The notes under the pieces: model-generated | Seen by the model: the letters and a program-made list of their open reading frames with translations, nothing else | Told to the model about the DNA's origin: nothing | The model's database searches: none | From: a virus | Strand: one strand, 5' to 3' | Virus record (IMG/VR): IMGVR_UViG_3300045988_023336 | Coordinates: 1 to 35,619 of that record | DNA length: 35,619 bases | Part shown: positions 1-35,619 of the stretch, one piece after another | Layout: each line of letters starts with the position of its first letter | Numbering within the stretch: the first letter of the stretch is position 1 | Program-made: the position numbers and the translations under genes

Positions 1-54
1 GCTCTTCTGCTGGTGCAGGCTCTTCTGCTGGTGCAGGCTCTTCTGCTGGTGCAG
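1..54. repeat. Three tandem 18-nt units (gctcttctgctggtgcag) that continue the repeat tract at the window end
   Basis: Direct reading. Bases 1-35 are identical to 35585-35619. The units encode PAPAEE on the minus strand. Confidence 0.9.
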
Positions 55-304
55 GTGCAGGTTTCGCGGCACGCTTAGCACGGGTCTTGGCGCGTTCTGA
101 TTCTACGATCTCGGCCACTGTTTTAGGCTTCTCTTCGTCCTTCACCTTTGTCGCTTCTACAACTGCGTCCGCTAACTTGTCAAGATCGGTTTTACGTTCC
201 GTTACTTCCGGTATGGCTTCGCCGGCCAATTCACGTAAATAGTTAGATGCCGCTAACAATTCCTTCACACTCTCATTTCCGATTAATTCGATTACTACTT
301 TCAT
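1..304 (-). CDS. N-terminal part (101 codons) of a ~209-aa acidic Pro/Ala/Glu-repeat protein; the ORF runs off the window start and resumes at 35259..35619
   Basis: The ATG at 304-302 overlaps the TGA of the upstream HTH gene (ATGA). The minus frame stays open to base 1 (MKVVIELIGNESVKELLAASNYLRELAGEAIPEVTERKTDLDKLADAVVEATKVKDEEKPKTVAEIVESERAKTRAKRAAKPAPAPAEEPAPAEEPAPAEE). Collapsing the 35-nt overlap of the window ends keeps it in frame with 35259..35576. Confidence 0.7.
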   Translation of the reverse strand, partial: MKVVIELIGNESVKELLAASNYLRELAGEAIPEVTERKTDLDKLADAVVEATKVKDEEKPKTVAEIVESERAKTRAKRAAKPAPAPAEEPAPAEEPAPAEE

Positions 305-480
305 TTCTTTTTAAAATTAAAAATTGTTTCTAATAATTCATTTTTGTTCACTCTGATTTTGCCCGTTCCGTTCTCGTACCGGGTGAGTTTTCCGGCGTTG
401 AGCTGGTAGCGAATAGCGTTTTCGGTGCACTCCGCTAACCGGGCGGCTTCCGCCACTGTGATAAGTTCTACTTTTTCCAT
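301..480 (-). CDS. 59-aa helix-turn-helix DNA-binding protein (excisionase/MerR-like, HTH_17-type), absent from the ORF track because it is under 60 aa
   Basis: Hand translation: MEKVELITVAEAARLAECTENAIRYQLNAGKLTRYENGTGKIRVNKNELLETIFNFKKK. It fits the pattern 'LTv.EaA.ll.vs..tiry....Gkl......g.iri....l' typical of Xis/AlpA-type HTH proteins. Its start overlaps the end of 468..797 by 13 nt, and its TGA overlaps the next ATG (ATGA at 301-304). Confidence 0.75.
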   Translation of the reverse strand: MEKVELITVAEAARLAECTENAIRYQLNAGKLTRYENGTGKIRVNKNELLETIFNFKKK

Positions 481-797
481 TTCATCTTTTCGTTAAATTT
501 AAAATTCAATTTGTCAGACGTTCGATAAGTTTGTACGTGATCGGAGTATGCAGCGCGCCGGGCCTGCTCGAAAATAGTTTCGTAACGTTTGGCGTGTGGA
601 ATTATAAAGCCCCGGATTTTATACTTAAACTTTTTTCCGGCTTCTTCTTCTCGTTGCAAATCATCGAACATCATTTTCGAGTTGCCCGGATAGCCGTATA
701 GCATTGTAGCCTCGCCTATCGTTTTGCACGCTGTAATCCTCTCCCGTATAATCTTATAAAAGAACGCTTCTAACTTATAAATGTCTATTGCTGCCAT
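468..797 (-). CDS. Hypothetical 109-aa protein, first gene of the early operon
   Basis: Track ORF. It lies 77 nt downstream of a TAnnTTTG box and is followed by the tightly overlapping HTH gene. No motif recognised. Confidence 0.6.
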   Translation of the reverse strand: MAAIDIYKLEAFFYKIIRERITACKTIGEATMLYGYPGNSKMMFDDLQREEEAGKKFKYKIRGFIIPHAKRYETIFEQARRAAYSDHVQTYRTSDKLNFKFNEKMKWKK

Positions 798-873
798 ATC
801 TAGTAATGTTTAAAACGATTCTCCGGTATCGGAATAGTTCAACAAATTTAGTTGGTTTCTCATTTCGATGTGA

Positions 874-925
874 CAAAGGTAGGGCTTTATTTTGAACTAC
901 AAAACTATTTCCCAAAAAACTTTAG
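874..925 (-). promoter_or_regulatory. Early promoter P1, Bacteroidota type (-7 TACCTTTG, -33 TTTG, shared upstream element)
   Basis: Plus-strand caaaggta at 874-881 gives TACCTTTG on the minus strand. caaa at 900-903 gives TTTG, with an 18-nt spacer. The upstream caaaaaactttag (913-925) is identical to 28795-28807. The spacer GCTTTATTTTGAACTACAAA closely matches the spacer at 34038-34059. Confidence 0.6.
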
Positions 926-1086
926 TAATTTAACTCTGATTAACGGTTTTGAGGGTTTGGTAACAGTGTCAATGATAAATAGCCCTTTTTAAACGCATCT
1001 TTCATGCCTTAACTGCGTGCGTATCAGTTAGTTAAGTGGCAAAAACAGGTGAAGTGTCTAAGATGAAACATAGTTTCTCTATTAGT

Positions 1087-1269
1087 TTATATTTAAATAT
1101 TTCCATAAATTCATTCACATATTAATTCATATATTTACATATTTTATAGATTATATTACTATTTCATTCTTATCTCTATATATCATCTTTCCATCTTTGA
1201 CAAATACACTATATTACAGTATAAAGTACTATAAATAAGCAAGTTAAGTGTCAAAGATACAAATTTTAA
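1087..1269. repeat. Copy A of a ~185-bp dispersed direct repeat (partner at 21164..21347)
   Basis: 1087-1108 is identical (22/22) to 21164-21185 and contains the palindrome ATATTTAAATAT. 1185-1269 matches 21263-21347 at 80/85 positions. The intervening AT-rich spacer is 76 nt in copy A and 77 nt in copy B. Confidence 0.9.
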
Positions 1270-1284
1270 TCTTTTACAAGCAAA
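1252..1284 (-). promoter_or_regulatory. Promoter-like element P0 inside repeat copy A (-7 TATCTTTG, -33 TTTG, 21-nt spacer)
   Basis: Plus-strand caaagata at 1252-1259 and caaa at 1281-1284. The equivalent position in copy B is degenerate (aaaagata at 21330-21337, giving TATCTTTT). Confidence 0.4.
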
Positions 1285-1313
1285 AACGCCAACTCGTTAA
1301 GAATCAGCGTTTT
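1283..1313 (-). terminator. Weak stem-loop about 50 nt downstream of the last late gene; candidate late-operon terminator
   Basis: aaaacgc (1283-1289) pairs with gcgtttt (1307-1313) around a 17-nt loop. On the minus-sense RNA the stem runs into UUUUUG. Confidence 0.3.
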
Positions 1314-1325
1314 AAATTTTCAAGC

Positions 1326-1360
1326 GTCAAAGATGGAAAGGCATTTGTGAAAGATGGAAG
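1326..1360. promoter_or_regulatory. Two direct operator-like boxes, GTCAAAGATGGAAAG and GTGAAAGATGGAAG, spaced 21 bp start to start
   Basis: Boxes at 1326-1340 and 1347-1360. The first is the exact reverse complement of 1187-1201 and of 21265-21279. Confidence 0.55.
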
Positions 1361-1363
1361 GCG

Positions 1364-1951
1364 TTATTTGTCGAATTCTGCCGAGAATTCTACGTGTATT
1401 TTAGATTTTGGGTTTTTGTTCGATACGGTTATCGTTTGTTTCGGTTTTCCGATCCGGAAGAATAAAAAACGCTTTTGCTTGACTGATCCGATCACGTCTA
1501 TTGTGTCAACACTACTAGATTTTATAATTGTGGTGTCCGGTTTGGATTCAACTTGTATATCATTCCACCCATCGAAATAGTGGGCTAGCCTGTTTTCCTT
1601 GTTTCCGTCCCGGTATTCTGTCTTAACCACAGTGTCCACCTTGGTAACTGTCTCGGCCCTTGTAGCGTTCTTTAGCTCTCTTATCTTTATTCCCGCCTCG
1701 CGTACCTTATTATATAGATCAGCGTTATATAGCTCTAGCTCGTCCTTCTCTAACTTTAACTGCCTGGCCTGTTCCGCGTAATCGCCTGCCGTAGTCTTAA
1801 ATGCTACGGCCTCGGTGTTAAGCGCGGTGAGGTTGTTTTCCTGCCGTTCTAGCTCTTTTCTCTGTTTTTGTACTGTCTTATACGACGCGTACAACAAAAT
1901 GGCCAGGAGGACAGCTAAACACACCAATATCTTATTTAATGTTATTTTCAT
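1364..1951 (-). CDS. Membrane-anchored coiled-coil protein, spanin-like, last gene of the lysis cluster
   Basis: It has an N-terminal TM segment (ILVCLAVLLAILLYASY) followed by a coiled-coil region. An ATGA overlap links it to the endolysin gene. Function is inferred from position only. Confidence 0.4.
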   Translation of the reverse strand: MKITLNKILVCLAVLLAILLYASYKTVQKQRKELERQENNLTALNTEAVAFKTTAGDYAEQARQLKLEKDELELYNADLYNKVREAGIKIRELKNATRAETVTKVDTVVKTEYRDGNKENRLAHYFDGWNDIQVESKPDTTIIKSSSVDTIDVIGSVKQKRFLFFRIGKPKQTITVSNKNPKSKIHVEFSAEFDK

Positions 1952-2346
1952 AAGTGTAAGATTTGGCGTTTCACGTTGTTCTTATCGTATGAGATATGCA
2001 CCCAGGCGAAACCCTTTTCATCGATAAGCTGGCAATACGGCAAATTGAGTTCCCGTGCCAGTTCAAAGAGTTTCTTATTTTCCTGTTTGTTACCCCCTGT
2101 TATGTCCGCCGCTTGTCCCTTCATGTGCTGCGACGTTTTAGAGCCTTTTACCGCCGCGTTTAGGGCGGGTGATCTATATCCGCTATTAACCCGGATCGGC
2201 TTGCCGTACGCGTCCCGTAGAGGGTCTAGCACGTTATTGACTAGCTGTTTCAGATTCTCCGCTGCTTCTGGTGTCGGATCGTTGTTGATCTTCTTCGCCG
2301 CCGCTGTCGTTGACGCGGTTAGCTCTTGAATTGTGAAGTTTCGCAT
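1948..2346 (-). CDS. Endolysin, zinc peptidase M15 family (Peptidase_M15_3/VanY-like)
   Basis: The motif VNSGYRSPALNAAVKGSKTSQHMKGQAADI followed by WVHISY matches the SGYR..N...S.H..G.A.D / H.D metal-site pattern of M15 cell-wall peptidases. The gene is adjacent to the holin-like gene. Confidence 0.85.
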   Translation of the reverse strand: MRNFTIQELTASTTAAAKKINNDPTPEAAENLKQLVNNVLDPLRDAYGKPIRVNSGYRSPALNAAVKGSKTSQHMKGQAADITGGNKQENKKLFELARELNLPYCQLIDEKGFAWVHISYDKNNVKRQILHL

Positions 2347-2779
2347 TTTTCAAATTTTTTATAAAGTCCAGATATTTAGTATTAATCAGAATATCCAGTA
2401 CCGCTATAAATTCGTTATCCGGCTGGATCTTCTTAAAGTTACGGATAATATTCTTAGAATACACCAACGCGAAAAGCGTAGTTAGTAATCGCAATAATTC
2501 CGTATAGTTCCCTCCCGGCTCGATAAGCCGTGCGGCTGCTGCTGTGAATAGAATCACGATCGCGGCTATTGCATACTCGAAAAACGCATGAAAAGCCTTT
2601 TTATGGCTGTATTTTTCACCGGCCCTTAAACCCGCGATAAGTCCTACTATGAAATTTAATGTGCCGAATAAGATTATAAGGACAAAGAAAGTCATCACAT
2701 CATTTGTAACTGTTAGCAGGAAAGCTAGAGACGCGACACGCGCCGTATCAAAAACTCCATCCATTATTTTATTAAACAT
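2234..2779 (-). CDS. Holin-like membrane protein with 3-4 TM segments and a charged C-terminal tail
   Basis: TM segments include FFVLIILFGTLNFIVGLIAGL and AIAAIVILFTAAAA. The pattern ...GLIAGLRAGEKYSHKKAFHAF resembles the Phage_holin_4 family. The C-terminal 37 codons overlap the endolysin start out of frame. An alternative start at 2764 would give a TAATG overlap. Confidence 0.55.
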   Translation of the reverse strand: MFNKIMDGVFDTARVASLAFLLTVTNDVMTFFVLIILFGTLNFIVGLIAGLRAGEKYSHKKAFHAFFEYAIAAIVILFTAAAARLIEPGGNYTELLRLLTTLFALVYSKNIIRNFKKIQPDNEFIAVLDILINTKYLDFIKNLKNAKLHNSRANRVNDSGGEEDQQRSDTRSSGESETASQ

Positions 2780-3201
2780 ATCCTAGATTGTACCCTGTGT
2801 GAACATTCCTCTTTAATCAGTTTAGCGTCTTTAAACGCCTTGATTAACGGGACTATAAATAAATCGGCCTTGCCGCGTTCCGCTTCAAACCGTTTTGATT
2901 TGTTGTCATCAGCCAGAACGTAGCTGCCGCCATAGTTTTGTATTTTTAGGCCGCTCGCCGTGCTCTGCTGCTCGCTTGTCTGCAAGTAGCGCGCAAAGGC
3001 GTAGTAGCACAATACTTTATTAGCTCCTGTACGCGCCGTGGTATCAACTAAGTATTCCGGCGGTATCTCTTCATAAGATCGGTGAAGTTGCGGCGACATA
3101 TCAAGCATATCAGCCTCGTAAAATGCCTTCTCAATGTCGCTGTCCTTAACGTCCTTTGCGATCGTGAATAAATCTCGTAGTAATTGGATCGGGTATGCCA
3201 T
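2764..3201 (-). CDS. Hypothetical 145-aa protein, possibly a head-tail connector/adaptor
   Basis: Track ORF between the portal and the lysis genes. The assignment is positional only. Confidence 0.5.
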   Translation of the reverse strand: MAYPIQLLRDLFTIAKDVKDSDIEKAFYEADMLDMSPQLHRSYEEIPPEYLVDTTARTGANKVLCYYAFARYLQTSEQQSTASGLKIQNYGGSYVLADDNKSKRFEAERGKADLFIVPLIKAFKDAKLIKEECSHRVQSRICLIK

Positions 3202-3202
3202 A

Positions 3203-4351
3203 TTAATCTGTTATTACTTGGTCGGCGGGTGTATCTGCACCGCCTTCCAAATCGTTTTTAATCTTAGTTATTTCCGGGTCTAGGTCGAATATATACGCCA
3301 GGTCGCGGGAAATCTTATCACGGACACGCGCCAATGAACGGCGGTAAACGCGCTGCATCTCCTTAACCACTTCGCCCGACGCATTCGAAAAGCTGATCAA
3401 CGATGAATCAATAAGCGGGATCGGAATTGTAAAGCAAGAAATTGCAATGTCTTTCCGCAACGGCTCGCAATACGATTTATACAGGTCGGAATCAATAGGC
3501 GTACCGATCTGATCCACCCGGATAAAGGGCTTCTCTGTAATACCTACATTCTCATCTCGTACTGTGAGAACCGCACCTGTACCCTCAACACCCATCATTT
3601 CAGTAATGGCATCCCGGAACTCGTTTTGCTCCTGATCGCTCTGGAACATCCCGTGTGAAACTACGCTGCATGCGTGGAAACCACGCGCTAGAACGTTCTC
3701 AACATACAATGCGTTCCCATGTTCTGCTCCCATTTCCGGCTGTACTGCGTGAAACGGGCTGATAGGGTAGGGGCGACGGTTTGAGAAGTTAGCGTAATAT
3801 AATTGTCCCGGATGGTTTTCGATACCTCCGTACTCTTCACATTCCTTCCAAAAGTTTTTCGGGTTGAAGTTCGGATAAACTACGCCCGTTTTAACGTTCG
3901 TGTCCTTCAGCGTCTCGCGTTCCCAGTTATCGAATACGCGCCATTTCCGTACGATTGAATCGCGTTTGTAATCTTCATTAAGAACGGCACGAACGTAACC
4001 GAACGGAACGGGATAACAGTACAAAGGGCGACCATCGCCGCCGTATTGTACTATTAACGCGTAACCTCTATATCTCGGTATCTCGTCCGCTACGAACTCT
4101 AAAACATCGTTCATATCTTGGCCGTGCTCGTTGGTTCTCGCTGCAAATTCTTCGTTAACAAAGCCTTCGCAAATAATGTTCTCTTTCGCCTTGTCACAAC
4201 ACGCCGTAGCGGTCTTGCTGGCGTCGATAAGATTTGCGATACGTTGCGGGTATAAGTTGTCTACATCATAGCTAACCACCCCTTCCGAGGTACGGGGCAC
4301 TAAATTCAGTGCCCTACGTACTATTAACTCTATTTTCTTTGCTGCGATCAT
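3203..4351 (-). CDS. Putative portal protein (HK97-family-like, 382 aa)
   Basis: Size fits, and the segment GNALYVENVLARGFHACSVVSHGMFQSDQEQNEFRDAITEMMGVEGTGAVLTV resembles the conserved 'ff.nG..p.gvl....s.eq...l...w....G..n.gk..vL' core of HK97-type portals. No other portal candidate is present in the genome. Confidence 0.55.
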   Translation of the reverse strand: MIAAKKIELIVRRALNLVPRTSEGVVSYDVDNLYPQRIANLIDASKTATACCDKAKENIICEGFVNEEFAARTNEHGQDMNDVLEFVADEIPRYRGYALIVQYGGDGRPLYCYPVPFGYVRAVLNEDYKRDSIVRKWRVFDNWERETLKDTNVKTGVVYPNFNPKNFWKECEEYGGIENHPGQLYYANFSNRRPYPISPFHAVQPEMGAEHGNALYVENVLARGFHACSVVSHGMFQSDQEQNEFRDAITEMMGVEGTGAVLTVRDENVGITEKPFIRVDQIGTPIDSDLYKSYCEPLRKDIAISCFTIPIPLIDSSLISFSNASGEVVKEMQRVYRRSLARVRDKISRDLAYIFDLDPEITKIKNDLEGGADTPADQVITD

Positions 4352-4369
4352 TGATTTGCTTTTTAAATA

Positions 4370-4873
4370 TTACTCTTCGAACTCTTTAAGACCCTCGGCT
4401 GCTTCTGCTTCCGCTGCTGCTTTGTTTGCCGCTCTAGTAGCCGCTGCCTTTTTAGCCGCTTCGCTGCGTCTTGCCGCGGCGATCTCTTCCTCTGTCAGCT
4501 CCGGTTCACCTTCTACAGGCGCTTCCGGTTCTGCTTCCGGCTCTTCTACAGGCGCTTCCGGTTCTGCTTCCGGTTCTGCTTCCGGTTCTGCTTGCAGGTC
4601 TATAAAGTACTCGCGGTAATTCTCGTTAGCTTCCATGAACTCTACAGCCTTCTCGTCACTTGTGTTGAATGCGCGGTACACTCGTCCATCTTCAATCGAA
4701 TTGATGAACAGTCCCGGCTTCATTACGTAGCGGGTGTGTACACCAGTTAAATAACGTTCTTCGTACCAACGTTGTGCAAACAGGCGATCCGCCCCGCACG
4801 CAATATCCAATTTTAGATTAGTCATTGTCTGACACAATGAAACGATCTGCCCTATATCTGTAATTTTTTCCAT
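4370..4873 (-). CDS. Hypothetical 167-aa protein with an acidic EAEP/EAPVE tandem-repeat linker and an Ala/Lys-rich C-terminus
   Basis: Track ORF. The repeat is visible in both DNA and protein (AEPEAEPEAEPEAPVEEPEAEPEAPVEGEPE). Confidence 0.6.
   Translation of the reverse strand: MEKITDIGQIVSLCQTMTNLKLDIACGADRLFAQRWYEERYLTGVHTRYVMKPGLFINSIEDGRVYRAFNTSDEKAVEFMEANENYREYFIDLQAEPEAEPEAEPEAPVEEPEAEPEAPVEGEPELTEEEIAAARRSEAAKKAAATRAANKAAAEAEAAEGLKEFEE
4508..4595. repeat. In-frame tandem repeat: two 30-nt units with 33-nt period, plus 12-nt ttctgcttccgg units
   Basis: 4511-4540 equals 4544-4573. These are followed by repeated ttctgcttccgg. Confidence 0.85.
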
Positions 4874-4895
4874 CTTTTAAACTGTTTTTAATTTA

Positions 4896-5435
4896 TTAAA
4901 CTTTCGGTATCTTTAGACCGTCATAAGCTGCCTTAGTTAGCGTTACCAACCTGTCACCCGTTGACGCTTCCGGTGTTTTAAGTGTTACTGTTGAAATGCC
5001 GCCGTTGCTGGAATCGGTTGCAAGGTCTGACGCTTCCAAACCGCAAAACGCGCCGGCCAAAAAATAATTACCTAATTTAGATTTGAAAGCTACTCGGAAA
5101 TTCCCTCCTAAAAGTTGGTTAATCACCTTCCGATATTCGGTCAATCCCCCTTGTCTTAGCACCTTAAGAACTACGCTCTGATCTTCTCCCGGCGGGGTTG
5201 TATCATTCACTTTAATAGCGTCTTGATACATTATAGAATTATTTACAGAGTTAACCATGAACCCCTTAGCCCCGGTTAGCATAGTTATAGTACCGACCCC
5301 TCCGGATTCCGAAATAGTGGATATATCACTCGAATTGATGATAATAGCCTCGTCTATTTCCCCAGTCCCGTCTACCTGGGTGAGATTTCCACAATCAAAA
5401 CCAATATCGCTTGCTAGTTTTTTTATACATGCCAT
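4896..5435 (-). CDS. Structural paralogue 3 of 3 (179 aa), tail-tube or capsid-accessory candidate
   Basis: The N-terminus MACIKKLASDIGFDCGN and the C-terminal ...GGISTVTLKTPEA... align with the two upstream paralogues. Confidence 0.7.
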   Translation of the reverse strand: MACIKKLASDIGFDCGNLTQVDGTGEIDEAIIINSSDISTISESGGVGTITMLTGAKGFMVNSVNNSIMYQDAIKVNDTTPPGEDQSVVLKVLRQGGLTEYRKVINQLLGGNFRVAFKSKLGNYFLAGAFCGLEASDLATDSSNGGISTVTLKTPEASTGDRLVTLTKAAYDGLKIPKV

Positions 5436-5448
5436 ATAATATCCTCCT

Positions 5449-5982
5449 TTATGATTCTGTTACGATAGCCGCGGCTCTCAACGTGTTATAACTAGCATCT
5501 GCGAAGCTTACACGAGCCTCGCCGATCACATTTTCCGATGTCGATAACGTGATGGTAGTAAAACCGCCGTTCGCGTTCAAGTCCTCCGAAATAGCAGTAA
5601 CGCTCAAACCGTAGTTATACCCGTAAACGCGGAGTCTCCCAGCTTTAGTTTTAACAAGCGCCAGAAACGTACCATTTAAAATCTGATTAACAATCAAGGT
5701 TCCGTTTACGTCGCCCTGATACAGTGTGAACGTAACCGCCTGCGTTAATGCTGTTGGCGCGTTATCGTTAGTCTTTATCTCTTCCGTAGCGTTTACACCC
5801 TTCTTGTTACTCTCAACCAACACGGCTTTAGCCCCAGAGGCTAGCGTTATAGTGGCAATACCATTCGCTACGCTCTTAGTCGATACATCTGCAAAGTTGA
5901 TAAGAAGCATCTCGGCTACACCTGTTGCCCCTCCGTCGCAATCAACTAAGATCGCCTTATTTAATTTATTTAAGCATCCCAT
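5449..5982 (-). CDS. Structural paralogue 2 of 3 (177 aa from the ATG at 5982)
   Basis: The track ORF extends to 6057, but the internal start gives MGCLNKLNKAILVDCDGG, which is collinear with the other two N-termini. It lies 1 nt after the stop of the upstream gene. Confidence 0.7.
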   Translation of the reverse strand: MGCLNKLNKAILVDCDGGATGVAEMLLINFADVSTKSVANGIATITLASGAKAVLVESNKKGVNATEEIKTNDNAPTALTQAVTFTLYQGDVNGTLIVNQILNGTFLALVKTKAGRLRVYGYNYGLSVTAISEDLNANGGFTTITLSTSENVIGEARVSFADASYNTLRAAAIVTES

Positions 5983-5983
5983 A

Positions 5984-6520
5984 TTATACAAGTTTTGCGG
6001 CTGTGATCGTTGTCCACGCTGCCGAAGCAATTGATATTCTATTTTCTCCTCTAGCATCGTCCGGCGTTTTAATCGTTATTGTAGTAAAACCGCCCGCCGC
6101 GTTAGAATCCATATCAGCTTGAGAAATTTCAAGCCCACATTTTAGACCAACCATAGTTTGAACCGCGTTTATATCGTTCAACTTGATAGCCGCCATGAAA
6201 CGCCCAGATAACAAAGCCGACACAACTGTGTTAATTCTATAGCCATATTTGTTATATATAGTGAACATAACGGACTGATCCAAACCTGCCGAAACATCCG
6301 ATAACTTCAACGTCTCTGTAAGCTTCGCACCGTTCTTATAACATTCAACCGGGATTGTCTTTGCCCCTGCTTTTAACGTTATATCCGTTAAGGAGTTGTA
6401 GCCATCAACGGTTGCGGAGGTTACGTCGTCAAAGTTAATCAGATACATTTCAGCGATACCTACGCTACCGGGTTGGCAGTCGTAGGTAATTGCTTTATTT
6501 AATGTCTTTATACAAGCCAT
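5984..6520 (-). CDS. Structural paralogue 1 of 3 (178 aa)
   Basis: MACIKTLNKAITYDCQPG ... GGFTTITIKTPDD. It lies directly downstream of the capsid gene. Confidence 0.7.
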   Translation of the reverse strand: MACIKTLNKAITYDCQPGSVGIAEMYLINFDDVTSATVDGYNSLTDITLKAGAKTIPVECYKNGAKLTETLKLSDVSAGLDQSVMFTIYNKYGYRINTVVSALLSGRFMAAIKLNDINAVQTMVGLKCGLEISQADMDSNAAGGFTTITIKTPDDARGENRISIASAAWTTITAAKLV

Positions 6521-6539
6521 TTAATCTTTGTTTTAATTA

Positions 6540-7496
6540 TTAAACACCTGCTGCGGTGCACAATTTCATATATTGGGGAACTGCCAGCATAGCGTCAGCC
6601 GCAAATACGGTTGTACTGTAATACTTACGGTCCTTAGCGTCACGGATGAACGGATCAATAGTCAGACTTGCATCTTCCAAAGCCAACTGGATGTTAGTTT
6701 TCGGTGAGAAAGCAATGAAAGACTGAACTGTCAAAGCGTCACCCTTAGCACTGTTCGAAACGTGTCTCAACTCGTTCACCTTGTAACCTTCGAAGTAGTA
6801 TGCGGGTTTGCCATTCTCCATGTTAGCTTGTGCCAAATGGTTATCTTTTGCCTCTACCAAGTCCTTGTAAGCACGCATAATGTTGCTAGTTACATAGAAT
6901 TCTGAATCGTCCAGCTGATCCGGGCGTTGGTTGTCGATACACCATTTCAGACATTCCAAAACGTTTGCGCCTGCGCCTGAAGGAACAAGAGCCTTAATAG
7001 ATTCGGTTGATGCCTGCATTTGCTTGATGATACCACCGTTTTTAAACACGGTGTATACACCCGCTGTATCAGTTGCTTTCAGACCGTCCAGCCATACGAG
7101 ACGTAACATGTCAGCTTCCAATACTTTCAGAATTTCATTCTGCATGAACGCTGCCAACTGTGTTTGGTCGAAATCATCTGAAAGGTGAACGCCTTTTGCA
7201 ACCATTTTGCCCCACAAGTCTTGCAGACAAACCACGATAGGCAACTCAATCTGCGCGTGATCGTAGTATTTAACCTTGTCCTGCAATGCGCTATATTTGT
7301 ATTCGCTATCGCAGCCCGCGGAACGTCTTACTGCCTTGTCGGTTGCTGTAAATGTCAAGATAGGTTTGCCCTTTTCAATACCCGCTAACACGGTTACTCC
7401 GTTGGACAATTCGCCCTCCAGCCCAAGTGTCAAAGAAATAACATCGGCCAGGCTGTCGATATTCAATTTGTTTAAATCGCTAAATGTAAATGCCAT
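6540..7496 (-). CDS. Putative major capsid protein (318 aa)
   Basis: Position immediately after the protease/scaffold gene, and a typical size. No motif was verified. Confidence 0.55.
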   Translation of the reverse strand: MAFTFSDLNKLNIDSLADVISLTLGLEGELSNGVTVLAGIEKGKPILTFTATDKAVRRSAGCDSEYKYSALQDKVKYYDHAQIELPIVVCLQDLWGKMVAKGVHLSDDFDQTQLAAFMQNEILKVLEADMLRLVWLDGLKATDTAGVYTVFKNGGIIKQMQASTESIKALVPSGAGANVLECLKWCIDNQRPDQLDDSEFYVTSNIMRAYKDLVEAKDNHLAQANMENGKPAYYFEGYKVNELRHVSNSAKGDALTVQSFIAFSPKTNIQLALEDASLTIDPFIRDAKDRKYYSTTVFAADAMLAVPQYMKLCTAAGV

Positions 7497-7516
7497 AATT
7501 TTAATGTTTTAGTAGA

Positions 7517-8551
7517 TTAATATTTGAATTTTTTACGCATTTCTGCTGCGGCCTTCTGAACCTCTTCGCGGCTCAATTTTGTTCCGGTCTTTACTTCGGT
7601 CTTCAGCTCTGTTTTTGCTGCTGCAGGTGCACCAGTACGCTTGTTTAGCTGCGTCTTAAGATCAGACACGGTTTTCTTCAGCTCGGTAACTTCTTTGCGG
7701 ATCGCTGCAAGTTCTTCCGGTGTAGCCGTTTTCTTTTTGTCCCCGTCTTCTTTGTCCTCTTCCGGCTTTTCTTCCTCGGTTGCTAACTCTTCTTGACCCT
7801 CTTCTTCGCTTTTAGCTTCGCTTTCCACTTCTTTCACGTCAGAAATCTTTCCGGCTACGACTGAAATAATCATGTCCTCGCCTTCGCCAATAGAAATGTA
7901 ATAATCGCCATCTTCTACGGGTTTGCCCTCGGCGTCCTGTACTTCGTCACCTAGAGCCGCCTGCTCGCCTTGTGCGATAATAACAAGCTCTTTCCCCTCT
8001 TTGGTTGTGACGGTTTCCCTAGCTAGCTTAGTTGATTTAACTCGCTCGACTAATTTTGTCCAAAATTTGCTCATTGATAATTTGTTTAAATTGTTATTAA
8101 ATAAAGAACTAGTAGCCGCGGGAAGTCCCACCAAATCGGCACTAAATAATTCTCTTACTTCTGTTACGGTTGCGGTTTGCGTCGCTTCATCCAACCATTT
8201 AACGTCAGACTGATTAACCGATACGCCTAGTAGCTCCGGCTCTTTCTCGATCATAGCAACCATAAAATTATATTCGCTAGGATATGCTCTTTCCAGCGCT
8301 TCCGACATGACCAGATCAGCATAAACGGCCTTTTCATCGTGCGTGAAGTTGACGAAATACCCGATATACCCGTCCAGCAAGTCCTCGCCGTTATGAGTGC
8401 GGCGTGCGTGAATAGGCCGGGTATTACCCAAACCAACTAAAGACGGGAAAGCACTAGCAGAGATGACTAATTTATAAGCCTTTCCCCCTTCTTCATAGTA
8501 GTTTGTGGTTTCCCCGGCTTCTATAATGCGTAATTTTTCAAATGTTTTCAT
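7517..8551 (-). CDS. Prohead protease (S78/HK97-like) fused to an acidic coiled-coil scaffold-like C-terminus
   Basis: The N-terminal segment IHARRTHNGEDLLDGYIGYF...KAVYADL...LLGVSVNQ fits the H....iG / glS.g pattern of S78 proteases. The C-terminal half is Glu/Lys-rich coiled coil. Confidence 0.5.
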   Translation of the reverse strand: MKTFEKLRIIEAGETTNYYEEGGKAYKLVISASAFPSLVGLGNTRPIHARRTHNGEDLLDGYIGYFVNFTHDEKAVYADLVMSEALERAYPSEYNFMVAMIEKEPELLGVSVNQSDVKWLDEATQTATVTEVRELFSADLVGLPAATSSLFNNNLNKLSMSKFWTKLVERVKSTKLARETVTTKEGKELVIIAQGEQAALGDEVQDAEGKPVEDGDYYISIGEGEDMIISVVAGKISDVKEVESEAKSEEEGQEELATEEEKPEEDKEDGDKKKTATPEELAAIRKEVTELKKTVSDLKTQLNKRTGAPAAAKTELKTEVKTGTKLSREEVQKAAAEMRKKFKY

Positions 8552-8571
8552 ATATTACTATATTATTGGTA

Positions 8572-8579
8572 CAAAGATA
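8572..8579 (-). promoter_or_regulatory. TATCTTTG -7 box 21 nt upstream of the protease/scaffold start, with no recognisable -33 element
   Basis: Plus-strand caaagata at 8572-8579, in the 67-nt gap after the tape-measure gene. Confidence 0.35.
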
Positions 8580-8618
8580 TATTATTTAATGGCACGAGGC
8601 CGCGGCTTTACCTATGAT

Positions 8619-11132
8619 TTATAGGCTAGCCGCTACTTGTACGCTATTATATTGTTGTTGACCCTCGTCTATATCGGTAACCGCCACACGTGGAGCGGGA
8701 ACGCTAGCCACTGAATCGTACATGATCGCCGCCAGTTTTCGCAAACTGTCATTCGACAGGCTAAAATTACTAGGTAACTGCATGCTTGCACCGCCGCCTA
8801 CGTCGATCTTCCCACCATTGGCGTACCGGTACACGCCAGACGAACCGAATGAACGCCCGCCGTACTCCATATTAAGAGCTGATAATGCGTTGATCGCGCC
8901 AGAAGCCTTCCGGTTCAAAATATACATATTCTCCCCGCCTTCGGCTTCGAACTGTTGACCGTTTGACCCGGTGAACGTCACGCCCCCGGCTGAATGACTA
9001 GGGCCGTATATTTGTCCACCCTTTGCGTACTTCCTCACGCTTGTATTGATCTTAGTGTCCGGCTCTTTAGTCTTGTTAATGCTCATAACGTTCTTCATAC
9101 CCGCCGCCACTACGATAGCCGCCTGCGCGATACCCCAGATACCACCCTGTGCCAGTGCTTTAGAAGCGCCTAGATAAGTATTGATAAGTGCTTGTGCCGT
9201 GGCAAATGCTTTGCCTGCTGCGCTTTCTTCCCCCAGTAAGCTAGAGAGCTGTCCGGCTGTGCCCGCTGCCATCTCTAACTGCGCGTTGTAGTACTTCCGT
9301 CTTACTTCGTCCTTCATGAGTTCGAAACGCTCGGTTATAGCAGTTGTTTCTGCTCCGATCTTTTCTGCGTTCGCGATCTCTAGAGCCTTCATAGCGTCCA
9401 ACCGGGTTATTTGGTTGTCTAGGTCGTTTTGCAACTTTACATCCGCTAATGCGCGCTCATTCTCTAAGTTTAGAGCGTCCGCGGCTTTCTTCTGTTCTTT
9501 TTTTCGGTCGGCTTCGGCCTTAACTTCCGTCTCAAATTGCAGGTTCAGAGCGCGAACATTGTTCAGGTATTCCTGTTCTGTTATGAGCTTTTGATCTCTC
9601 TTATATTTTTCCAGAGCGATCTGCTCGTTAATCACATGTTGCGTCTCCTCTATCGAAGTTTTACCCGTTCTTAACTGGGTCTCGGCTATCTCTAGCTCCA
9701 TCTTCTTGACACTCTGTTCGTATGCCTTGATCGTTTCCTCCTGCGCCTTCTTAAGCACCTCGGCTTGCTTCTTTACCGCCTCGGCTTCTGCTTTTGTCGC
9801 CGCCTCTGTCGCCTTTTTCTTCTTCTCCGCTGCTGCTTTTGCATCAGCCGCTCGCTTGTCCCGTTCCGATTTTTCAAGGCCCGTCATTTGCCCTATTAAC
9901 TCTTTTTCCTGCGTGGCGTAACTCGCTTTCGCGGCTTCCAGTGCTGCAAGGGCTTCCTGTTCTTTTCGTGCGTCCTCGTCGCTTGTATATCCTAATTGGT
10001 TCTCGGCTTTGATCTGCTTGTATTTGGAGTTAAGTACCGCCAGTTCCAAATCACGTATGATATGCAATTTCTCCGCAGCTTCCTTTAGCAGTTCCGTTCG
10101 CTCCGCGGTAGTTTTGTTCTGATCCGCTGCCAAAGTCTTAAGTTCCTCTAGTTCCCTCCGCATTCGTGCCATTGGGACAAGCGCCTTGGTTTCCTCCTGA
10201 TAAATACGCTGTGTCTCCCCTGCCAGCCGTGCGCCTTCCGCCGCTGCCTTCTTCGTCTCCTCACTGATTAGTCCCAGCTTATCCAATAGCCATGTAACGC
10301 CTTTAGCAATGTTCTCAAGCACGAACGCCACACCCTTGAATAGATCGGTTATCCAGTCCAACAACCGCCCTAAAATCACCTTAAACGGCGCGAACGCCGC
10401 ATTCAAGCTAGTCGCTAACTCGCTGTTACGTTTCATCAGCTTCTCAATGGTCCCGATAAGAGTTAAGACTATAGACACGACGAATATAATAGGGTTCGCC
10501 TTTAACGCCGCGTTGAACGCCTGCACCCCGGCGATGCCGCTTTTCATTTGTCCCACCAGCGCACCAGTCCCCCCGGTTAGCCCTTGTGTTTGGAGTATAC
10601 CGTCCTTGATGCCTTCCGCGTAATTACCGACATTACGGCGGTTGTCCCCAATGGATTTTTCCAACTTTTTGAGTTTTTCCGATAATTCGAATGTCTGCTC
10701 GGTTAGGTCTTTCCCCTCCTGACTAGTAGTCCGTTGCGCCTCGCTCATCTTGTTTAGCTCCGCGGTGTTCTGCGCCAGTTGGGCGCGTAGCGCGTTGACG
10801 CTCGTAGCCTCGTTGTCGAGAAGCGTTTTTGTACTCTTGATCTCGGCGTTATTCTGTTTGTTCGCCTCGGTATTGTCTAGGATAGCCTTTTGCGTCTCAA
10901 TCAGAGACTTATTCAGCTTCTTAACAGTTGCGTCGTACTTGTCCTGCTGCACAAGGCCGTCCGCGTAGTTCTGATTTAGCGCGTCTAGCTCTTTCTTCTC
11001 GGAGGCGTAGGCCGCCTGCAAATCCTTTTTAGTTTTTGCAAGCGCCATACTTTTGGCTATTAACGCGTCCAGCCCCTTCTCGGCTTCTGACGTGCCGAAA
11101 TTTAGGTCTAATAATGTTACTTGATCCGCCAT
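8619..11132 (-). CDS. Tape measure protein (837 aa)
   Basis: It has a long coiled-coil N-terminal half and internal hydrophobic segments (PIIFVVSIVLTLIGTI, IWGIAQAAIVVAAGM). The C-terminus is Gly-rich with repeated YAKGGQI / YANGGKI. It is the largest ORF of the tail block. Confidence 0.75.
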   Translation of the reverse strand: MADQVTLLDLNFGTSEAEKGLDALIAKSMALAKTKKDLQAAYASEKKELDALNQNYADGLVQQDKYDATVKKLNKSLIETQKAILDNTEANKQNNAEIKSTKTLLDNEATSVNALRAQLAQNTAELNKMSEAQRTTSQEGKDLTEQTFELSEKLKKLEKSIGDNRRNVGNYAEGIKDGILQTQGLTGGTGALVGQMKSGIAGVQAFNAALKANPIIFVVSIVLTLIGTIEKLMKRNSELATSLNAAFAPFKVILGRLLDWITDLFKGVAFVLENIAKGVTWLLDKLGLISEETKKAAAEGARLAGETQRIYQEETKALVPMARMRRELEELKTLAADQNKTTAERTELLKEAAEKLHIIRDLELAVLNSKYKQIKAENQLGYTSDEDARKEQEALAALEAAKASYATQEKELIGQMTGLEKSERDKRAADAKAAAEKKKKATEAATKAEAEAVKKQAEVLKKAQEETIKAYEQSVKKMELEIAETQLRTGKTSIEETQHVINEQIALEKYKRDQKLITEQEYLNNVRALNLQFETEVKAEADRKKEQKKAADALNLENERALADVKLQNDLDNQITRLDAMKALEIANAEKIGAETTAITERFELMKDEVRRKYYNAQLEMAAGTAGQLSSLLGEESAAGKAFATAQALINTYLGASKALAQGGIWGIAQAAIVVAAGMKNVMSINKTKEPDTKINTSVRKYAKGGQIYGPSHSAGGVTFTGSNGQQFEAEGGENMYILNRKASGAINALSALNMEYGGRSFGSSGVYRYANGGKIDVGGGASMQLPSNFSLSNDSLRKLAAIMYDSVASVPAPRVAVTDIDEGQQQYNSVQVAASL

Positions 11133-11139
11133 TTTTACG

Positions 11140-12885
11140 TTATTTTAAATCCATTTTGTACAAAGATAGCTTACATTCGCCAGTTGCTACGTCATATTCG
11201 CCTAAAGATTTGATGTAGAAACAACTATTCAGCTGCGAAAAGTAGTAAGCATCCCCCAATCGTAGGTTTTCAACGTCCGCATATTCTAGTTGCGCCTTGA
11301 TTTTAACTTGTATTCGCGATCTAAACATCTTGAAATGCCGGTTTATATACGGGTAATAGATATTTTTTACAAACGTATAATAGTAATTATAATTGTTAGG
11401 TTTGGCGAACGCTGCGGTTAGCCCCATGATCGGGAATACCTGGCTGTTATACGAGAACTTAACAGACGATTTGTAAGCGTCCTTAACGGGTGTTACCGTT
11501 CCGGGTCCGTTGTTGTAACTGAATTTTTCCGAACCGATCGTACAAACGTATTGGTCCGCGAATTCGTCGGGAACGTCTACGGTTTCAACGCTACGTAATT
11601 TGTCGCTCCAATCGTGTATACGCGCCCATGCCATAGACGTACCGTCCCGGAGATCGGCGTCTACTATCGGTTCTACGCGTAACGTACCGTTGCGGTAAAT
11701 CTTCCTCCAATGCCATGCCGTGCACATGTCGTCCACTATGTTTTTTACATCCGTGTACGGAAAATCGATGGCTACATTAGTGACTGAATCGTATTGCGGC
11801 TTGATGGCTGCATCGAACACCGCCTGCCCCGCTCCGCATCTTATCAGCTCCTCCGGGTCGTAGCCGTCCGGAAACTTGAAATAGTCTGTACGTGTCACGC
11901 CTCCGATAGTTGCCGCCAGCTGCATATAGGCATCCTGTTTAGGGTAAACCGTCATTTGTGCATTATTCTCTGTAACGTAAATCCAGATGCGGTCGGTTAT
12001 GCTCCCGTAGTAAGACATTGACCGCCCCACCCCCGATACCGCACCACGTAACTGAATAGTAGGTTTAGTAGTCGGTATTGCATTTCCCTTGTATTCGACG
12101 ATCATTTGGAACTGCTGGCTCTCGCCCGCCGAAATGCGGAATCCCGCCGGGCTTCCCCCTGTACGGTTGCCAAAGTACGAAGCGTACATATATATCTGTG
12201 AGTTATCCAGCACAACCGCCGCGGTGTCCGGATACTTATATCCCCCGCGCCCCTTGGTGCTGCCTTTAGGCAGAAACTTCACCGTTCCCGTCGCTACGTT
12301 GTCCTGCCAGGTGATACTACCCCGGGCGCAAACCATGGTAGGCGCTAAAAAGGCGGCGTCTTCTGGTTGAGGAAGCAGACCACCCGGGTTGAAAAACGGG
12401 TTGATCGCCGGGAACGTTATTTGCGGAAAGTTCACGTACTCACGGACTATCTTTGCAAGGTTGGCGGCGCTTAAGTTTAAACCCCCGTCCTTCACAAGGC
12501 TGAAATCCGGTAACGTCGATATAGGCTTGCTCACGTCTGACCACTTGTCCGTACTTTCTATAAGGTTGACAGTGTAATCCGTTTCAGTCGCTGACACCTT
12601 CGCATAAAATTGTGTGGGCTCGTCGGACACATAAGCGTAATACTTGAACGGAATGGACGATACGCGCACCTCGGCTACGTAATACTCACAGTTCATAAGC
12701 CCCTTGTTCAGTCCTATAAACGTCCGATCATTGTCAGGCGTTCTCGGCACTTCGACCGTCGCGCTGAACGCGACACTGTCCCCGGTCATAGTAACCGGGG
12801 AAATGTTGTTTAATGTGATCTTGACCGTCGCATTATCTAAACCGTCTATGTCGTAACCGTTAACTCTTAATGATACTATTTTCAT
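11140..12885 (-). CDS. Tail structural protein (581 aa), possibly distal-tail (Dit)-like
   Basis: Adjacency to the tape measure gene. The N-terminus IVSLRVNGYDIDGLDNATVKI loosely resembles siphophage Dit N-termini. Confidence 0.4.
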   Translation of the reverse strand: MKIVSLRVNGYDIDGLDNATVKITLNNISPVTMTGDSVAFSATVEVPRTPDNDRTFIGLNKGLMNCEYYVAEVRVSSIPFKYYAYVSDEPTQFYAKVSATETDYTVNLIESTDKWSDVSKPISTLPDFSLVKDGGLNLSAANLAKIVREYVNFPQITFPAINPFFNPGGLLPQPEDAAFLAPTMVCARGSITWQDNVATGTVKFLPKGSTKGRGGYKYPDTAAVVLDNSQIYMYASYFGNRTGGSPAGFRISAGESQQFQMIVEYKGNAIPTTKPTIQLRGAVSGVGRSMSYYGSITDRIWIYVTENNAQMTVYPKQDAYMQLAATIGGVTRTDYFKFPDGYDPEELIRCGAGQAVFDAAIKPQYDSVTNVAIDFPYTDVKNIVDDMCTAWHWRKIYRNGTLRVEPIVDADLRDGTSMAWARIHDWSDKLRSVETVDVPDEFADQYVCTIGSEKFSYNNGPGTVTPVKDAYKSSVKFSYNSQVFPIMGLTAAFAKPNNYNYYYTFVKNIYYPYINRHFKMFRSRIQVKIKAQLEYADVENLRLGDAYYFSQLNSCFYIKSLGEYDVATGECKLSLYKMDLK

Positions 12886-12886
12886 C

Positions 12887-15100
12887 TTATCCCTCCTGTG
12901 TGATTAAACAAATTGCAATCTCGTTCGTAACTGTATTCTTGATTCTTAACTGTCCTGTCCGCGCCGCTCCCGGGTTCGCCGTATTGAACGTTACGTTTAT
13001 TGTACCAGTTCCAGCCGCGCCCGAAGTAGGCGAAACCGCCACCCAACTTGGAGCGCCTCCCATAGTCCAATTATTGTCAGATAGATATGTAACGGGTCTT
13101 ACTTCTCCTCCCGCCTTACTGCCCGAAATACGGAACGGGGCTAAACCGATTGAAGCGGGTGCGCCTGCTTGGTTAACCGTAACTGTTGCATACTGTTGCG
13201 TTATGTGGTCGTAAAACCTAATCGTTCCGGTTCGCGCGTCGTTACTTGTGCTGTCAGCGATCTTTAACGTTACGGCGGTTGTTCCGCTCGGGCTGTCCCA
13301 AACTGTTGGAGTTATCCACGGATCCCGCTGCGATATAGACCAGTCGCCAACCGATGTAATGTCCACGGTTACCGGGTGGGTTAGATAGTCTACGTTAAAC
13401 GTACTAGGGCTAGCGGATATATTGCCCGAAACCCCGACCTGTGTGACGGCTACGCTGTACGTAGTAGACCCTGCCAAACTCTTCAGGACTATGTTACCCG
13501 ATCTCGGTTCACCAGTGTTGGCAGCTACCGTTGCGGTGAGATTAGCAGCGCCGGCGGGGAATTGGTGATAACGCTTTCCCCAATAGGCGTTTATCGCCGT
13601 GATGTCTGCGGGCGTAATATCGGTATAGTCCGTTTTTCTTATTAATATCCCTACTTGCTGCTGTGCACCCGGATTTACCCTACCGTTTATAGGAATCCAA
13701 TTTGAACTAGAAGATATACTACCGTCCGCGTTAAGATACACAAAATCGTACATATACCCCGGAGCGACGGCTATAAGACTGTATATTTCGTTGTTTAAGT
13801 CTGTATACGGTTTCTTTAGTCTTATCCTCTTAGAGCTGTCTATTTTTGCCGCTTCCCACGAAACGCCCGGTGTTACATTAGCGCCCCCTTGTTCGAACAT
13901 GTCAGGCGTTAATAGCGTCGTGCCATTAGTCACAGTAAGCCAGCTAGGCTCGATCTGTACTTCCCATGCCGCGTTACTGTATATGCTGTTAACTAGTCCT
14001 TCCGCATACGCCGCGCCGATCGTCCATGGGTTTTTCTGTGCGCTAAACGCGATCGACGGTGCAGGCGGTTGGTCCGGTGCTAACGGGAACATGTAATTGT
14101 CTTGTAGTTCCGTTGTCTTGAACCTTACCTGCTGTCTGTATGTCTTTGTACTGTTGGACCATCTCGCCCCTGTGTCGCCCGAAACTTCCGCCCTAAACCG
14201 TTTCGATTGATATTGGTTTATACCCGGTATGTTCAACTCGAACACGACATTAGACGATACCAACAACTCTTGGTACACGTTATAATACTCTTCGCCATAC
14301 TCTAGGTTTATAGTGATCTCCGCTTGTTCCGTTACGCCCCCGCGGCCTCGGATCGGTGTGAACTTGTTAGACCAAAAGTAGTCCTTAAATGCAGCCCAAA
14401 ACCATTGCCCGTTGCGCATGTTCCATCTAGCGCGCAAAGCGCATTGCAGGCTCTCATCATAGATAGCGTCAGACATTAGACGATCTTCATAGTTAATCAC
14501 CTGATCCAGACCAGACCCCCACACGTTTTTAATTGTCAACTTCTTAATATACTTTATGTCGATTGTGTTTCCCAGTACGTAGGTAGTAGGGAATATAACC
14601 GAACTAGGCGCGCCTGTCACGGGTTCAACCTCGACGGAAAGCGCGTCGGACGGGTGAATAGAGTACGGGAAGTAGATGTCCAGCGTCTGACCCGGTATGC
14701 GCGGTTTTGGCGGTTGGGGTAATGCGGCGTCAACGCCTAGCGTATCCCAGTACGTTTCGTCACAATGAAATACGGGTATGATGGTCCTAGTCGCTATATC
14801 AGTACTCCAAAACTCGATTAGCTGCTGGGGAAACCACGGTGTACCCTCTGATACGTTACGATCCGCACGTCTAAGTAACGGAGCGGCAAAGGATAGATCG
14901 ACATCCACCCCATATTGTTGGTATGGCAAAGATACAGTCTTTCGGATCGCGCCGCCTTCCCGCACGATTATATTTATAGGCTCGTTCGTGCCCGTTGTCA
15001 CCTTCACCATTAGCGGGCGTGTAGCCCACATGGGTAATTGCCCGTCGTACGTCTGATTGTCTGTTAGCGTTATGCCCGCTATCGGTATATATATGTTCAT
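12887..15100 (-). CDS. Tail/baseplate protein (737 aa) with C-terminal BACON-like repeats
   Basis: The C-terminal ~220 aa contains repeats of the form ...W.....PW(I/V).(V/P)....G....V......N....R(T/S)G.(I/L).......(V/I)(N/T)Q(A/E)G. Examples are GDWSISQRDPWITPTV...NDARTGTIRFY...VTVNQAG and NNWTMGGAPSWVAVSPTSGAAGTGTINVTFNTANPGAARTGQLRI...ICLITQEG. Confidence 0.6.
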   Translation of the reverse strand: MNIYIPIAGITLTDNQTYDGQLPMWATRPLMVKVTTGTNEPINIIVREGGAIRKTVSLPYQQYGVDVDLSFAAPLLRRADRNVSEGTPWFPQQLIEFWSTDIATRTIIPVFHCDETYWDTLGVDAALPQPPKPRIPGQTLDIYFPYSIHPSDALSVEVEPVTGAPSSVIFPTTYVLGNTIDIKYIKKLTIKNVWGSGLDQVINYEDRLMSDAIYDESLQCALRARWNMRNGQWFWAAFKDYFWSNKFTPIRGRGGVTEQAEITINLEYGEEYYNVYQELLVSSNVVFELNIPGINQYQSKRFRAEVSGDTGARWSNSTKTYRQQVRFKTTELQDNYMFPLAPDQPPAPSIAFSAQKNPWTIGAAYAEGLVNSIYSNAAWEVQIEPSWLTVTNGTTLLTPDMFEQGGANVTPGVSWEAAKIDSSKRIRLKKPYTDLNNEIYSLIAVAPGYMYDFVYLNADGSISSSSNWIPINGRVNPGAQQQVGILIRKTDYTDITPADITAINAYWGKRYHQFPAGAANLTATVAANTGEPRSGNIVLKSLAGSTTYSVAVTQVGVSGNISASPSTFNVDYLTHPVTVDITSVGDWSISQRDPWITPTVWDSPSGTTAVTLKIADSTSNDARTGTIRFYDHITQQYATVTVNQAGAPASIGLAPFRISGSKAGGEVRPVTYLSDNNWTMGGAPSWVAVSPTSGAAGTGTINVTFNTANPGAARTGQLRIKNTVTNEIAICLITQEG

Positions 15101-15546
15101 TATTTAATATTTAAAGTGTCAATAATAGCATATTTAATTATAGTTACTATTTCGTTCTGTAACTTCAAGACCCTTGCAGGGTTGAGTACGTCTGATACCA
15201 CGCCGCCGGGGTTGTGACTGTTAGGCACTTTGATCCCGAACTCTCCGATAGCTTTCGCGATCGGATATGCCGCACTTAACGGTATGGTTGCTCCCTGCTT
15301 GTTCTTGTCCTCGATCCACTTCCGGATGATCCACAATGGCGGGCGTTTACCCGCAATGCGTCCGCCTTCCATCGCACCTACATAACGCGGCGCTGTGATA
15401 CGGGCGTTATTGCCGCTTACAACCAACTTAAGCTCTTTGGCGAAGTTACCGGAAGCCATCAGCCCTTTAGCCTTGTACGAGGCTTCTATGTCGTCCCGTA
15501 GCTTGGTTAACAGGACCTCTATTTCCAACATCGCGTTACGTGCCAT
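15100..15546 (-). CDS. Virion neck/tail-completion protein candidate (148 aa, HK97 gp10-like?)
   Basis: Size and position fit. There is weak resemblance (SGNFAKELKLVVSGNNARITAPRYVGAMEGGR) to gp10-family proteins. A TAATG-type overlap links it to the upstream gene. Confidence 0.35.
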   Translation of the reverse strand: MARNAMLEIEVLLTKLRDDIEASYKAKGLMASGNFAKELKLVVSGNNARITAPRYVGAMEGGRIAGKRPPLWIIRKWIEDKNKQGATIPLSAAYPIAKAIGEFGIKVPNSHNPGGVVSDVLNPARVLKLQNEIVTIIKYAIIDTLNIK

Positions 15547-15944
15547 TATTCAGATAGATTAAGCGTTATCTCCCAGCCTGATTTGGGACTGTCATAAATG
15601 TTTTGGCGTTTGACAACCGCCGCGCCCTCGGACTCATAGAGACAAACTGCTTTTTTCGCTATGTCCGTAATAACGGTGAACGTCCGATCCAGTACGTCGA
15701 TCTCGGACGAGCTGTCAGTTTCGTAGTGAGAAGTGCCTAGTACCTGTATAAGCACTGTGATCGAGAACGCCTCGGCGGCATAGTCGTTATAGTCCTGCCT
15801 TCCTCCGGGCACATCAACAAAAATAAAATCACCCGTTATATCGTTTGCCAGTCGATTACGTGTGGCTTCATCTCCGAAGAATACGGGAAGCGCGTGTTGC
15901 GCTCCCCATGTTCCAACCTGATCTAGTATCCCTTTAAAAGTCAT
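15546..15944 (-). CDS. Hypothetical virion protein (132 aa)
   Basis: Track ORF within the structural block. It overlaps the upstream gene by 11 nt. Confidence 0.5.
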   Translation of the reverse strand: MTFKGILDQVGTWGAQHALPVFFGDEATRNRLANDITGDFIFVDVPGGRQDYNDYAAEAFSITVLIQVLGTSHYETDSSSEIDVLDRTFTVITDIAKKAVCLYESEGAAVVKRQNIYDSPKSGWEITLNLSE

Positions 15945-18297
15945 ATTGAGTTTTTACGTTATTATCGTACTCGGGCGCGTTCTCGTTGTCAATCACGCGT
16001 TTACCCGTCCACGCTTTACTGACTGTTTGGTTATACGAACCGCATAGGGTGATGTCCCCCTTTGTGGTTGCTGTGCCGAGAACCACTTTTGCATTATCCT
16101 TCATTGTGAGCACCCCGCTTACAGATAACCTGCCGGTTATGACCGCGTTATCCTTCATAATTAAGCCTCCCCCAAACACCCCCGCGGATGTAGGGGTAAA
16201 CCTAGCATTGTCGGACAAGTATATAGTCCCGTTCACTTGAAAATCACCTATTACGGCGTACGCGTTTTCAGTCATTTTCAAGTTTCTGATAGGAACGGAT
16301 CCCGCGGTTTTTATAATGGAAGCGTTGTCCCTCATATATGCGCACCCGTCTACGGCCATTCCCAACATAACGGCGTTACCGCCGAAGTAGCCCGAACCGA
16401 TTAACGAACAATCAGTCAATGTAGCGTTGTCCTCTACGCGGATATTGCCCTTTATGTTAACCGCTGTTGCTCCTGTGTTCACGAGCTTACAACCGTTGTA
16501 CACCGTTACGGTTACGCCTGCAAGGTCTGCGGGTGTGATCGGGCTTACATTGTCTGCCTTTCTAAACATAAGATACGCCTTGTATTCCTTAAGTTGCGCG
16601 GATGCGACAGTCAAGGAACTTGCAGTCCATGCGCTATTAGCGGTTACGGTATTGCTCGGGTTAACATATACGAACGTAGCCTCAATGCCCGCCGGGATAT
16701 TGTCAACTCTTAGGCCTGTAGCTCCGTTCAATCTTAATGGAGTCGGGACACTTACATGTGTGCTCAAAGGTATGATCCCTGTAATAGTTTGTCCCACTAC
16801 CGAAGTGCTTAACGCCCCTTGAACCGCACGCGGCTGAACGTTCAAAACCTGTGCCAGTGGATGGCTACGTACTTTGTTACCGAAAACGTTCGTGCCTGCA
16901 AATTCAAAGATACCATTAAAATACGCATCCTTATAAATGGTTGTGCCATAGGTGTTTGCTGCACCTGTCATGTTTAGAGACTTAACACTGTCGTGTGCTT
17001 CTACCAATGCACCAATAATGCCCAACGCCGTGGAAACGCATCTATACGCCCCTTCAACTTCCGCGCTACAGAGTGTGTACCCGTTTGCCGTCAATTTACC
17101 CAAATCAGATTGGGCCAATGCAAAATCAATGTTCTTGTATGTGTTTGCGATCTGTGCGTGATGATAGAATATACCGTTCGGAACGTTACAACCTTGGAAG
17201 ATGAAAGGCATGTTAGCCGTTTGCGCTGCTGCCAGTCCGGGAAAGATTGTGGGCGATACGGCGAAGTTGTCACAGTCGGTAGCTTGGATAATGTTGTAAG
17301 ATTCCACACCTGTGTTAGTGGTAACTGCGCCCGAAGCTGTTAGGTTTTTGACATTGTTGTACTGTCCCGCTAATGTAAGATCTGTAGAGGCGGCATCTAT
17401 CGTTACGGTCGATCCGATTATCTGACCCATCAAACGGACGCGTCTACCAATTGCCAGAATGTATATGGACACATTAGAGTTTCTTATGATTATTTCCGGG
17501 TACTTAGCCCCCGACGCCATTGTGTAAGTACCGCCCGGTCTTATCCCGATAACGCCCGCACCCGTTGCCGGGCTGGTCACCACACGCGAATCAATGATAG
17601 AAAGTTTAACTTCATAAGATCCTGTAAACGTGATTTGCGCGGCTGTTGCGTCTGCCGGGACTGTCGGACCTACTGGATTTTTCGCCAGTGTCAACACAAA
17701 ATACTGGCCTGCCGGGATGGATAGAGTTACGCCTACCCCCGTATCAGTTAGTGCCGTAGCGGCTATGCCGATACCATCACGATCTAAAACGTAGGCTTGA
17801 ACTGTGTACCCGGGTACGTCTACTTTCAAAGTAACACCCGTGCCCCCCATAAAAATGGGCGACTTAGTTCTCAAGTAGCTAGGGCTTGACAGTTTCCACG
17901 TTTCCCAGTTCGCGCCTGCTGCATAATTAAATGTCCCCTGTTCGAAGTCGGCGGCCGTTAGTACTACGGCGTCCGCTGCCGTTTGATCTACAACAAACCG
18001 TAACCGGCCACCCACTACGACGCTAGACCCTAGAATGTCTACGGCGGGTGCGCCCGTGGTGCTTAGTGCCGTTTCGGCTACGTCTACGATCGAATCCCCA
18101 CCGATGCGCGCACCGGGAAAACCGAAGTTGCCCCTAAACAGCCAGCAAGCGCCGTCCTGTGATAATGTCTTCTCGTCGTACACGATACCACCTACGTCGC
18201 CAATATTGACGTAACGGTCGCCCACCTGCCACGAACGAAGGGCGCGTACTCTCTTGTCGCTCCCTACTGTAATAATCTCATACTTTTTTAAACCCAT
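15934..18297 (-). CDS. Beta-helix tail fibre/spike-like protein (787 aa)
   Basis: Gly/Thr/Ala/Val-rich. The C-terminal ~160 aa shows 18-25-aa coils each carrying a (D/E)NA motif (VEDNATL, MRDNASI, MTENAYA, LSDNARF, MKDNAVI, MKDNAKV), typical of a right-handed beta-helix. Confidence 0.55.
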   Translation of the reverse strand: MGLKKYEIITVGSDKRVRALRSWQVGDRYVNIGDVGGIVYDEKTLSQDGACWLFRGNFGFPGARIGGDSIVDVAETALSTTGAPAVDILGSSVVVGGRLRFVVDQTAADAVVLTAADFEQGTFNYAAGANWETWKLSSPSYLRTKSPIFMGGTGVTLKVDVPGYTVQAYVLDRDGIGIAATALTDTGVGVTLSIPAGQYFVLTLAKNPVGPTVPADATAAQITFTGSYEVKLSIIDSRVVTSPATGAGVIGIRPGGTYTMASGAKYPEIIIRNSNVSIYILAIGRRVRLMGQIIGSTVTIDAASTDLTLAGQYNNVKNLTASGAVTTNTGVESYNIIQATDCDNFAVSPTIFPGLAAAQTANMPFIFQGCNVPNGIFYHHAQIANTYKNIDFALAQSDLGKLTANGYTLCSAEVEGAYRCVSTALGIIGALVEAHDSVKSLNMTGAANTYGTTIYKDAYFNGIFEFAGTNVFGNKVRSHPLAQVLNVQPRAVQGALSTSVVGQTITGIIPLSTHVSVPTPLRLNGATGLRVDNIPAGIEATFVYVNPSNTVTANSAWTASSLTVASAQLKEYKAYLMFRKADNVSPITPADLAGVTVTVYNGCKLVNTGATAVNIKGNIRVEDNATLTDCSLIGSGYFGGNAVMLGMAVDGCAYMRDNASIIKTAGSVPIRNLKMTENAYAVIGDFQVNGTIYLSDNARFTPTSAGVFGGGLIMKDNAVITGRLSVSGVLTMKDNAKVVLGTATTKGDITLCGSYNQTVSKAWTGKRVIDNENAPEYDNNVKTQYDF

Positions 18298-18301
18298 AAC
18301 G

Positions 18302-18988
18302 TTATGATTTATAATGTTTCTTCATCTCTGCCTTTTGTTTCTCGTTCTCCTCGTGCCGCTTTGACAACGCCAGCATCGCGTCCAGATAGTTGATCCGCTT
18401 CGCGTCCTCGAACGAACAAGCGAACAATTCTGCCGTAGCTTGTACGAGTGTCAGCACGTTCTTCGCCTCCTTGATCGGATCGTCTTCCGGCGTGCTTCCC
18501 GCGTCGAAAGGGAACAAGCGTTTCTCTAGTCCGTCCGCCGTCTCTATCTGCTCCTTGATATACTTCGTAGCGCAAAGCAAATGGTAGACGTTGTCCGGCG
18601 CATACTCCGCGGGCTTGTGCTCGATAGGCGTACACCACTTCGTTACCTTCTCCGTTGCCGTCTCGCTCCGTCTCGCCTCAATCACCTGCCATAGTGTTAC
18701 GTCCTCGATACGAGGGATACGGTACACGAGCTTCCTGTCTTTTATAATAAAAGGGTCGGCCTTAGCGTACTCTGCCACCGCGTTAAGTGTCGCTGCTTGG
18801 TCAGAAGTTAGGCCGCCCTTAAAATTCGGATGCAAGTTACAAATATATTCTAATTGTTTGCCGTTGTAATACCCACAAATTTTCCACCACAAGCGACGGA
18901 AAGCGTTTTTAATCTTTCCTTTCCAGTTGGTTTGCTCTTGGAGTATCAACCACTCCACGCCATAAAACGCTGTTTTACTCATATTCAA
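18302..18988 (-). CDS. Hypothetical 228-aa protein
   Basis: Track ORF between terL and the fibre-like gene. No motif recognised. Confidence 0.55.
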   Translation of the reverse strand: MNMSKTAFYGVEWLILQEQTNWKGKIKNAFRRLWWKICGYYNGKQLEYICNLHPNFKGGLTSDQAATLNAVAEYAKADPFIIKDRKLVYRIPRIEDVTLWQVIEARRSETATEKVTKWCTPIEHKPAEYAPDNVYHLLCATKYIKEQIETADGLEKRLFPFDAGSTPEDDPIKEAKNVLTLVQATAELFACSFEDAKRINYLDAMLALSKRHEENEKQKAEMKKHYKS

Positions 18989-19133
18989 TCAGTTCTAGTT
19001 CTTCGTAATAATACCACTCTTCAACGCCCGATCCGTCCCATTGCACGACCACGCCTAGCACGTCGGCCTCTGTAACCGTCCCGGTGTTCCCGGCGTAATC
19101 GTATTTAATGCGTACCCGATCGTCTACTCTCAT
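18975..19133 (-). CDS. Unannotated 52-aa ORF between terL and the 228-aa gene
   Basis: Hand translation: MRVDDRVRIKYDYAGNTGTVTEADVLGVVVQWDGSGVEEWYYYEELELIEYE. It starts 9 nt after the terL stop and overlaps the next gene by 14 nt, filling an otherwise empty 150-nt gap. Confidence 0.5.
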   Translation of the reverse strand: MRVDDRVRIKYDYAGNTGTVTEADVLGVVVQWDGSGVEEWYYYEELELIEYE

Positions 19134-19142
19134 GCTGCAAAT

Positions 19143-20315
19143 CTAATCATTATTTGCGTATCTCGGGCGGTATTTACGTATAAGATAATCAACGCCGTAA
19201 CGTATGGCGTCCCATGCGTGGTTGTACGCGTCTATCGGCTCGTTTGTGTACGTGTCGGTCAGGTTGTCCTTGACGTAGGTGTAATTGTCTGCCTCGTCCA
19301 GTACGTTAGTGCTCCGCTTCGTCACGAACAGGTTGAACTGCTTCACCTGCTGGATGCCGGCACGGATCGATCCTTTCCCCTTGATGCAGGGGATCGTGTT
19401 ACAGCCCAGGCCGCGTAGCTCTATGATAGACTTCTGCTCGGCGTTGTCGCATACCGTAATGGTACGGTCCAGCCTTTCCATCTTAAGCCGCTCGGCGATC
19501 GTGCGGTTAAGCATCTTCGTCTCGTAGCACACTTCATCTATATACAGGTTCATGCCCCGCATGTAGATCTTGACAATAGCGGTCGGGTCGTTCTGGAAGC
19601 CGAAATCAAGCCCTGTAACGAACTTTACGTCCTCGCCCGTTAAATCCTCCGGCAGAGCATCGATCGTCTCAATTTGGGGATATACGAGGCCTTCCAGCCC
19701 GCCCGTCAGTCCTTCACCGTATACTCGCCACCAGTTAGCGTCCTTGGCGTTTCGCTCGATCGCCTCTACCTGCTGCTTGGATAGGTACGGGTTGTCCTTG
19801 TAGGTGCTGTGGATCGTTACGTACTTGTCGCCTGTGAAGTCCGTCTCACCCCAGAAGCGCCGCACCGGGTTGAAGTCGATAATAACCTTGATCGTGGTAC
19901 GAACGTCCAACTGCCTGAATATCTCACGGGGTACACGCTGCGCCTCGTTGATGAAAAGAATGTCACGCGCTGGGCCGTGTACCTTTGACGCGTTGTCGCA
20001 CCCGAAGAATTCGATGCAGACCCCCGGCTTCACCGTGTAGATCAGATCGGACTTGTTAAGCGCGTTGTCGTCCCATACCCCTTCGTCTAACAGCATGTTC
20101 TGGAAGTCACGGAACATACCGCGCTTCACGGCCGGTAACGTGTCGGTCACGCAGGAGATCATAAGCGGCTCGGTACTTTCGTTAGCAACCAGATAGAGGA
20201 GCTGTAACACGCTCCATGTCTTTGATGAACGCGTACCACCTTTACTCGCGATACCTCTTATATAGGGGTCGCAAAACGGTCCTATCATCTTGTTAAATAC
20301 ATAGGTGCAATTCAT
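19143..20315 (-). CDS. terL: Terminase large subunit (Terminase_3/PBSX-like)
   Basis: Walker A-like KGGTRSSKTWS. The nuclease-domain segment GLDFGFQNDPTAIV is typical of this family. A TAATG overlap links it to the preceding small-subunit gene. Confidence 0.85.
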   Translation of the reverse strand: MNCTYVFNKMIGPFCDPYIRGIASKGGTRSSKTWSVLQLLYLVANESTEPLMISCVTDTLPAVKRGMFRDFQNMLLDEGVWDDNALNKSDLIYTVKPGVCIEFFGCDNASKVHGPARDILFINEAQRVPREIFRQLDVRTTIKVIIDFNPVRRFWGETDFTGDKYVTIHSTYKDNPYLSKQQVEAIERNAKDANWWRVYGEGLTGGLEGLVYPQIETIDALPEDLTGEDVKFVTGLDFGFQNDPTAIVKIYMRGMNLYIDEVCYETKMLNRTIAERLKMERLDRTITVCDNAEQKSIIELRGLGCNTIPCIKGKGSIRAGIQQVKQFNLFVTKRSTNVLDEADNYTYVKDNLTDTYTNEPIDAYNHAWDAIRYGVDYLIRKYRPRYANND

Positions 20316-21004
20316 TATTTATCGTCCTCCTTGTGATCCTTTTTAAAGTTCTTGATCGAGCTAACCTTTGCACGTACTTTCGGATCGGTTACATTGACCG
20401 TCAAACCGCCCTTGATAGCTTCGCCGTTGGATGTGTAGTCCATTTGCGTTTTAATGCCCCGTAGCGCACGAACGTAGTTGGCGTCGAACTGTCCCACCGT
20501 CGCGCCCTGATCGAGGTCCTGTGCGATGGCTTCGCGTATCCTGTCGATCACCGCTATGAAGTCCGCGCATATCGTCAGATCGAACTCTTTCAGATTCTCG
20601 GCGTAGGTAGCGCGGCGGTTGTGCAAATAGTTGACGTTAGCGCCCAGGAACATGCAGAACTCGCCCTCCGATTGAAGGTGCTTCTTCGGCACTTCATAGA
20701 GCGTCCCAGCCATGTTACCGGACTTGACGGCCTCTTGTGTTATAACGGGCGTCGCTTCACACCAAGCCGAGTAAATCGCGTACGCCTCCCAAAGTTCTTG
20801 GGGCTCCTGCCAGATAGGCGTCATGCCGTAATGCGCCGTAGCGACCTGGTAGCACTTGGTGTAATTGAACGAATCTGCCAAATACTTGGTAGCCGCGTAT
20901 GTGGGAGCCAATTGGAAGTGCGCGTAATCCGGCCTAACCTTCTCGACTTTTGGCAGCTGTACCGCTTCCTTCGTTTCTATAATTTCTTTCTTCTTTGTAG
21001 CCAT
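20315..21004 (-). CDS. terS: Putative terminase small subunit (229 aa from the ATG at 21004)
   Basis: It lies immediately upstream of terL and overlaps it. The track start at 21079 would run through the promoter and operator boxes. The ATG at 21004 (MATKKKEII...) sits 23 nt downstream of a TATTTTTG box. Confidence 0.55.
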   Translation of the reverse strand: MATKKKEIIETKEAVQLPKVEKVRPDYAHFQLAPTYAATKYLADSFNYTKCYQVATAHYGMTPIWQEPQELWEAYAIYSAWCEATPVITQEAVKSGNMAGTLYEVPKKHLQSEGEFCMFLGANVNYLHNRRATYAENLKEFDLTICADFIAVIDRIREAIAQDLDQGATVGQFDANYVRALRGIKTQMDYTSNGEAIKGGLTVNVTDPKVRAKVSSIKNFKKDHKEDDK

Positions 21005-21026
21005 ATAATTTTTATTTACAACTCTA

Positions 21027-21087
21027 CAAAAATACGCTTTTTCCGCCCAAATCGCCATCTTTCCACCTACCAAAAACATCTTTCCAC
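21027..21087 (-). promoter_or_regulatory. Late promoter candidate (-7 TATTTTTG) with two phased GTGGAAAGATG boxes in place of a -33 element
   Basis: Plus-strand caaaaata at 21027-21034. catctttccac occurs at 21056-21066 and 21077-21087, exactly 21 bp apart. The proximal box ends 21 nt upstream of the -7 box. Confidence 0.5.
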
Positions 21088-21122
21088 TCCGAAACCCTGA
21101 TGAACAGGGCGTTTCAGCTCAA

Positions 21123-21147
21123 GTGTCATAGATGGAAAGATGGAAAC
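21123..21147. promoter_or_regulatory. Operator-like boxes GTGTCATAGATGGAAAG plus an overlapping GATGGAAAC
   Basis: 14/15 match to the reverse complement of 21265-21279 and to 1326-1340. Confidence 0.5.
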
Positions 21148-21163
21148 GGGTTTTCCCTATAGA

Positions 21164-21347
21164 TTATATTTAAATATTTCCATAATTTCAATAACATTCA
21201 ATAACAATAGTATAATATAGTTAACTATATTATTACTTATTAATAGTTACTAACTAGTATATATCTTTCCATCTTTGACAAATACACTATATTATATGAT
21301 AAAGTACTATAAATAAGCAAGTTAGGTGTAAAAGATACAAATTTTAA
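21164..21347. repeat. Copy B of the ~185-bp dispersed direct repeat (partner at 1087..1269)
   Basis: See copy A: a 22/22 box, a 77-nt AT-rich spacer and an 80/85 block. Confidence 0.9.
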
Positions 21348-21547
21348 CCTATGACATCAATAATTTGAAAAGTGCGTTCTGCGTCCTGTGGGGCTGGTCA
21401 GGTGTCAAACATGAAATGGCAGTGTCAAAGACATTTTTCACTACTTTTTTGTCAAAAACAGGCTTTTTAGTTAAAATACCGTTAAAATCAAGCTTTCTCT
21501 CTAAAAAGTTTTCTCTCACAAAGTTTTTTGAGAAGTGCGTTAAATTT

Positions 21548-21601
21548 TTTAACTAAAAGTCACCTTAACGTTTTTATACGAAAAGGTGACTTTTAGTTAA
21601 A
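21548..21601. repeat. Perfect 19-bp inverted repeat with a 16-nt loop, 5 nt after the last early gene
   Basis: tttaactaaaagtcacctt (21548-21566) is the exact reverse complement of aaggtgacttttagttaaa (21583-21601). Neither strand has a U-tract 3' of the stem, so it is not a canonical intrinsic terminator. Confidence 0.85.
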
Positions 21602-21606
21602 TCCAT

Positions 21607-22146
21607 TTAACAATCCAGATTGTACATAACCTTCCAGTCGTCTAAAATATCTTTACATTTCCATCTCTCGGCCCTCTCAATCGTTTTCCATGTCAGCGTA
21701 CGCCGGTCTAAAACATCTAGCGACCTACTGCCATCGCAGTACATATTAACCCGGTACAGCATTGAAACCTCTATCCCGTTACGGTTTAGCTCCGTATCTT
21801 TACTCGGGTAGATCGGGCGTTCTATGTCGTCGTTCTCATACGGCCCTACACGCTTCTTGTCCTTGTCACGGTACAGCATATTCTCCACTGTCGGTATGCG
21901 CTCCGGGTCGGTTCTCGTGTTCCTATCGTCCCGTACTTTGCTAGCCGCGTATATTATGTCCCGGATCGCCTCACAGAACAACGACGCGTTAACCATGTGA
22001 AACGGTTTGCCCTTCACCTTGAGATACTTCACACCGTTCGCCTCAAGCCAGTTGAAGATGAAAAACGCATGAAGATTATATAACTGTGCCATTTCTTCGA
22101 TGACTAGAACTCGTCTCTGTTTCTTCTTAATATATGGTGTCGGCAT
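21607..22146 (-). CDS. Hypothetical 179-aa protein, last early gene, with a possible N-terminal winged-HTH
   Basis: Track ORF. The segment IEEMAQLYNLHAFFIFNWLEANGVKYLKVKGKPFHMVNASLF loosely resembles an Xis/MerR-type HTH. Confidence 0.55.
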   Translation of the reverse strand: MPTPYIKKKQRRVLVIEEMAQLYNLHAFFIFNWLEANGVKYLKVKGKPFHMVNASLFCEAIRDIIYAASKVRDDRNTRTDPERIPTVENMLYRDKDKKRVGPYENDDIERPIYPSKDTELNRNGIEVSMLYRVNMYCDGSRSLDVLDRRTLTWKTIERAERWKCKDILDDWKVMYNLDC

Positions 22147-22147
22147 A

Positions 22148-22246
22148 CTATAAATTATTTAAGATACATACTAAAATACAACCAAGCGCGATCCCCGCCG
22201 CTATCGCCAGGACCATTTGCCCCAGCATTTTCATAAATTCCCTCAT
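22148..22246 (-). CDS. Unannotated 32-aa hydrophobic micro-ORF
   Basis: MREFMKMLGQMVLAIAAGIALGCILVCILNNL. Its ATG overlaps the upstream TGA (ATGA), and its stop lies 1 nt before the next ATG. It exactly fills a 100-nt gap. Confidence 0.45.
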   Translation of the reverse strand: MREFMKMLGQMVLAIAAGIALGCILVCILNNL

Positions 22247-22551
22247 CATAGCTTCAATGCTTCTTTAAGTTCACCGATCAAACGGAGCGCCTCAACTCTC
22301 GATAAGTCCACCCGGCGTTGCGGCTCGCTCTTCCGGTAAATCGTGATTGTTGTCACTTCCTTCGCGCTACGTGGTACGCGCTCGGCGTAAACCATCACAC
22401 GCTCGGCTTCCGCCTTGTCTATCTTGACACGCATATTATACTGTGCCTTCTCCGCACGGTCCAGCGCTGTCCTAAAACGTCCGGTTCGGATACCGGCTAC
22501 TTCTTGTTCCTTCATCTCATATTCTCTGAATAAATGATCCATATTTTCCAT
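22246..22551 (-). CDS. Hypothetical 101-aa protein
   Basis: Track ORF in the densely packed early arm. Confidence 0.55.
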   Translation of the reverse strand: MENMDHLFREYEMKEQEVAGIRTGRFRTALDRAEKAQYNMRVKIDKAEAERVMVYAERVPRSAKEVTTITIYRKSEPQRRVDLSRVEALRLIGELKEALKL

Positions 22552-22554
22552 ACT

Positions 22555-23022
22555 TTAAAATATTAAATTGATTAAATACCCTATCACATAGTCCAGACCA
22601 ACGGCCAACATAATGCCGTGCCCGATCAACCCGCCAACCGTGGTTAGAAGGAAGTCCACAAAGTCGGCCTGGTTACCGTATAAGTGATCCTTTATCTCCA
22701 TACCTAAACCTATGCCCGTAGTGAACGGAGCACCACACACCGCCCCGAGGGGGATCGCAAAAAGAAAATGCTTCCAGCGGTTAGACGCTTTCCACCAATC
22801 GGCTATTTTCTGATACCACTTCCGGGGCTTCTCCACTGCCACCTTGTACGAGAAAGGGACGAACCGTCCGCCACTGTCTGACAATAGAGCGAAATCGGAA
22901 GCCTCTAACGGTTCATAAGAGTAGTTATCTTCTCCTATAATTCTCTTAATTCCTAAATACCTGTAGCGTTTTCCATCACTCAAAATCACTACGTCATCTC
23001 TCTTGTAATCTGTTGTTCTCAT
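22555..23022 (-). CDS. 155-aa protein with an N-terminal domain paralogous to 23219..23449 and a C-terminal Gly-rich membrane region
   Basis: MRTTDYKRDDVVILSDGKRYRYLG aligns with MKRASYKVGDIVELIDGVQYVYRG. The C-terminus carries 2-3 TM segments (FLFAIPLGAVCGAPF, LLTTVGGLIGHGIMLAVGL). Confidence 0.6.
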   Translation of the reverse strand: MRTTDYKRDDVVILSDGKRYRYLGIKRIIGEDNYSYEPLEASDFALLSDSGGRFVPFSYKVAVEKPRKWYQKIADWWKASNRWKHFLFAIPLGAVCGAPFTTGIGLGMEIKDHLYGNQADFVDFLLTTVGGLIGHGIMLAVGLDYVIGYLINLIF

Positions 23023-23222
23023 TTCTTCTTAAATATTATATTACTACTGTCTATTACATCTACACATACCCAACCCCTAGGACATTCGCACGGCTCGCCG
23101 CGCTTGTTGAACACGCACCCGGCACATAACCCACCTTTCGCTTGTAACTCCGCTATGTACGTTGCGCCCTCGTGCTCGGCCTGCTGCCCCGGCTCGAAAA
23201 ATATAAGTTTTACTTTTCTCAT
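23019..23222 (-). CDS. 67-aa Cys-rich small protein, paralogue of 24803..25021
   Basis: The start at 23222 gives an ATGA overlap with the upstream gene. TYIAELQAKGGLCAGCVFN...C.C....C.D....NIIFKKK aligns with the other copy. Confidence 0.55.
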   Translation of the reverse strand: MRKVKLIFFEPGQQAEHEGATYIAELQAKGGLCAGCVFNKRGEPCECPRGWVCVDVIDSSNIIFKKK

Positions 23223-23449
23223 AGCACTGTAACGTTTGCGTCCATTTTCCAAGCAAACGGAACCGCGCCTATATTATAACCATACTTTACACACTCTTCT
23301 TCAGGGATCGTGAAAAACTCTGATAACCTGTTCGGTAATACCGGATCGTACACATAGTACCCTTCTTTCCGGTTCTTTCCGCGATACACATATTGTACAC
23401 CGTCTATCAGTTCTACGATATCACCCACTTTGTAACTTGCCCTTTTCAT
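23219..23449 (-). CDS. Hypothetical 76-aa protein, paralogous to the N-terminus of 22555..23022
   Basis: ATGA overlap with the SNF2 stop. See the alignment given for 22555..23022. Confidence 0.55.
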   Translation of the reverse strand: MKRASYKVGDIVELIDGVQYVYRGKNRKEGYYVYDPVLPNRLSEFFTIPEEECVKYGYNIGAVPFAWKMDANVTVL

Positions 23450-24819
23450 AATCTATATTTTTTAATTAGTTCTTTAACCATATTCATTAAACCGTTCTGC
23501 GTGTCCGCTTTCCCGGTCAACGCTCCAATAACCCGCTCGTCAATTGTACCCCGCGTAATGATGTGATGGACAAACACACTATTCTTTTGTCCCTGCCTCC
23601 ATAGCCGGGCGTTGAACTGTTGGTATAACTCCAAGCTCCAAGTAGTACCGTACCATATTATACGGTTGCCGCCCTTCTGCATGTTCAGCCCGTGCCCCGC
23701 GCTGGCCGGGTGCGTCACTAAGACGGATATCTTTCCCTCGTTCCACCTGCGTACGCTCTCCACGCCTTCAAGGGCTTCCGCCCCAAGGCCCCTTAGAGCC
23801 TTTAGTATGCGCGCCTTCTCGTGTTGGAAGTTGTAAGCAACCAGTACTGGTGCACCGTTCGCGGCTTCTATCATCTCTACCAACGTCTCTAGCTTCTCGT
23901 CGTGCACGGTGTGTATGTTCCGGTCTGCGTCATAGATCGCACCCCCGGCGAACTGTAACAGTTTGTTTGATAAGGCGGCGGCGCTTAACGCTGTGATTTC
24001 TTCTTCCTGCATAAGCTCTAGTACTTGATCCTCTTCAAACTTGTCGTACTGCTTCTTCACCTTTGGCGATAACTCTACGTAGTTGTTGAGGTATGTAAGT
24101 TCCGGCATATCCAGGAAATCAAGCGCTTTCATCGATAACGTTATGTCGGCTATCTTTTCGCCTAATACCGCCTCGGTCGTTGCAAGCGGTTTGTACTCGT
24201 ACACTATGCCCCCGTTCTGCGCGCCCGGTCTGAAATAGTTGGCTCGGTAATCGGTGATCGTCTTCCCAAGCCTTTGCCCGCCATCGACTAAATACATTTG
24301 CGCCCATAGGTCAATAAGTCCGTTTGGCGCAGGCGTTCCCGTCAGACCCACCACCCGGCTAACACTTCGGCGTATGATCTTTGCAGCTTTAAAGCGTTTA
24401 GACTGATGGTTTTTGAAACTGCTTAACTCGTCTAGTACCAACATGTCGTAGGGAACTTTAGAACCCCCCCACATTTGAAGAAGCCATACGAGATTGTCCC
24501 GGCTCACGGTATAAACGTCAGCGTCTGCTCGTGCGGCGATCTCGCGTTGCTTCGCCGTGCCTTTAATGACTGACAAACGTAGGTGTCTAATATGCGCCCA
24601 GTTCTCGATCTCGTCACCCCAAGTCATTTCGGCGACGCGCTTTGGCGCTACTATCAACACCTTAGTTACTTCGAACTCGTTTATAAGATCGGCTACGGCT
24701 GTTAGCGTACTAACCGTCTTTCCTAGTCCCATATCGAGGAACAGAGCCGCGTCGGGGTGATCCTTGATGTGCTGGACGGCGGTACGCTGATAGCCGTGTA
24801 AATTACTCCTCTGTAACAT
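23446..24819 (-). CDS. SNF2/DEAD-like helicase (457 aa)
   Basis: LHGYQ (Q motif), motif I LDMGLGKT, motif II LVLDELS, motif III LTGTP, and a C-terminal helicase domain (HPASAGHGLNMQ, RLWRQGQ). Confidence 0.85.
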   Translation of the reverse strand: MLQRSNLHGYQRTAVQHIKDHPDAALFLDMGLGKTVSTLTAVADLINEFEVTKVLIVAPKRVAEMTWGDEIENWAHIRHLRLSVIKGTAKQREIAARADADVYTVSRDNLVWLLQMWGGSKVPYDMLVLDELSSFKNHQSKRFKAAKIIRRSVSRVVGLTGTPAPNGLIDLWAQMYLVDGGQRLGKTITDYRANYFRPGAQNGGIVYEYKPLATTEAVLGEKIADITLSMKALDFLDMPELTYLNNYVELSPKVKKQYDKFEEDQVLELMQEEEITALSAAALSNKLLQFAGGAIYDADRNIHTVHDEKLETLVEMIEAANGAPVLVAYNFQHEKARILKALRGLGAEALEGVESVRRWNEGKISVLVTHPASAGHGLNMQKGGNRIIWYGTTWSLELYQQFNARLWRQGQKNSVFVHHIITRGTIDERVIGALTGKADTQNGLMNMVKELIKKYRL

Positions 24820-25021
24820 TGATAGCCATTAATTTAAATATAACGTTCTTTCCGTCCTCCCTGTTATCCGCGTCACACTGAAGCTCGGGGATATTAACCG
24901 CTGTACACTGTGGTGTGTTCATGTCCCACCCGACAGTATAAAATATGCAACCCTTGCACGCTACGTTCTCGTCTACTTCCACCGCGGCGTATGTACGCCT
25001 GCCTACTCTTATTGTTTTCAT
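24803..25021 (-). CDS. 72-aa Cys-rich small protein, paralogue of 23019..23222
   Basis: The start at 25021 gives an ATGA overlap with the upstream stop. MKTIRVGRRTYAAVEVDENVACKGCIFY...C...C.D...NVIFKLM. Confidence 0.55.
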   Translation of the reverse strand: MKTIRVGRRTYAAVEVDENVACKGCIFYTVGWDMNTPQCTAVNIPELQCDADNREDGKNVIFKLMAINVTEE

Positions 25022-25446
25022 AACCCTAAATCTTTTTTGTACATCATATCGTAAATATCGTCTAGCGTATACCGTTCCGGGAAACATTTAAGTACTTCCG
25101 CTATAACGTCCAGAATATCGGGAAACTTTGATTTGATCCCTAACAAGTCCTTCAGGGCTTCACCACGGTTAGCGTTAAACACTTCTTCCTTGTAAACCTC
25201 GGCCACTGCGTCCGCTCCTTCGAATACCGCGCCCTCACCTTTATGAAGTTCCCGGCGGCTGTACTCCCTGCGTAGTATCACGTCCGGCACTTCTGATATT
25301 AAGTACTGTTGCAGGTTCTCGGGTAACTGTTTGATAGCGTCCCCAATCGCGTAGCCCTCGGCGGGCGTTCCGTTCGCCATCTTCGTAACCACATCACAAA
25401 ATAGATTGATGCGGTCTATCTTTAGTTTCTTATTGAAATCTACCAT
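25018..25446 (-). CDS. Hypothetical 142-aa protein
   Basis: Track ORF. No motif recognised. Confidence 0.55.
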   Translation of the reverse strand: MVDFNKKLKIDRINLFCDVVTKMANGTPAEGYAIGDAIKQLPENLQQYLISEVPDVILRREYSRRELHKGEGAVFEGADAVAEVYKEEVFNANRGEALKDLLGIKSKFPDILDVIAEVLKCFPERYTLDDIYDMMYKKDLGL

Positions 25447-25448
25447 AA

Positions 25449-25874
25449 TTAAATATCTCCTTCTATTATAATCAGTTCGTCAAGTCCCACCGTTATCGCT
25501 TTATACCCTTGCCAGTTAACCGCGGCAAACGGTGCGTTGCATGATACCTCTACCGTTCCGTCGGCATTGTCAGCCAGAAACCAGCAAGAAAAAATATCCC
25601 CGTTACGCTCTACGGCCAGCTCCGAGTTAGGTAGGATCATCAGCAGTTCGTCGCTTAAATTGTTCTCCGTGAAGTGACGGCCGAAACGTTTGCTGCGTTC
25701 AGTCATTACCAGGTGATAGCCTCCGTTATACAGGAACGCGTTCAGTTCCTTGACGGTGCCCACGCTCTTTGACTCCCTGCGGCCTGCGTTCCGTACCTGT
25801 GATAACCTTATACGTCCGTTAGGTATTTTAGATACTTCCAGGATCTCACCGCTATTGCTTCTATATATTTCCAT
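25449..25874 (-). CDS. Hypothetical 141-aa protein
   Basis: Track ORF. No motif recognised. Confidence 0.55.
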   Translation of the reverse strand: MEIYRSNSGEILEVSKIPNGRIRLSQVRNAGRRESKSVGTVKELNAFLYNGGYHLVMTERSKRFGRHFTENNLSDELLMILPNSELAVERNGDIFSCWFLADNADGTVEVSCNAPFAAVNWQGYKAITVGLDELIIIEGDI

Positions 25875-25878
25875 GATC

Positions 25879-26310
25879 TTATTTATTATTGGTTATTGCT
25901 TCCGCCATCTTCTTAAGCTCGTTGCGTGAGATGTTAACGGTGAACTGGTTGCCCGGGCTGAATATCTGCCATACGCCTGCCATCTTCGGGAAACGCGCAG
26001 TGTGATCCCCTGGGTTGTTTAGGTGCACTATCTCGTTGCTACTTGACGGTTTGTACTCTGCAAGACTTAAGAGCGTCTTAACCGCTGCGTCCGCGTCGCC
26101 TAGATCGATGTCCATCTCTAGGGAACTTGTCCCAGCTAGCTGCCCGGTGATCTGATAGGTTACCGCGTCGCCCTTCGTGACTTCCACGATCTTACATGTT
26201 CCCAGGCGGAAAGACTTAAGCGTTTTTAAACTGCCTGATGCGGTTGATACTTGCGCCATTGCGCTAACTGATAACAAAACTACTGCTAAAATACTGATTA
26301 ACTTTTTCAT
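25879..26310 (-). CDS. Secreted 143-aa protein with a cleavable signal peptide
   Basis: MKKLISILAVVLLSVSAMA-QVST is a classical n-h-c signal peptide with an AxA site and no lipobox Cys. The gene is preceded by the conserved hairpin element. Confidence 0.65.
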   Translation of the reverse strand: MKKLISILAVVLLSVSAMAQVSTASGSLKTLKSFRLGTCKIVEVTKGDAVTYQITGQLAGTSSLEMDIDLGDADAAVKTLLSLAEYKPSSSNEIVHLNNPGDHTARFPKMAGVWQIFSPGNQFTVNISRNELKKMAEAITNNK

Positions 26311-26353
26311 ATCTTTTGGGTGTTGTGGGCGGTGTTACCCGCCCGGGTTAATT
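26311..26353 (-). promoter_or_regulatory. Conserved intergenic element 1: 6-bp GC hairpin (26327-26344) plus a conserved 16-nt pre-ATG tract
   Basis: Plus-strand GGGCGG tgttac CCGCCC. 35/40 positions match 28453-28492. Four of the five differences are two compensatory base-pair flips in the stem. Confidence 0.7.
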
Positions 26354-26770
26354 TTATAATGTTATGTCTATTCTGCAATTATTGCCAGATTTGGTGCTAG
26401 TCACATGCCCAGATAATTCGGGGAATCTGGATACTATATCCTCGGCAGTGGAGAGTATAATCACATTGTCGGTAGTTCCCGCCGTTCTTTTCAGCCAATC
26501 GTATTGCGCGCTGGTTTGTGGAAACAATGTGCGGGTATCGTGTGAGTGGCTTCTAGGCTCGTAACGTACTACTAAACCTTGTTGCGCTAACTTATTGCCT
26601 AATTCAATTACTTCTGATTTGCTAAACTTTTTCACAGCCTTTGTCATAGCCTTTGTTATAGATACCTCTAGGATCGCGCTTTGAAACTCTTTGCGCTCTT
26701 CGCTATTCATTAGGTTCTTATACTTTTTGAAATAGTCTCTCATTCCGTTTTTAAGTTCTTCCAGTGTCAT
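26354..26770 (-). CDS. Hypothetical 138-aa protein, first gene of cassette 1
   Basis: Track ORF. It is preceded by a leader about 90% identical to the one upstream of 28493..28717. Confidence 0.6.
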   Translation of the reverse strand: MTLEELKNGMRDYFKKYKNLMNSEERKEFQSAILEVSITKAMTKAVKKFSKSEVIELGNKLAQQGLVVRYEPRSHSHDTRTLFPQTSAQYDWLKRTAGTTDNVIILSTAEDIVSRFPELSGHVTSTKSGNNCRIDITL

Positions 26771-26810
26771 ACTCTTTAATTTTTAATTGGTTTATTTCCT
26801 TTTGACATTT

Positions 26811-26841
26811 CAAAGATACGGGTTCTTTTCATACTACCAAA
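26811..26841 (-). promoter_or_regulatory. Early promoter P2 (-7 TATCTTTG, -33 TTTG, 19-nt spacer)
   Basis: Plus-strand caaagata at 26811-26818 and caaa at 26838-26841. The -7 box and the ~40-nt leader are nearly identical to P3. Confidence 0.6.
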
Positions 26842-26886
26842 ATATAGGGTAAACTCTTAACTTTGATTTGCATTAAACGCTCTTAG

Positions 26887-27195
26887 TTAACGCCCGTTAA
26901 CATAAAAGTCTATTAATTCCTTCAAATCGTCGTACTCGTCAGGGTTCGACACTACTCGTACATTAAAGTCTAGCGCGGCAATCCGATCGAGTATAACACG
27001 CTGTATCGGTCTGGGCCTGCAGCCCGTAGACTTGAACTCAACAAAGATAACCGTACCGCCCGGTAACAAGTACATTCGATCCGGCAAACCATTAATAAAT
27101 TGGGATAGCAGTTTAACCGCCATCCCTCCTCTACTCTCTACGTACTTAGACATAGTACGCTCGAATACCTTTTCGCTAGTTTCCGTTGACTTCAT
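26887..27195 (-). CDS. VRR-NUC domain nuclease (102 aa)
   Basis: GLPDRMYLLPGGTVIFVEFKSTG matches the PD...(D/E)xK core (G.PD....... .E.K) of VRR-NUC proteins. The context (PolA/VirE/SNF2 module) is typical. Confidence 0.75.
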   Translation of the reverse strand: MKSTETSEKVFERTMSKYVESRGGMAVKLLSQFINGLPDRMYLLPGGTVIFVEFKSTGCRPRPIQRVILDRIAALDFNVRVVSNPDEYDDLKELIDFYVNGR

Positions 27196-27445
27196 CCGAT
27201 GGTATATTAATGTTCATTGTCGAACTGTTGGCCACTTTACACGCTTTCCGTAGCGCTACGTAATTCTTCCGGGCCGTGGTTGCTTCCGTCCATGTCAGAT
27301 GGGTACACCCTAATACGTCATCCCAAACGTCCTCTGCCTTGTCATACACTTGCAGCTTATACATACCGCAAAAATACCCTACACTCTTATCCGGCGTTAT
27401 CCGGGTTGCTCCATCGCGCGATTTTAATTTCTTCTTGTTACTCAT
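27176..27445 (-). CDS. Hypothetical 89-aa protein (start moved to the ATG at 27445)
   Basis: The internal start MSNKKKLKSRDG lies 2 nt after the upstream stop. The track N-terminal extension overlaps 27448..27888. Confidence 0.5.
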   Translation of the reverse strand: MSNKKKLKSRDGATRITPDKSVGYFCGMYKLQVYDKAEDVWDDVLGCTHLTWTEATTARKNYVALRKACKVANSSTMNINIPSDEVNGN

Positions 27446-27447
27446 TG

Positions 27448-27888
27448 TTATATGTTTTTTAATTCTTCCGAAATTATCCAGGCCTCCATCACCGAGCACC
27501 TACGGTCCAAAAAATCCGGCGTTCTGTGATCCCCAAACATTTGGCGCATCACGTATTTATAATCCTCTAAGCTGTTCCAGCAGTCAGGCCTGAAGGGACT
27601 CTCCTTAAACATTACAATAAAACATCTATCAGATGTTACTCTCCACGCGTCGGAATGATTCAGCATCCATTCGAAAATAACGTCTAATTGATTCCGCGTG
27701 AGACGCAAACCACCATCTCCCAACACCAACAAAATAAGGTTACGGGAAACTTTTCCCTCTCTTAAGTCCTGTGTAATTTTGGCCTTTAAGCCTTGTTCTG
27801 TACTTTCCATACTGTAAAATTTTATAAGTTTAATTGGATAATACACGGCGATCGCGATAAGCGCCACCGCTAATATAATATACATCAT
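27448..27888 (-). CDS. Membrane-anchored 146-aa protein
   Basis: N-terminal TM segment MMYIILAVALIAIAVYYPI. ATGA overlap with the upstream gene. Confidence 0.55.
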   Translation of the reverse strand: MMYIILAVALIAIAVYYPIKLIKFYSMESTEQGLKAKITQDLREGKVSRNLILLVLGDGGLRLTRNQLDVIFEWMLNHSDAWRVTSDRCFIVMFKESPFRPDCWNSLEDYKYVMRQMFGDHRTPDFLDRRCSVMEAWIISEELKNI

Positions 27889-28079
27889 TCCTCTGTTACA
27901 TAAGTTAGATTAACCCGCTTAACCGTAAATCCCGCTAGGGTCTGACACTCGGCGATATACCGCCGTTCCGCCTCTATGTCCGTTACGACATACGCACCTA
28001 AACTATCCTGGACTTCTGCATAGTCCTGTACTATAACGCCGCCCGTCGTTATAATCACCGCTCTCAATATCTGTATCAT
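27885..28079 (-). CDS. Hypothetical 64-aa protein
   Basis: Track ORF. Its ATG overlaps the stop of the 28-aa micro-ORF. Confidence 0.5.
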   Translation of the reverse strand: MIQILRAVIITTGGVIVQDYAEVQDSLGAYVVTDIEAERRYIAECQTLAGFTVKRVNLTYVTEE

Positions 28080-28162
28080 ACGCTAGTTGTTGGCTCGCAG
28101 CACAATAAGATGAATAATACAAATAGGATCGCCCAAAACGTGTAAACTACAAATTGTTTCAT
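28076..28162 (-). CDS. Unannotated 28-aa hydrophobic micro-ORF
   Basis: MKQFVVYTFWAILFVLFILLCCEPTTSV. The ATG lies 2 nt after the upstream stop, and its TGA overlaps the next ATG (GTATGA). Confidence 0.45.
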   Translation of the reverse strand: MKQFVVYTFWAILFVLFILLCCEPTTSV

Positions 28163-28164
28163 AA

Positions 28165-28452
28165 CTAAAATATTTTAAAGGTTGATATTGCGTGATTAAA
28201 ATCTGATTCGCTAGCGCGCCACACTGTGTACATAGCGTACGTGAAGCGTTCACCCGACCCTAGTTTAGCGCGAATTTCCTTAACTTCTTCAAGGGAAGAA
28301 AAGGTTTTCAGTGCCTTAACTAGTTTCTGCATTTTCAGAGACCGGCTTTCGATCTGTTTCCTTGTGGGTTCTCCGAAGAACCCTTTCTTGTTCCAAAAGC
28401 GGCGGCGGGCTTTTAAATCCGCCTCGCTTAGTTCTCCTGTATTCTGTTTCAT
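28165..28452 (-). CDS. Hypothetical basic 95-aa protein, second gene of cassette 2
   Basis: Track ORF. It is preceded by conserved hairpin element 2. Confidence 0.55.
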   Translation of the reverse strand: MKQNTGELSEADLKARRRFWNKKGFFGEPTRKQIESRSLKMQKLVKALKTFSSLEEVKEIRAKLGSGERFTYAMYTVWRASESDFNHAISTFKIF

Positions 28453-28492
28453 ATCTTTTGAGTGTTGTGGCGGGTGTTACCCCGCCGGGTTA
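28453..28492 (-). promoter_or_regulatory. Conserved intergenic element 2: 6-bp GC hairpin (28469-28486) plus a conserved pre-ATG tract
   Basis: Plus-strand GGCGGG tgttac CCCGCC. This is the covarying partner of 26327-26344. Confidence 0.7.
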
Positions 28493-28717
28493 TTAATTTT
28501 TTAATGATTTGATTTGTCTTTCCAATAAACGCGCCCTACTAGCTTCATTATCTGCAAACTCATTTTGCCCTACGGACCTGTAATACTCGGCATTTTCTTT
28601 AGCGTTTTCAAGTGCTCTTTGTTTTTCCTGGATCATCTGTGATTTTTCGGAATTGTCATTTCTGATTATTACATCTTCTAGAGCGGTTCTTTTTGTTAAT
28701 TCGATAGTTGCTTTCAT
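28493..28717 (-). CDS. 74-aa coiled-coil protein, first gene of cassette 2 (start moved to the ATG at 28717)
   Basis: The track ORF starts at 28753, but its first 12 codons lie in the leader that is non-coding in cassette 1. The ATG at 28717 (MKATIELTK...) is collinear with the ATG at 26770. Confidence 0.55.
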   Translation of the reverse strand: MKATIELTKRTALEDVIIRNDNSEKSQMIQEKQRALENAKENAEYYRSVGQNEFADNEASRARLLERQIKSLKN

Positions 28718-28756
28718 GACTTTAATTTTTAAGTGGTTATTTCCTTTTGACATTTC

Positions 28757-28807
28757 AAAGATACGACTTAATTACGAACTACCAAAACTTTTCTCAAAAA
28801 ACTTTAG
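28757..28807 (-). promoter_or_regulatory. Early promoter P3 (-7 TATCTTTG, -33 TTTG, 18-nt spacer, shared upstream element)
   Basis: Plus-strand caaagata at 28757-28764 and caaa at 28783-28786. caaaaaactttag at 28795-28807 is identical to 913-925. Confidence 0.6.
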
Positions 28808-28822
28808 CATATTAACAAAAAT

Positions 28823-28852
28823 AAAGTCTCGCGTATCACTACGAAAGACTTT
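28823..28852 (-). terminator. Weak stem-loop downstream of the primase gene
   Basis: aaagtct (28823-28829) pairs with agacttt (28846-28852) around a 16-nt loop. On the minus-sense RNA it is followed by AUUUUUGUU. Confidence 0.25.
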
Positions 28853-28911
28853 TTAACTGAAAAACCACCCTAAAAGTATTAACCTTAAAAATTAGAAAAG
28901 AAAGTTTTGTA

Positions 28912-31302
28912 TCACAAAGATAGTAATTTTTTGCTTTCCTTGCTACCTTTACGGATATAAATTACTTGTCGGCCGTACAATTTAGTTCTATTTAACGTTC
29001 CTTTGTACCAGCCTCCTAACTGTCGCATAGCTGTTGCCAGTTCGCGTCCCTTCGCGCTTGTATAATCTTCTTTCCGGCGTCCCAGCGCATCTACCCAAAG
29101 CTCCATCAAACAGAACGTATTTTTTTGAACCGTCCCAACCTCTTCCAGCGATCCGGCCAGAAAGTCAGCGCGTTGTTGTTCGGTGCGGTCTTCATAGTCA
29201 GCCGGGAAAAGCGTATTTACATAGTTCTCTATAATACCTACTAGCGGGCTTTCTTCTGTAAATTCTTCGCGTCCCTCGTTTGCAATCGCTTCCGCTTCGT
29301 CCGATAAGATAAGGCTTTCACCCAACATGTACAGCTCCATTGCTTCCGCCCATAATTGGTCCACTACGTCCTCGAAAGACTTCTCGAACAGCTTGTGCGT
29401 GTTCTTGTTGGCGCGTACCTCGATCGGGAAGAAACGGCGGTTGCCGGTCTTGTCCTTCAAAAACTCATCGTCGTTTGTAGACCCGAAAAATACGCATTGT
29501 CGGCGGTGCGTTTTTACCCGGCGGGCGTATGCGCTACGATACGTATCTTCGCGCTTGCTTATGAAGTTCTTAGTAGCCTCCACGTCCGAACGGCGAAGGG
29601 CTGACAACTCGGCTAGCTCCACGATCCAGGCGTGTTGTATTGCTTCATACGCCTTTTGCCCGGACACGTCCGTTAACGAGTCATTGAACCAGCCTTTCGA
29701 AAGCGCCTGTATAAGCGTGGACTTTCCTGCGCCTTGTCCTGAATACATAACCAAAGCCGTATCGAATTTGCGGCCTGGCTCGTAAACTCTAGTAACGGCG
29801 GCAACCAGCATTTTGCGGAACGCCTCGGACACATAGATACTAGGCTCTGCTCCCATGTAGTCAACCAAGAAATTATCAATACGTTTCACGCCGTCCCATC
29901 TTAGTGCCTCTAGGTACTTCTTGATAGGGTGGAAAGCGTTATCGCTGCAAACCTTTTCCAGTGCATCAGTTAGTTTGCTGTCATTATAAATACCGTGCAA
30001 GTCCTCTATACGTCCACGGATAATTGCTACAGCTGTGTCATCCAACATATCACCCTTCTTTATGTCCTTCGAGAAGAACGGCGTACGGGTGTACACGATC
30101 GTGTCTAGAAACAAGTCATAAGCTAGCAGATCATTTAATAGTGGATCACACTTGAAAGCGTTAACGAAGTTGCGAACGGTACACAATTTATCACCTTTGC
30201 GATCTAAATCCCAAACAAGTTCGGCAGCGGTCTGCGCGTCGCTCTTAACAGCGTCCGCGTATTCTTCGAAGTCGGCTAGATCATCGTCCACGGCTACCAT
30301 ATCTTTAACGCACTCTTTATCGGCGCAAATTAGCTTGTTCATCTCGCGGGTACTGTCTTCCTTACCCAGGTGTCCAAACTTGTGCACACGTACCAAATCG
30401 TAGGCGTTATAAGCGTGTCCGTCTCCGATAGGGTCGGTTGAGTGGTGAGAAAAGCATAGTACGTCGTCATACACGACTAAACCAGCCGCACCCGATCCAA
30501 GCACGTACGTATAACGTCCGTTTTCCGCTTCTGTGTAAACGTCTGACAAGTATTTCTCTATTGCTGCCTGTATCGTATACGAGCGGCAAAACGCGCCTAC
30601 TAGGCCCTCTTTGTCTCTAGGGTCTTTCGCCATCTCTTTACTGATGATAGAACGGGTATCACGTTCTACTTCTGAATGGAATGCCCATTTGCGCACGTCG
30701 CGCCATTCTTCATTGTCTCCATACAAACCTACGAGATACTCCGCGCTGATCGGCTCGCCCTCAAACACTTCGAAAAGCCCAGTTTGATCCTTGGAAAGAG
30801 ATTGCCAGTACATCATACGCTCGGGCTGGAAGGTTGTTTTATCAAATAGATCGATACCTAACAACTCGGCTACTTTACGCGCTGCGGCTTCGTACATAGT
30901 AACGTCTGTAACCTCTTCCTTTAACGGCATGATAAGACGGTAACGGCGCGATCCGGGACGATCAGATCTGGTAGTATAAATAGCTGCCGCCACACCGGAA
31001 AAACGATCCGCAAAATCGAACGGGAATAAATCATCTCCGAAGTCTACATCTAATGTAATCATTGAACGGGACATAACAGCCTTCTTAAGGCGTTGCGCGC
31101 CAGACAACTCGCCAGCCATGAATCCGCCTACGTCCTTCAAAGACGATTTAGCGGGCTTGTCTAATTTATCGTACTCACGTACCGTTTCGTTGGTGATAAC
31201 GGGTGTTCCCAAGCGTTTTACAAAATCATCCCATGTGAGGCGCACCGCCTTCCATTTCAGAGACGCTGAAGAACCTGCAAGTGATAAGGTGTATTTTTCC
31301 AT
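28912..31302 (-). CDS. Primase/helicase with a VirE (virulence-associated protein E) P-loop domain (796 aa)
   Basis: HPIKKYLEALRWDGVKRIDNFLVDYMGAE...EPGRKFDTALVMYSGQGAGKSTL...NRRFFPIEV matches the conserved VirE/D5-like NTPase core with Walker A GQGAGKST. The start lies 1 nt after the polymerase stop. Confidence 0.85.
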   Translation of the reverse strand: MEKYTLSLAGSSASLKWKAVRLTWDDFVKRLGTPVITNETVREYDKLDKPAKSSLKDVGGFMAGELSGAQRLKKAVMSRSMITLDVDFGDDLFPFDFADRFSGVAAAIYTTRSDRPGSRRYRLIMPLKEEVTDVTMYEAAARKVAELLGIDLFDKTTFQPERMMYWQSLSKDQTGLFEVFEGEPISAEYLVGLYGDNEEWRDVRKWAFHSEVERDTRSIISKEMAKDPRDKEGLVGAFCRSYTIQAAIEKYLSDVYTEAENGRYTYVLGSGAAGLVVYDDVLCFSHHSTDPIGDGHAYNAYDLVRVHKFGHLGKEDSTREMNKLICADKECVKDMVAVDDDLADFEEYADAVKSDAQTAAELVWDLDRKGDKLCTVRNFVNAFKCDPLLNDLLAYDLFLDTIVYTRTPFFSKDIKKGDMLDDTAVAIIRGRIEDLHGIYNDSKLTDALEKVCSDNAFHPIKKYLEALRWDGVKRIDNFLVDYMGAEPSIYVSEAFRKMLVAAVTRVYEPGRKFDTALVMYSGQGAGKSTLIQALSKGWFNDSLTDVSGQKAYEAIQHAWIVELAELSALRRSDVEATKNFISKREDTYRSAYARRVKTHRRQCVFFGSTNDDEFLKDKTGNRRFFPIEVRANKNTHKLFEKSFEDVVDQLWAEAMELYMLGESLILSDEAEAIANEGREEFTEESPLVGIIENYVNTLFPADYEDRTEQQRADFLAGSLEEVGTVQKNTFCLMELWVDALGRRKEDYTSAKGRELATAMRQLGGWYKGTLNRTKLYGRQVIYIRKGSKESKKLLSL

Positions 31303-31303
31303 G

Positions 31304-33304
31304 TTAATCTTTTTTATAATAATTACTAGTAAATCCTTCTGCCCTCAACGGAATGCCGAACGGGTCGGCCCATTTTGGCGTAGCGGCCATAGCTTCGCAA
31401 ATCTCACTTAGCGATACGGTCGGCTTGCCAAAATCATCTAAAGGCGTTTCGTTAACGGTTTCGTCGTGGATATGCCCCACGATCTTAACAGCCGGATAAC
31501 GTTTTACAATCTCCTGCATACCATAAGCCAATAGGTCACGGCTTACTGCCTGCGTGATATTTTCGGTTAGCTTTCCGCCGTACGTGTCTAGGTCTGCCCA
31601 TTTTCCAGTAAGGTCTTGACCCTTGTATGTTATAACCTCCCTGTCTCGTCCGTGCACGCTTTTCGTAGCAATCCGGCAAAACGGGTAAAACAAACGACGG
31701 CCCGAAGGTAATAAAATAGCTAGAGAATCGTTTTCTTTAAACCATTGAAATGTACAAACGTGTACGCCGTACCGAATAACTTCTACGTCCTTCTTGTTAC
31801 GGATGCACAATTTAGCCCGGCTGTCAAGGGCTTCCCAGAATTCAACCACCCTCGGCGAAGCTGCGCGCCATCTCAATATGATGTCCTTGTACAATGTGGG
31901 ATCAATCGCCTTTTCATAGTCCATCGTAGACATAGCACCTACCCAACCGCCATAGCCTAATGCAAGCTCGGTTACTTTACCCTGTTGGCGGTAATGGGTG
32001 CCTTTTCCGCATTGATCCTCGGGCAAACTAAATGTCATACTTGCGGACACTACGTATATATCTTTCCCGTTGCGGAACGCTTCAATACGCCAATCTTCAC
32101 GGCATAGGCACGCCAGTACGCGGGCTTCGATGGCCGAATAGTCGGCGATGTGGAATGTAGTTCCCTTGGGGGCTACGAACGTTGTTCTGATAAGCTGCGA
32201 TAGTGTGTCAGGCACATTTCCCCAGAACAATTCGAAGTCCTGCAAACTCATGTGTTTAACGTTATCGCGTGCGCCGTCTAGATCGTGTATATAGTTACGT
32301 GGTAGGTTCTGCATTTGGACTAGTCTACCCGCCCATCTTCCAGTACGGCCCGCGCCGTAAAATCTATATAAGCCGTGTACCCGTCCGTCGAAGCACACGC
32401 AATTGCGCATCGCTGTATATTTGGCGTTACTAGTCTTGTTTATGATCTTACGTGCGTTCAGCACCTCGTCTACCCGCTCGTTGTCGCACTCCTGCATAAT
32501 CTCCTCTATGTCCTCTTTGCGGAATGAATCGAAAGATTTTCCGGTGTTGATCAGAACGAAGTCCCTAAGTTGCATTGCGGACTTAAGAGATGATATGCCG
32601 TACTTAGTTTTAATCCGGTTCTTCAGCTCCTCGCAAAACTCTTCGTTGAGAGCGTCCGCGCGTTCTGCCAGCTCCATATCCACGGCTATGCCGTTGTCAT
32701 TAATGTCTTGATCCAGTCTATACAGGTCTATTTCCGACTGTGGGAACTTACAGTAATCAAGGCGTGCCAGGGCTTCACGTTCTGAAAGAATGTCGTAACG
32801 TAGGTAGTCTATAAATTCCTCCCACTTTTCCGCGTTATCTTCTGGCAAATTGCGGTACTCTTCCGGTTTCGATCTAGTCGGTTTTTGCGGTTGGCAAAAG
32901 AACTTTATAAGGGCTAGCCCGGTGCCCTTCTTGCCTTCTTTCAAGTCCAGTGCCTTAGAAAGGTTTCCCAGGCTCTCCGGGAATCCGGCGTATAACGCCA
33001 TAGTTGCGGTACACAAGAAACGTTCCGCCGGGATACTGATGCCGTATGCCATCAAACACAACCGTTCAAACTGCGCGTTGTGCGCTACGATCGTGTATTG
33101 CGTATCGAGAAGTAAGTTGATGAAGTCCGTAAATTGATCGTAAGCGTCTGATCTAGTCATATCAACTATATTAACTGCGCCGTCGCCTACCGCGTAACCG
33201 ATAAGGAGTATTTCGAAGTCCGGCGATTGCGTATACCGGTACGCTCCGCCTGCCTTAATGTCCTCGCTTGAATAAGTTTCAAAATCTATATAAATTGGTT
33301 TCAT
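31304..33304 (-). CDS. Family A DNA polymerase with a 3'-5' exonuclease domain (666 aa from the ATG at 33304)
   Basis: Exo I IDFETYS and Exo II HNAQFE. Pol motif A DYSAIEARVLA, motif B RQQGKVTELALGYGG, motif C GHIHDE. The track N-terminal extension (33305-33352) runs through a terminator hairpin. Confidence 0.9.
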   Translation of the reverse strand: MKPIYIDFETYSSEDIKAGGAYRYTQSPDFEILLIGYAVGDGAVNIVDMTRSDAYDQFTDFINLLLDTQYTIVAHNAQFERLCLMAYGISIPAERFLCTATMALYAGFPESLGNLSKALDLKEGKKGTGLALIKFFCQPQKPTRSKPEEYRNLPEDNAEKWEEFIDYLRYDILSEREALARLDYCKFPQSEIDLYRLDQDINDNGIAVDMELAERADALNEEFCEELKNRIKTKYGISSLKSAMQLRDFVLINTGKSFDSFRKEDIEEIMQECDNERVDEVLNARKIINKTSNAKYTAMRNCVCFDGRVHGLYRFYGAGRTGRWAGRLVQMQNLPRNYIHDLDGARDNVKHMSLQDFELFWGNVPDTLSQLIRTTFVAPKGTTFHIADYSAIEARVLACLCREDWRIEAFRNGKDIYVVSASMTFSLPEDQCGKGTHYRQQGKVTELALGYGGWVGAMSTMDYEKAIDPTLYKDIILRWRAASPRVVEFWEALDSRAKLCIRNKKDVEVIRYGVHVCTFQWFKENDSLAILLPSGRRLFYPFCRIATKSVHGRDREVITYKGQDLTGKWADLDTYGGKLTENITQAVSRDLLAYGMQEIVKRYPAVKIVGHIHDETVNETPLDDFGKPTVSLSEICEAMAATPKWADPFGIPLRAEGFTSNYYKKD

Positions 33305-33327
33305 GTCTTTAGGGGTTTTTAAAATTA

Positions 33328-33359
33328 AAGCCGCGCCGCTTCTACTCGGCACGGCTTTT
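33328..33359 (-). terminator. Intrinsic terminator/attenuator between the ssb-like gene and the polymerase gene
   Basis: The 12-bp stem is aaagccgcgccg / cggcacggcttt, with one G-U pair on the minus-sense RNA and an 8-nt loop. The minus-sense RNA continues UUUAAUUUUAAAAA. The plus strand also has TTTT after the stem. Confidence 0.65.
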
Positions 33360-33433
33360 GAGAATCATTTTACACCTGTTTTAACGAGATTGATTAATAA
33401 TTAATTTAATTGTTTATACTTGAAATAATTGTT

Positions 33434-34000
33434 TTAGTTGAAATCTGCCAGACTGTCGTTTTCATCGCTTAAATCTTCGAAGTCGTTAACGCTTGATCCG
33501 CCGTCCAGTCTATCATCATCGGTTACTTTCTGTATCCCGTTCAATCCGGCTGTTATACCGCGGTTGTCGGCGCTCATATTGTAACCATAGATTGAGATGG
33601 AAGCTACTCCCCAAGAGCCGGAATACATATCCTCCTTCACTGTAATCGGGCGTTTACTCTTGTCGATTATGATCGGTTGCCCGTGTTCCTCCTTGCGCTT
33701 CGCTGTGATGTAATAACATCCTTCATACCCGGCTTGTCCTTCTTTCTCCGGCGCGTCGCCATCCCGTAACGGGCTTTTGTAATTTTCCGGTACGCGTCCT
33801 TTGAATTTTGGGTCTCTTGAAAAATAATCCTGCGCTTCTGCCTTAACCGCGTCATTGATTTGCTTAATCAAAGCTGTATCTGTTTTAGGGATCAACAATG
33901 TTACACTGTAATGATATTCACCTACGCCTTGATACTGTTCTGCCTCGAAAACTCTTACATAAGAGAAACGTACGTTTTTTAAGATCAATTTTCTACTCAT
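33434..34000 (-). CDS. DUF2815-type phage ssDNA-binding protein (188 aa)
   Basis: VRFSYVRVFEAE...YSVTLLIPKTDTALIKQINDAVKA matches the characteristic N-terminus of DUF2815 proteins. The C-terminal tail is acidic (DFEDLSDENDSLADFN). The gene sits between a DUF2800-like gene and PolA, as in the known module. Confidence 0.8.
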   Translation of the reverse strand: MSRKLILKNVRFSYVRVFEAEQYQGVGEYHYSVTLLIPKTDTALIKQINDAVKAEAQDYFSRDPKFKGRVPENYKSPLRDGDAPEKEGQAGYEGCYYITAKRKEEHGQPIIIDKSKRPITVKEDMYSGSWGVASISIYGYNMSADNRGITAGLNGIQKVTDDDRLDGGSSVNDFEDLSDENDSLADFN

Positions 34001-34029
34001 AATTTTTAAGTTTAATTTGTTTCACGGTT

Positions 34030-34059
34030 CAAAGATATTGCTTTATTTTAAACTTCAAA
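34030..34059 (-). promoter_or_regulatory. Early promoter P4 (-7 TATCTTTG, -33 TTTG, 18-nt spacer)
   Basis: Plus-strand caaagata at 34030-34037 and caaa at 34056-34059. The spacer GCTTTATTTTAAACTTCAAA is nearly identical to the P1 spacer. Confidence 0.6.
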
Positions 34060-34095
34060 CCTTTTATACATTCTTTAATTGTTTTTTAACTTCTG

Positions 34096-35259
34096 TTAGC
34101 CTTCGATGTCGAAGTCGCAAAGCGGGTTATATTCCACACCCTTAGCGCTTTCCGGTACTAGTTTCGGTGCTCCGGGTCGCGATTCGATCGCGTCTCCAAA
34201 CCTCGCGCTAAATACCTTTTTACCCAACAGTTTTTCGAGATCTCCGATACCCTTTAGCTTGATGTTTAAAACCTCGTCCTCCAGGAACTCGTTTAATAAC
34301 TCCTGCCGTACCTTTGCTTCGTCCGTGATAACTCGGCTTGACCGTCCGGCTACTAGCTTGTAACCGTTCCATTTATGCCCCTGTATCGCTCTATCGTAGA
34401 CGTACTTATTAACTGATTCGATCCAGCTCTTATACGTGTCGATCTTACCAATAAGGTCGGTTACTTCTTCGTCAGACAATAACAGCGGTTCGGGCTTTTC
34501 GTCGAAGTCTGCAAGTATTGCGTCACGTTGCGCCCTGCATTGGGCTTTAACCGGACAAAATCCGCACCAACTCCCGATAACCTGTTTTCCTTTGCCCTGT
34601 ATTGCCGCTTTTGCGGCGGGTTTCAGGACTTTCTCCGCCCAGTCAAGTAATTCACCCTTCGACATCTCAAACGTGTCGTAGTGGTCTAATCTGACTTGTG
34701 CTATCGTCATTCGAATATTGGTTATGTTCGGCGACATTGCTGCCTTCAAAGTTCCCAAGGCATACAGCATCATTTGTTCGTTGTGATCGGCTGTTACCTT
34801 AACACCCGCGCCGTACTTCAGATCTATAATGTGTATCGTCTTGTCAGATACTAGTGTTACGTCTACCGATCCGAACGAATCCGGTGCGTAATCGGTAATG
34901 TCTACTTTACGCTCTAGGAACATTTCGCTTAAACCGTCCGCCTTCTGCATTTCGTAAATTTCACCGATAACATAATTGCAATAGTCGCGAATGTAATTTG
35001 CCATGTCAATACTAAACAGCGGGTTTTTGAGGTGTTCATAGTTGACGGGTAACTCTTCGTCGACGATCGGATCATATAAGCCGTTCATATACTGTGTCAA
35101 CGCGTATTCGGCTATTTCGTGGGCTAGAGTTCCCTCTTCCGCGTAAACGCTTGTCTTACTGCCTGCGGCTTCTGCTAGTAGCGCCGATGGAGTGCAATTT
35201 ATCCATCGTTTCGCGCTACTCGGCGATAAAATCGCGTGGTCTCTATCTGCGTGTCCCAT
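34096..35259 (-). CDS. DUF2800-like PD-(D/E)XK (Cas4/RecB-like) exonuclease with a C-terminal Cys cluster
   Basis: The N-terminus HAILSPSSAKRWINCTPS is the hallmark of DUF2800. IIDLKYG is the (D/E)xK core. GSWCGFCPVKAQC is an Fe-S-type cysteine cluster. A TAATG overlap links it to the upstream gene. Confidence 0.8.
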   Translation of the reverse strand: MGHADRDHAILSPSSAKRWINCTPSALLAEAAGSKTSVYAEEGTLAHEIAEYALTQYMNGLYDPIVDEELPVNYEHLKNPLFSIDMANYIRDYCNYVIGEIYEMQKADGLSEMFLERKVDITDYAPDSFGSVDVTLVSDKTIHIIDLKYGAGVKVTADHNEQMMLYALGTLKAAMSPNITNIRMTIAQVRLDHYDTFEMSKGELLDWAEKVLKPAAKAAIQGKGKQVIGSWCGFCPVKAQCRAQRDAILADFDEKPEPLLLSDEEVTDLIGKIDTYKSWIESVNKYVYDRAIQGHKWNGYKLVAGRSSRVITDEAKVRQELLNEFLEDEVLNIKLKGIGDLEKLLGKKVFSARFGDAIESRPGAPKLVPESAKGVEYNPLCDFDIEG

Positions 35260-35619
35260 TATAGGCGGCTCGAAATGTATGCAACAAAATCGTTAAACAT
35301 CTCTTCCTTCAACGTCGGGAAACTGGAAGCGCCTACGCTTTCAAAAGCTTCCTGTACAATCGGGCGTTTCTTCGCGTTTAGAGCCTTCATAGCCCATGAT
35401 TTACAATCGTCGATAGTGTGCTCCGTTTCTGTCTTAGCGGGCTTCTCTGATGGTGCCGGAGCAGGTTCTTCCACTGGTGCCGGAGCAGGTTCTTCCACTG
35501 GTGCCGGAGCAGGTTCTTCCACTGGTGCGGGTTCTTCTGCCTTTGCAGGTTCTTCCACTGGTGTAGGCTCTTCCACTGGTGCAGGCTCTTCTGCTGGTGC
35601 AGGCTCTTCTGCTGGTGCA
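35259..35619 (-). CDS. C-terminal part of the wrap-around acidic PAPxEE-repeat protein (continuation of 1..304)
   Basis: The frame of track ORF 35259..35576 remains open to the window end. The repeat EEPAPAPV occurs three times, followed by a globular C-terminus (TEHTIDDCKSWAMKALNAKKRPIVQEAFESVGASSFPTLKEEMFNDFVAYISSRL). Confidence 0.7.
   Translation of the reverse strand, partial: APAEEPAPAEEPAPVEEPTPVEEPAKAEEPAPVEEPAPAPVEEPAPAPVEEPAPAPSEKPAKTETEHTIDDCKSWAMKALNAKKRPIVQEAFESVGASSFPTLKEEMFNDFVAYISSRL
35451..35619. repeat. In-frame tandem repeats: 3 perfect 24-nt units (35451-35522), then degenerate 18-nt units running to the window end
   Basis: tggtgccggagcaggttcttccac occurs three times. Then ggctcttc(c/t)(a/g)ctggtgca units follow. 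The last 35 nt equal the first 35 nt of the window. Confidence 0.9.

Follow-up and report, generated by a model that had tools for sequence, protein, structure and literature searches.

The Rep proteins of SaPIs are self-loading helicase-initiators with a VapE-like SF3 helicase domain (PMC9371898; PDB 7PDS and 7OM0). Their C-terminal winged helix reads 6 to 12 iterons flanking an AT-rich center, with at least two iterons per side and opposite orientations on the two sides (PMC9371898). A different arrangement has been described in phage SPP1, where two similarly built origins, oriL and oriR, lie ca. 13 kb apart and are both bound by gp38 (PMC6316719). Theta replication of SPP1 begins at oriL, and stalling of the fork at the gp38-bound oriR has been proposed as the trigger for concatemer formation (PMC3485210 and PMC6316719). 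Here, we analyzed a pair of repeated modules in the genome of a gut Bacteroides phage that recalls both systems. We consider it likely that the two modules are an iteron-type replication origin, present in duplicate and read by the C-terminal domain of the phage's primase-helicase, because the repeats that flank each module's core change together with one residue in the tail of the phage's own enzyme. Anatomy, conservation, homology, and co-variation all support the origin reading, and the whole is best read as a mechanism of the SaPI type that may be combined with a duplication like that of oriL and oriR. If so, it is a known kind of origin in a new form, a SaPI-type iteron origin duplicated as in SPP1 and found in gut Bacteroides phages, and the principle is not new.

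The window, that is, the whole stretch of 35,619 nt that was analyzed, is the complete, circularly permuted 35.6-kb genome of a Bacteroides siphophage, with ca. 88% identity to isolates from B. ovatus, B. koreensis, and B. kribbi (e.g., BKO1-1 and BK745P4). All of its credible genes lie on the minus strand. In gene sense, terS (20315-21004) is followed by terL and by the structural and lysis genes down to position 1364, and then by a gap of 566 nt (798-1363) that holds the first module, copy A. The early region starts with the genes for a 109-aa protein (468-797), a 59-aa HTH protein (301-480), and a repeat protein that runs across the ends of the window; it continues with an exonuclease, an annealing protein, PolA, a 796-aa primase-helicase, a VRR-NUC protein, and an SNF2-type helicase and ends with a 179-aa protein (21607-22146), after which comes a gap of 602 nt (21005-21606) with the second module, copy B. 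The replication gene set comprises the SF3 primase-helicase, PolA, the SNF2-type helicase, a DUF2800 exonuclease, DUF2815, and VRR-NUC.

Copy A is located between the last gene of the lysis region (1364-1951, DUF6549, adjoining an M15 endolysin) and the first early genes, at the late-to-early boundary, while copy B is located between the last early gene and terS, at the early-to-late boundary. The two modules are in direct orientation, 20,078 and 15,541 bp apart on the circular map. An earlier note on this DNA had placed twin repeats in the only two long noncoding regions and had seen them as marks of both early/late boundaries that divide the circle into arcs of roughly 20 and 15.5 kb. All of this was borne out. 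The two gaps are the longest intergenic regions of the genome, and the next longest has 158 nt. The cumulative GC skew of the genome showed no turning point, which says little either way because all genes are on one strand.

The features described in the earlier note were all found at the coordinates given there. A 22-nt box (TTATATTTAAATATTTCCATAA), with the perfect palindrome ATATTTAAATAT inside it, is identical at positions 1087-1108 and 21164-21185; it is followed by a spacer of 76 nt in copy A (1109-1184) and of 77 nt in copy B (21186-21262) and then by a block with 80 of 85 identical positions (1185-1269 versus 21263-21347). The limits that had been set for the modules were nevertheless too narrow. 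A repeat finder lengthened the block to 94 nt at 91% identity (1185-1278 versus 21263-21356) and detected a second repeat family (1060-1120 versus 21137-21197, 77%), homology between the copies extends over ca. 1049-1362 and 21117-21436, and further repeat sites are found at 967-1006 and 21047-21089. Each module is ca. 315 to 400 bp in size, and the similarity between the copies cannot be due to chance.

The center of each module is a core of 117 to 120 bp with a GC content of 15 to 19%, in a genome with 46.7% GC. The core of module A (1067-1183, 15.4% GC), a candidate DNA-unwinding element, includes the 22-nt box and a CATAT repeated every 10 bp (1110, 1120, and 1130). That of module B (21143-21262, 19.2% GC) holds the box, two tandem copies of TTCAATAACA, and the AT palindrome AATATAGTTAACTATATT. 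The 100-nt window with the lowest GC content in the genome is 1074-1173, and the second lowest is 21163-21262 (14% GC in both cases).

Both cores are flanked, in opposite orientations, by copies of a 9- to 10-bp motif, TGT(C/A)AAAGAT, frequently found as a tandem doublet (TGTCAAAGA|TGGAAAGA) and nearly absent from the rest of the genome. AAAGATG occurs 11 times in the genome, with 9 of the 11 in the two gaps, where 0.36 would be expected from gap length, and TGTMAAAGAT (one mismatch at most) occurs 18 times, with 12 of the 18 in the two modules, compared with 4.7 in whole-genome shuffles. Each module has eight motif positions, and tandem doublets are found at A4, B3, and B4. On the plus strand, both modules have the same layout, with one or two right-pointing sites, the AT-rich core, a left-pointing double site, ca. 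45 conserved nucleotides, an inverted pair, and two more sites.

In module A, site A3 (TGTCTAAGATGA, 1055-1066, plus strand) lies on the low-coordinate side and points toward the core; it is homologous to the double site B3, but the second unit of A3 is degenerate. Across the 117-bp core (15% GC), it is opposed by the double iteron A4 (TGTCAAAGA|TGGAAAGA|TG, 1184-1202, minus strand). Farther on come the inverted pair A5/A6 (TGTCAAAGAT-acaaatttta-ATCTTTTACA, 1249-1278), whose center (AGATACAAATTTTAATC) was invariant in 16 A and 19 B aligned copies, and the sites A7 (CGTCAAAGAT, 1325-1334) and A8 (TGTGAAAGAT, 1346-1355), both on the plus strand. On the other side are two outlying iteron-like sites, A1 (TGTCAATGAT, 967-976, plus strand), which follows the C/A type of its phage, and A2 (997-1006, minus strand). 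In module B, the double iteron B3 (TGTCATAGA|TGGAAAGA|TG, 21124-21142, plus strand; TGTCAACGATGTCAACGAT or TGTAAATGATGTAAATGAT in relatives) is opposed across the 120-bp core (19% GC) by the inverted double iteron B4 (TGTCAAAGA|TGGAAAGA|T, 21263-21280, minus strand). The inverted pair B5/B6 (TGTAAAAGAT-acaaatttta-ACCTATGACA, 21327-21356) and the sites B7 (TGTCAAACAT, 21403-21412) and B8 (TGTCAAAGAC, 21423-21432), both on the plus strand, complete the set on that side, and the iteron-like B1 and B2 (GGTGGAAAGATGG and GAGTGGAAAGATGT, 21047-21089, minus strand) are found between the core and terS, B2 again following the iteron type of its phage. The earlier note had compared the modules to iterons with a DNA-unwinding element, which is the reading that we favor, but the flanks that it named as conserved are not the iterons. 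The real repeat lies partly in the 85-nt block (1184-1202 and 1249-1278) and partly beyond the coordinates of that note.

This arrangement resembles a SaPI origin in several respects. Short repeats, at least two per side and opposed, stand on both sides of an AT-rich center, and the eight motif positions per module are within the 6 to 12 repeats of SaPI origins. The 796-aa primase-helicase (28912-31302, minus strand), our candidate initiator, has a VapE-like SF3 helicase domain at residues 464 to 682 (Pfam PF05272, E = 1.5e-76), homologous to that of SaPI1 Rep1 (PDB 7PDS, the Rep1-DNA structure, E = 8.5e-72 over residues 386 to 711), and it matches PHROG primase and helicase families, with the similarity to phage primases in its N-terminal part; a fusion of primase to Rep is also found in PriRep5. 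As in SaPIs, specificity appears to reside in a C-terminal domain whose divergence from element to element is matched by that of the repeats. There are also differences. SaPIs have one origin, directly downstream of rep, whereas here there are two, at operon boundaries, ca. 7.6 kb from the primase-helicase gene on one side and ca. 5.4 kb or more on the other, with neither adjoining it. A motif scan of the 158-nt gap downstream of that gene (28754-28911) found no repeat array, and the sole match there, with one mismatch (28753-28762), is the -7 box region of an early promoter. SaPI iterons have 5 to 6 nt, compared with 9 to 10 bp and frequent 8- to 9-bp tandem doublets in the phage, which also has extra repeat sites, including the inverted pair over a promoter-like sequence. 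The host element is a Gram-positive satellite in one case and a complete lytic-type Bacteroides siphophage in the other. Finally, the tail of the phage protein is a candidate winged helix only (AF2 pLDDT, 67 to 71).

An indication of which protein may read the repeats came from variation among relatives. In the aligned modules, the most variable short stretches are copies of the one motif, and motif position 4 (C or A) switches in step at six sites across both modules from phage to phage. We screened 10 whole genomes for protein columns that separate the two repeat types. These genomes are highly mosaic, and almost no protein column splits the types; those that did were residue 778 of the primase-helicase (codon 28969-28971, in the C-terminal domain of ca. 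residues 720 to 796), one column of PolA, and one of a hypervariable tail protein. The screen was extended to 50 loci with primase-helicase relatives and their 10-kb flanks, among which 40 phages could be read both at this residue and in one module or more. Arg778 was found with TGTC-type repeats in 14 of 15 phages, and Ala, Gln, Ser, or Val with TGTA-type repeats in 24 of 25 (38/40; Fisher P = 9e-9, in a test that treats related phages as independent). Site A4 is one of those whose variant tracks this residue. For both exceptions, a phage with Arg and TGTA sites (L044) and one with Ala and mostly TGTC sites (L043), only one module each was available.

Among 1,978 variable columns in 21 proteins (20 of the early region plus TerS), column 778 ranked first, with a normalized mutual information of 0.68 (n = 41), while the runners-up had n = 16 to 18 and many states. 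Simple linkage is argued against by three observations: the alleles of the gene adjoining module B are shuffled relative to repeat type, the C-terminal domain has two main haplotypes, each of which occurs both with Arg and with other residues, and modules A and B were of the same type in all 17 phages in which both could be read. In the AF2 models of the tail (pLDDT, 67 and 71), the order is beta-helix-helix-helix-beta-beta, and residue 778 falls within the final hairpin. A Foldseek search of the two models against the PDB gave nothing below E = 0.5, its weak matches being mostly winged-helix proteins, and the homologue search for the tail found nine proteins, hence a shallow alignment.

The same data bear on other possible readers. 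The earlier note had suggested that the modules could be a landing pad for the 59-aa or the 179-aa protein; in these two, as in the 109-aa protein, no column follows the repeat variant, the 59-aa HTH and 109-aa proteins being 93 to 100% conserved, and such a column is present in the primase-helicase. We therefore set aside these three proteins and TerS as readers, since none has a column that follows the variant as residue 778 does. The small terminase deserves separate mention, as the modules could be pac signals or other sites read by it or by a further protein. Copy B lies directly upstream of terS, a frequent location of pac, TerS is among the most variable proteins (130 of 229 columns in 25 phages), and the record of isolate BKO1-1 begins inside the copy-B gap. 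However, headful packaging has no use for another identical signal that lies 20 kb off, beyond the lysis genes, and the best terS column reached a normalized mutual information of 0.42 (n = 25), compared with 0.68 (n = 41) for residue 778. The record starts of other isolates fall in the tandem-repeat gene, for which reason we take them to reflect assembly and not true termini. On balance, a packaging function of the modules is very improbable.

Conservation was assessed in alignments of 16 A and 19 B regions, later enlarged to 30 A and 29 B. In each of the 19 isolates that matched it, the module was present exactly twice, in these same gaps, and ca. 30 IMG/VR contigs of the close clade carry modules at the same positions. 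Two statements of the earlier note on the parts of the module fared less well. Many relatives have a different sequence at the 22-nt box in copy B, so the box is not a conserved feature of both A and B, and an exact-match scan for it in viral contigs returned mostly unrelated AT-rich DNA (L003-L008, L010, and L011). The spacer, described as diverged in sequence and kept in length, does keep its length between the two copies, but in copy A it is not drifting, as positions 1100-1139 are 98 to 99% conserved in 30 phages, above the level of coding DNA. Inverted arms are present around the cores, and we also considered an inverton; none of the 59 aligned copies had an inverted core, its orientation being the same in all of them.

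The twin-copy layout, the same in both copies, was found in the 19 isolates and in two clades. In the second clade, whose primase-helicase is 69% identical, the modules are again twinned, occupy the same gaps, and keep the layout, but their repeats are different. In one of its members (L068), ATCTGTGACA (one mismatch at most) was found 12 times in 12 in its two modules, 6 in each, versus 0.5 expected, and in another distant-clade phage (L078), the repeat is TGTAATAGAT. The rule that links Arg to C fails in this clade, since L068 has Pro at the position of residue 778 and TGTC-type repeats. An architecture that is kept while the repeats and the protein tail change is the pattern expected of an initiator and its origin. 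A more distant phage of a different kind, whose helicase is 37% identical (L090), showed no twin module in the 17 kb examined.

Given that both modules stand exactly on operon boundaries and that small HTH genes are nearby, we weighed whether they are instead transcriptional control regions, that is, regulated promoters with operator arrays for the early/late switch, in which the repeats would be operators of a dedicated regulator or of the primase-helicase tail in a repressing or activating role. The Bacteroides housekeeping sigma factor reportedly uses the promoter consensus TTTG-N19-21-TAnnTTTG. A scan of the genome with this consensus found five matches, all on the gene strand, versus 0.54 expected. 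One of them is a full match in copy A (TTTG-N21-TATCTTTG, 1252-1284, minus strand) that overlaps the inverted pair A5/A6, and copy B of most relatives has TTTG-N20-TATCTTT[T/G/A]. Against this, copy B of the window itself has no promoter match (ATTG ... TATCTTTT), and the corresponding pair of the 69% clade is TGTCACAGAT-N11-ATCAGTGACA, without TAnnTTTG and with the repeat layout still kept. Since that clade lacks the -7 box, a reading of the inverted pair as a promoter and nothing else was given up as the principal explanation.

The adjacent operons, moreover, have separate and better conserved promoters. The operon of 468-797 is preceded by a consensus early promoter (874-903, minus strand), which belongs to a four-copy promoter family, is 96 to 97% conserved, and is context only, lying downstream of module A in gene sense; ahead of terS, a TATTTTTG that does not vary among the aligned relatives stands 22 nt from the start of the gene, and the -7 box of the predicted late promoter is at 21027-21034. 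The promoter at 1252-1284 possibly transcribes through the core, and we treat it as a secondary feature owing to its absence from copy B of the window and from the 69% clade and to these separate promoters. Since no column in the 59-aa HTH, 109-aa, or 179-aa protein tracks the repeat variant and a strong association is seen for a replication enzyme alone, we regard transcriptional control as an unlikely primary role of the modules and return to the duplicated origin as the preferred reading.

A transcript from the consensus promoter would begin ca. 5 to 10 nt before the shared block, and on the gene strand the copy-A block folds at -22.3 kcal/mol (z = -4.6), as would suit a small RNA or a structured 5' leader shared by the two copies, one of the possibilities raised in the earlier note. 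The fold was not a property of the pair, as the copy-B block folds no better than shuffles (z = -0.08). In 55 distinct copies, the covariation score was 0.064, the same as in shuffled sequences (0.064), the pairs changed on both sides numbered 3 versus 3.1 in shuffles, and the key pair between the two repeat sites was broken in 32 of the 55. Neither an Rfam family nor a tRNA was detected in scans of the whole window. The apparent stem consists of two inverted copies of the protein-linked repeat, and an RNA function of the block is scarcely credible.

Within the origin reading, the main question is how the two copies share the work. The likeness to SPP1 lies in two similar origins kilobases apart on a circularized siphophage genome transcribed from one strand, each with repeats and an AT-rich unwinding element, and in one phage origin-binding protein that serves both in SPP1. 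One origin is in the late region, in a long intergenic segment bracketed by transcription signals, and an exonuclease, an annealing protein, and a junction nuclease form a similar toolkit. SPP1 differs in that gp38, its initiator, is a protein in its own right and acts together with the loader gp39 and the DnaB-type helicase gp40, while the presumed initiator here is the SF3 primase-helicase itself, and in that oriL lies inside gene 38, while both copies here are intergenic.

A third system relevant to this question is the satellite phage P4. Its alpha protein is reportedly a single polypeptide with primase, SF3 helicase, and C-terminal origin-binding domains. The same short repeat is present in two separated cis elements, ori and crr, both needed for replication, and crr reportedly consists of two 120-bp direct repeats that do not amount to a full origin. 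The phage shares with P4 a primase and an SF3 helicase in one polypeptide and one short repeat in two separated cis elements, but its primase is of a different type, and both of its copies are complete, unlike crr, which is incomplete as an origin.

With these precedents, it is possible, although we hold it to be the less probable course, that only one copy is a working origin and that the other is a helper site for the same protein, either an enhancer that loops to the origin, like crr, or a fork barrier like oriR. The barrier version would provide a programmed switch from circle-to-circle to concatemer replication. It is in keeping with the fork stall proposed for gp38-bound oriR of SPP1 (PMC3485210 and PMC6316719). 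The phage encodes the same kind of restart toolkit (exonuclease, single-stranded DNA-annealing protein, and VRR-NUC nuclease), and the cores have evolved unequally, with a nearly invariant core in copy A and two or three alleles in copy B. On the other hand, the complete structure, an AT-rich core with opposed repeats, is found in both copies and in both clades, while crr is not known to have an unwinding core of its own. This reading refines the duplicated origin and does not contradict it.

A more specific division of labor can be put forward as a speculation that we think rather doubtful. One copy would fire, and the other, bound by the same helicase tail, would be a programmed barrier or loop anchor that switches replication to the concatemer mode and couples the start of late transcription and packaging to replication; the coupling is suggested by the position of copy B, immediately ahead of the late (terS) operon.

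In the mechanism that we propose for the duplicated origin, the primase-helicase would recognize the repeats through its C-terminal domain, assemble on them, and melt the AT-rich core of 117 to 120 bp, which would be the unwinding element of each origin. It would then load itself as the replicative helicase and make primers for the PolA of the phage. SaPI Rep proteins, with their homologous helicase domain, function in this manner. The consensus promoter of copy A may help to open the core. Both copies would be expected to fire, the alternative being that one of them acts as an enhancer or a fork barrier, in the manner of crr or oriR.

Should this be correct, origins would be located for a whole family of isolates and metagenomic genomes, and their initiator would be named. 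A recognition rule would also follow, in which Arg778 goes with C:G at the fourth base pair of the repeat and small or polar residues go with A:T, usable for studying initiator-origin co-evolution in a heavily recombining phage population. The self-loading helicase origin of the SaPI type would be extended from Gram-positive satellites to complete Bacteroidota phages, with a duplicated form that recalls SPP1, and the modules would be candidate minimal replicons for Bacteroides vectors. A literature search on this cultured gut Bacteroides phage group found no description of origins or of these repeats, and a search with the accession numbers of the isolates found one citing paper, a review.

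The repeat modules also account for the frequent assembly breaks of these phages at this repeat. The earlier note had raised the possibility that the direct repeats recombine and resolve the genome into two half-circles; we found no evidence of it, as the contigs that end in a module resemble ordinary assembly breaks at a repeat. Outside the proposed origin, the last early gene is followed by a hairpin (21548-21601, minus strand) with 24-nt arms that are 92% complementary. The arms vary in a compensatory manner between phages (GTCACCTT/AAGGTGAC, GCGTGTT/AACACGC, and GGGGTT/AACCCC), and the hairpin is probably the terminator of the early operon.

Two conserved hairpin-like sequences lie inside the modules that form the two copies of the candidate origin, between their iterons (the TGT(C/A)AAAGAT motif positions). 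In module A, the sequence AAAACGCCAACTCGTTAAGAATCAGCGTTTT, with a 7-bp stem and a 17-nt loop, occupies positions 1283 to 1313, between iterons A6 and A7; it shows 97 to 99% conservation among 30 phages and directly adjoins the copy-A promoter match at its -33 box. At the equivalent place, copy B carries an unrelated sequence (21357 to 21400) that is likewise conserved. In module B, the conserved hairpin-like sequence GAAACCCTGATGAACAGGGCGTTTC is found between iterons B2 and B3 (21090 to 21120), and in the more distant relatives (69% clade) both modules have at the equivalent place a hairpin with a 10-bp stem (GACGCCTAAC...GTTAGGCGTC).

Within this phage group, two of the ca. 20- to 25-kb contigs from metagenomes, L083 (ending at 19663) and L087 (ending at 21111), stop inside module B. 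Such ends would fit an assembler break at a repeat of 200 to 300 bp. The two contigs could also represent real sub-genomic molecules, which at the level of assembled contigs would look the same as an assembly break.

The early-region operons are preceded, on the gene strand, by a four-member family of extended promoter regions (847 to 934, 26776 to 26846, 28721 to 28816, and 34030 to 34065), which is found in the 69% clade too. Each of them has the full TTTG-N18-19-TAnnTTTG consensus, and all share the upstream sequence AAAAAACTTTAG.... Directly after the last early gene there is a hairpin with 24-nt arms (21548 to 21601), whose stem shows compensatory changes among phages (GTCACCTT/AAGGTGAC, GCGTGTT/AACACGC, and GGGGTT/AACCCC) and which probably terminates the early operon. 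A 49-nt direct repeat (88%) at 26302 to 26350 and 28444 to 28492, adjoining a gene start and containing a GC-rich hairpin (GGGCGGTGTTACCCGCCC), looks like a repeated terminator-plus-start cassette.

TerS (20315 to 21004) was unusually variable (130 of 229 columns among 25 phages), and its target may vary too; the adjoining TerL was 98 to 99% identical. One of the more variable structural genes, on the minus strand at 4370 to 4873, contains tandem repeats with 33- and 12-nt units, both in frame (4510 to 4599).

Both ends of the window (1 to 71 and 35445 to 35619) are covered by one 18-nt tandem repeat (GCTCTTCTGCTGGTGCAG-like) inside a single minus-strand gene that crosses the junction. Therefore, the window was cut within a repeat-protein gene, and the cut point is probably an assembly break. 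In relatives, the tandem repeat at this position has another period: it is 15 nt long in L068, and L078 has one of 9 nt.

Follow-up and report, generated by a model that had tools for sequence, protein, structure and literature searches.

The window, that is, the whole 35,619-nucleotide stretch of DNA analysed here, represents a Bacteroides siphophage genome of roughly 35.6 kb, in which copies of a short box are concentrated in two long AT-rich gaps. The exact 15-mer GTCAAAGATGGAAAG occurs three times, at 1326-1340 (+), 1187-1201 (-) and 21265-21279 (-), and is joined inside the gaps by copies with one mismatch at 21125-21139 (+), two mismatches at 1347-1361 (+) and three mismatches at 1250 and 21404. 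With up to three mismatches allowed, the window contains 10 matches, compared to 0.90 ± 1.03 expected from 100 dinucleotide shuffles (maximum 4), and 7 of the 10 fall within the gaps. The three outside (4866, 17590 and 19474) all carry three mismatches, which equals the chance expectation. Two partial copies at 21056 and 21077, 21 bp apart, have the 9-mer GGAAAGATG in common. The same concentration is seen with shorter words: 12 of the 48 AAAGAT hexamers lie inside 2.1% of the window (1.0 expected), as do 20 of the 139 unit-like 9-mers inside 2.4% of it.

The initial annotation had described a 15-bp box restricted to two control regions, and our mismatch scan of the window recovers every copy listed there at its given position and bears out the restriction; the degenerate copies reported at 1054, 1248, 21326, 21402 and 21422 are likewise visible in the sequence. 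The box itself is real, but the 15-mer is not the repeat unit. It consists of two tandem 8/9-bp units, GTCAAAGAT and TGGAAAGAT, that overlap by one base. The unit consensus is GT[C/A]A[A/T]AGAT, 8-9 bp long and frequently present as tandem pairs (Table 1). Beyond the two arrays, the box match scan and the unit map reveal no second iteron cluster within the window, and there is no Rfam match to a structured RNA across its whole length.

Table 1. Elements of the two modules and of the predicted primase-helicase.
Feature	Position	Strand	Remarks
Module A, iterons with AT-rich centre	997..1361	.	Between late (structural/lysis) gene end and early promoter; paralogue of module B
Unit A1, GTCTAAGAT, degenerate	1056..1064	+	Left of AT-rich centre; variable among relatives
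AT-rich centre of module A, 85% AT	1072..1183	.	Candidate unwinding element; base composition
Box A2, tandem GTCAAAGAT + TGGAAAGAT	1185..1201	-	Inverted relative to A1; unit position 3 co-varies with residue 778
A3 inverted pair, GTCAAAGAT (+, 1250-1258) and GTAAAAGAT (-, 1269-1277)	1250..1277	.	Around invariant ACAAATTTTAA; alignment of relatives
Units A4, GTCAAAGAT (1326-1334), and A5, GTGAAAGAT (1347-1355)	1326..1355	+	Direct repeats, 21 bp apart
Module B, iterons with AT-rich centre	21057..21459	.	Between early/replication gene end and terS
Units B0a (21057-21065) and B0b (21078-21086), each TGGAAAGAT	21057..21086	-	21 bp apart
Box B1, tandem GTCATAGAT + TGGAAAGAT, then third partial unit TGGAAAC	21125..21141	+	Left of AT-rich centre
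AT-rich centre of module B, 81% AT	21147..21262	.	Base composition
Box B2, tandem GTCAAAGAT + TGGAAAGAT	21263..21279	-	Inverted relative to B1; co-varies with residue 778
B4 inverted pair, GTAAAAGAT (+) and GTCATAGGT (-)	21328..21355	.	Unit map
Direct units B5, GTCAAACAT (21404), B6, GTCAAAGAC (21424), and GTCAAAAAC (21451)	21404..21459	+	Unit map
			
Fused primase-helicase, 796 aa	28912..31302	-	Predicted: primase-like N-terminal third, VapE-like SF3 helicase core, C-terminal DNA-binding domain
C-terminal domain, residues 729-796	28915..29118	-	Predicted winged-helix topology
Codon 778 (CGA, Arg), motif KLYG-R-QVIY	28969..28971	-	Just past turn of beta-hairpin 'wing' (model); proposed specificity residue

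Aligning the two gaps shows that they carry paralogous modules, A and B, which can be matched over ~330-390 bp and include a 94-nt core that is 91% identical. Both modules are present in all 15 of the complete ovatus-type genomes and also in caccae-type phages. This duplication changes how the spacing of the boxes is to be read. Pairs of boxes had been taken to keep a conserved long-range distance, but because the two gaps are copies of one module, the spacing is inherited with the duplication and not independently maintained. The pairing across the regions also differs from that proposed: by homology, the copy at 21125 corresponds to the degenerate copy at 1056, and the copies at 1326 and 1347 correspond to those at 21404 and 21424. 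Within a genome the paralogues are 82-91% alike, more than orthologues are between clades, which indicates concerted evolution. In some relatives, region A also contains a 138-bp insertion between the early promoter and the first gene, unrelated to the boxes.

Module A contains 8 units and module B 11-12, arranged in each case around an AT-rich centre of 110-116 bp (81-85% AT) that lies between inverted units. In fact, the two 100-bp segments of the genome with the highest AT content, which start at 1087 and 21165 and are tied at 86% AT, both have inverted units on their flanks. In module B, two to three units on the plus strand (21125-21149) and two on the minus strand (21263-21279) enclose 116 bp of 81% AT, whereas module A has one degenerate unit on the left vs two on the other side and agrees in part with the flanking expected of an origin. 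Further phased units lie outside the centres in both modules; the outer units A1, A4 and A5 are degenerate and deviate from the GTC/GTA rule described below.

Sigma-70 scans are inapplicable to Bacteroides, and we replaced them with a scan for the Bacteroides pattern TTTG-N17-23-TAnnTTTG. This identified five full promoters in the window, one of which overlaps a box (1284-1252) but lacks conservation among relatives. The box is similar to the -7 element of Bacteroides promoters, and B0a and B0b sit on the late promoter, starting 31 and 52 nt upstream of a putative late -7 box, TATTTTTG (21034-21027), that is not accompanied by a -33 TTTG. As Bacteroides sigma-A promoters (TTTG at -33, TAnnTTTG at -7) the boxes themselves were rejected, since only 1284-1252 fits and the G of the -7 element is lost at A3/B4 in most relatives. 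A transcriptional role for the boxes is nonetheless conceivable.

A candidate for the protein that reads the units is encoded ~7.5 kb from module A and likewise ~7.5 kb from module B. The predicted primase-helicase matches PHROG 256 and PHROG 9765, contains a VapE-like SF3 core (Pfam PF05272, residues 464-682, E 1.5e-76) and is homologous to SaPI1 Rep1, whose structure with DNA is available (PDB 7PDS; phmmer E 8.5e-72). Searched by word index, the C-terminal domain on its own returned only nine close fragments. A profile built from 10 diverse C-terminal domains matches residues 353-464 of 7PDS (E 1e-4), with the YG-x-Q motif aligned to GIGKQ; this profile has no other significant match in the PDB. 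In the AlphaFold2 model, which was computed from a 25-sequence alignment, residues 729-796 adopt a strand-helix-helix-hairpin layout with a pLDDT of 75-82 (medium confidence). Single-sequence prediction of the domain gave an unusable result (mean pLDDT 47). A Foldseek search of the PDB with the domain model gave no significant match (best E 0.2), and its top entries are winged-helix domains.

The main evidence connecting this protein to the boxes is co-variation. We scored the box type, GTC or GTA, at A2, B2, B1, B6 and B0a, which divides a discovery set of 15 genomes 10 to 5. Among 3643 variable amino-acid columns in 38 proteins shared by these genomes, exactly one reproduces this partition perfectly, residue 778 of the primase-helicase, with R accompanying GTC and A or S accompanying GTA. 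The rule was set in advance and applied to new IMG/VR contigs, in which GTC is found in 8 of 10 with R and GTA in 19 of 19 with A, Q or V. Pooling the ovatus-type genomes gives 18 C and two exceptions with R, and 0 C and 24 A with other residues (Fisher p = 1.8e-10), although the genomes are related, so that p-values exaggerate how many independent events there were; in each clade the GTA type may go back to only one or two such events. Residue 778 also tops 4292 variable columns by normalised mutual information (0.86, n = 41), with the next best column at 0.65 (n = 15-18).

The association recurs in a second clade, ~60% identical in the C-terminal domain, in which R or K occurs with TGTCATAGATGTCATAGAT and S or P with TGTAATAGATGTAATAGAT (counts 5/0/0/5). 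Tallying, without bias, which base precedes each A[AT]AGAT core on its 5' side gives an odds ratio of 5.8 in the modules (p = 3e-16) vs 1.05 elsewhere in the same genomes (p = 0.63). At the codon itself, CGA, CAA, GCA, GTA, TCG, CCR and AAG are found, whereas neighbouring codons vary synonymously only. Altogether, the co-variation of one amino acid with one box base spans more than 50 related gut-phage genomes. Simple linkage fails to explain this coupling, since codon 778 lies ~7.5 kb from both modules and the proteins encoded in between have no associated column. The exceptions are two R-bearing contigs: L029, which has GTA at A2, and L019, which is mixed (GTC type at B2, GTA in the first unit of A2). 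The L019 pattern hints at partial redundancy of the two modules. P-type genomes retain a second unit class, GTCACAGAT, beside GTAATAGAT. With these exceptions and this second class, the co-variation indicates, indirectly, that initiator and iterons form a matched, specific pair.

Because changes at residue 778 go along with changes at one box position, we propose the primase-helicase as the protein that docks on the boxes. We consider it probable that the boxes are iterons, that the two paralogous modules are origins, and that the phage's own primase-helicase reads the units through its C-terminal, winged-helix-like domain. The protein would most likely be both the initiator and the iteron reader, and most likely a self-loading VapE/SF3 initiator of the SaPI Rep or P4 alpha type, whose origins are most likely duplicated and distant from its gene. 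In the mechanism we envisage, the primase-helicase would be produced by early transcription, and its C-terminal domains would dock on the inverted iterons, with hexamers assembling on both sides of the AT-rich centre. The centre would then melt, and the protein would unwind the DNA and prime synthesis by the family-A DNA polymerase of the phage. Residue 778, at the predicted tip of the wing, would help to read unit position 3, with Arg or Lys corresponding to a C:G pair and Ala, Ser, Gln, Val or Pro to an A:T pair. From these sequence comparisons we infer physical binding of the units and origin firing, either at both modules or at one with the other as an auxiliary.

The SaPI system of Staphylococcus aureus pathogenicity islands (PDB 7PDS and 7OLA) provides the closest precedent for this model. 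The C-terminal winged helix of SaPI Rep recognises iterons of 5-6 nt; each ori has 6-12 of them, placed about an AT-rich centre so that either flank carries two or more and the two flanks point in opposite directions (PMC9371898). The phage protein resembles SaPI Rep and Pri-Rep in its VapE-like core and related C-terminal domain, and PriRep5 in the fused primase. Each phage module likewise combines short iterons (8-12 per module) with an AT-rich centre flanked by inverted copies. The differences are in size, number and placement. The phage units are longer, at 8-9 bp, and extra units overlap promoter and terminator regions. The SaPI ori lies directly downstream of rep, whereas the phage has two paralogous modules ~7.5 kb away, neither adjoining the gene, and the gap 3' of the primase-helicase gene (28754-28911) contains no unit except a promoter -7 box. 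In addition, SaPIs are satellites of Gram-positive bacteria, whereas the phage here infects Bacteroidota.

Other phages offer precedents for a combined protein and for a divided origin. In the alpha protein of satellite phage P4, a single polypeptide joins a primase to an SF3 helicase and to a winged helix for DNA binding at the C terminus (PMC2777425). Compared by domain make-up, the phage primase-helicase resembles it, with primase-like, SF3 helicase and putative winged-helix parts in one chain, although P4 has a DnaG-type primase and its helicase is not VapE-like. The P4 ori and crr are ~4.5 kb apart and both contain type I repeats, which resembles the presence of one iteron in modules A and B, and by analogy the twin modules may both be needed. 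SPP1, a virulent Bacillus siphophage, also has two distant regions, oriL and oriR, that lie beside AT-rich DNA and share repeats bound by the replisome organiser G38P. The likeness to SPP1 lies in this two-region layout. Its initiator is of another kind: G38P binds the origin as a protein in its own right and brings in a loader along with a helicase of the DnaB type, unlike a self-loading primase-helicase.

Several other explanations for the boxes need to be weighed. One accepts the primase-helicase as their ligand but places the true origin elsewhere, so that binding would couple replication protein to late transcription or to termination, or would serve negative control or 'handcuffing'. Co-variation does indicate protein-DNA pairing and not origin firing, the units overlap the late promoter region and adjoin putative terminators, and the modules lie far from the initiator gene, which is not so in relatives. 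However, the window contains no other iteron cluster, the architecture fits the described SaPI ori, and the genome's most AT-rich segments are in the modules themselves, so we regard an origin elsewhere as unlikely. The boxes could also form an array of operators bound by a phage regulator, for instance the 59-aa HTH_17 protein encoded at 301..480, which would switch early genes off and late genes on, possibly through looping. Both modules do lie upstream of operon starts, the second early gene is a small HTH gene, and the distances of B0a and B0b from the late -7 box would suit an activator or a repressor. Against this, inverted units that enclose a core of 81-85% AT look like an origin more than an operator, and the residue that tracks box type is in the primase-helicase, whereas no such column exists in the HTH protein (16 variable columns, 34 genomes) or in the products of 468..797, terS and 21607..22146. 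None of these neighbours was retained as the reader, and we judge the operator array to be quite improbable. The initial annotation had offered an operator array or replication iterons, named no cognate protein and pointed to the adjacent HTH ORFs at 301..480 and 21607..22146. The iteron reading and the idea of a dedicated reader protein are supported by the co-variation of residue 778, but the reader is probably not one of the adjacent ORFs. Their assignments also need revision: for 301..480 the HTH label reduces to an HTH_17 match below the Pfam cut-off, and 21607..22146, with no match to any Pfam or PHROG family, is unsupported as an HTH protein.

It is also conceivable that the boxes have no dedicated reader and are instead -7-like elements (TAnnTTTG reversed is CAAAGATA) together with 8-bp tandem repeats, in a duplicated promoter/terminator segment homogenised by gene conversion. 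CAAAGAT is indeed the reverse complement of the -7 core in the phage's four canonical promoters, the full Bacteroides consensus fits 1284-1252, and the paralogues evolve in concert. Yet the final -7 G is not conserved at A3/B4 among relatives and most boxes lack a -33 partner, and gene conversion cannot account for a link, seen in two clades, between the boxes and a codon at a distance of 7.5 kb, which makes this account very improbable. The remaining alternative is that the boxes are packaging (pac) sites for the small terminase subunit. Small terminases bind repeated sites, as at SPP1 pac and lambda cosB, and terS lies directly downstream of module B, but the packaging genes are not near module A and 0 of 155 variable terS columns are associated with box type. 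Moreover, the apparent physical genome ends in module B of a related record (BKO1-1, with a ~140-bp terminal repeat) were rejected as an assembler k-mer overlap, because it measures precisely 141 bp in three records of one laboratory and 55 bp in others. We give pac sites the least credence. For the replication model we prefer, the position of B0a and B0b raises one further, more speculative point, namely that initiator binding there may tie late transcription to replication.

We found no mapped replication origins of gut Bacteroides phages in the literature searched, nor papers under the names of these phages. The present analysis locates candidate origins precisely, names a putative initiator and proposes a rule of one residue and one base. 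If the model is correct, it would provide an origin annotation rule for hundreds of related virome contigs, and origin cassettes with orthogonal initiators could become parts for Bacteroides phage or plasmid engineering. It would also be a clean natural case of initiator-origin co-evolution despite rampant mosaic recombination. More speculatively, the phages might fall into natural origin-initiator 'specificity types', in which one wing-tip residue (R/K vs A/S/Q/V/P) is matched to one iteron base pair (C:G vs A:T) and selection maintains the match in the face of heavy recombination; this would apply to two or more clades of gut Bacteroides phages that circulate together. We hold this idea only tentatively, and rather doubt it. 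Such types would be the replication counterpart of plasmid incompatibility or phage immunity groups, and could allow related virulent phages to replicate orthogonally in co-infected cells or to escape origin-hijacking parasites.

The pattern extends to distant relatives (IMG/VR loci L077, L081, L086 and L091), which are ~40% identical over the C-terminal 262 residues and keep YG-x-Q. These contain clusters of 8-11 iterons with a GT[C/A]A head. They differ from the phage in having a single cluster adjoining the gene and in their unit tails (AACTTT, ACAAAGT), and in L077, L081 and L086 the putative origin is immediately downstream of the initiator gene. Where x is P the iteron is GGTGTAACTTT, and where x is R it is TGTCAACAAAGT, so that the distant relatives also pair R with C and P with A.

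The window is a near-complete, circularly assembled genome of a Bacteroides siphophage (~35.6 kb), in which all genes lie on the minus strand. Its gene layout was read from better-annotated relatives; sewage isolates on B. ovatus, B. koreensis and B. kribbi (BO668P2, BK735P2, BKO1-1, BO1 and others) are 85-90% identical to it, and a literature search by phage names found no publications on these phages. Regions A and B are its only long AT-rich gaps.

All box copies listed in the initial annotation were recovered. Exact copies of the 15-mer lie at 1187 (-), 1326 (+) and 21265 (-), with one mismatch at 21125 and two at 1347; at up to three mismatches, there are 10 matches in the window compared to 0.90 +/- 1.03 in shuffles. 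Confinement of the box to the two gaps was borne out by the window scan, since the 3 matches elsewhere, with 3 mismatches each, equal the chance expectation. Twelve of the 48 AAAGAT hexamers lie within 2.1% of the sequence. The box consists of two 8/9-bp units in tandem, GTCAAAGAT + TGGAAAGAT, with one base in common, and units also occur singly around these tandems (8 in module A, 997..1361; 11-12 in module B, 21057..21459). In each module, oppositely oriented units flank 112-116 bp of 81-85% AT, where the two 100-bp windows with the highest AT content in the genome fall.

Features of the genome discussed in the text
Feature	Position	Strand	Remarks
Region A gap	~798-1363		between structural/lysis gene end and first early genes
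Region B gap	21005-21606		between last early/replication gene and terS
Primase-helicase, 796 aa	28912..31302	minus	residue 778 in motif RTKLYG-x-QVIY
Canonical Bacteroides promoters, TTTG + 18-19 nt + TA(C/T)CTTTG	874-903, 26811-26841, 28756-28786, 34030-34059	minus	
Putative late promoter -7 box, TATTTTTG	21027-21034	minus	23 nt before ATG at 21004, upstream of terS
Inverted repeat, 24 bp, 92% complementary, 6-nt loop	21548-21601		directly after last early gene
49-nt repeat, 88% identical, GC-rich hairpin GGGCGGTGTTACCCGCCC	26302-26350 and 28444-28492		

The two regions are paralogous, with a 94-nt core that is 91% identical, a further 61 nt at 77%, and an alignment extending over ~330-390 bp. 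By homology, the counterpart of 21125 is the degenerate copy at 1056, and the counterparts of 1326/1347 are 21404/21424. The 139/140-bp spacings described earlier as conserved are thus real, but were inherited with the duplicated module. Both modules occupy the same two positions in every genome compared (14 complete ovatus-type relatives and 2 of a more distant type infecting B. caccae). Within one genome, module A is 82-91% identical to module B, while between ovatus-type and caccae-type phages BLAST detects no similarity in the module cores and the match is limited to the early promoter segment; this combination indicates that the paralogous modules evolve in concert. Conservation is lower in the unit columns than elsewhere in the gap, with a mean pairwise identity of 0.82 versus 0.88 in region A and 0.77 versus 0.88 in region B. 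The changes are coordinated: units A2, B2, B1, B6 and B0a read GTA in 5 genomes and GTC in the other 10.

Exactly one of 3643 variable columns in 38 shared proteins partitions this 5-to-10 split perfectly, namely residue 778 of the primase-helicase: every GTC genome encodes R there, and every GTA genome A or S. Over 96 positions, the C-terminal background carrying A778 differs from that of a GTC genome at just one further site. The rule, fixed beforehand, was tested on 78 new IMG/VR loci (C-terminal 262 residues as query, 10-kb flanks). Ovatus-type contigs with A, Q or V had GTA in 19/19 cases, and those with R had GTC in 8/10; of the other two, L019 is mixed and L029 reads GTA at A2 in a locus without module B. 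Pooling with the discovery set gives [[18,2],[0,24]], p = 1.8e-10, although p-values here overstate independence because the compared genomes are related. The rule is not absolute, L019 and L029 being exceptions. Several outer units do not follow it.

A stronger argument than the p-values is that the rule is repeated across two clades and different C-terminal backgrounds. In the caccae-type clade, where it is seen independently, R or K occurs with TGTCATAGATGTCATAGAT and S or P with TGTAATAGATGTAATAGAT. When the base 5' of each A[AT]AGAT core is counted without bias, the odds ratio is 5.8 inside the modules (p = 3e-16) and 1.05 outside them in the same genomes. Codon 778 takes the forms CGA, CAA, GCA, GTA, TCG, CCR and AAG, and neighbouring codons vary only synonymously. 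Both modules of P-type genomes retain a second class of unit, GTCACAGAT. In the caccae-type contigs with Pro at this position (L052-L069, L073), the two classes are about equally numerous; GTAATAGAT switches with the protein residue and GTCACAGAT does not, which suggests context-dependent reading or a second reader.

Could another protein read the boxes, or could the coupling be incidental? The initial annotation left open an operator array or replication iterons, and noted that one HTH ORF adjoins each region. When all proteins of 43 contigs were rescanned, residue 778 again scored highest among 4292 variable columns (normalised mutual information 0.86, n=41), with runners-up at <=0.65 on only 15-18 genomes; no column of the HTH protein, its neighbour, terS or ORF 21607..22146 tracks box type. 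The rescan thus argues against the adjoining HTH ORFs, and the iteron reading is favoured, with the primase-helicase as the probable reader. Codon 778 lies ~7.5 kb from either module and the intervening proteins show no association with box type, which makes hitch-hiking an unlikely cause.

The protein itself is the proposed initiator. It matches a PHROG primase family over its N-terminal 360 residues, residues 464-682 form a VapE-like domain (Pfam, E 1.5e-76), and its best solved relative is the SaPI1 Rep1-DNA complex (7PDS, E 8.5e-72). A profile of diverse C-terminal domains matches the C-terminal region of 7PDS (E 1e-4), placing YG-x-Q on Rep1 GIGKQ; a weak match also falls on the Hop2 winged-helix wing, KTYGKQKIY. 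In an AlphaFold2 model (25-sequence alignment; pLDDT 75-82 over residues 729-796), this domain is predicted to comprise a strand, helices and a beta-hairpin, with residue 778 second after the hairpin turn. Foldseek matches to the modelled domain are all non-significant and mostly winged-helix domains. Relatives at ~40% identity carry dense clusters of 8-11 iterons directly after the gene, reading GGTGTAACTTT where x is P, TGTCAACAAAGT where it is R and GACTACA where it is M; the GT[C/A]A head comes up again there, as do C with R and A with a non-basic residue, in few cases and with iteron orientation picked afterwards.

SaPI Reps are self-loading initiator-helicases whose C-terminal winged helix recognises 5-6-nt iterons; their ori, which closely follows rep, has 6-12 iterons around an AT-rich centre, with at least 2 per side in opposite directions (PMC9371898). 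With enrichment, duplication, homology and co-variation established, the best explanation is that the boxes are iterons of the phage's own self-loading primase-helicase, a member of the same VapE/SF3 family, and that the two modules are origin-type assemblies. The system would work like the SaPI Rep/ori and P4 alpha/ori systems. C-terminal domains would dock on inverted units, with hexamers assembling on either side of the AT-rich centre, which would melt, and the same protein would prime for the family-A polymerase encoded beside it. Unlike in SaPIs, there are two concertedly evolving candidate modules, each far from the initiator gene, and the units are longer and overlap transcription signals. 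Module B fits the published SaPI anatomy better, the left flank of module A being one degenerate unit, and so may be the main origin. Module A may be a second or auxiliary site, as crr is beside ori in P4. The main value of the model is a precise, cheaply testable prediction, together with a natural specificity polymorphism.

The four canonical promoters sit in repeated 36-88-nt promoter/leader segments upstream of early genes, and a fifth full match lies within module A (1252-1284). The putative late promoter has no -33 TTTG at suitable spacing; units occupy the upstream positions instead, B0a and B0b lying 31 and 52 nt from the -7 box, and a link to late transcription is possible. Between B0b and B1, an imperfect hairpin, GAAACCCTG-ATGAA-CAGGGCGTTTC (21086-21116), is nearly invariant in 15 genomes, though the flanking units vary. 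The inverted repeat following the last early gene probably serves as its terminator; a different stem is present there in several relatives (AAAATGGGGTTAAC...GTTAACCCC), so that the hairpin was kept while its sequence was replaced. Each copy of the 49-nt repeat closely follows an early gene and adjoins the start of the next one; the pair looks like a repeated terminator or attenuator cassette.

The window ends overlap inside an 18-nt tandem repeat (1-71 and 35445-35619) that crosses the circular-assembly junction and encodes a PAPAEE/PAPVEE-type tract in a 209-aa early protein (~35259 via the window end to ~300, minus), which is poorly conserved, relatives aligning over only 30-50% of its length. 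Three 'complete genome' records (PQ571266, PQ571272, PQ571271; L001, L002, L006) end in an exact 141-bp copy of their own start, and OP1726xx records overlap by 55 or 61 bp; these are leftover assembler k-mer overlaps rather than terminal repeats. In the structural module, 12/33-nt tandem repeats (4510-4599) in gene 4370..4873 (minus) encode an EPEA/EPEAPVE tract, and relatives align over only 60-80% of the protein. Some relatives (BKO1-1, which is L001, at 20672-20857; BO1; BK687P4) have an insertion of 138 bp that separates the early promoter from the first early gene; it is absent at the window equivalent (~861/862) and annotated as a 61-aa ORF in BKO1-1.

What the first reader, a model, noticed from the sequence alone, without database searches (positions are those of the whole stretch)
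25879..26841. Two moron-like cassettes share promoter, leader and intergenic hairpin but carry unrelated genes
Cassette 1 (26841->25879) and cassette 2 (28807->28165) have the same skeleton. It runs TTTG-N18/19-TATCTTTG promoter, then a ~40-nt leader about 90% identical (GAAATGTCAAAAGGAAATAA(A)CCA(A/C)TTAAAAATTAAAG..ATG), then gene X, then the covarying hairpin, then gene Y. The coding payloads show no detectable similarity. X is 138 aa in cassette 1 and a 74-aa coiled coil in cassette 2. Y is a signal-peptide protein of 143 aa in cassette 1 and a basic 95-aa protein in cassette 2. Conserved regulatory scaffolds with swapped cargo suggest a modular exchange mechanism for accessory genes, with recombination at the conserved flanks. 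They also mark the four cargo genes as candidates for host-takeover, superinfection-exclusion or anti-defence functions.
Basis: partly seen in the sequence, partly recalled or inferred. Interest (0 to 1): 0.65.

Follow-up and report, generated by a model that had tools for sequence, protein, structure and literature searches.

The report
Two accessory-gene slots with reusable linkers
This Bacteroides phage and its relatives keep two fixed slots, each behind a copy of one promoter, where small genes of unknown function are swapped using short conserved linker sequences; it resembles a system known in T4-type phages.

Summary
The promoter-leader (PL) and the intergenic hairpin (HP) each occur twice in the window, where chance predicts none. 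The payload proteins show no similarity by BLASTP or profile comparison.

The window is a roughly 36-kb Bacteroides phage genome. I compared it with 6 isolate genomes and 49 IMG/VR loci. Every relative has a PL after the primase gene (slot A) and another after the VRR-NUC gene (slot B). Slot contents are hypervariable: 28 layouts in 35 loci for slot A and 37 in 54 for slot B. Nine cargo families, including X2, Y2 and the C-terminal module of X1, occur in slot A in some phages and slot B in others.

Homology between different contexts ends at the edges of PL or HP. One pair of relatives differs by a clean 221-nt insertion or deletion of one hairpin-plus-gene unit.

Three points need correcting:
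- Y1 is a core gene (55 of 55 relatives), not cargo.
- PL belongs to the phage backbone and is present even when a slot is empty.
- HP has no U-tract on the coding strand.

So these are not classical morons. The closest known analogue is the PeSL-mediated shuffling of T4-type phages. Cargo functions remain unknown.

The parts
26771..26846 (-). PL_B: slot-B promoter and leader. It has -33 TTTG at 26838-26841, -7 TATCTTTG at 26811-26818 and a roughly 40-nt A-rich leader at 26771-26810.
   Evidence: The element is conserved at this position in every relative that covers it. The leader is 83% identical to the distant clade, against 62-74% for core genes.
26354..26770 (-). X1, 138 aa: slot-B cargo, a fusion of a 43-aa helical N-module and the 93-aa f31 module.
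   Evidence: The full-length form was found only in BO668P2 among the 55 loci. The C-module is a stand-alone ORF in slot A of L003 and L033 and in slot B of L027. The N-module is shared with 99-aa proteins. GC is 40.8% against 46.7% for the genome. No Pfam, PHROG, PDB or fold match was found.
26306..26352 (-). HP_B: linker with a 6-bp GC stem (26327-26344, allele T1 GGGCGG/CCGCCC), a GTAACA loop and the tail ACAACACCCAAAAGAT. It ends in the ATG of Y1.
25879..26310 (-). Y1, 143 aa: a core gene with a signal-peptide-like N-terminus. It marks the fixed downstream border of slot B and is not cargo.
   Evidence: Present in 55 of 55 relatives. It has 252 protein clusters, all on contigs of about 37 kb or less. 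The AlphaFold2 model has pLDDT 74 and gives weak PUR-alpha-like hits.
28718..28791 (-). PL_A: slot-A promoter and leader, with -33 TTTG at 28783-28786 and -7 TATCTTTG at 28756-28763.
28493..28717 (-). X2, 74 aa: helical cargo.
   Evidence: It lies in slot A in the window, L009, L013, L028, L029 and L037. It lies in slot B in L012 and L032, and in L050 as part of a fused ORF. GC is 34.7%.
28448..28495 (-). HP_A: linker with stem 28469-28486 (allele T2 GGCGGG/CCCGCC). It ends in the ATG of Y2.
28165..28452 (-). Y2, 95 aa: basic cargo and the commonest cargo family.
   Evidence: Found in slot A in 18 loci and slot B in 9, and absent from many others. It has 737 protein clusters, all on phage-sized contigs.
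28076..28162 (-). 28-aa hydrophobic mini-ORF that forms the fixed downstream border of slot A. Its stop codon overlaps the ATG of the conserved 64-aa gene.
   Evidence: Read. In relatives an HP sits directly before its ATGAAACAATTTGTAGT start.
874..903 (-). Third, more diverged copy of the promoter (72% identity over 88 nt to PL_A), at the head of the operon that begins with ORF 468-797.
   Evidence: families D4 and D7; three PL hits in every whole genome.
33434..35259 (-). Phage recombination and replication genes that could carry out exchange at short homologies: a DUF2800 PD-(D/E)XK nuclease (34096-35259) and an Enc34-type ssDNA-binding protein (33434-34000).
   Evidence: Pfam E 7e-113 and 6e-48. 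Their role in the shuffling is inferred, not shown.

Best explanation
The two 'cassettes' are the two accessory-gene slots of a family of roughly 36-kb Bacteroides siphophages.

Layout. Each slot lies just downstream of a copy of one backbone promoter. The promoter is of the Bacteroides sigma-ABfr type (-33 TTTG, 19 nt, -7 TAnnTTTG) and carries a strongly conserved A-rich leader of about 40 nt. Slot A lies between the primase gene and a 28-aa mini-ORF followed by a 64-aa gene. Slot B lies between the VRR-NUC gene and the core gene Y1.

Cargo. Each slot holds zero to four small ORFs drawn from a shared pool of about 25 or more orphan families.

Linkers. The ORFs are joined by standard linkers that share one frame: stop codon, AATAACC, a middle part, AAAGATATG-AAA. 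The middle part is either a GC-rich hairpin (HP) or the 3' half of the leader.

Mechanism. Because the same 45-80-nt sequences recur at every junction and in both slots, homologous recombination between co-infecting relatives can add, delete, replace or move ORFs. Gene conversion could do the same. Every recombinant keeps a promoter, an initiation region and an intact reading frame.

What is shown and what is inferred. The architecture, the cargo turnover, the movement between slots and the breakpoints at linker edges are shown. Inferred are the recombination mechanism, a possible role for the phage's own PD-(D/E)XK nuclease and ssDNA-binding protein, and the activity of PL as a promoter. I also infer that HP works in the mRNA as a read-through stem-loop that stabilises or insulates cistrons, rather than as a terminator.
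For: 1. PL and HP are real repeats. HP pairing holds in 99.1% of cells across 57 distinct copies. Two of its six pairs show compensatory swaps, and 0 of 500 shuffles reach the observed score.
2. The distant clade keeps the stem but has GCGA, GAAA or GGAA loops, all GNRA tetraloops. There are 9 G.U cells against 1 A.C cell, which points to the coding-strand RNA.
3. Every relative has a PL at both positions.
4. Slot contents vary widely: 28 layouts in 35 loci for slot A and 37 in 54 for slot B. Nine families occur in both slots.
5. The window's PL-X2-HP segment in slot A matches slot B of L012 at 92.8% over 345 nt. The match starts at the -33 box and ends just after the HP.
6. Across 580 pairs of the same cargo in different contexts, homology runs a median 50 nt past the stop codon (IQR 46-55) when an HP follows. 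It runs 46 nt before the ATG (IQR 44-52) when an HP precedes, and about 70 nt when a PL precedes.
7. L007 and L008 differ by one clean 221-nt HP-plus-ORF unit, flanked by DNA that is 99.6% and 96.6% identical.
8. Stem alleles T1 and T2 both occur in the same gene contexts: f16-Y1, f33-Y1, f6-Y1 and X2-Y1.
9. Junctions without an HP reuse the 3' part of the leader.
10. Cultured isolates show moves between slots too. Family f14 is in slot A of BK687P4 and slot B of BK735P3. Module f31 is in slot A of BK735P3 and fused in slot B of BO668P2 and the window.
11. HP is absent from 185,579 bacterial and archaeal genomes. In IMG/VR it occurs only on contigs of about 37 kb or less; 18 of the 20 are contigs already retrieved through Y1.
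12. All five Bacteroides-type promoter matches lie on the gene strand, against 0.76 expected. The consensus is from PMC7366714.
Against: - No transcript, transcription start or recombination data exist, so promoter activity, read-through at HP and the recombination route are all inferred.
- Exchange at exact gene boundaries also occurs where there is no HP (median 0-11 nt). Slot B of the distant clade is equally variable without any HP. HP is therefore not required for shuffling.
- 45 of the 49 IMG/VR loci come from one metagenome (3300045988). Assemblers can create chimeras at repeats, which would inflate the apparent shuffling.
- The T1/T2 stem difference is in effect one two-state character, so the independent covariation events are few.
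- Recombination also occurs inside cargo genes, as the X1 fusion shows. Breakpoints are therefore not confined to linkers.
Confidence: 0.75

Rival explanations
1. The linkers are passengers, not drivers. PL and HP are conserved only for their role in expression (promoter, initiation region, RNA stem-loop). Cargo turnover comes from illegitimate recombination followed by selection for intact genes. Breakpoints look linker-bound only because linkers are the sole shared sequence.
For: Gene-precise breakpoints also occur at junctions without an HP. Slot B of the distant clade is variable without HP. The leader is more conserved than coding DNA between clades, which fits functional constraint.
Against: The L007/L008 indel is exactly one unit bounded by direct HP repeats. 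Stem alleles and promoter-spacer alleles reassort between slots and contexts. Junctions without an HP still carry a shared leader-derived sequence. Tandem leader fragments look like recombination scars (L038, L040, L055).
Confidence: 0.15
2. These are classical morons: two independently acquired transcription units, each bringing its own promoter and terminator, as in HK97.
For: A promoter-like element precedes each unit, a GC hairpin lies within it, and X1 and X2 have low GC (40.8% and 34.7% against 46.7%). The cargo is absent from many relatives.
Against: PL is present in all relatives, including four with an empty slot B where it directly precedes core gene Y1. HP has no U-tract on the coding strand. 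Up to three HPs lie upstream of core genes, and nhmmer found no further PL match after them. Y1 is a core gene. The definition of a moron is from PMC3594210.
Confidence: 0.05
3. A plain tandem duplication of one two-gene unit, whose coding parts have since diverged beyond recognition.
For: The two units share the same order of promoter-leader, gene, hairpin and gene.
Against: BLASTP and hhalign find no relationship between the payloads. X1 and X2 homologues at 88-96% identity sit in the other slot in relatives, so the payloads are distinct mobile families. Y1 is core, while Y2 is variable.
Confidence: 0.02
4. A dedicated cassette-capture system resembling an integron: HP folds in single-stranded DNA and is cut and rejoined by a phage enzyme, for example the adjacent VRR-NUC nuclease.
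For: The layout is a promoter at the head followed by promoterless ORFs, each with a structured site. The hairpin structure is conserved through compensatory change. Units of ORF plus HP come and go as wholes.
Against: No integrase is annotated in the relatives. The 6-bp stem is far smaller than an attC site. G.U wobbles and GNRA loops point to RNA rather than DNA. Shuffling also occurs without HP.
Confidence: 0.03

Closest known systems
PeSLs (promoter-early stem-loops) in the hyperplastic regions of T4-type phages (Arbiol et al. 2010, PMC2839356; Comeau et al. 2014, PMC4122927)
   Same: In both cases short conserved regulatory motifs made of stop codon, AT-rich stretch, GC stem-loop, initiation region and start codon flank small orphan genes in variable regions. 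Insertions, deletions and replacements between relatives are bounded by the motifs. Recombination between motifs is the proposed cause, and it keeps each moved gene expressible.
   Different: Here the promoter and the stem-loop are separate elements: two PL copies at the slot heads and HPs between genes. The promoter is the Bacteroides sigma-ABfr type, not sigma-70. There is no Shine-Dalgarno sequence. The stem-loop lacks a U-tract and probably allows read-through, whereas a PeSL stem-loop was shown to terminate transcription. The host phage is a 36-kb siphophage with only two slots, against about 50 PeSLs per T4-type genome. Minicircles have not been tested.
Morons of lambdoid phages such as HK97 (Cumby et al. 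2012, PMC3594210)
   Same: Both are extra genes present in some relatives and absent in others, often with deviating GC content and of unknown accessory function.
   Different: A moron carries its own promoter and terminator. Here the promoter belongs to the backbone operon and no terminator is evident. These phages are not seen as prophages: HP is absent from 185,579 genomes.
Integron gene-cassette arrays
   Same: Both have one promoter at the head followed by an array of promoterless ORFs, each accompanied by a structured boundary element. Cassettes are drawn from a shared pool.
   Different: There is no integrase and no attI or attC architecture. The stem is 6 bp, against 57-141-bp attC sites. 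Exchange is most simply explained by ordinary homologous recombination.
Intercistronic stabilising stem-loops in bacterial operons (from my own knowledge, for example REP sequences in malEFG and the puf operon hairpins)
   Same: Both are stable GC hairpins between cistrons without a U-tract, compatible with read-through and with protection of the upstream mRNA segment.
   Different: No processing or stability data exist here. The HP sequence itself is conserved along with the structure, and it coincides with recombination boundaries.

Membership tests
Moron | The inserted unit brings its own promoter. | tested here: not met
   PL is present in every relative at both positions, including four loci with an empty slot B where PL directly precedes core gene Y1.
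Moron | The unit has its own terminator downstream of the gene. | tested here: not met
   On the coding strand HP is followed by ACAACAC, with no T run. The scan finds a terminator-like match only on the antisense strand and without enrichment, 4 found against 4.2 expected.
Moron | The unit is present in one phage and absent at the same place in close relatives, with deviating GC content. | tested here: met
   X1, X2 and Y2 are variably present. GC is 40.8%, 34.7% and 44.1% against 46.7% for the genome. Y1 fails this test because it is a core gene.
PeSL (T4-type phages) | A composite motif of about 100 bp that combines a sigma-70-like early promoter with a stem-loop. | tested here: not met
   HP copies contain no promoter match. 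PL copies contain no GC stem-loop. The promoter is of the TTTG / TAnnTTTG type.
PeSL (T4-type phages) | The motifs are concentrated in variable regions next to orphan genes, and indels between relatives are bounded by them. | tested here: met
   All HP copies lie in the two slots. Homology ends at the motif edges. A clean one-unit indel is seen.
PeSL (T4-type phages) | The stem-loop acts as a transcription terminator or attenuator, and minicircles are formed. | not testable with these tools
   This needs reporter assays and PCR on infected cells.
Bacteroides sigma-ABfr promoter | A -7 TAnnTTTG box and a -33 TTTG box (consensus from PMC7366714). | tested here: met
   There are five matches, all on the gene strand, against 0.76 expected. 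Both boxes are conserved across 55 relatives, except for a CA variant of the -7 box in L036 and L048. Promoter activity was not tested.
Intrinsic (Rho-independent) terminator | A GC-rich hairpin followed by a U-tract on the transcribed strand. | tested here: not met
   The hairpin criterion is met at -14.3 kcal/mol. The U-tract is absent on the coding strand.
Integron | A tyrosine-recombinase integrase plus attI and attC sites. | tested here: not met
   No integrase is annotated in BO1, BKO1-1 or BKR1. HP is a 6-bp stem, not an attC site. I did not scan every window ORF for recombinase domains.

The most novel reading that the evidence does not exclude
HP is not just shared homology but a purpose-built cassette boundary. 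On this reading it is a structured site that a phage-encoded factor recognises, in RNA or single-stranded DNA, and that promotes capture and excision of units of ORF plus hairpin. This would give these gut phages an integrase-free, integron-like way to sample accessory genes at two expression-ready docks.
Probability: 0.06. Interest if true: 0.85.

Novelty: new variant of a known kind. Interest (0 to 1): 0.5.

Why it matters
The finding gives a well-documented case, outside the T4 group and in a different bacterial phylum, of phages that standardise their gene junctions so accessory genes can be exchanged without losing expression.

For gut-phage biology it does two things. It marks two short regions per genome where fast-evolving orphan genes concentrate, which are likely candidates for host interaction or counter-defence. 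It also explains why otherwise near-identical Bacteroides phages differ there.

In practical terms, PL and HP are natural insertion points and expression parts for engineering Bacteroides phages. The HP stem-loop, with GNRA loops in one clade, is an uncharacterised intercistronic RNA element that can be tested directly.

Tried and rejected
- Rfam at gathering thresholds on the whole window gave no hit.
- PHROGs and Pfam gave nothing significant for X1, X2, Y1 or Y2. Only the neighbouring cargo family f5 shows a P-loop fragment, and it scores below the curated cut-offs.
- PDB sequence searches for the four proteins gave nothing below E 0.03.
- The AlphaFold2 model of X1 (pLDDT 80) has no PDB fold match.
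- The Y1 model (pLDDT 74) gives only weak PUR-alpha/Whirly-like matches: E 0.01 and TM 0.55 in the PDB, and similarly weak hits in BFVD. I treat this as a lead, not an assignment.
- I rejected a short upstream ORF in the leader (ATGTCAAAAGG...). Its start codon varies among ATG, GTG and ACG in relatives, and it lies 3 nt after the -7 box.
- I could not support an antisense-terminator role for HP. The tail is a broken T run and terminator-like matches are not enriched.
- I noted a possible operator (TTTGA-N4-TCAAA overlapping the -7 box) but did not test it.
- Literature searches for the isolate names found no paper describing these slots. One paper identifies the OP172 records as the Gut Phage Isolate Collection.
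- My first single-linkage clustering of slot ORFs wrongly merged X1, X2 and Y2, through fused ORFs and ORFs that begin inside the promoter. I replaced it with clustering at 75% coverage.

Full report
**What the window is.** All long ORFs lie on the - strand. The two ends carry the same 18-nt tandem repeats, so the window is a circularly permuted, complete genome of about 35.6 kb. Megablast finds 34 related phage records, 31 of them Bacteroides phages. The closest is Bacteroides phage BO668P2, at 94% identity over 97% of a 9-kb query. The region studied lies in the replication module. Its gene order is primase/helicase, slot A, a 28-aa mini-ORF, 64-aa, 146-aa and 89-aa genes, VRR-NUC, slot B, Y1, two genes of about 140 aa, and an SNF2 helicase.

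**Checking the observation.** The promoter-leader (PL) copies are at 26771-26846 and 28718-28791 on the - strand. Both read TTTG, 19 nt, TATCTTTG, followed by an A-rich leader of about 40 nt.
- A 27-nt core occurs exactly twice, against none expected.
- The hairpin linker (HP) copies are at 26306-26352 and 28448-28495. They are 88% identical over 49 nt, with two matches against 0.02 expected.
- Both HP copies fold into a 6-bp GC stem with a GTAACA loop at -14.3 kcal/mol.
- The two stems differ by two compensatory pair swaps.
- The payload proteins show no similarity by BLASTP or by profile-profile comparison, where probability is 3.3% or less.

**The promoter.** The pattern TTTG-N17-21-TAnnTTTG is the published consensus for the Bacteroides primary sigma factor (PMC7366714). 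It occurs five times in the window, always on the gene strand, against 0.76 expected. The other three copies precede ORF 468-797, lie in the long intergenic region near 1250, and precede the ssDNA-binding protein gene. PL_A and PL_B are therefore the two most similar members of the phage's own promoter set. Promoter activity is inferred from the consensus and was not tested.

**Comparative genomics.** I fetched six cultured-isolate genomes (L001-L006). I also fetched 49 IMG/VR loci that encode a Y1 homologue at 52-98% identity.
- Y1 is present at the same place in all 55, so it is a core gene rather than cargo.
- nhmmer profiles find a PL after the primase gene and a PL after VRR-NUC in every locus that covers those positions. 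Each whole genome has a third, more diverged copy.
- HP occurs one to four times per locus and only inside the two slots.
- Slot A has 28 different layouts in 35 loci. Slot B has 37 in 54, including four empty slots where PL sits directly before Y1.
- The cargo consists of small ORFs of about 30-140 aa from some 25 or more families.
- Nine families occur in slot A in some phages and slot B in others: Y2, X2, f6, f14, f16, f17, f31, f37 and f42.
- Isolates alone show this too. Family f14 is in slot A of BK687P4 and slot B of BK735P3. Module f31 is a stand-alone gene in slot A of BK735P3 and is fused into X1 in slot B of BO668P2 and the window.

**Breakpoints.**
- The window's slot-A segment PL-X2-HP matches slot B of L012 at 92.8% over 345 nt. 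The match begins at the -33 box and ends a few bases after the ATG that closes the HP.
- In L032, X2 is preceded by an HP instead of a PL. There the homology starts 6 nt before the ATG.
- I compared 580 pairs of the same cargo family with different neighbours. Homology extends a median 50 nt beyond the stop codon when an HP follows (IQR 46-55). It extends 46 nt before the ATG when an HP precedes (IQR 44-52) and about 70 nt when a PL precedes. Where no HP is present it extends only 0-11 nt.
- L007 and L008 are 99.6% and 96.6% identical on either side of a clean 221-nt indel. The indel equals one unit of HP plus ORF f42 and is bounded by direct HP repeats. This is the footprint expected from recombination between two HP copies.

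**The hairpin.**
- Across 57 distinct copies, 99.1% of stem cells pair. Two of the six pairs show changes on both sides. No shuffle of 500 reaches the observed covariation score, and sliding the partner columns destroys pairing.
- There are three allele classes. T1 (GGGCGG/CCGCCC) has 29 copies and T2 (GGCGGG/CCCGCC) has 20. The distant clade has 14 copies of a 7-bp stem with GCGA, GAAA or GGAA loops, all of them GNRA tetraloops.
- Nine G.U cells against one A.C cell favour a structure in the coding-strand RNA.
- T1 and T2 both occur in identical gene contexts, so the stem allele reassorts independently of its flanks.
- On the coding strand the stem is followed by ACAACAC, with no U-tract. Up to three HPs lie upstream of core genes, and nhmmer found no further PL match after them.
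- I therefore infer that HP allows read-through. A stabilising or insulating stem-loop is more likely than a terminator, but this is not shown.
- HP matches no Rfam family and is absent from 185,579 bacterial and archaeal genomes.
- In IMG/VR it occurs on 20 contigs, all of about 37 kb or less. Eighteen of them were already retrieved through Y1.

**A common junction frame.** Junctions without an HP are of two kinds: tight overlaps, or a sequence identical to the 3' part of the leader (...AATAAC-A-TTTAAAAATTAGAATCATGAAA). HP itself begins AATAACC and ends AAAGATATGAAA, as the leader does. AAAGAT|ATGAAA is the commonest start context among slot genes, in 51 of 238. Tandem leader fragments occur in L038, L040 and L055. 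Between the near and distant clades the leader is 83% identical, while core genes are 62-74% identical.

**The cargo.**
- X1 is a fusion. Residues 1-43 are a helical module that is also found joined to a different C-terminal module in 99-aa proteins. Residues 46-138 are the f31 module.
- X1, X2, Y1 and Y2 have no significant Pfam, PHROG or PDB sequence match.
- The X1 model has no fold match in the PDB.
- The Y1 model shows two beta4-alpha repeats with weak PUR-alpha-like matches.
- Homologues of X1, Y1 and Y2 occur only on contigs of about 37 kb or less.
- GC content is low for X1 (40.8%) and X2 (34.7%), and core-like for Y1 (48.1%).

**Interpretation.** These are two expression-ready docks behind backbone promoters, filled from a shared pool of orphan genes through standard linkers.
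- The simplest mechanism is homologous recombination at the 45-80-nt linkers during mixed infection.
- The phage's DUF2800 PD-(D/E)XK nuclease and Enc34-type ssDNA-binding protein may help. This role is inferred.
- The closest known system is the PeSL of T4-type phages. It has the same logic but a different build.
- The units are not classical morons as defined in PMC3594210.

**Caveats.** Most metagenomic loci come from a single sample, where assembly chimeras at repeats are possible. HP is not needed for shuffling. No expression or crossing data exist.

Noticed in passing
window 28076-28162 (-): A 28-aa hydrophobic mini-ORF (MKQFVVYTFWAILFVLFILLCCEPTTSV). Its stop codon overlaps the ATG of the conserved 64-aa gene (ATGA). 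It is conserved in relatives, is not annotated in the isolates, and forms the fixed downstream border of slot A.
   Followed up: partly
window 25879-26310 (-): The core protein Y1 has a signal-peptide-like N-terminus. Its AlphaFold2 model (pLDDT 74) has two beta4-alpha repeats that weakly match PUR-alpha repeat I-II (8cht_C, E 0.01, TM 0.55), a fold that binds single-stranded nucleic acid. That would be an odd combination for a secreted protein.
   Followed up: partly
window 26354-26770 (-): X1 is a domain fusion. Its 43-aa N-module is also joined to an unrelated C-module in 99-aa proteins. Both C-modules also exist as stand-alone ORFs (f31, and f49 in BK687P4). Shuffling therefore reaches below the gene level.
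   Followed up: yes
window 1060-1340 and 21119-21418: Two long AT-rich intergenic regions share repeats of 61-94 nt (77-91% identity) with several CATCTTTGACA-like boxes. They may be further regulatory or packaging/origin regions.
   Followed up: no
window 1-71 and 35445-35619: 18-nt tandem repeats inside a coding region run off both ends of the window. The window is therefore a circular permutation that is cut inside a repeat-rich gene.
   Followed up: no
window 27448-27888 (-): The 146-aa gene between the 64-aa and 89-aa genes is replaced in most relatives by proteins of about 200-330 aa that match it only in part. This is a third variable spot, without PL or HP.
   Followed up: no
window 26805-26821 and 28750-28766 (-): An imperfect inverted repeat, TTTGA-N4-TCAAA, overlaps the -7 box and the likely transcription start in both PL copies. 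The GTCAA part is conserved across clades. It could be an operator for a phage regulator.
   Followed up: no
L038:7269-7370 (+); also L040 and L055 slot B: Tandem copies of leader fragments occur, for example three copies of ATAACCACTTAAA in L038. They look like scars of unequal exchange inside the leader.
   Followed up: partly
slot A of L005, L008, L014, L015, L017, L019, L024, L027 and L030: A second promoter-leader allele (TACCTTTGCTTTCACAATAACCAATTAAAG...) replaces the usual one in slot A. It travels mostly with cargo families f15, f16 and f22.
   Followed up: partly
protein searches: The cargo protein Y2 has 737 clusters at 90% identity, against 252 for the core protein Y1. This suggests much faster diversification of the cargo.
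   Followed up: no

What the first reader, a model, noticed from the sequence alone, without database searches (positions are those of the whole stretch)
26311..26353. Intergenic hairpin duplicated at two loci with two compensatory base-pair flips
The 40-nt tracts immediately upstream of the ATGs at 26310 and 28452 differ at only 5 positions. Four of those five differences are paired. The stem GGGCGG/CCGCCC (26327-26332 / 26339-26344) becomes GGCGGG/CCCGCC (28469-28474 / 28481-28486). That flips two adjacent base pairs while keeping the 6-bp stem, the loop (minus-sense GUAACA) and the flanks (ACAACAC(C/T)CAAAAGAU-AUG). Covariation of this kind argues for selection on structure, either RNA or cruciform/protein-bound DNA. 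On the sense RNA the hairpin sits about 10 nt after one stop codon and 16 nt before the next start, and it has no U-tract, so it is not a standard terminator. Possible roles are a translational-operator hairpin, a processing or stability site, or a protein-dependent terminator/antiterminator.
Basis: seen in the sequence. Interest (0 to 1): 0.65.

Follow-up and report, generated by a model that had tools for sequence, protein, structure and literature searches.

The report
Portable hairpin linker between phage genes
The duplicated hairpin is real: it is a ~45-base "stop codon, RNA hairpin, short leader, start codon" linker that gut Bacteroides phages reuse between many different small early genes and that marks where those genes get swapped, a promoter-less relative of shuffling cassettes known from T4-type phages.

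Summary
Two minus-strand copies (26356..26308 and 28495..28450) differ at 5 of 40 positions, and 4 of those flip two adjacent stem pairs.

The window is a ~36 kb Bacteroides phage. In the 51 oriented loci, 53 copies sit at 29 different gene-pair junctions. They occur only in two variable regions just downstream of two Bacteroides-type promoters, at 0-3 copies in the mapped loci (BLAST reports up to 4 places in some phage genomes).

Only two stem versions exist (GGGCGG/CCGCCC and GGCGGG/CCCGCC), so the covariation is one dimorphism, not repeated events. Sense-strand RNA structure is supported in other ways:
- Diverged clades replace the GUAACA loop with GNRA tetraloops (five variants).
- G.U pairs fall on the sense strand.
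- Loop length varies while the stem does not.

The element has no U-tract and no promoter, and the next cistron starts 15-18 nt downstream. Canonical terminators sit elsewhere in the genome. Homology between phages breaks exactly at the element, and reciprocal recombinant junctions exist.

Best reading: a portable intercistronic RNA hairpin, most likely a decay barrier or weak attenuator, that also serves as a short-homology recombination joint. It is a new variant of a known kind (PeSL-like, without a promoter). The biochemical role is inferred, not shown.

The parts
26308..26356 (-). H element copy A. Stop TAA 26356-26354; 5' flank AATTAACCC 26353-26345; 5' arm GGGCGG 26344-26339; loop GUAACA 26338-26333; 3' arm CCGCCC 26332-26327; CA-rich leader 26326-26311; ATG 26310-26308.
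   Evidence: (D12)
28450..28495 (-). H element copy B. Stop TAA 28495-28493; flank TAACCC 28492-28487; 5' arm GGCGGG 28486-28481; loop GUAACA 28480-28475; 3' arm CCCGCC 28474-28469; leader 28468-28453; ATG 28452-28450.
   Evidence: (D12)
26771..26846 (-). Promoter plus 5'UTR cassette P2. TTTG 26841-26838, 19-nt spacer, TAtcTTTG 26818-26811, then a ~40-nt UTR. This is the 5' boundary of the swappable locus 2.
   Evidence: (D3, D7). The consensus TTTG-N19-21-TAnnTTTG is from established knowledge of Bacteroides promoters.
28718..28791 (-). Promoter plus 5'UTR cassette P1. TTTG 28786-28783, 19-nt spacer, TAtcTTTG 28763-28756, and a UTR 79% identical to that of P2. This is the 5' boundary of the swappable locus 1.
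   Evidence: (D7)
28493..28717 (-). Accessory ORF, 74 aa from ATG 28717 (cluster 53), between P1 and copy B. In other phages the same gene sits at locus 2.
26354..26770 (-). Accessory ORF, 138 aa (cluster 92), between P2 and copy A. In L005 the same gene sits at locus 1.
28165..28452 (-). Gene started by copy B, 95 aa (cluster 12). It is an ORFan with no Pfam or PHROG match.
25879..26310 (-). Gene started by copy A, 143 aa with a signal-peptide-like N-terminus (cluster 7). It is the first gene of the conserved block 7-8-9.

Best explanation
The element (H) is a portable intercistronic cassette of about 45 nt, read on the mRNA. It consists of A/U-rich stop codons, a 6-7 bp all-G/C hairpin capped by GUAACA or a GNRA tetraloop, a 15-18 nt G-poor leader, and the next AUG.

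Shown:
- It lies inside polycistronic early transcripts, only in the two variable regions that follow two Bacteroides-type promoters.
- It lies between accessory ORFans, or between the last ORFan and the conserved genes.
- Homology between phages breaks at H, and genes flanked by the promoter-UTR cassette and H move between the two loci and between phages.

Inferred mechanism:
- The hairpin acts through host machinery as mRNA punctuation. Most likely it is a barrier to 3'->5' exonucleases, or a processing boundary, that lets the promoter-proximal accessory cistron accumulate. It may also act as a weak, U-tract-independent pause or attenuator.
- The structure-free CA-rich leader keeps initiation of the next gene unaffected.
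- The conserved 45 nt, together with the ~70-nt promoter-UTR cassette, provide homology patches for the phage's own exonuclease/annealase. Recombination there shuffles accessory genes.
For: Family and structure:
- 53 copies in 51 oriented loci. Stem-to-ATG distance is 15-18 nt in all of them (16 nt in 33). Stop-to-stem distance is 6-7 nt in 32.
- 87% of pair cells form standard pairs, against 74.5% in shuffles (0/500) and 42-57% for slid controls. Two pairs show double-sided change.
- All tetraloops are GNRA on the sense strand (GAAA, GAGA, GCAA, GCGA, GGAA).
- G.U pairs fall on the sense strand.

Not a terminator or promoter:
- There is no U-tract and the next cistron follows.
- Canonical hairpin-plus-U terminators exist at the ends of the gene blocks.
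- No TTTG-N19-TAnnTTTG motif lies inside H.

Junction role:
- 12 upstream families, 12 downstream families and 29 distinct gene pairs.
- Gene maps place H only after P1 or P2.
- The L010 junction is 95% identical to the window's copy-B upstream side and 91.5% identical to its copy-A downstream side. L005 is the converse.
- Chimeric flank/stem/leader combinations occur.
- The phage encodes an exonuclease, a gp2.5-like annealing protein and a VRR-NUC nuclease.

Host-machinery logic:
- 0-3 copies in the mapped close relatives with identical core genes, and up to 4 BLAST places in some phage genomes.
- The same hairpin with a 16-17 nt spacing occurs in B. thetaiotaomicron phages and in an unrelated Porphyromonas-phage-like group.

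Leader:
- The two H-led start regions rank 2nd and 3rd of 43 genes for predicted accessibility (0.80 against a median of 0.55). Deleting the hairpin in silico does not change this.
Against: - There are no transcript-end, half-life or reporter data, so the biochemical role is inference by analogy (REP elements, T4 intercistronic tetraloop hairpins, PeSL stem-loops).
- The covariation is a single dimorphism. It could be kept perfect by DNA-level quasipalindrome template switching or by gene conversion rather than by selection on RNA.
- The stem sequence is almost invariant across clades whose primase is only 69% identical. That could instead mean sequence-specific recognition by a protein.
- Phages with no copy are viable, so any benefit is modest.
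- One copy (L057) lies 35 nt from the ATG.
Confidence: 0.45

Rival explanations
1. H is a factor-dependent transcription signal: a hairpin-stabilised pause, a NusA/NusG- or Rho-assisted attenuator, or a lambda-nut-like antiterminator loading site. It would separate immediate-early accessory genes from delayed-early replication genes.
For: - In the window each copy follows the first cistron after an early promoter.
- GNRA-type loops resemble boxB (own knowledge).
- Bacteroides RNAP uses hairpin-stabilised pauses in CPS leaders (PMC11685472).
- A PeSL stem-loop alone reduced lacZ expression like a strong terminator (PMC2839356).
- The C/A-rich, G-poor leader is rut-like.
Against: - There is no U-tract.
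- Essential replication genes lie downstream without another promoter.
- Copy number is 0-3 in the mapped relatives with the same core genes, including tandem copies around tiny ORFs.
- No partner gene co-occurs. The arginine-rich 95-aa ORF is present without H (L002, L047) and absent with H (L005, L006, L008).
- No terminator-like site stands out between H and the operon end: hits on the coding strand are few and lie inside ORFs, and the total (17) matches the shuffled expectation of 16.5.
Confidence: 0.13
2. H is a translation element for the downstream gene. It would be a positioned upstream hairpin that docks or limits the 30S subunit on SD-less Bacteroides mRNAs, uncouples the gene from upstream translation, or serves as an operator for an RNA-binding repressor.
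For: - The hairpin ends 15-18 nt before the AUG in six unrelated leader sequences.
- The leader is A/C-rich and very accessible.
- Bacteroidetes initiation depends on A-rich unstructured leaders (PMC7366714).
Against: - In silico removal of the hairpin does not change start-site accessibility.
- The spacing is equally explained by genome compaction down to the minimal ribosome footprint.
- Twelve unrelated downstream genes argue against a gene-specific operator.
- The same genes are expressed without H in other phages, using short TTAAAA-type linkers.
Confidence: 0.12
3. H is a DNA-level element with no RNA role. It would be a palindrome bound by a protein, a cruciform, or a recombination hot spot (for example a Chi-like G-rich motif presented on both strands) that promotes module exchange.
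For: - H sits exactly at mosaic breakpoints.
- The stem sequence is nearly invariant across diverged clades.
- GGCGGG is over-represented in the window, 28 against 17 expected.
- The phage carries recombination genes.
Against: - GNRA loops and G.U pairs are strand-specific features of the transcribed strand.
- The loop is 4 or 6 nt, which would change the half-site spacing for a duplex-binding dimer.
- H always has a fixed orientation and position relative to ORFs.
- The element is absent from host genomes.
Confidence: 0.12
4. H is a neutral junction scar or hitch-hiker. It would be a leftover hairpin (for example a decayed moron terminator) spread by recombination and kept perfectly paired by gene conversion or quasipalindrome template switching, without a current function.
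For: - Only two stem haplotypes exist.
- H is dispensable in several phages.
- Copies are very similar to one another.
Against: - The stem persists while flanks, loop and leader diverge beyond alignment between clades.
- Loop variation obeys the GNRA rule.
- A neutral 18-nt all-G/C insert would not be expected to survive in compact, A/T-rich intergenic spacers.
Confidence: 0.1
5. H terminates antisense (plus-strand) transcription. On the plus strand the hairpin is followed by GGUUAAUUUU.
For: The terminator scan lists both copies on the plus strand.
Against: - The U-rich run starts 3-4 nt after the stem and is interrupted.
- It is simply the complement of the stop-codon-rich 5' flank.
- GNRA and G.U features are on the other strand.
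- No plus-strand genes or promoters are evident.
Confidence: 0.04

Closest known systems
PeSL (promoter-early stem-loop) cassettes of T4-type phages (Arbiol et al. 2010, PMC2839356; Comeau et al. 2014, PMC4122927)
   Same: - Short repeated intergenic cassettes running from the upstream stop codon in an A/T-rich stretch, through a G-run/C-run stem-loop, to the translation start of the next gene.
- Concentrated in hyperplastic regions next to ORFans.
- Recombination between copies shuffles, deletes and inserts genes.
   Different: - A PeSL contains a strong early promoter. H does not.
- In this phage the promoter-UTR is a separate cassette at the 5' end of each variable region.
- The PeSL stem-loop is described as a terminator/attenuator. 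H must be read through to express downstream essential genes.
- The host and the promoter and translation signals are Bacteroides-type. The phage is a 36-kb, T7-like-replication siphovirus-size genome, not a T4-like one.
Extra-stable tetraloop hairpins in T4 intercistronic regions (Tuerk et al. 1988, recalled from own knowledge, not read here) and REP/intercistronic stabiliser hairpins in bacterial operons
   Same: These are short G/C stems capped by special tetraloops, placed between cistrons of a polycistronic mRNA, without a U-tract. They are thought to act as decay barriers that give differential cistron abundance.
   Different: - The loop class here is GNRA or GUAACA rather than UUCG.
- H carries conserved flanks (stop codons and leader) and behaves as a recombining unit.
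- REPs are host chromosomal repeats, whereas H is absent from host genomes.
Start-associated sequences (SAS/ESAS) of cluster K mycobacteriophages (Pope et al. 2011, PMC3203893)
   Same: - Repeats in one orientation just upstream of the start codons of a subset of non-structural genes.
- Half of them carry inverted repeats with a variable spacer.
- Their function is unknown and is suspected to be translational.
   Different: - SAS is a 13-bp SD-containing motif and the ESAS repeats are 17-bp and imperfect.
- SAS/ESAS are tied to particular gene families. H is not tied to any gene.
Lambda-type nut site (boxB hairpin)
   Same: A short G/C stem with a GNRA-like loop, located just after the first cistron of an early operon.
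   Different: - No boxA was identified.
- There is no conserved N-like partner.
- Copy number is variable and copies can be tandem.
- No downstream terminators need overriding.
Integron gene cassettes (ORF + attC downstream of Pc)
   Same: A promoter is followed by promoter-less small ORFs, each ending in a hairpin-forming repeat. The order and content of the cassettes vary between relatives.
   Different: - attC is 57-141 bp with R/L boxes and needs an IntI integrase.
- H is an 18-20 nt perfect hairpin.
- No integrase was detected among the proteins screened, and exchange is by homology.

Membership tests
Intrinsic (Rho-independent) terminator | G/C-rich hairpin | tested here: met
   6-bp all-G/C stem, -14.3 and -14.8 kcal/mol.
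Intrinsic (Rho-independent) terminator | U-tract of about 7-9 nt directly 3' of the stem | tested here: not met
   The stem is followed by ACAACACCC or UAUAAAAC in all copies. The window's canonical terminator-like sites lie elsewhere.
Intrinsic (Rho-independent) terminator | Located at the end of a transcription unit | tested here: not met
   The next cistron starts 15-18 nt downstream. Core replication genes follow without a new promoter.
PeSL cassette | Stem-loop lies between an upstream stop codon in an A/T-rich stretch and the downstream translation start | tested here: met
PeSL cassette | Contains a host-type early promoter | tested here: not met
   No TTTG-N19-21-TAnnTTTG motif within H. 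The promoters are separate cassettes at 26846-26811 and 28791-28756.
PeSL cassette | Clusters in hyperplastic regions next to ORFans and marks recombination joints | tested here: met
PeSL cassette | Stem-loop terminates or attenuates transcription; mini-circles form | not testable with these tools
   This needs reporter assays and PCR on phage DNA.
Lambda-type nut site | boxB-like hairpin with a GNRA-type loop on early mRNA | tested here: inconclusive
   GNRA tetraloops occur in diverged clades, but the window copies have a hexaloop.
Lambda-type nut site | Cognate N-like protein and downstream terminators co-occur with the site | tested here: not met
   No gene co-varies with the presence of H. 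No convincing minus-strand terminator lies between H and 21600.
REP / host repetitive extragenic palindrome | Many copies in the host chromosome | tested here: not met
   The scan of 185,579 species genomes gave 22 hits, none in Bacteroides. The count is near the roughly 17 expected by chance by my own estimate. L072 is a chance ptsH-ptsI hairpin.
Integron attC | 57-141 bp imperfect inverted repeat with R/L core sites, plus an integron integrase | tested here: not met
   H is an 18-20 nt perfect hairpin. GTTRRRY/RYYYAAC cores are absent on reading the sequence. No integrase was found among the early or replication proteins screened.
Any Rfam family | Match to a curated covariance model | tested here: not met
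   No match at E<=1 anywhere in the window.

The most novel reading that the evidence does not exclude
Together with the conserved promoter-UTR cassette, H defines two 'landing pads' in these Bacteroides phages. Any ORF placed between a P-UTR cassette (5' arm) and an H hairpin (3' arm) can be expressed at once and exchanged between loci and phages by the phage's own exonuclease/annealase. This would be an integrase-free, integron-like cassette system whose 3' arm is at the same time a Bacteroidales-specific, U-tract-independent RNA punctuation signal read by host RNA polymerase or RNases.
Probability: 0.2. Interest if true: 0.7.

Novelty: new variant of a known kind. Interest (0 to 1): 0.45.

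Why it matters
- Almost nothing is known about post-transcriptional signals in Bacteroides phages, or about how their early accessory genes (probably host-takeover or anti-defence) are acquired.
- This element gives a concrete, testable RNA signal that works in an SD-less host, and a mapped recombination joint that explains mosaicism in a common group of gut phages.
- Practically, the promoter-UTR and hairpin-leader cassettes are ready-made parts and homology arms for inserting genes into Bacteroides phages.
- If the hairpin proves to stop or pause Bacteroides RNA polymerase without a U-tract, that would bear on how transcription is punctuated in this phylum.

Tried and rejected
- **Rfam.** A scan of the whole window at E<=1 found nothing.
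- **Host repeat or CRISPR-repeat mimic.** The genome-collection scan found no Bacteroides hits, only a near-chance number of hits in unrelated, mostly G/C-rich genomes. The identical hairpin in a Ruminococcaceae MAG lies between ptsH and ptsI and is a chance match.
- **Hairpin as an insulator that keeps the start region open.** In silico deletion leaves accessibility unchanged, 0.80 against 0.82 and 0.80.
- **Lambda N-like partner.** The 95-aa ORF after copy B has a KARRRFWNKKG motif, but its presence does not track H.
- **Functions of flanking genes.** No Pfam or PHROG hits, apart from the VRR-NUC nuclease.
- **Literature on this phage group.** Nothing was found on it, and nothing on Bacteroides terminators that lack U-tracts.
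- **Sigma-70 promoter scan.** It is not informative for Bacteroides.
- **Chi-like reading of GGCGG.** There is only modest over-representation and a coding-strand bias. This was not pursued.

Full report
**1.

Both tracts were read on the coding (minus) strand.
- Copy A: TAA-AATTAACCC-GGGCGG-GTAACA-CCGCCC-ACAACACCCAAAAGAT-ATG (26356..26308).
- Copy B: TAA-TAACCC-GGCGGG-GTAACA-CCCGCC-ACAACACTCAAAAGAT-ATG (28495..28450).

The 40 nt before the two ATGs differ at five positions. Four of them convert two adjacent stem pairs (G-C, C-G) into (C-G, G-C). The 19-nt leader-plus-ATG occurs twice against 0.01 expected, and the pair is repeat family D12. Each copy is the minimum-free-energy hairpin, at -14.3 and -14.8 kcal/mol. 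A scan of the whole minus strand for perfect G/C-rich hairpins finds only these two in intergenic positions. No Rfam family matches anywhere in the window.

**2. What the window is**

It is a ~36 kb Bacteroides phage with all genes on the minus strand. Its closest relative is Bacteroides phage BO668P2, at 94% identity over this region. The early region encodes:
- an exonuclease, a gp2.5-like single-strand annealing protein and a DNA polymerase;
- a primase-helicase, a VRR-NUC nuclease and a second helicase.

The genes next to the hairpins have no family matches.

Two Bacteroides-type promoters (TTTG-N19-TAtcTTTG) with nearly identical ~40-nt 5'UTRs lie at 28791..28718 and 26846..26771. In the window each hairpin copy follows the first ORF after one of these promoters.

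**3. A family of copies**

I fetched 50 related loci through the primase, and more by pattern scans and BLAST. nhmmer, regex and junction analysis gave 53 copies in 51 oriented loci and 52 distinct sequences.

Positions are very regular:
- The stem ends 15-18 nt before an ATG in all 53 copies, and 16 nt in 33 of them.
- The last stop codon lies 6-7 nt before the stem in 32 copies.

Only two stem haplotypes occur: A (GGGCGG/CCGCCC, 23 copies) and B (GGCGGG/CCCGCC, 26 copies). There are four single variants:
- one A.G mismatch;
- one G.U pair on the sense strand;
- two broken terminal pairs.

Scans that fix only the flank and loop and leave the stem free found no third haplotype in IMG/VR or in metagenome contigs.

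On alignment A1:
- 87% of pair cells are standard pairs, against 74.5% in shuffles (0/500) and 42-57% when partners are slid.
- Two pairs show double-sided change in 16-17 of the 52 rows.

**4. Independent evidence for a sense-strand RNA hairpin**

- In clades whose primase is only 69% identical, and in B. caccae and B. thetaiotaomicron phages, the hexaloop is replaced by a tetraloop. With no constraint placed on the loop, every version is GNRA on the sense strand: GAAA, GAGA, GCAA, GCGA, GGAA.
- There the stem has a seventh G-C pair and a terminal G.U (8 rows). G.U pairs on the sense strand outnumber the single variant that would be G.U on the antisense strand by 9 to 1.
- Loop length (4 or 6 nt), flanks and leader diverge while the stem is kept. 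That fits a folded single strand, not a duplex operator with fixed half-site spacing.
- The hexaloop varies as G-U-[A/C]-[A/G]-C-[A/G].

**5. It is not a standard terminator or promoter**

- The stem is followed by ACAACACCC or UAUAAAAC, never by a U-tract.
- The next cistron of the same operon starts 16 nt later.
- Conserved replication genes downstream have no other promoter.
- The genome does contain canonical terminator-like structures, but at the ends of gene blocks. One is a 19-bp stem at 21598..21545 (-34.9 kcal/mol, z = -10.4). The other is a 13-bp stem plus a U run at 1313..1283.
- H contains no Bacteroides promoter motif.

**6. The main comparative result: H is a reusable junction at mosaic breakpoints**

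Gene-cluster maps show a conserved order: P1-[variable ORFans]-13-23-6-4-P2-[variable ORFans]-7-8-9-0-helicase.

- H occurs only in the two variable regions, at 0-3 copies per mapped locus. BLAST reports up to 4 places in some complete phage genomes. Copies are sometimes tandem, 220-260 nt apart, around a tiny ORF.
- Three phages with both regions fully covered have no copy (L002, L003, L047).
- H follows 12 gene families, precedes 12, and forms 29 distinct gene pairs. Five families occur on either side.
- The same accessory genes are found at locus 1 in some phages and at locus 2 in others.
- Homology between phages stops at H.
- The L010 junction is 95% identical to the window upstream of copy B and 91.5% identical to the window downstream of copy A. 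L005 is the converse.
- Chimeric combinations of 5' flank, stem type and leader show crossovers inside the element.
- Junctions without H use short A/T-rich linkers, some with the same outer flanks.

**7. Distribution**

- The element is absent from host genomes. One genome per species was scanned, giving 22 hits, near the roughly 17 I estimate by chance.
- The identical hairpin in a Ruminococcaceae MAG lies between ptsH and ptsI and is coincidental.
- The A-type stem with GNRA loops and a 16-17 nt spacing to the ATG recurs in BT498P1-like B. thetaiotaomicron phages. It also recurs in an unrelated Porphyromonas-phage-like group, again between small early genes whose downstream partner varies.

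**8. Mechanism**

Shown: a conserved hairpin with sense-strand RNA signatures; an intercistronic position; no U-tract and no promoter; dispensability; and a role as a recombination joint.

Inferred: because copy number varies freely and no partner gene co-occurs, the hairpin most likely works through host machinery. My best estimate is a decay or processing barrier for the promoter-proximal accessory cistron, possibly with weak attenuation. The basis is analogy with REP elements, T4 intercistronic tetraloop hairpins (recalled from my own knowledge) and PeSL stem-loops (PMC2839356).

The leader is G-poor. The two H-led start regions rank 2nd and 3rd of 43 genes for predicted accessibility, but deleting the hairpin in silico changes nothing. 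The hairpin is therefore built not to disturb the next start, rather than to help it. The constant 16-nt spacing can be explained by compaction down to the ribosome footprint.

The rivals cannot be excluded without experiments. They are a factor-dependent pause, terminator or antiterminator; a translational element; a DNA-level hot spot; a neutral scar; and an antisense terminator. The report weights each of them.

**9. Comparison and novelty**

The closest described system is the PeSL cassette of T4-type phages.
- Same: the stop/stem-loop/start layout, the association with ORFans, and recombination-mediated shuffling.
- Different: H fails the defining promoter feature, and it must be read through.

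It also resembles the SAS/ESAS repeats of cluster K mycobacteriophages. Superficially it resembles nut boxB and integron attC, and it fails the defining features of both.

I file it as a new variant of a known kind: a promoter-less hairpin-leader junction cassette in Bacteroides phages. No literature on it was found. Interest is moderate. The structure and the shuffling are solid and useful for engineering Bacteroides phages. The biochemical role remains to be tested.

Noticed in passing
window 1-71 and 35453-35619: Both ends of the window carry the same 18-nt tandem coding repeat (GCTCTTCTGCTGGTGCAG-like). The window therefore looks like a circularly permuted complete genome cut inside a repeat-rich gene (family D1).
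   Followed up: no
window 1060-1278 and 21137-21356: A ~220-nt non-coding block is duplicated (91% and 77% identity) in the two large intergenic regions. It has repeated TCCATCTTTGACA motifs and a TAtcTTTG -7-like box, and may hold promoters for the structural operons.
   Followed up: partly
window 21545-21598 (-) and 1283-1313 (-): Canonical terminator-like hairpins sit at the ends of gene blocks. One has a 19-bp stem (-34.9 kcal/mol, z = -10.4). The other has a 13-bp stem followed by a U run.
   Followed up: partly
window 28717-28753 (-): The longest-ORF start at 28753 lies 3 nt after the promoter -7 box. The real start is probably ATG 28717 (MKATIELTKR). In locus L013 that same start is directly preceded by an H element.
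   Followed up: partly
window ~28076-28162 (-): A conserved 28-aa hydrophobic mini-ORF (MKQFVVYTFWAILFVLFILLCCEPTTSV) fills the apparent gap between the 95-aa and 64-aa genes. In many relatives it is the gene immediately after H.
   Followed up: no
window gene starts at 5435, 12885, 20315, 25446 (-): A few genes carry AGGAGG-like Shine-Dalgarno sequences. Most genes instead have a TTAAAA motif at -16..-10, which is the SD-less Bacteroidetes pattern.
   Followed up: no
window 28165-28452 (-): The 95-aa ORF after copy B has an N-terminal arginine-rich stretch (KARRRFWNKKG) reminiscent of lambda N. Its presence does not correlate with the hairpin across relatives.
   Followed up: partly
whole window: GGGCGG is strongly biased to the coding strand (19 against 4). 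GGCGGG is over-represented (28 against 17 +/- 4 expected).
   Followed up: no
L158 2816-2870: An otherwise typical H copy is followed by ACG instead of ATG at the start of the downstream gene.
   Followed up: no
L072 (Ruminococcaceae MAG UBA3751) 6531-6550, minus strand: An identical GGGCGG-GTAACA-CCGCCC hairpin lies between chromosomal ptsH and ptsI, 16 nt before an SD-led ATG. I judged it a chance identity.
   Followed up: partly
L106, L127, L136, L143, L137: A Porphyromonas-phage-like group carries CGGGCGG-GCAA-CCGCCCA hairpins 16-17 nt upstream of the ATG, between small early genes. The downstream gene differs between contigs.
   Followed up: partly
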